Assembly (NCBI GenBank): GCA_964016885.1
Contig: OZ024751.1
Location: forward strand, 43,400,001-43,464,000
DNA from: Eledone cirrhosa
Taxonomy: Eukaryota
Length of the DNA stretch: 64,000 nucleotides
Reading direction: 5' to 3'
Under the pieces are notes generated by a model. It saw only the letters and a list, made by a program, of their open reading frames with translations, had not been told where the DNA came from and did no database searches. A program made the translations under genes and the position numbers. Below, one piece after another: positions 1-64,000 of the stretch (its first letter is position 1; each line of letters starts with the position of its first letter).

Positions 1-42959: not shown

Positions 42960-42960
<1 letters not shown>
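39261..42960 (+). mobile_element. Full-length R4/Dong-clade non-LTR retrotransposon inserted in (TAA)n
   Basis: Single long ORF with ~230-bp 5' UTR and ~75-bp 3' UTR, flanked by (TAA)n at 39192-39260 and 42961-43013. Dong-type R4 elements are known to target TAA repeats. Confidence 0.9.
39494..42886 (+). CDS. Reverse transcriptase with C-terminal CCHC zinc knuckle and restriction-like endonuclease (RLE), 1130 aa
   Basis: RT motifs KSPGPDG, NYRPITCL, WIDYRKAFDMVPH, GIFQGDSLSPLLF, LFMDDLKL, YKYLG; CRICGEREETVAHIVSEC; RHD; RPDLVVVD...IVDVACP...KE.EK..RY (PD-(D/E)xK RLE). No stops. Confidence 0.95.
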   Translation: METRTSCDRLSPNRCPLAQQQEPDCQPNTADVGGRRRRKGARTNWTKELNRTVMQCYLKSNPKERGYRRRMHNIWNEIGLFKLDEQKLAGQARVIRTNGWISELELEELSRENGLEMAGVVCQTSEPAGNEGEEVLRTEEPPEADNDLNTEINNTWNRDTATEEMNADGLGQDSVDILNLVVDELNNDSGRPMNLRFVDRKKLKETTAKVNKVIPYLEARSLHQCNNILKATANTVRKLLGIKARGNNRQERAEPWWKKRLSGQIGEMRNDIGKLESLLNGTLKNIGTKNRLEIKYKTRSKKLNIIIEELKQRIVAKSAKIRRYENRVSQYKHNRMFDNNQKMLFGQLEGKERGNDLIPGAEQAKTFWRGIWEQDVRHNAQAGWIETVQREIGEQAQQQTDLSITVETLKGQAKKLTNWKSPGPDGVQGYWIKHLTSLHPKLTAMFNDCLVSGEVPEWLTKGTTGLIMKDRIKGNDVTNYRPITCLPVMWKLLTSIVSEEIYHHLHTNNLLPDEQKGCRKKSRGTKDQLLIDKMVMGNCRRRHTDLAMGWIDYRKAFDMVPHSWITKSLEIFRVADNIRQLLGRSMGSWETELTSTGVSLGSLKIKRGIFQGDSLSPLLFVLALMPLTIMLRKVRAGYKLGRGELTINHLLFMDDLKLFGKSEKELDVLVDTVRIFSSDICMQFGIGKCGVIVMRRGRLSRSNGIQIPTGEMIKEIDSEEGYKYLGVLEADGIKNKKMKELLRTEYIRRVRSVLKSHLNSRNAISAVNSRAVSIIRYSAGILRWNVAEQKEMDRKTRKLLTIYNMFHKRSDVDRLYLRRSEGGRGLISIEDCVQMEKNNLYKYVTYSKEPMLRAVLKEGTVGQGIPKEEITSRRKSSLKGKSLHSTFFEKTEFRDPQTWNWLRRGDLKKATEGMLMAAQEQALKTKWLKHHIYKEEASPLCRICGEREETVAHIVSECKHLAQTHYKGWRHDVMGRVIHWHLCKVNNLPHSEKWYEHRPEAVMENSQVKVLWDFRIETDKKLEHNRPDLVVVDKEKRSCLIVDVACPFDTRVQEKEREKINRYQDLKWEVKRIWNCHEVKVIPIVIGALGTISKGFQGWLKKIGPFTLFGTLQKACLLGTARTLRYVLNI

Positions 42961-43013
<53 letters not shown>

Positions 43014-43016
<3 letters not shown>

Positions 43017-43610
43017 TGATTTCTTTATTGGCCACAAGGGCCGACATCTAGGGGACAAACAAAGACAGGGACCGTAGGGGTTTACAATAAGGTCGAGTAA
43101 AAGTACACAATGGCAAGACCAATTCAACAATGAAGATATAAAAATATAAAATAAATTATGCATAAATATAACAAAATAAATCCTCACTATGGACTCGGCC
43201 GATAGCCGGATCCGTTCCACACGGGACAGTAGCTGTTCGACATAACTCCACAAGTCAGTAATGCACGGACATTGGACAAGTGCGTGCACAACGGTTTCGT
43301 CGCTCTGTGCGCATCTTGGGCAGGTCGGCTGACAGCAATTCCGTGCCTGTAGAGTTTTCCCGAACCGGCAGTGCACCCCGGAAGCATTGCCAAGCGAGGG
43401 ATTTCTGGAAATTGTCCATCGTCCCCGGCTCGAAAGTCCAGACTGGTACAGACTGGTCAGTTCGACTTCGTCGAGGCCCAAAGCTTCTCCGAGTGCGTCA
43501 TCGCACTTGCCCACTACTAATCCTCTATAGAACTCGAGAGTGGAAGTTCCACTGATCGCATTGCCCGCTTGGTAGAGGGCAGTGAGTGTCTGGCAACATT
43601 CCAGGTGCCA
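43014..43610 (-). mobile_element. 3' fragment of L1/Tx1-like LINE (zinc-knuckle region + 3' UTR ending in AATAAA and (ATT)n)
   Basis: Minus-strand translation CPRCAQSDETVVHALVQCPCITDLWSYVEQLL (CxxC-E-H-C knuckle typical of the L1-clade ORF2 C-terminus); 3' end cccttgtggccaataaagaaatcatc(att)n. Confidence 0.7.
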
Positions 43611-43617
43611 GAATAAT

Positions 43618-43905
43618 AATTAACCGATACCAGGATTTAAAGTGGGAGTTAAAAAGGATTTGGATCTGCCATGAAATCAAGGTCGTCCCAATTGTCATAG
43701 GAGCATAGGTTCTATCTCAAAGAGTTTCCAAAGATGGTTAAAGAAGATTAGTCCAGCCCCGCTTTTTGGAACACTTCAAAAGGCATGCCTGGGAACAGCA
43801 AGAACCCTCCGATACGTCCTGAATGTCTGAGGCTGCAGGTAGCGGCTTGATATTCATTTCAACAAACTTTCCAGTTAAATAACATCAATGACTGAGACTC
43901 AAAGA
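43618..43905 (+). mobile_element. 5'-truncated diverged copy of the Dong/R4 element 3' end
   Basis: Similar to 42669-42960 (attaaccgataccagga...gaaccctccgatacgtcctgaat...gactgaga); flanked by short (TAA)n. Confidence 0.9.
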
Positions 43906-44241
43906 ACAATAATAATAATAATAATTCTTTCTTTATTGACCACAAGGCTTGACATAAAGTATAATACTAAGGACAGCACAGGACGGTACATGACGGTACA
44001 AATGGACATTTCTGCGTGTAAAAAAAACAATGATAATAATGAGAGAAGAAAGAATCAGTGTTGCATCATATGTATACATACTTAATCACATATTACATAT
44101 GTTTCACTGTCGATCAACTCGATAAACGATCGATTATGATTCTGGAATCAAAAGGTCCTCAGATATGTGCTTTCACATGTAAACACACGTCCAAATACAT
44201 CCAATGCTAATCTTGAAATACCACCTTATATATATACATAC

Positions 44242-44315
<74 letters not shown>

Positions 44316-44318
<3 letters not shown>

Positions 44319-45203
44319 ATACATTAACAGAGAAAGCCTTAAGCAATACTCCGACCGGCTTCCGTCTCACTCAACAAACATTAGGATATACCTTAGTATA
44401 ATCCCAATTATACGTTTGGGGTGCTAACTATACGTATTTTGCGGATGGCCAGTTGTATTATTTTATATGAGCCATAATTAAAATACATCTCTCTTTCCAA
44501 ACGATCGTTTCATTATAAGTTTTCTACAAATTGGGAAAATAATGTCCAGGTTATGTAGAAGCCTACACATAGTCCGAAGGAATATATGTAGGTGGGCACT
44601 TATAAATCATCAGTGGATGCCCGACAAATATCGATATAAAAACAACCCTACCGATATTAATGTTCAGCGATGGTACCCCTCCGTGCTAGAATGACCGCCA
44701 AATTTGAAATTCCAGCAGTATCACAATGAGAAATCTCACACTGCCATCAAGCGGAAAGGGGGGGGGGGTTATCGCAAAACGTAAAAGAATACAAGAATAA
44801 AATAATATGCACGCGGGTCAATTAATTTTTTCAATAATTTTAACCATGCGTGAAGAACTCAATTGGATATAAAAAAATAAATATGTATGTATTATTTATA
44901 CACGCATATAGGTATTTTCTTAGGCTAAAAACAGAGATAAGATACCGGAAGAACAATCAATATTTCATACAAAGAATAAATACGGAAAGTCATACCTAAA
45001 AAGTATTTGGAAATATTCATCCCTGGCCAAATCAAGAGTATAATATTTAATACATTAACAGAGAAAACTTTAAGCAATACTCCGACCGGCTTACGTCTCA
45101 CTCAACAAACATTAGGATATACCTTAGTATAATCCCAATTATACGTTTGGGGTGCTAACTATACGTATTTTGCGGATGGCCAGTTGTATTATTTTATATG
45201 AGA
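44316..45203 (-). mobile_element. ~731-bp non-coding hammerhead-bearing repeat present as ~1.2 tandem units; diverged homolog at 35880-36778
   Basis: acattaacagagaaa...ttttatatgag at 44321 recurs at 45052. Flanked by (TA)n. Clear colinear similarity to 35881-36630. Confidence 0.75.
44496..44617 (-). ncRNA. Type I hammerhead fold with branched stem II (homolog of 36064)
   Basis: Minus strand: tcca-CTGATGA-tttataagt...acttataat-GAAA-cgatcg-TT-tgga. Confidence 0.75.
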
Positions 45204-45633
45204 CATATATATATATGAGGGGATTTTTTACAACCACTTTCTTAAACACCCTTATCTTGCTATCAATCTTCACCCTTTTCTGTGTGTATATATGTATGTG
45301 TATATGTGTGTGTGTGTGTATGCTTTAATTCCTTTAAATCTTCATCGACACTCCTTCACTCCCACACTCATTTACACCCCACTTCACAACCCAGACACAC
45401 CCAAATCTCTCTTATATATATAGTCACACATCACAACACAACCTGATCTCAGTTTGACAATCGCCACTGATGAATGCGAAAAATTTCTGCAGGAAATTTA
45501 ACCAGGAATTTTTAAAATTCTTCCCACCGAAGTTAACAAAGAACTTACTGGATCTACCAACTCATAATATTATAATATAAAATTAAATCAAATTATTTAG
45601 AACTACAAGTGAAGTCATTCTTTTCCTTTTTAT

Positions 45634-45706
<73 letters not shown>

Positions 45707-45828
45707 ATATATAATATAATATATGGTATAATATATATATATATATATATAAATATATATAAATATATATATTTATATATATATGTATATATATATATAT
45801 ATATTATACCATATATTATATTATATAT

Positions 45829-45903
<75 letters not shown>

Positions 45904-46026
45904 GAAGGAAATGTGGTAACGAACCAGGTGGACCATAACACACCAAAGTACTCAATACTTAGGGTAGATAGTCCAGAATTAGCCGTCGAAACGGCTTGAG
46001 CTCAGCCGTCGGGGTCCTACTCGTTC

Positions 46027-46119
<93 letters not shown>

Positions 46120-46288
46120 TGTATATATATATATCATATTTATATATACATGCATATAAATTTAATTTAGTCGGATTTTGATCTTCATAACTATTATTAC
46201 TATAGATATATACATACATACATATATATGTGTGTGTGTATATATATATATATGTGTATATGTATGTATGTATAAATAAATGTGTATA

Positions 46289-46334
<46 letters not shown>

Positions 46335-46347
46335 TATGTATAAATAA

Positions 46348-46415
<68 letters not shown>

Positions 46416-46511
46416 CTAATACATATACGTGTACATGCATACATACATACATACATACATACATACATACATACATACATACATACATACATACATACAT
46501 ACATACATACA

Positions 46512-47045
46512 TGGTGGTCGCCAACTCGTTTTCGAGTACGGCCACTACTTTATATCCATGTAGGAGAACCCCTACCGATGCGCTGAACGAATGTGACTTT
46601 TTAGTCCAGCCAGCGACTTGAAAACTCTGGTACAAACACTACACTTGTGACAATTATTGACACATAGTGCAGGGCCCATGGTACCATGTGATGACAAGTG
46701 CAGAGAGATCTCCAGATATAAAGCAATGCCTGTGCTGTGAAGCTTTTATAGTGAGCAAAGGCACTGCACAAAGCCAGTGCCACTCTCTTAACCAAGATGA
46801 TATTTACCAAAAAGAAGAATAAGTCAACATCATTGGATACCATCAGAGTTGCAGGTGTTATATCAGAGTTTTCCTTCTTTTAGAATTCTGCCTTGACAAA
46901 GGCTAAGGGGTCATCTCTCCCGGTGATTTTGGATGGCCATTGACTTTTAAAAGCTACTTTGCCCTTTGACAGGTTTTGTTTTTAGTCCTGCAGGATGTCC
47001 AAAATCACCCTCCTCACCAAGAAACCTTGGTGAGGAGGGTGACTT
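46512..47045 (-). mobile_element. Probable RTE-type LINE 5' UTR / non-autonomous derivative
   Basis: Minus strand contains aaggcagaattctaaaagaaggaaaactctga, resembling a motif recalled from RTE 5' UTRs; strong terminal hairpin at 47005-47042. Confidence 0.4.
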
Positions 47046-47309
47046 TATATATATATATATATAACTCAATGATATTAAATAAACTATATTTATAAAACCA
47101 TATTTATTCTATTATATATATTTCAAGGGTACCAAAACTTTGGTACGCTATCATCAGATAAAATACAAAGTTTGTTTTATAAATATTGACATATCCAGGA
47201 ATGAGACGTTAACAGTTCTAGTTTTACCTGGAAAACTGTCGAGTGCTTCGAATCAGTTATAAATATATATATATATTTGTTGAATTACCAACAAATTAAA
47301 TATCCCTTT

Positions 47310-47376
<67 letters not shown>

Positions 47377-47614
47377 GATATATAATATAATATATGATGT
47401 GATATATATTTAGATATATATATATATAATTGTTTCTACTTTTGGCACAAGGCCAGCAATTACCCAGAACATTACTGGTACTTTATTTTATCGACCCCGT
47501 AAGGATGAATGGCAAATATATATAATATAAGATGGAATATATATATATATGTATATATATATATAATATATATATATACACATATATATGTGTATATTTA
47601 TATATATGTATATC

Positions 47615-47678
<64 letters not shown>

Positions 47679-47699
47679 ATATATTTATATACATATATA

Positions 47700-47770
<71 letters not shown>

Positions 47771-47860
47771 TATATATATACTGTACATATATATATATGT
47801 ATATATATTTATATACATATATATATATATTATATATATTTATATAAATATATATATATA

Positions 47861-47932
<72 letters not shown>

Positions 47933-48043
47933 GCATACATACATAAATCTGGACATACATATATATTCACAAATACATGACAACACAATACATACATGTA
48001 TATAAATATATATAGATATAGACAGACAGACAGACAGACATGC

Positions 48044-48094
<51 letters not shown>

Positions 48095-48365
48095 GACAGA
48101 CAGACAGAGACAGATATATAGATAAACAAATAGATATTTAGTGAAAGAGTGAATGAAACAGTGATTGCGTGTGTAGGACGTCTATCGTCATCAGATAACA
48201 AAGGCGATCAGATCTCATGAGATGGGCGTGGCTTAGCTATAGAAGATGTAACTTTACCAGACACGCCCACTCATCAATAGACGTGAAGCCATGCATGTAT
48301 GTCTGTAGAAATTTCCAATGAGTGCCATTTGTATGTGAGTGTGTCTGTGTGTGTCTCTGTGTATT

Positions 48366-48399
<34 letters not shown>

Positions 48400-48740
48400 T
48401 GTCTGTGTACTTGTGTCTGTGTGTGTGTGTGTGTGTGCTTGTGTGTATTTGTGTGTGTGAGTGTGTCTGTGTGTGTCTTTGTGTGTGTCTCTGTGTATTT
48501 GCGTGTGTGTGTGTGTGTCTGTGTGTGTCTGTGTACTTGTGTCTGTGTACTTGTGTCTGTGTGCTTGTGTGTATTTGTGTGTGTGTGTCTGTGTATTTGT
48601 GTGTGTCTGTGTGTTGTGTGTGTGTGTACTTGTGTGTGTATGCTTGTGTGTATTTGTGTGTGTGTGTGTAAGTGTATGCATGTGTGTGTATGTGTAAGTG
48701 TGTGCGTGTTCGTATGTGTCTGTGGGCGTTTTTGTGAGAC

Positions 48741-48778
<38 letters not shown>

Positions 48779-48814
48779 CTTGCTTTTATGTGTCTGTGGG
48801 AGTTTTTGTGAGAC

Positions 48815-48846
<32 letters not shown>

Positions 48847-50845
48847 CTTGCTTTTATGTGTCTGTGGGCGTTTTTGTGAGACTGTGTGTATGTGAGTGTG
48901 TGTGCATGCTTGCTTTTATGTGACTGTGGGCGTTTTTGTGAGACTGTGAGTGTGTGTGTGTGATCAGAGACAACAACAATAGTAACAACAACAATATCAA
49001 CAGCAGTAATAATTGATTCTAACATTGGCTCAAGGCCAGCAATTTTAATGGAAGAAGGAAGTCGTTTATATCGATCCCAGTACTTACGTGGTGTTTTATT
49101 TATAGACCCTGGTACATAACTGGTACCTTACTTTAGGATTAAAAGCAAAGTTGACCAAATTTGAACTCGGGTTGTAGAAATTCGGAACATATTCTTCCCA
49201 GCATTTGTCCTACGCTCTACCGATTCTGCCAATCCACCACCCTAGTAGTCTTAATAATTGTTTCTACAATTAGGCACAAGTCCAGCAATTTGAAGGGTAG
49301 TGCAAAGTCGATTAAATCAACCCTAATACGTTACTGGTACTTTATTTACCTCGTAAAGATGAAAGGCAAAGCTCCCTTTCTCTTCTCAATCTAATAAAGT
49401 AGCCTCTACATGGTAGCTAGATCTTCTACACAAAAAAAAAAAAAACAGCCAAATCTGCCTCAAAACGCACTCTGACCTCTTACAAAGGAACGGACAAGTT
49501 GAGTGATGGAGTAAATTAATGTTCCATCCTGCTCTGTGATAAATTTGTTAAGATTTGTAAGGATTTCAGACTGAAATAAGATTAGGTTTCAGGGGCAGAA
49601 ACATTACTTGGTGTTAGACACTCGTCATTTTATTACCTTGTAAATAAGTTCAAGAACACAACACACAACCCAGTCCAGGAATCGAACCCATGACATTATA
49701 AATGTAAGTTAGTTAATTCCACAAGTAATTAGCAAACAATATGTGAGAACACGTGTTTCAGCCGAAGAATTCTTCGGGTGAAACGTGTGTTCTCGTATAT
49801 GGTTTGCTAATTTCTTGTGAAACTAACTCTATACCAAACTTGTCAAATTCACGCATTTCCTTGTAAATTGTAAATAAAAATGATAAATATCCTTAATGGA
49901 TGTGGCACAAATTAGAATAAAGCAAGGAATTGGTCTCATTTCTAGCGCAGAAGATATCTGGGGGTTAATATTATATGTTTTACTCCATCAGAGTTGACCC
50001 TAAGCTAGATAAAAACAACACACCCTCATACAACACCACAATGTCTTACAATCACCAATGTCTAGAATAACCTTAGTCACTCCAGCCAATTAAAGTGACC
50101 AATACTAAATAGTGCCCTGTCCATCGTCTCCCTCAAAAACTGCATTTCACGGACAATTGCTACCCTCGTGAAATTCTTCGATCTTTAATGTAAAGTATGA
50201 TGTGCTCATGCGCAGAGATGCTATAAAATAGCTTATAGAAAATAGGGTGAAGACCCTTAACAGTTTGTCGGTCTGTCAGTCTGTCTGTCAGTCTATCTGT
50301 CAGTCTGTCAGTCCGTCTGTCTGTCAGTCTCTCTGTCAGTCTGTCTGTATGTCTGTATGTCTGCTGATATATGAAAAACTGTTGTTCTGCTATCCAGATT
50401 AAAAGACCTTAGGAGAGTTATCACGGCCCCATAACTTAATGTTTTAAAGCACCTAGCCGTTACCTGGGAGATAGAGGAGGGGGGTTCAATTCCTTATTGC
50501 AGTCGATGGCAACTTCTTTTTCCGTCTGTTAAGGGTTTCACCCTATTTTATAAGCTAGTTTTATAGCATCACTGCACCTGAGCACACCATCCTTTATATT
50601 AATTCTATATTCTCAGTGTTATAAAGTTCGATCTCCCGGCTACCTATGTTCTTCCATCTTTCATTCTCTATGGAAACACTGTAAAAGGACGTGGCCTAGT
50701 AGTCACCATATAGGACTTGTCAGGGGCTTGAAACGTGGACTGGTCGTGTTGTGTTCTTGAACAAGCCGCTTCAATCTAAGTTGTTTTCCATGATAAGACT
50801 GCGGCCCCTATTATCAAAACAACTGACAAACTTCCAACAAGATGC

Positions 50846-53800
50846 AACCACACAGGACCACATAGGACCACATAGGACCACATAGGACCACATAGGACCA
50901 CATAGGACCACACAGGACCATACAGGACCACATAGGACCACACAGGACCACACAGGACCACACAGGACCACATAGGACCACATAGGACCACATAGGACCA
51001 CATAGGACCACACAGGACCACACAGGACCACATAGGAGCACATAGGAGCACATAGGAACACACAGGACCACACAGGACCACATAGGACCACATAGGACCA
51101 CACAGGACCACATAGGACCACATAGGATCACACAGGACCACATAGGACCACATAGGACCACATAGGACCACATAGGACCACACAGGACCACATAGGACCA
51201 CATAGGACCACATAGGACCACACAGGACCACACAGGACCACACAGGACCACATAGGACCACATAGGACCACATAGGACCACACAGGACCACACAGGACCA
51301 CATAGGACCACACAGGACCACATAGGACCACATAGGACCACACAGGCCCACATAGGCCCACACAGGACCACATAGGACCACACAGGACCACATAGGACCA
51401 CATAGGACCACATAGGACCACACAGGACCACACAGGACCACACAGGACCACATAGGACCACATAGGACCACATAGGACCACACAGGACCACACAGGACCA
51501 CACAGGACCACATAGGACCACATAGGACCACATACGACCACATAGGATCACATAGGACCACATAGGACCACATAGGACCACATAGGACCACACAGGACCA
51601 CACAGGATCAGATAGGACCGAATAGGACCACATAGGACCACACAGGACCACACAGGATCAGATAGTACCGAATAGGACCACATAGGACCACACAGGACCA
51701 CATAGGACCACACAGGACCACACAGGACCACATAGGACTACACAGGACCACACAGGACCACATAGGACCACATAGGACCACATAGGACCACATAGGACCA
51801 CATAGGACCACACAGGACCACATAGGACCACATAGGACCACACAGGACCACATAGGACCACGTAGGACCACACAGGACTACACAGGATCAGATAGGACCG
51901 AATAGGACCACATAGGACCACACAGGACCACACAGGATCAGATAGTACCGAATAGGACCACATAGGACCACACAGGACCACATAGGACTACACAGGACCA
52001 CACAGGAACACATAGGACCACATAGGACCACATAGGACCACATAGGACCACACAGAACCACATAGGACCACATAGGACCACACACGACCACACAGGACCA
52101 CATAGGACTACACAGGACCACACAGGAACACATAGGACCACATAGGACCACATAGGACCACATAGGACCACACAGGACCACATAGGACCACATAGGACCA
52201 CACAGGACCACATAGGACCACGTAGGATCACACAGGACTACACAGGATCAGATAGTACCGAATAGGACCACATAGGACCACACAGGACCACACAGGATCA
52301 GATAGTACCGAATAGGACCACATAGGACCACACAGGACCACATAGGACCACACAGGACCACACAGGACCACATAGGACCACATAGGACCACATAGGACCA
52401 CACAGGACCACATAGGACCACACAGGACCACACAGGACCACATAGGACCACACAGGACCACATAGGACCACATAGGACTACACAGGACCACACAGGAACA
52501 CATAGGACCACATAGGACCACACAGGACCACATAGGACCACATAGGACCACATATGACCACACAGGACCACATAGGACCACATAGGACCACATAGGACCA
52601 CATAGGACCACATAGGACCACATAGGACCACACAGGACCACACAGGACCACACAGGACCACATAGGACCACATAGGACCACATAGGACCACATAGGACCA
52701 CACAGGACCACATAGGACCACATAGGACCACATAGGACCACACAGGACCACACAGGACCACACAGGACCACATAGGACCACATAGGACCACATAGGACCA
52801 CACAGGACCACACAGGACCACATAGGACCACACAGGACCACATAGGACCACATAGGACCACACAGGACCACATAGGCCCACACAGGACCATATAGGACCA
52901 CATAGGACCACACAGGACCACATAGGACCACACAGGACCACACAGGACCACACAGGACCACATAGGACCACATATGACCACATAGGATTACATAGGACCA
53001 CACAGGACCACATAGGACCACATAGGACCACATACGACCACATAGGATCACATAGGACCACATAGGACCACATAGGACCACATAGGACCACACAGGACCA
53101 CACAGGACCACATAGGACCACATAGGACCACACAGGACCACACAGGATCAGATAGGACCGAATAGGACCACATAGGACCACACAGGACCACACAGGATCA
53201 GATAGTACCGAATAGGACCACATAGGACCACACAGGACCACATAGGACCACACAGGACCACACAGGACCACATAGGACTACACAGGACCACACAGGACCA
53301 CATAGGACCACATAGGACCACATAGGACCACATAGGACCACATAGGACCACACAGGACCACATAGGACCACATAGGACCACACAGGACCACATAGGACCA
53401 CGTAGGACCACACAGGACTACACAGGATCAGATAGGACCGAATAGGACCACATAGGACCACACAGGACCACACAGGATCAGATAGTACCGAATAGGACCA
53501 CATAGGACCACACAGGACCACATAGGACTACACAGGACCACACAGGAACACATAGGACCACATAGGACCACATAGGACCACATAGGACCACACAGGACCA
53601 CATAGGACCACATAGGACCACACAGGACCACACAGGACCACATAGGACTACACAGGACCACACAGGAACACATAGGACCACATAGGACCACATAGGACCA
53701 CATAGGACCACACAGGACCACATAGGACCACATAGGACCACACAGGACCACATAGGACCACGTAGGACCACACAGGACTACACAGGATCAGATAGGACCG

Positions 53801-56800
53801 AATAGGACCACATAGGACCACACAGGACCACACAGGATCAGATAGTACCGAATAGGACCACATAGGACCACACAGGACCACATAGGACCACACAGGACCA
53901 CACAGGACCACATAGGACCACACAGGACGACATAGGACCACATAGGACTACACAGGACCACACAGGAACACATAGGACCACATAGGACCACACAGGACCA
54001 CATAGGACCACATAGGACCACATATGACCACACAGGACCACATAGGACCACATAGGACCACATAGGACCACATAGGACCACATAGGACCATACAGGACCA
54101 CATAGGACCACATAGGACCACATAGGACCATATAGGACCATATAGGACCACACAGGACCACATAGGACCACATAGGACCACATAGGACTACATAGGACCA
54201 CATAGGACCACATAGGACCACATAGGACCACACAGGACCACACAGGACCACATAGGATCACATAGTACCACACAGGGCCACACAGGACCACACAGGACCA
54301 CACAGGACCACATAGGACCACATAGGACCACACAGGACCACATAGGACCACATAGGACCACACAGGACCACACAGGACCACATAGGACCACATAGGACCA
54401 CACAGGACCACACAGGACCACATAGGACCACATAGGACCACATAGGACCACATAGGACCACACAGGACCACACAGGACCACATAGGACCACATAGGACCA
54501 CACAGGACCACACAGGATCACATAGGACCAGATAAGACCACATAGGACCACATAGGACCACATAGGACCACACAGGACCACACAGGACCACACAGGACCA
54601 CATAGGACCAGATAGGACCACATAGGACCACACAGGACCACATAGGACCACATAGGACCACATAGGACCACACAGGACCACATAGGACCACATAGGACCA
54701 CATAGGACCACACAGGACCACACAGGATCACATAGGACCAGATAAGACCACATAGGACCACACAGGACCACACAGGACCACACAGGACCACATAGGAGCA
54801 CATAGGACCACATAGGACCACACAGGACCACACAGGACCACACAGGATCACATAGGACCAGATAAGACCACATAGGACCACATAGGACCACACAGGACCA
54901 CACAGGACCACATAGGAGCACATAGGACCACATAGGACCACACAGGACCACACAGGACCACACAGGACCACATAGGACCAGATAGGACCACATAGGACCA
55001 CACAGGACCACATAGGACCACATAGGACCACACAGGACCACATAGGACCACATAGGACCACACAGGACCACACAGGACCACACAGGACCACATAGGACCA
55101 CACAGGACCACATAGGACCACATAGGACAACACAGGACCACACAGGACCACACAGGACCACACAGGACCACACAGGACCACATAGGACCACATAGGACCA
55201 CACAGGACCACATAGGACCACATAGGACCACATAGGACCACACAGGACCACACAGGACCACAGAGGACCACATAGGACCACACAGGACCACACAGGACCT
55301 CATAGGACCACATAGGACCACATAGGACCACATAGGACCACACAGGATCACACAGGACCACACAGGACCACATAGGACCACATAGGACCGCATAGGACCA
55401 CACAGGACCACACAGGACCACATAGGACCACATAGGACCACACAGGACCACATAGGACCACATAGGACCACACAGGACCACACAGGACCACATAGGACCA
55501 CATAGGACTACATAGGACCACATAGGAGCACACAGGACCACACAGGACCACATAAGACCACATAGGACCACATAGAACCACATAGGACCACACAGGACCA
55601 CATAGTACCACATAGGATCACACAGGACCACATAGGACCACATAAGACCACATAGGACCACATAGGACCACATAGGACCACACAGGACCACATAGGACCA
55701 CATAGGACCACATAGGACCACATAGGACCACATAGGACCACACAGGACCACACAGGACCACATAGGACCACATAGGACCACATAGGACCACACGGGACCA
55801 TACAGGACCACATAGGACCACATAGGACCACATAGGACCACATAGGATTACATAGGACCACACAGGTCCACATAGGACCACATAGGACCACATAGGACCA
55901 CATAGGATCACATAGGACCACATAGGACCACATAGGACCACATAGGACCACACAGAACCACACAGGACCACATAGGACCACATAGGACCACACAGGACCA
56001 CACAGGATCAGATAGGACCGAATAGGACCACATAGGACCACACAGGATCAGATAGGACCGAATAGGACCACGTAGGACCACATAGGACCACATAGGACCA
56101 CACAGGACCACACGGGACCACATAGGACCACACAGGACCACACAGGACCACATAGGACCACATAGGACCACATAGGACCACATAGGACCACACAGGACAA
56201 CATAGGACCACATAGGACCACGCAGGACCACATAGGACCACATAGGACCACATAGGACCACATAGGACCATACAGGACCACATCGGACTACATAGGGCCA
56301 TATAGGACCACATAGGACCATATAGGACCACACAGGACCACATAGGACCACATAGGACCACATAGGACCACATAGGACCACATAGGACCACACAGGACCA
56401 CACAGGACCACATAGGATCACATAGGACCACACAGGGGCACACAGGACCACATAGGACCACATAGGACCACATAGGACCACACAGGACCACACAGGACCA
56501 CATAGGACCACACAGGACCACACAGGACCACATAGGACCACACAGGACCACACAGGACCACATAGGACCACATAGGACCACACAGGACCACATAGGACCA
56601 CATAGGACCACATAAGAACACACAGGACCACACAGGACCACATAGGACAACATAGGACCAGACAGGACCACACAGGACCGCATAGGACCACATAGGACCA
56701 CACAGGACCACACAGGACCACATAGGACCACATAGGACCACACAGAACCACACAGGACCACATAGGACCACATAGGACCACACAGGACCACATAGGACCA

Positions 56801-59800
56801 CATAGGACCACATAGGACCACACAGGACCACATAGGACCACATAGGACAACACAGGACCACACAGGACCACACAGGACCACACAGGACTACACAGGACCA
56901 CATAGGACCACATAGGACCACACAGGACCACATAGGACCACATAGAACCACATAGGACCACACAGGACCGCACAGGACCACATAGGACCACATAGGACCA
57001 CACAGGACCACACAGGACCTCATAGGACCACATAGGACCACATAGGACCACATAGGACCACACAGGATCACACAGGACCACACAGGACCACATAGGACCA
57101 CATAGGACCACATAGGACCACATAGGACCACATAGGACCACATAGGACCACATAGGACCAGATAGGACCATATAGGACCACACAGGACCACATAGGACCA
57201 CATAGGACCACATAGGACTACATAGGACCACATAGGACCACATAGGACCACATAGGACCACACAGGACCACACAGGACCACATAGGATCACATAGTACCA
57301 CACAGGGCCACACAGGACCACACAGGACCACACAGGACCACATAGGACCACATAGGACCACACAGGACCACATAGGACCACATAGGACCACACAGGACCA
57401 CACAGGACCACATAGGACCACATAGGACCACACAGGACCACACAGGACCACATAGGACCACATAGGACCACATAGGACCACATAGGACCACACAGGACCA
57501 CACAGGACCACATAGGACCACATAGGACCACACAGGACCACACAGGATCACATAGGACCAGATAAGACCACATAGGACCACATAGGACCACATAGGACCA
57601 CACAGGACCACACAGGACCACACAGGACCACATAGGACCAGATAGGACCACATAGGACCACACAGGACCACATAGGACCACATAGGACCACATAGGACCA
57701 CACAGGACCACATAGGACCACATAGGACCACATAGGACCACACAGGACCACACAGGATCACATAGGACCAGATAAGACCACATAGGACCACACAGGACCA
57801 CACAGGACCACACAGGACCACATAGGAGCACATAGGACCACATAGGACCACACAGGACCACACAGGACCACACAGGATCACATAGGACCAGATAAGACCA
57901 CATAGGACCACATAGGACCACACAGGACCACACAGGACCACATAGGAGCACATAGGACCACACAGGATCACATAGGACCAGATAAGACCACATAGGACCA
58001 CACAGGACCACACAGGACCACACAGGACCACATAGGACCACACAGGACCACATAGGACCACATAGGACCACACAGGACCACACAGGACCTCATAGGACCA
58101 CATAGGACCACATAGGACCACATAGGACCACACAGGATCACACAGGACCACACAGGACCACATAGGACCACATAGGACCACATAGGACCACATAGGACCA
58201 CATAGGACCACATAGGACCACATAGGACCAGATAGGACCATATAGGACCACACAGGACCACATAGGACCACATAGGACCACATAGGACTACATAGGACCA
58301 CATAGGACCACATAGGACCACATAGGACCACACAGGACCACACAGGACCACATAGGATCACATAGTACCACACAGGGCCACACAGGACCACACAGGACCA
58401 CACAGGACCACATAGGACCACATAGGACCACACAGGACCACATAGGACCACATAGGACCACACAGGACCACACAGGACCACATAGGACCACATAGGACCA
58501 CACAGGACCACACAGGACCACATAGGACCACATAGGACCACATAGGACCACATAGGACCACACAGGACCACACAGGACCACATAGGACCACATAGGACCA
58601 CACAGGACCACACAGGATCACATAGGACCAGATAAGACCACATAGGACCACATAGGACCACATAGGACCACACAGGACCACACAGGACCACACAGGACCA
58701 CATAGGACCAGATAGGACCACATAGGACCACACAGGACCACATAGGACCACATAGGACCACATAGGACCACACAGGACCACATAGGACCACATAGGACCA
58801 CATAGGACCACACAGGACCACACAGGATCACATAGGACCAGATAAGACCACATAGGACCACACAGGACCACACAGGACCACACAGGACCACATAGGAGCA
58901 CATAGGACCACATAGGACCACACAGGACCACACAGGACCACACAGGATCACATAGGACCAGATAAGACCACATAGGACCACATAGGACCACACAGGACCA
59001 CACAGGACCACATAGGAGCACATAGGACCACATAGGACCACACAGGACCACACAGGACCACACAGGACCACATAGGACCAGATAGGACCACATAGGACCA
59101 CACAGGACCACATAGGACCACATAGGACCACACAGGACCACATAGGACCACATAGGACCACACAGGACCACACAGGACCACACAGGACCACATAGGACCA
59201 CACAGGACCACATAGGACCACATAGGACAACACAGGACCACACAGGACCACACAGGACCACACAGGACCACACAGGACCACATAGGACCACATAGGACCA
59301 CACAGGACCACATAGGACCACATAGGACCACATAGGACCACACAGGACCACACAGGACCACAGAGGACCACATAGGACCACACAGGACCACACAGGACCT
59401 CATAGGACCACATAGGACCACATAGGACCACATAGGACCACACAGGATCACACAGGACCACACAGGACCACATAGGACCACATAGGACCGCATAGGACCA
59501 CACAGGACCACACAGGACCACATAGGACCACATAGGACCACACAGGACCACATAGGACCACATAGGACCACACAGGACCACACAGGACCACATAGGACCA
59601 CATAGGACTACATAGGACCACATAGGAGCACACAGGACCACACAGGACCACATAAGACCACATAGGACCACATAGAACCACATAGGACCACACAGGACCA
59701 CATAGTACCACATAGGATCACACAGGACCACATAGGACCACATAAGACCACATAGGACCACATAGGACCACATAGGACCACACAGGACCACATAGGACCA

Positions 59801-62800
59801 CATAGGACCACATAGGACCACATAGGACCACATAGGACCACACAGGACCACACAGGACCACATAGGACCACATAGGACCACATAGGACCACACGGGACCA
59901 CACAGGACCACATAGGACCACATAGGACCACATAGGACCACATAGGATTACATAGGACCACACAGGACCACATAGGACCACATAGGACCACATAGGACCA
60001 CATAGGATCACATAGGACCACATAGGACCACATAGGACCACATAGGACCACACAGAACCACACAGGACCACATAGGACCACATAGGACCACACAGGACCA
60101 CACAGGATCAGATAGGACCGAATAGGACCACATAGGACCACACAGGACCACACACGATCAGATAGGACCGAATAGGACCACGTAGGACCACATAGGACCA
60201 CATAGGACCACACAGGACCACACGGGACCACATAGGACCACACAGGACCACACAGGACCACATAGGACCACATAGGACCACATAGGACCACATAGGACCA
60301 CACAGGACAACATAGGACCACATAGGACCACGCAGGACCACATAGGACCACATAGGACCACATAGGACCACATAGGACCATACAGGACCACATCGGACTA
60401 CATAGGGCCATATAGGACCACATAGGACCATATAGGACCACACAGGACCACATAGGACCACATAGGACCACATAGGACCACATAGGACCACATAGGACCA
60501 CACAGGACCACACAGGACCACATAGGATCACATAGGACCACACAGGGGCACACAGGACCACATAGGACCACATAGGACCACATAGGACCACACAGGACCA
60601 CACAGGACCACATAGGACCACACAGGACCACACAGGACCACATAGGACCACACAGGACCACACAGGACCACATAGGACCACATAGGACCACACAGGACCA
60701 CATAGGACCACATAGGACCACATAAGACCACACAGGACCACACAGGACCACATAGGACAACATAGGACCAGACAGGACCACACAGGACCGCATAGGACCA
60801 CATAGGACCACACAGGACCACACAGGACCACATAGGACCACATAGGACCACACAGAACCACACAGGACCACATAGGACCACATAGGACCACACAGGACCA
60901 CATAGGACCACATAGGACCACATAGGACCACACAGGACCACATAGGACCACATAGGACAACACAGGACCACACAGGACCACACAGGACCACACAGGACTA
61001 CACAGGACCACATAGGACCACATAGGACCACACAGGACCACATAGGACCACATAGAACCACATAGGACCACACAGGACCGCACAGGACCACATAGGACCA
61101 CATAGGACCACACAGGACCACACAGGACCTCATAGGACCACATAGGACCACATAGGACCACATAGGACCACACAGGATCACACAGGACCACACAGGACCA
61201 CATAGGACCACATAGGACCACATAGGACCACATAGGACCACATAGGACCACATAGGACCACATAGGACCAGATAGGACCACATAGGACCACACAGGACCA
61301 CATCGGACCACACAGGACCACATAGGACCACATAGGACCACATAGGACCACACAGGACCACATCGGACCACACAGGACCACATAGGACCACATAGGACCA
61401 CACAGGACCACACAGGACCACATAGGACCACATAGGACCACATAGGACCACACAGGACCACACAGGACCACATAGGACCACAGAGGACCACATAGGACCA
61501 CACAGGACTACACAGGACCACATAGGACCACATAGGACCATACAGGACCACATAGGACCACAAAGGACCACACAGGACGACATAGGACCACATAGGACCA
61601 CATAGGACCACACAGGACTACACAAGACCACATAGGACCACATAGGACCACATAGGACTACATAGGACCACACAGGACCACACAGGACCACATAGGACAC
61701 ATAACACCACATAGGACCACACAGGACTACACAGGACCACATAGGAACACATAGGACCACACAGGACCACACAGGACCACACAGGAGCACATAGGACCAC
61801 ATAGGACCACATAGGACCACACAGGACCACACAGGACCACATAGGACCACATAGGACCACTTAGGACCACATAGGACCACACAGGACCACACAGGACCAC
61901 ATACGACCACATAGGACCAAATAGGACCACATAGGACCACATAGGACCACATAGGACCACACAGGACCACACAGGACCACATAGGACCACATAGGACCAC
62001 ATAGGACCACATAGGACCACACGGGACCACACAGGACCACACAGGACCATACAGGACCACATAGGACCACATAGGACCACACAGGACCACACAGGACCAC
62101 ATAGGACCACATAGGACCACACAGGACCACATAGGACCACATAGGACCACATAGGCCCACATAGGACCACATAGGACCACATAGGACGACATAGGACCAC
62201 ATAGGACCACATAGGACCACACAGGACCACATAGGACCACACAGGACCACATAGGCCCACACAGGACCACATAGGACCACATAGGACCACATAGGACCAC
62301 ATAGGACCACATAGGACCACACGGTACCACATAGGACCACATAGGATCACACAGGACCACATAGGACCACATAGGACCACATAGGACCACATAGGACCAC
62401 ATAGGACCACATAGGACCACACAGGACCACATAGGACCACATAGGACCACATAGGACCACACAGGACCACACAGGACCACACAGGACCACATAGGACCAC
62501 ATAGGACCACATAGGACCACACAGGACCACACAGGACCACATAGGACCACATAGGACCACATATGACCACACAGGACCACACAGGACCACACAGGACCAC
62601 ATAGGACCACATAGGACCACACAGGACCACATACGACCACATAGGATCACATAGGACCACATAGGACCACATAGGACCACATAGGACCACACAGGACCAC
62701 ACAGGACCACATAGGACCACATAGGACCACACAGGACCACACAGGATCAGATAGGACCGAATAGGACCACATAGGACCACACAGGACCACATAGGACCAC

Positions 62801-64000
62801 ACAGGACCACATACGACCACATAGAATCACATAGGACCACATAGGACCACATAGGACCACATAGGACCACACAGGACCACACAGGACCACATAGGACCAC
62901 ATAGGACCACACAGGACCACACAGGATCAGATAGGACCGAATAGGACCACATAGGACCACACAGGACCACATAGGACCACACAGGACCACACAGGACCAC
63001 ATAGGACTACACAGGACCACACAGGACCACATAGGACCACATAGGACCACATAGGACCACATATGACCACACAGGACCACATAGGACCACATAGGACCAC
63101 ATAGGACCACATAGGACCACATAGGACCACACAGGACCACATAGGACTACATAGGACCACGTAGGACCACATAGGACCACATAGGACCACATAGGACCAC
63201 ATAGGACCATACAGGACCACATAGGACCACATAGGACCACATAGGACCATATAGGACCATATAGGACCACACAGGACCACATAGGACCACATAGGACCAC
63301 ATAGGACCACATAGGACCACATAGGACCACATAGGACCACATAGGACCACACAGGACCACACAGGACCACATAGGATCACATAGGACCACACAGGGCCAC
63401 ACAGGACCACACAGGACGATACAGGACCACATAGGACCACATAGGACCACACAGGACCACATAGGACCACATAGGACCACACAGGACCACACAGGACCAC
63501 ATAGGACCACATATGACCACACAGGACCACACAGGACCACATAGGACCACATAGGACCACATAGGACCACATAGGACCACACAGGACCACACAGGACCAC
63601 ATAGGACCACATAGGACCACACAGGACCACACAGGATCACATAGGACCAGATAAGACCACATAGGACCACATAGGACCACATAGGACCACACAGGACCAC
63701 ACAGGACCACACAGGACCACATAGGACCAGATAGGACCACATAGGACCACACAGGACCACATCGGACCACATAGGACCACATAGGACCACATAGGACCAC
63801 ACAGGACCACACAGGACCACATAGGACCACACAGGACCACATAGGACCACATAGGACAATACAGGACCACACAGGACCACACAGGACCACACAGGACCAC
63901 ACAGGACCACATAGGACCACATAGGACCACACAGGACCACATAGGACCACATAGGATAACACAGGACCACACAGGACCACACAGGACCACATAGGACCAC
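50846..64000. repeat. 10-bp satellite (GGACCACAYA)n, >13 kb, running off the window
   Basis: Continuous cataggacca/cacaggacca units; all 50.8-64 kb ORFs derive from it. Confidence 0.98.

Follow-up and report, generated by a model that had tools for sequence, protein, structure and literature searches.

A dispersed non-coding hammerhead repeat of Eledone cirrhosa, probably a non-LTR retrozyme mobilised by Penelope-like elements

A window of 64,000 nt from the genome of Eledone cirrhosa (contig OZ024751.1, positions 43,400,001 to 43,464,000) contains two copies of a dispersed non-coding repeat that carries a predicted hammerhead ribozyme. With a probability of roughly three in four, this repeat is a non-autonomous retroelement (a non-LTR retrozyme) that is mobilised in trans by a Penelope-like element (PLE) and whose RNA is likely self-cleaving. 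Its mobilisation as a non-autonomous element by PLEs is the part of this reading that is held with high confidence. Judged by its sequence, the element would be classed as a non-LTR retrozyme and appears to work like a PLE-mobilised non-autonomous element. It is a retrozyme with PLE-type integration anatomy across thousands of copies. Non-LTR retrozymes as a class, their derivation from PLEs, and their range of sizes have already been published (PMC7229834; bioRxiv 10.64898/2026.07.22.740005); all comparisons with published systems refer to parts of the cited papers. Two features appear to be new, namely a stem II that branches into two hairpins and a footprint of truncated copy ends at the cleavage site. 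Literature searches on PLEs and retrozymes, at the level of listings and of passages from PMC10085705, gave no account of either feature; similar ribozymes may be present in supplements.

The window unit of subfamily A is located on the minus strand at 44316-45046 (731 nt), and its RNA 3' end is fixed at 44316. The head of the unit is repeated after 45046 with an identity of 153/156 to 45202, or 157/161 (97.5%) to 45207, where the last bases merge into (TA)n. The first-pass annotation, which was made from the sequence alone, had described a 731-bp unit followed by a partial repeat of its own head, flanked by (TA)n and devoid of ORFs, and this description holds. Frames of the window unit reach at most 70 aa from stop to stop and 50 aa from ATG, and the longest stop-to-stop frames across the A, B, and C units are 59-70 aa. 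(TA)n tracts are present on both sides of 44316-45207. The window copy has one ribozyme. The features of this locus are as follows.

44226-44315, no strand: (TA)n target microsatellite at the fixed end, read from the window sequence
44316-44499, minus strand: conserved 3' domain of 184 nt, from the cleavage site to the fixed end, with pair compensation
44496-44617, minus strand: type I hammerhead, located by motif and covariation (fold z = -3.05)
44499-44500, minus strand: predicted self-cleavage site after GUU by hammerhead numbering; copy ends pile just below it
44594-44622, minus strand: possible pseudoknot GGGC/GCCC, 44622-44619 with 44597-44594
44689-44719, minus strand: block of 31 nt ending in TCATTC, identical between A and B but not conserved in C
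45047-45207, minus strand: second copy, 5'-truncated, unit positions 1-161, which stops 23-28 nt before the next cleavage site
45208-45217, no strand: short (TA)n at the truncated end, read from the window sequence

The minus-strand hammerhead that had been proposed at 44496-44617 is confirmed, and its core, stems, and cleavage site have been placed. Stem I consists of 4 bp (44617-44614 with 44499-44496). The core consists of CUGAUGA (44613-44607) and GAAA (44511-44508). Stem II begins with a U.U pair that is followed by 8 bp (44605-44598 with 44520-44513), and it then branches into hairpin IIa (44592-44562) and hairpin IIb (44560-44522), so that about 77 nt are enclosed. Stem III consists of 2 bp closed by a palindromic loop (ACGAUCGU). 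The cleavage triplet is GUU in the window copy and GUC or GUA in sister subfamilies. The canonical type I contact is made between loop 1 and loop 2, whereas here loop II is replaced by the junction, and a 4-bp pseudoknot is conserved without covariation. This GGGC/GCCC pairing, which possibly links the stem I side to the stem II junction, is kept in 94.4% of cells with zero compensatory change.

Structural covariation among copies, a check that had been proposed with the first annotation, was found. In 36 distinct ribozyme copies from A, B, and C loci, 96% of the cells pair, and 8/33 pairs in stems I, II, IIa, IIb, and III compensate across subfamilies compared with 1-2 in slid controls; the 36 sequences are not independent and the covariation represents a handful of subfamily-level events. 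Alignment A3, which gave 17 compensating pairs, was set aside because it was fitted to the model and contained junk rows. An intact catalytic core is present in 87 pattern-selected copies from 76/90 loci. For the monomer, the catalytic fold lies above the free minimum by 5.7-6.4 kcal/mol, which, like the GUU triplet and the U.U opening of stem II, weighs against the preferred reading. When two stem III segments are folded together, they pair at -12.4 kcal/mol; dimer-dependent hammerheads would be expected to behave in this way (PMC4209133). The 184-nt 3' domain shows compensatory changes in 9/49 predicted pairs among 12 subfamily representatives, and its single-sequence fold is no better than that of shuffles (z = -1.10). 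This domain is likely the region in which reverse transcriptase (RT) recognises the RNA and initiates.

A search of Rfam gave no match in the window at the gathering score, and at E<=5 the region 44200-45300 gave low-complexity chance hits only and no hammerhead family. The branched-stem-II hammerhead thus escapes both Rfam and short-loop descriptors, and similar families may therefore hide in other genomes. No tRNA gene was found within the window either, and with Rfam giving no match there is no sign of a tRNA-derived SINE head.

The second window copy belongs to subfamily B and shows 76.6% identity to the window A unit. Its features are as follows.

35880-36778, minus strand: subfamily B copy between (TA)n tracts, 899 nt out of a 996-nt unit
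36064-36188, minus strand: B-copy hammerhead with CUGACGA and stem III ACAAUUGU, cut between 36069 and 36068

The changes that had been claimed to covary in this homolog (CUGACGA, CAAUUG, and the altered hairpins) were all seen. The first-pass description is corrected in that the copy is shorter than one full unit of 996 nt; it also has an internal duplication of about 255 nt. The neighbour of the B copy at 35640-35845 is an AT-rich element of about 200 bp that contains a long inverted repeat and is bounded by (TA)n tracts. Similar sequence was also observed beside several other loci (L015, L106, and L148), and this is probably another small mobile element.

The host assembly is 3.0 Gb and rich in microsatellites. 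Exact matches to the head patterns number 656 for A (33 nt), 166 for B, and 804 for C, and a 20-mer common to all subfamilies has 6,937 exact matches in the genome; reversed-pattern controls gave 0 matches. Unit lengths across the superfamily are about 708-996 nt (A 731, B 996, and C 708). Subfamily C, which was found by chance beside a PLE, is about 73% like A across the first 315 nt, and 30 superfamily loci sampled by position include further subfamilies. The superfamily 20-mer has no match in viral contigs. Four sequence runs, all of them contigs whose library type is unspecified, display no RNA ends; one of the four comes from a second organism, and it spans the head and ribozyme region.

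A head-to-tail array of B units that extends for at least 60 kb was observed at G000:C2:312269511-312330090 (L408-L410). Its periods of 746 and 997 nt are mixed, the ribozyme core is intact in most of the units sampled, and 48 of the first 100 B matches listed lie inside it. The array is a candidate master locus. Its existence is what would be expected if the repeat were a DNA-level satellite that spreads by recombination or by rolling-circle DNA amplification. However, most copies are dispersed, shorter than one unit, and polarised to a fixed end, and they keep a strand-specific RNA structure under compensation. The satellite explanation is therefore very improbable; it is largely refuted for the dispersed copies and may account for growth of the array only.

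The copies were sampled as the first-listed copies with an exact head on C1-C3 of the assembly. For A, 91 heads were read, from which six second tandem copies and one unanchored copy were removed to leave 84. Unit position 1 is the start of every one of the 84 anchored first copies, and an AT-alternating (TA)n flank lies beside this fixed end in 72/84. Their far ends are spread from unit position 36 to 1058. Read as RNA, the copies share a 3' end located at (TA)n, 184 nt after the cut, and their 5' ends are truncated to different extents; copies of B and C exhibit the same pattern. The six tandem-flagged A heads continue into an upstream unit. The optional PLE tail of 30-40 bp is absent in A, where 83/88 heads match for 5 nt or less beyond the end, and this absence counts against the preferred reading. 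Head-to-tail dimers to multimers and also inverted partners were found, and at least two complete ribozymes stand head-to-tail at L003, L021, and L154 and in the B array. The family had been described as tandemly permuted. Mapping of starts and ends does not sustain this description, because all anchored copies share one fixed end. The reading of the element as retrozyme-like, reverse-transcribed, and non-coding is supported.

Long copies and the sequences beside them also bear on the improbable explanation that the unit is a solo pseudo-LTR or 3' end derived from a coding PLE, the full-length copies of which lie outside the sample. The copies read are a few hundred of about 7,000, mostly with 1.5-kb flanks, and among Xenopus retrozyme families, 24/57 match known elements that are nearly all PLE ends (bioRxiv 10.64898/2026.07.22.740005). 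Against this, the long copies run head-to-tail into their own unit rather than into an ORF. None of the 30 superfamily loci sampled by position has a PLE ORF joined to the element, and the RT plus GIY-YIG ORF of an autonomous EN+ PLE was not found in the element. An autonomous element sharing the 3' domain was not found among 360 element-bearing loci, 53 of which have an RT or EN hit in the flank, or among 20 PLE 3' regions, where the sole exception is sites at which a copy of the element itself was inserted; this negative result counts against the preferred reading of a PLE-mobilised element. A refutation named in advance, that the unit is no more than a terminal repeat belonging to a coding Penelope element, is not borne out at any locus examined. 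One apparent link, a coding PLE ending in the element head at L106, was rejected: other top copies of this PLE family start without the head, so L106 represents two adjacent insertions. Copies abutting the 3' regions of different PLE families at L249 and L039 were seen once each and are read as insertions. For the LINE that lies between the two window copies (39461-42886), no sequence link to the element was seen.

Coding PLEs are abundant in this genome. All 150 GIY-YIG candidates scored are above the Pfam cut-off, and Neptune-like ORFs have both RVT_1 and GIY-YIG. A second PLE group has no Pfam hit, and we call it Hydra-like on the basis of its motifs. Several PLEs with RT and GIY-YIG have their own hammerhead about 100-190 nt before a 3' end at (TA)n. 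At L396 (about 350-560, minus strand) and L397, the 3' end of a coding Hydra-like PLE was observed with the variant hammerhead core UUGAUAA, an insert of about 60 nt in stem II, a tail of about 105 nt, and then (TA)n; its ribozyme is possibly a second extended-stem-II hammerhead. The 3' regions of Neptune-like PLEs at L091, L092, and L097 have variant hammerhead-like cores, and CCAAT and GGCGCGAAA-type motifs lie upstream of them. These motifs presumably resemble cell-cycle promoter elements.

The truncated ends of the copies are concentrated at the ribozyme. Across 187 copies, 35 end within 25 nt below the cleavage site compared with 7.8 expected under a hazard model with AT-microhomology covariates. 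The 25-nt interval was chosen on family A, in which 19 of 84 copies end there (2.8 expected), and the prediction for B and C was written down before measurement. The counts are 7 compared with 1.6 expected in B (n=38, P=0.0016) and 9 compared with 3.4 in C (n=65, P=0.008). The three scoring schemes place 30-36 ends in the interval. By position, 19/84 A copies end at unit 161-184, where 184 is the first base after the cut, and 0 end at 185-199. The extra copy in the window had been noted to begin 25-30 nt downstream of the cleavage site, and it is one case of this family-wide signal. The first base after the cut is joined directly to (TA)n at L191, L197, and L381, the first two of which come from copies chosen for a length of at least 160 nt, and stricter scoring reduces such exact ends from 3 to 1. 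The pile is mostly 5-20 nt short of the cut and not on it.

This pile probably reflects cleavage in vivo, and it suggests that self-cleaved RNA is a template of retrotransposition in vivo. A different, unlikely explanation is that the element is a non-autonomous PLE derivative whose ribozyme is idle in vivo, and that the pile is formed by stalling of RT at RNA structure and by joining at AT microhomology. The modal ends do lie at AT-like positions 9-11 nt before the site: no B end is nearer than 11 nt and 4/7 are at one AT-like position, and 5/9 C ends are at -9. However, the excess persists after the AT covariates (rate ratio 4.05), certain copies end exactly at the cut, and subfamilies that are about 73% alike have kept the core and the stems, with compensatory changes. 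In addition, the stronger helices lie past the cut, starting at a distance of 14 nt, and few ends fall there (3 compared with 5.7 expected just above the site in the 187 copies). Published results that fit an idle ribozyme are an anole PLE that used unprocessed RNA and gave no reads ending at the hammerhead site (PMC11167929) and Xenopus retrozymes, 8/9 of which showed no cleavage in vitro (bioRxiv 10.64898/2026.07.22.740005).

A coding Neptune-like family, which was used as a control, has no pile at its own ribozyme, and this also fits an idle ribozyme. In this family, 39/68 anchored copies end 62-74 nt upstream of the ribozyme site with a sharp edge that is likely the transcription start site. 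Only 2 ends lie within 25 nt of the ribozyme site; the expectation of 5.0 is too high because it is inflated by the family's own upstream pile, and the local background is about 1. The retrozyme thus has a pile at its own ribozyme and the Neptune-like PLE does not. Taken together, both piles suggest that in this genome the 5' ends of RNAs are marked by piles of truncated copies. The control family (L094; G000:C6:60239000-60248900; loci L441-L510) has 3,441 genome matches, and many of its copies were observed to run into an inverted fold-back segment.

A second pile, at unit 323-370, was considered as the mark of a promoter; its significance is confined to A and is post hoc (P=0.47 in B and P=0.08 in C). 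Copy ends lie 7-54 nt downstream of the 44689-44719 block in 15/84 A copies, and this block is a candidate internal promoter or start region. It contains TTCAAATTTGGCGG, which we take to resemble cell-cycle promoter elements.

A tentative alternative, which we place clearly below even, is the classical retrozyme cycle: the RNA would be cut twice to release a 731-nt monomer, the monomer would be ligated into a circle, and the element would spread mainly through rolling reverse transcription of that circle. Circles have been demonstrated for coral, mussel, and axolotl retrozymes (PMC7229834), and circular folding of the unit gives z = -3.5 (40 shuffles). Adjacent B copies differ by 1.88 per 100 bp in dispersed tandems and by 4.16 in the array (19 and 9 pairs; random 4.52); the values for adjacent compared with random copies are 3.52 and 4.56 in A and 2.04 and 3.16 in C. 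Among 221 copies that span the cleavage site, a change of subfamily at that point was seen in none. The similarity between neighbouring copies and the lack of switches fit one unit read twice, and they also fit young homogeneous tandem donors. Greater-than-unit length had been offered as a sign of a circle, but only 8/84 A copies exceed one unit, an array could supply linear multimers, and partial tandems belong to the anatomy of PLEs (PMC8557442). A seamless circle would yield neither an end pile at the cut nor ends near the second site. By our own tally, 6/24 copies longer than one unit end from -25 to +3 of that site, which fits partly cleaved linear multimers. That circles supply a substantial share of the template is a possibility to which we give slightly less than an even chance.

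Under the preferred reading of a PLE-mobilised, partly self-cleaving RNA, long tandem donors, which are rare, would be transcribed, and the weak-stem-III ribozyme would cut some sites only, probably as a dimer. The 184-nt 3' domain would be the binding site of the PLE protein, whose GIY-YIG domain would nick (TA)n, and target-primed reverse transcription would begin at the fixed internal position. Where the RNA is cut at the nearest ribozyme, RT would run off within 184 nt and form the pile. Where the RNA is uncut, multimeric, or re-ligated into a circle, read-through would give the longer and greater-than-unit copies. In vitro, the anole Poseidon PAc exhibits an internal RT start downstream of its hammerhead and AT-rich nicking (PMC11167929). 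The element is similar to PAc in its fixed RT start past the hammerhead and its AT-rich targets. The two differ in that uncut RNA is the dominant substrate of PAc, with no ends at the ribozyme site, whereas genomic copies of the element pile there (PMC11167929). A wider proposal, which we consider evenly balanced, is that germline cleavage is recorded in DNA, that the 5'-hydroxyl products are templates for PLEs in addition to uncut or circular RNA, and that the undescribed branched and possibly pseudoknotted stem II keeps this ribozyme active in contrast to the minimal ribozyme of the helper PLE, which leaves no trace. If this is true, truncation maps would be a sequence-only read-out of the PLE and retrozyme ribozymes that cut in vivo. 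The footprint at the cleavage site is statistical and can be tested directly.

The element is similar to metazoan non-LTR retrozymes in that it is non-coding, low in GC, and found as monomers to long arrays, with a type I hammerhead per unit and co-occurring PLEs. In the axolotl HHR_Amex2, helix III is likewise 2 bp long and closed by a tetraloop, and helix II has a U.U at its base. The unit had been thought unusually large. This does not stand, because A (731) and C (708) fall within a reported range of 51-972 bp (bioRxiv 10.64898/2026.07.22.740005) and B (996) falls within "150 to >1000 nt" (PMC7229834); all three exceed the 170-400 nt of the retrozymes tested by northern analysis (PMC7229834). 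As far as the available parts of those accounts go, metazoan retrozymes have a short loop in place of the two hairpins and about 77 nt of stem II, and they differ from the element in its mostly 5'-truncated copies, fixed (TA)n end, and conserved 3' domain.

Similarity to EN+ PLEs of the Neptune and Hydra clades extends to pseudo-LTR partial tandems, inverted partners, 5' truncation, and (TA)n targeting (PMC8557442), and to a 3'-proximal hammerhead with a short helix I, a long helix II, and a palindromic helix III (PMC8557442; PMC4209133). Unlike these PLEs as they are described there, the element has no ORF and a much larger ribozyme, and its subfamily A has no 30-40-bp tail; the cleavage-site footprint is present in the element and missing in the coding Neptune-like control family. 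Chlamys elements such as MRC1 are likewise non-autonomous PLE derivatives with pseudo-LTRs and head-to-tail copies (PMC8557442). They have 3' ends in common with known autonomous families, and most Chlamys elements lack canonical hammerheads (PMC8557442), whereas no such partner was found for the element among the loci sampled.

Other repeats were observed in the window. An uninterrupted LINE ORF of 1141 aa with (AAT)n flanks is located on the plus strand at 39461-42886, and it has RVT_1 (E=4.8e-23), zf-RVT, and a C-terminal restriction-like motif. It resembles the R4/Dong clade. A fragment of another LINE type with zinc-knuckle-like RT-associated residues adjoins it on the minus strand at 42810-43619. 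A 10-bp satellite of the ACA(C/T)AGGACC type was seen at 51200-52600, and the skew in composition suggests that it extends to the window end (about 51200-64000). A tandem repeat of 111 bp is located at 4413-5969 with 14 copies and 97% matches.
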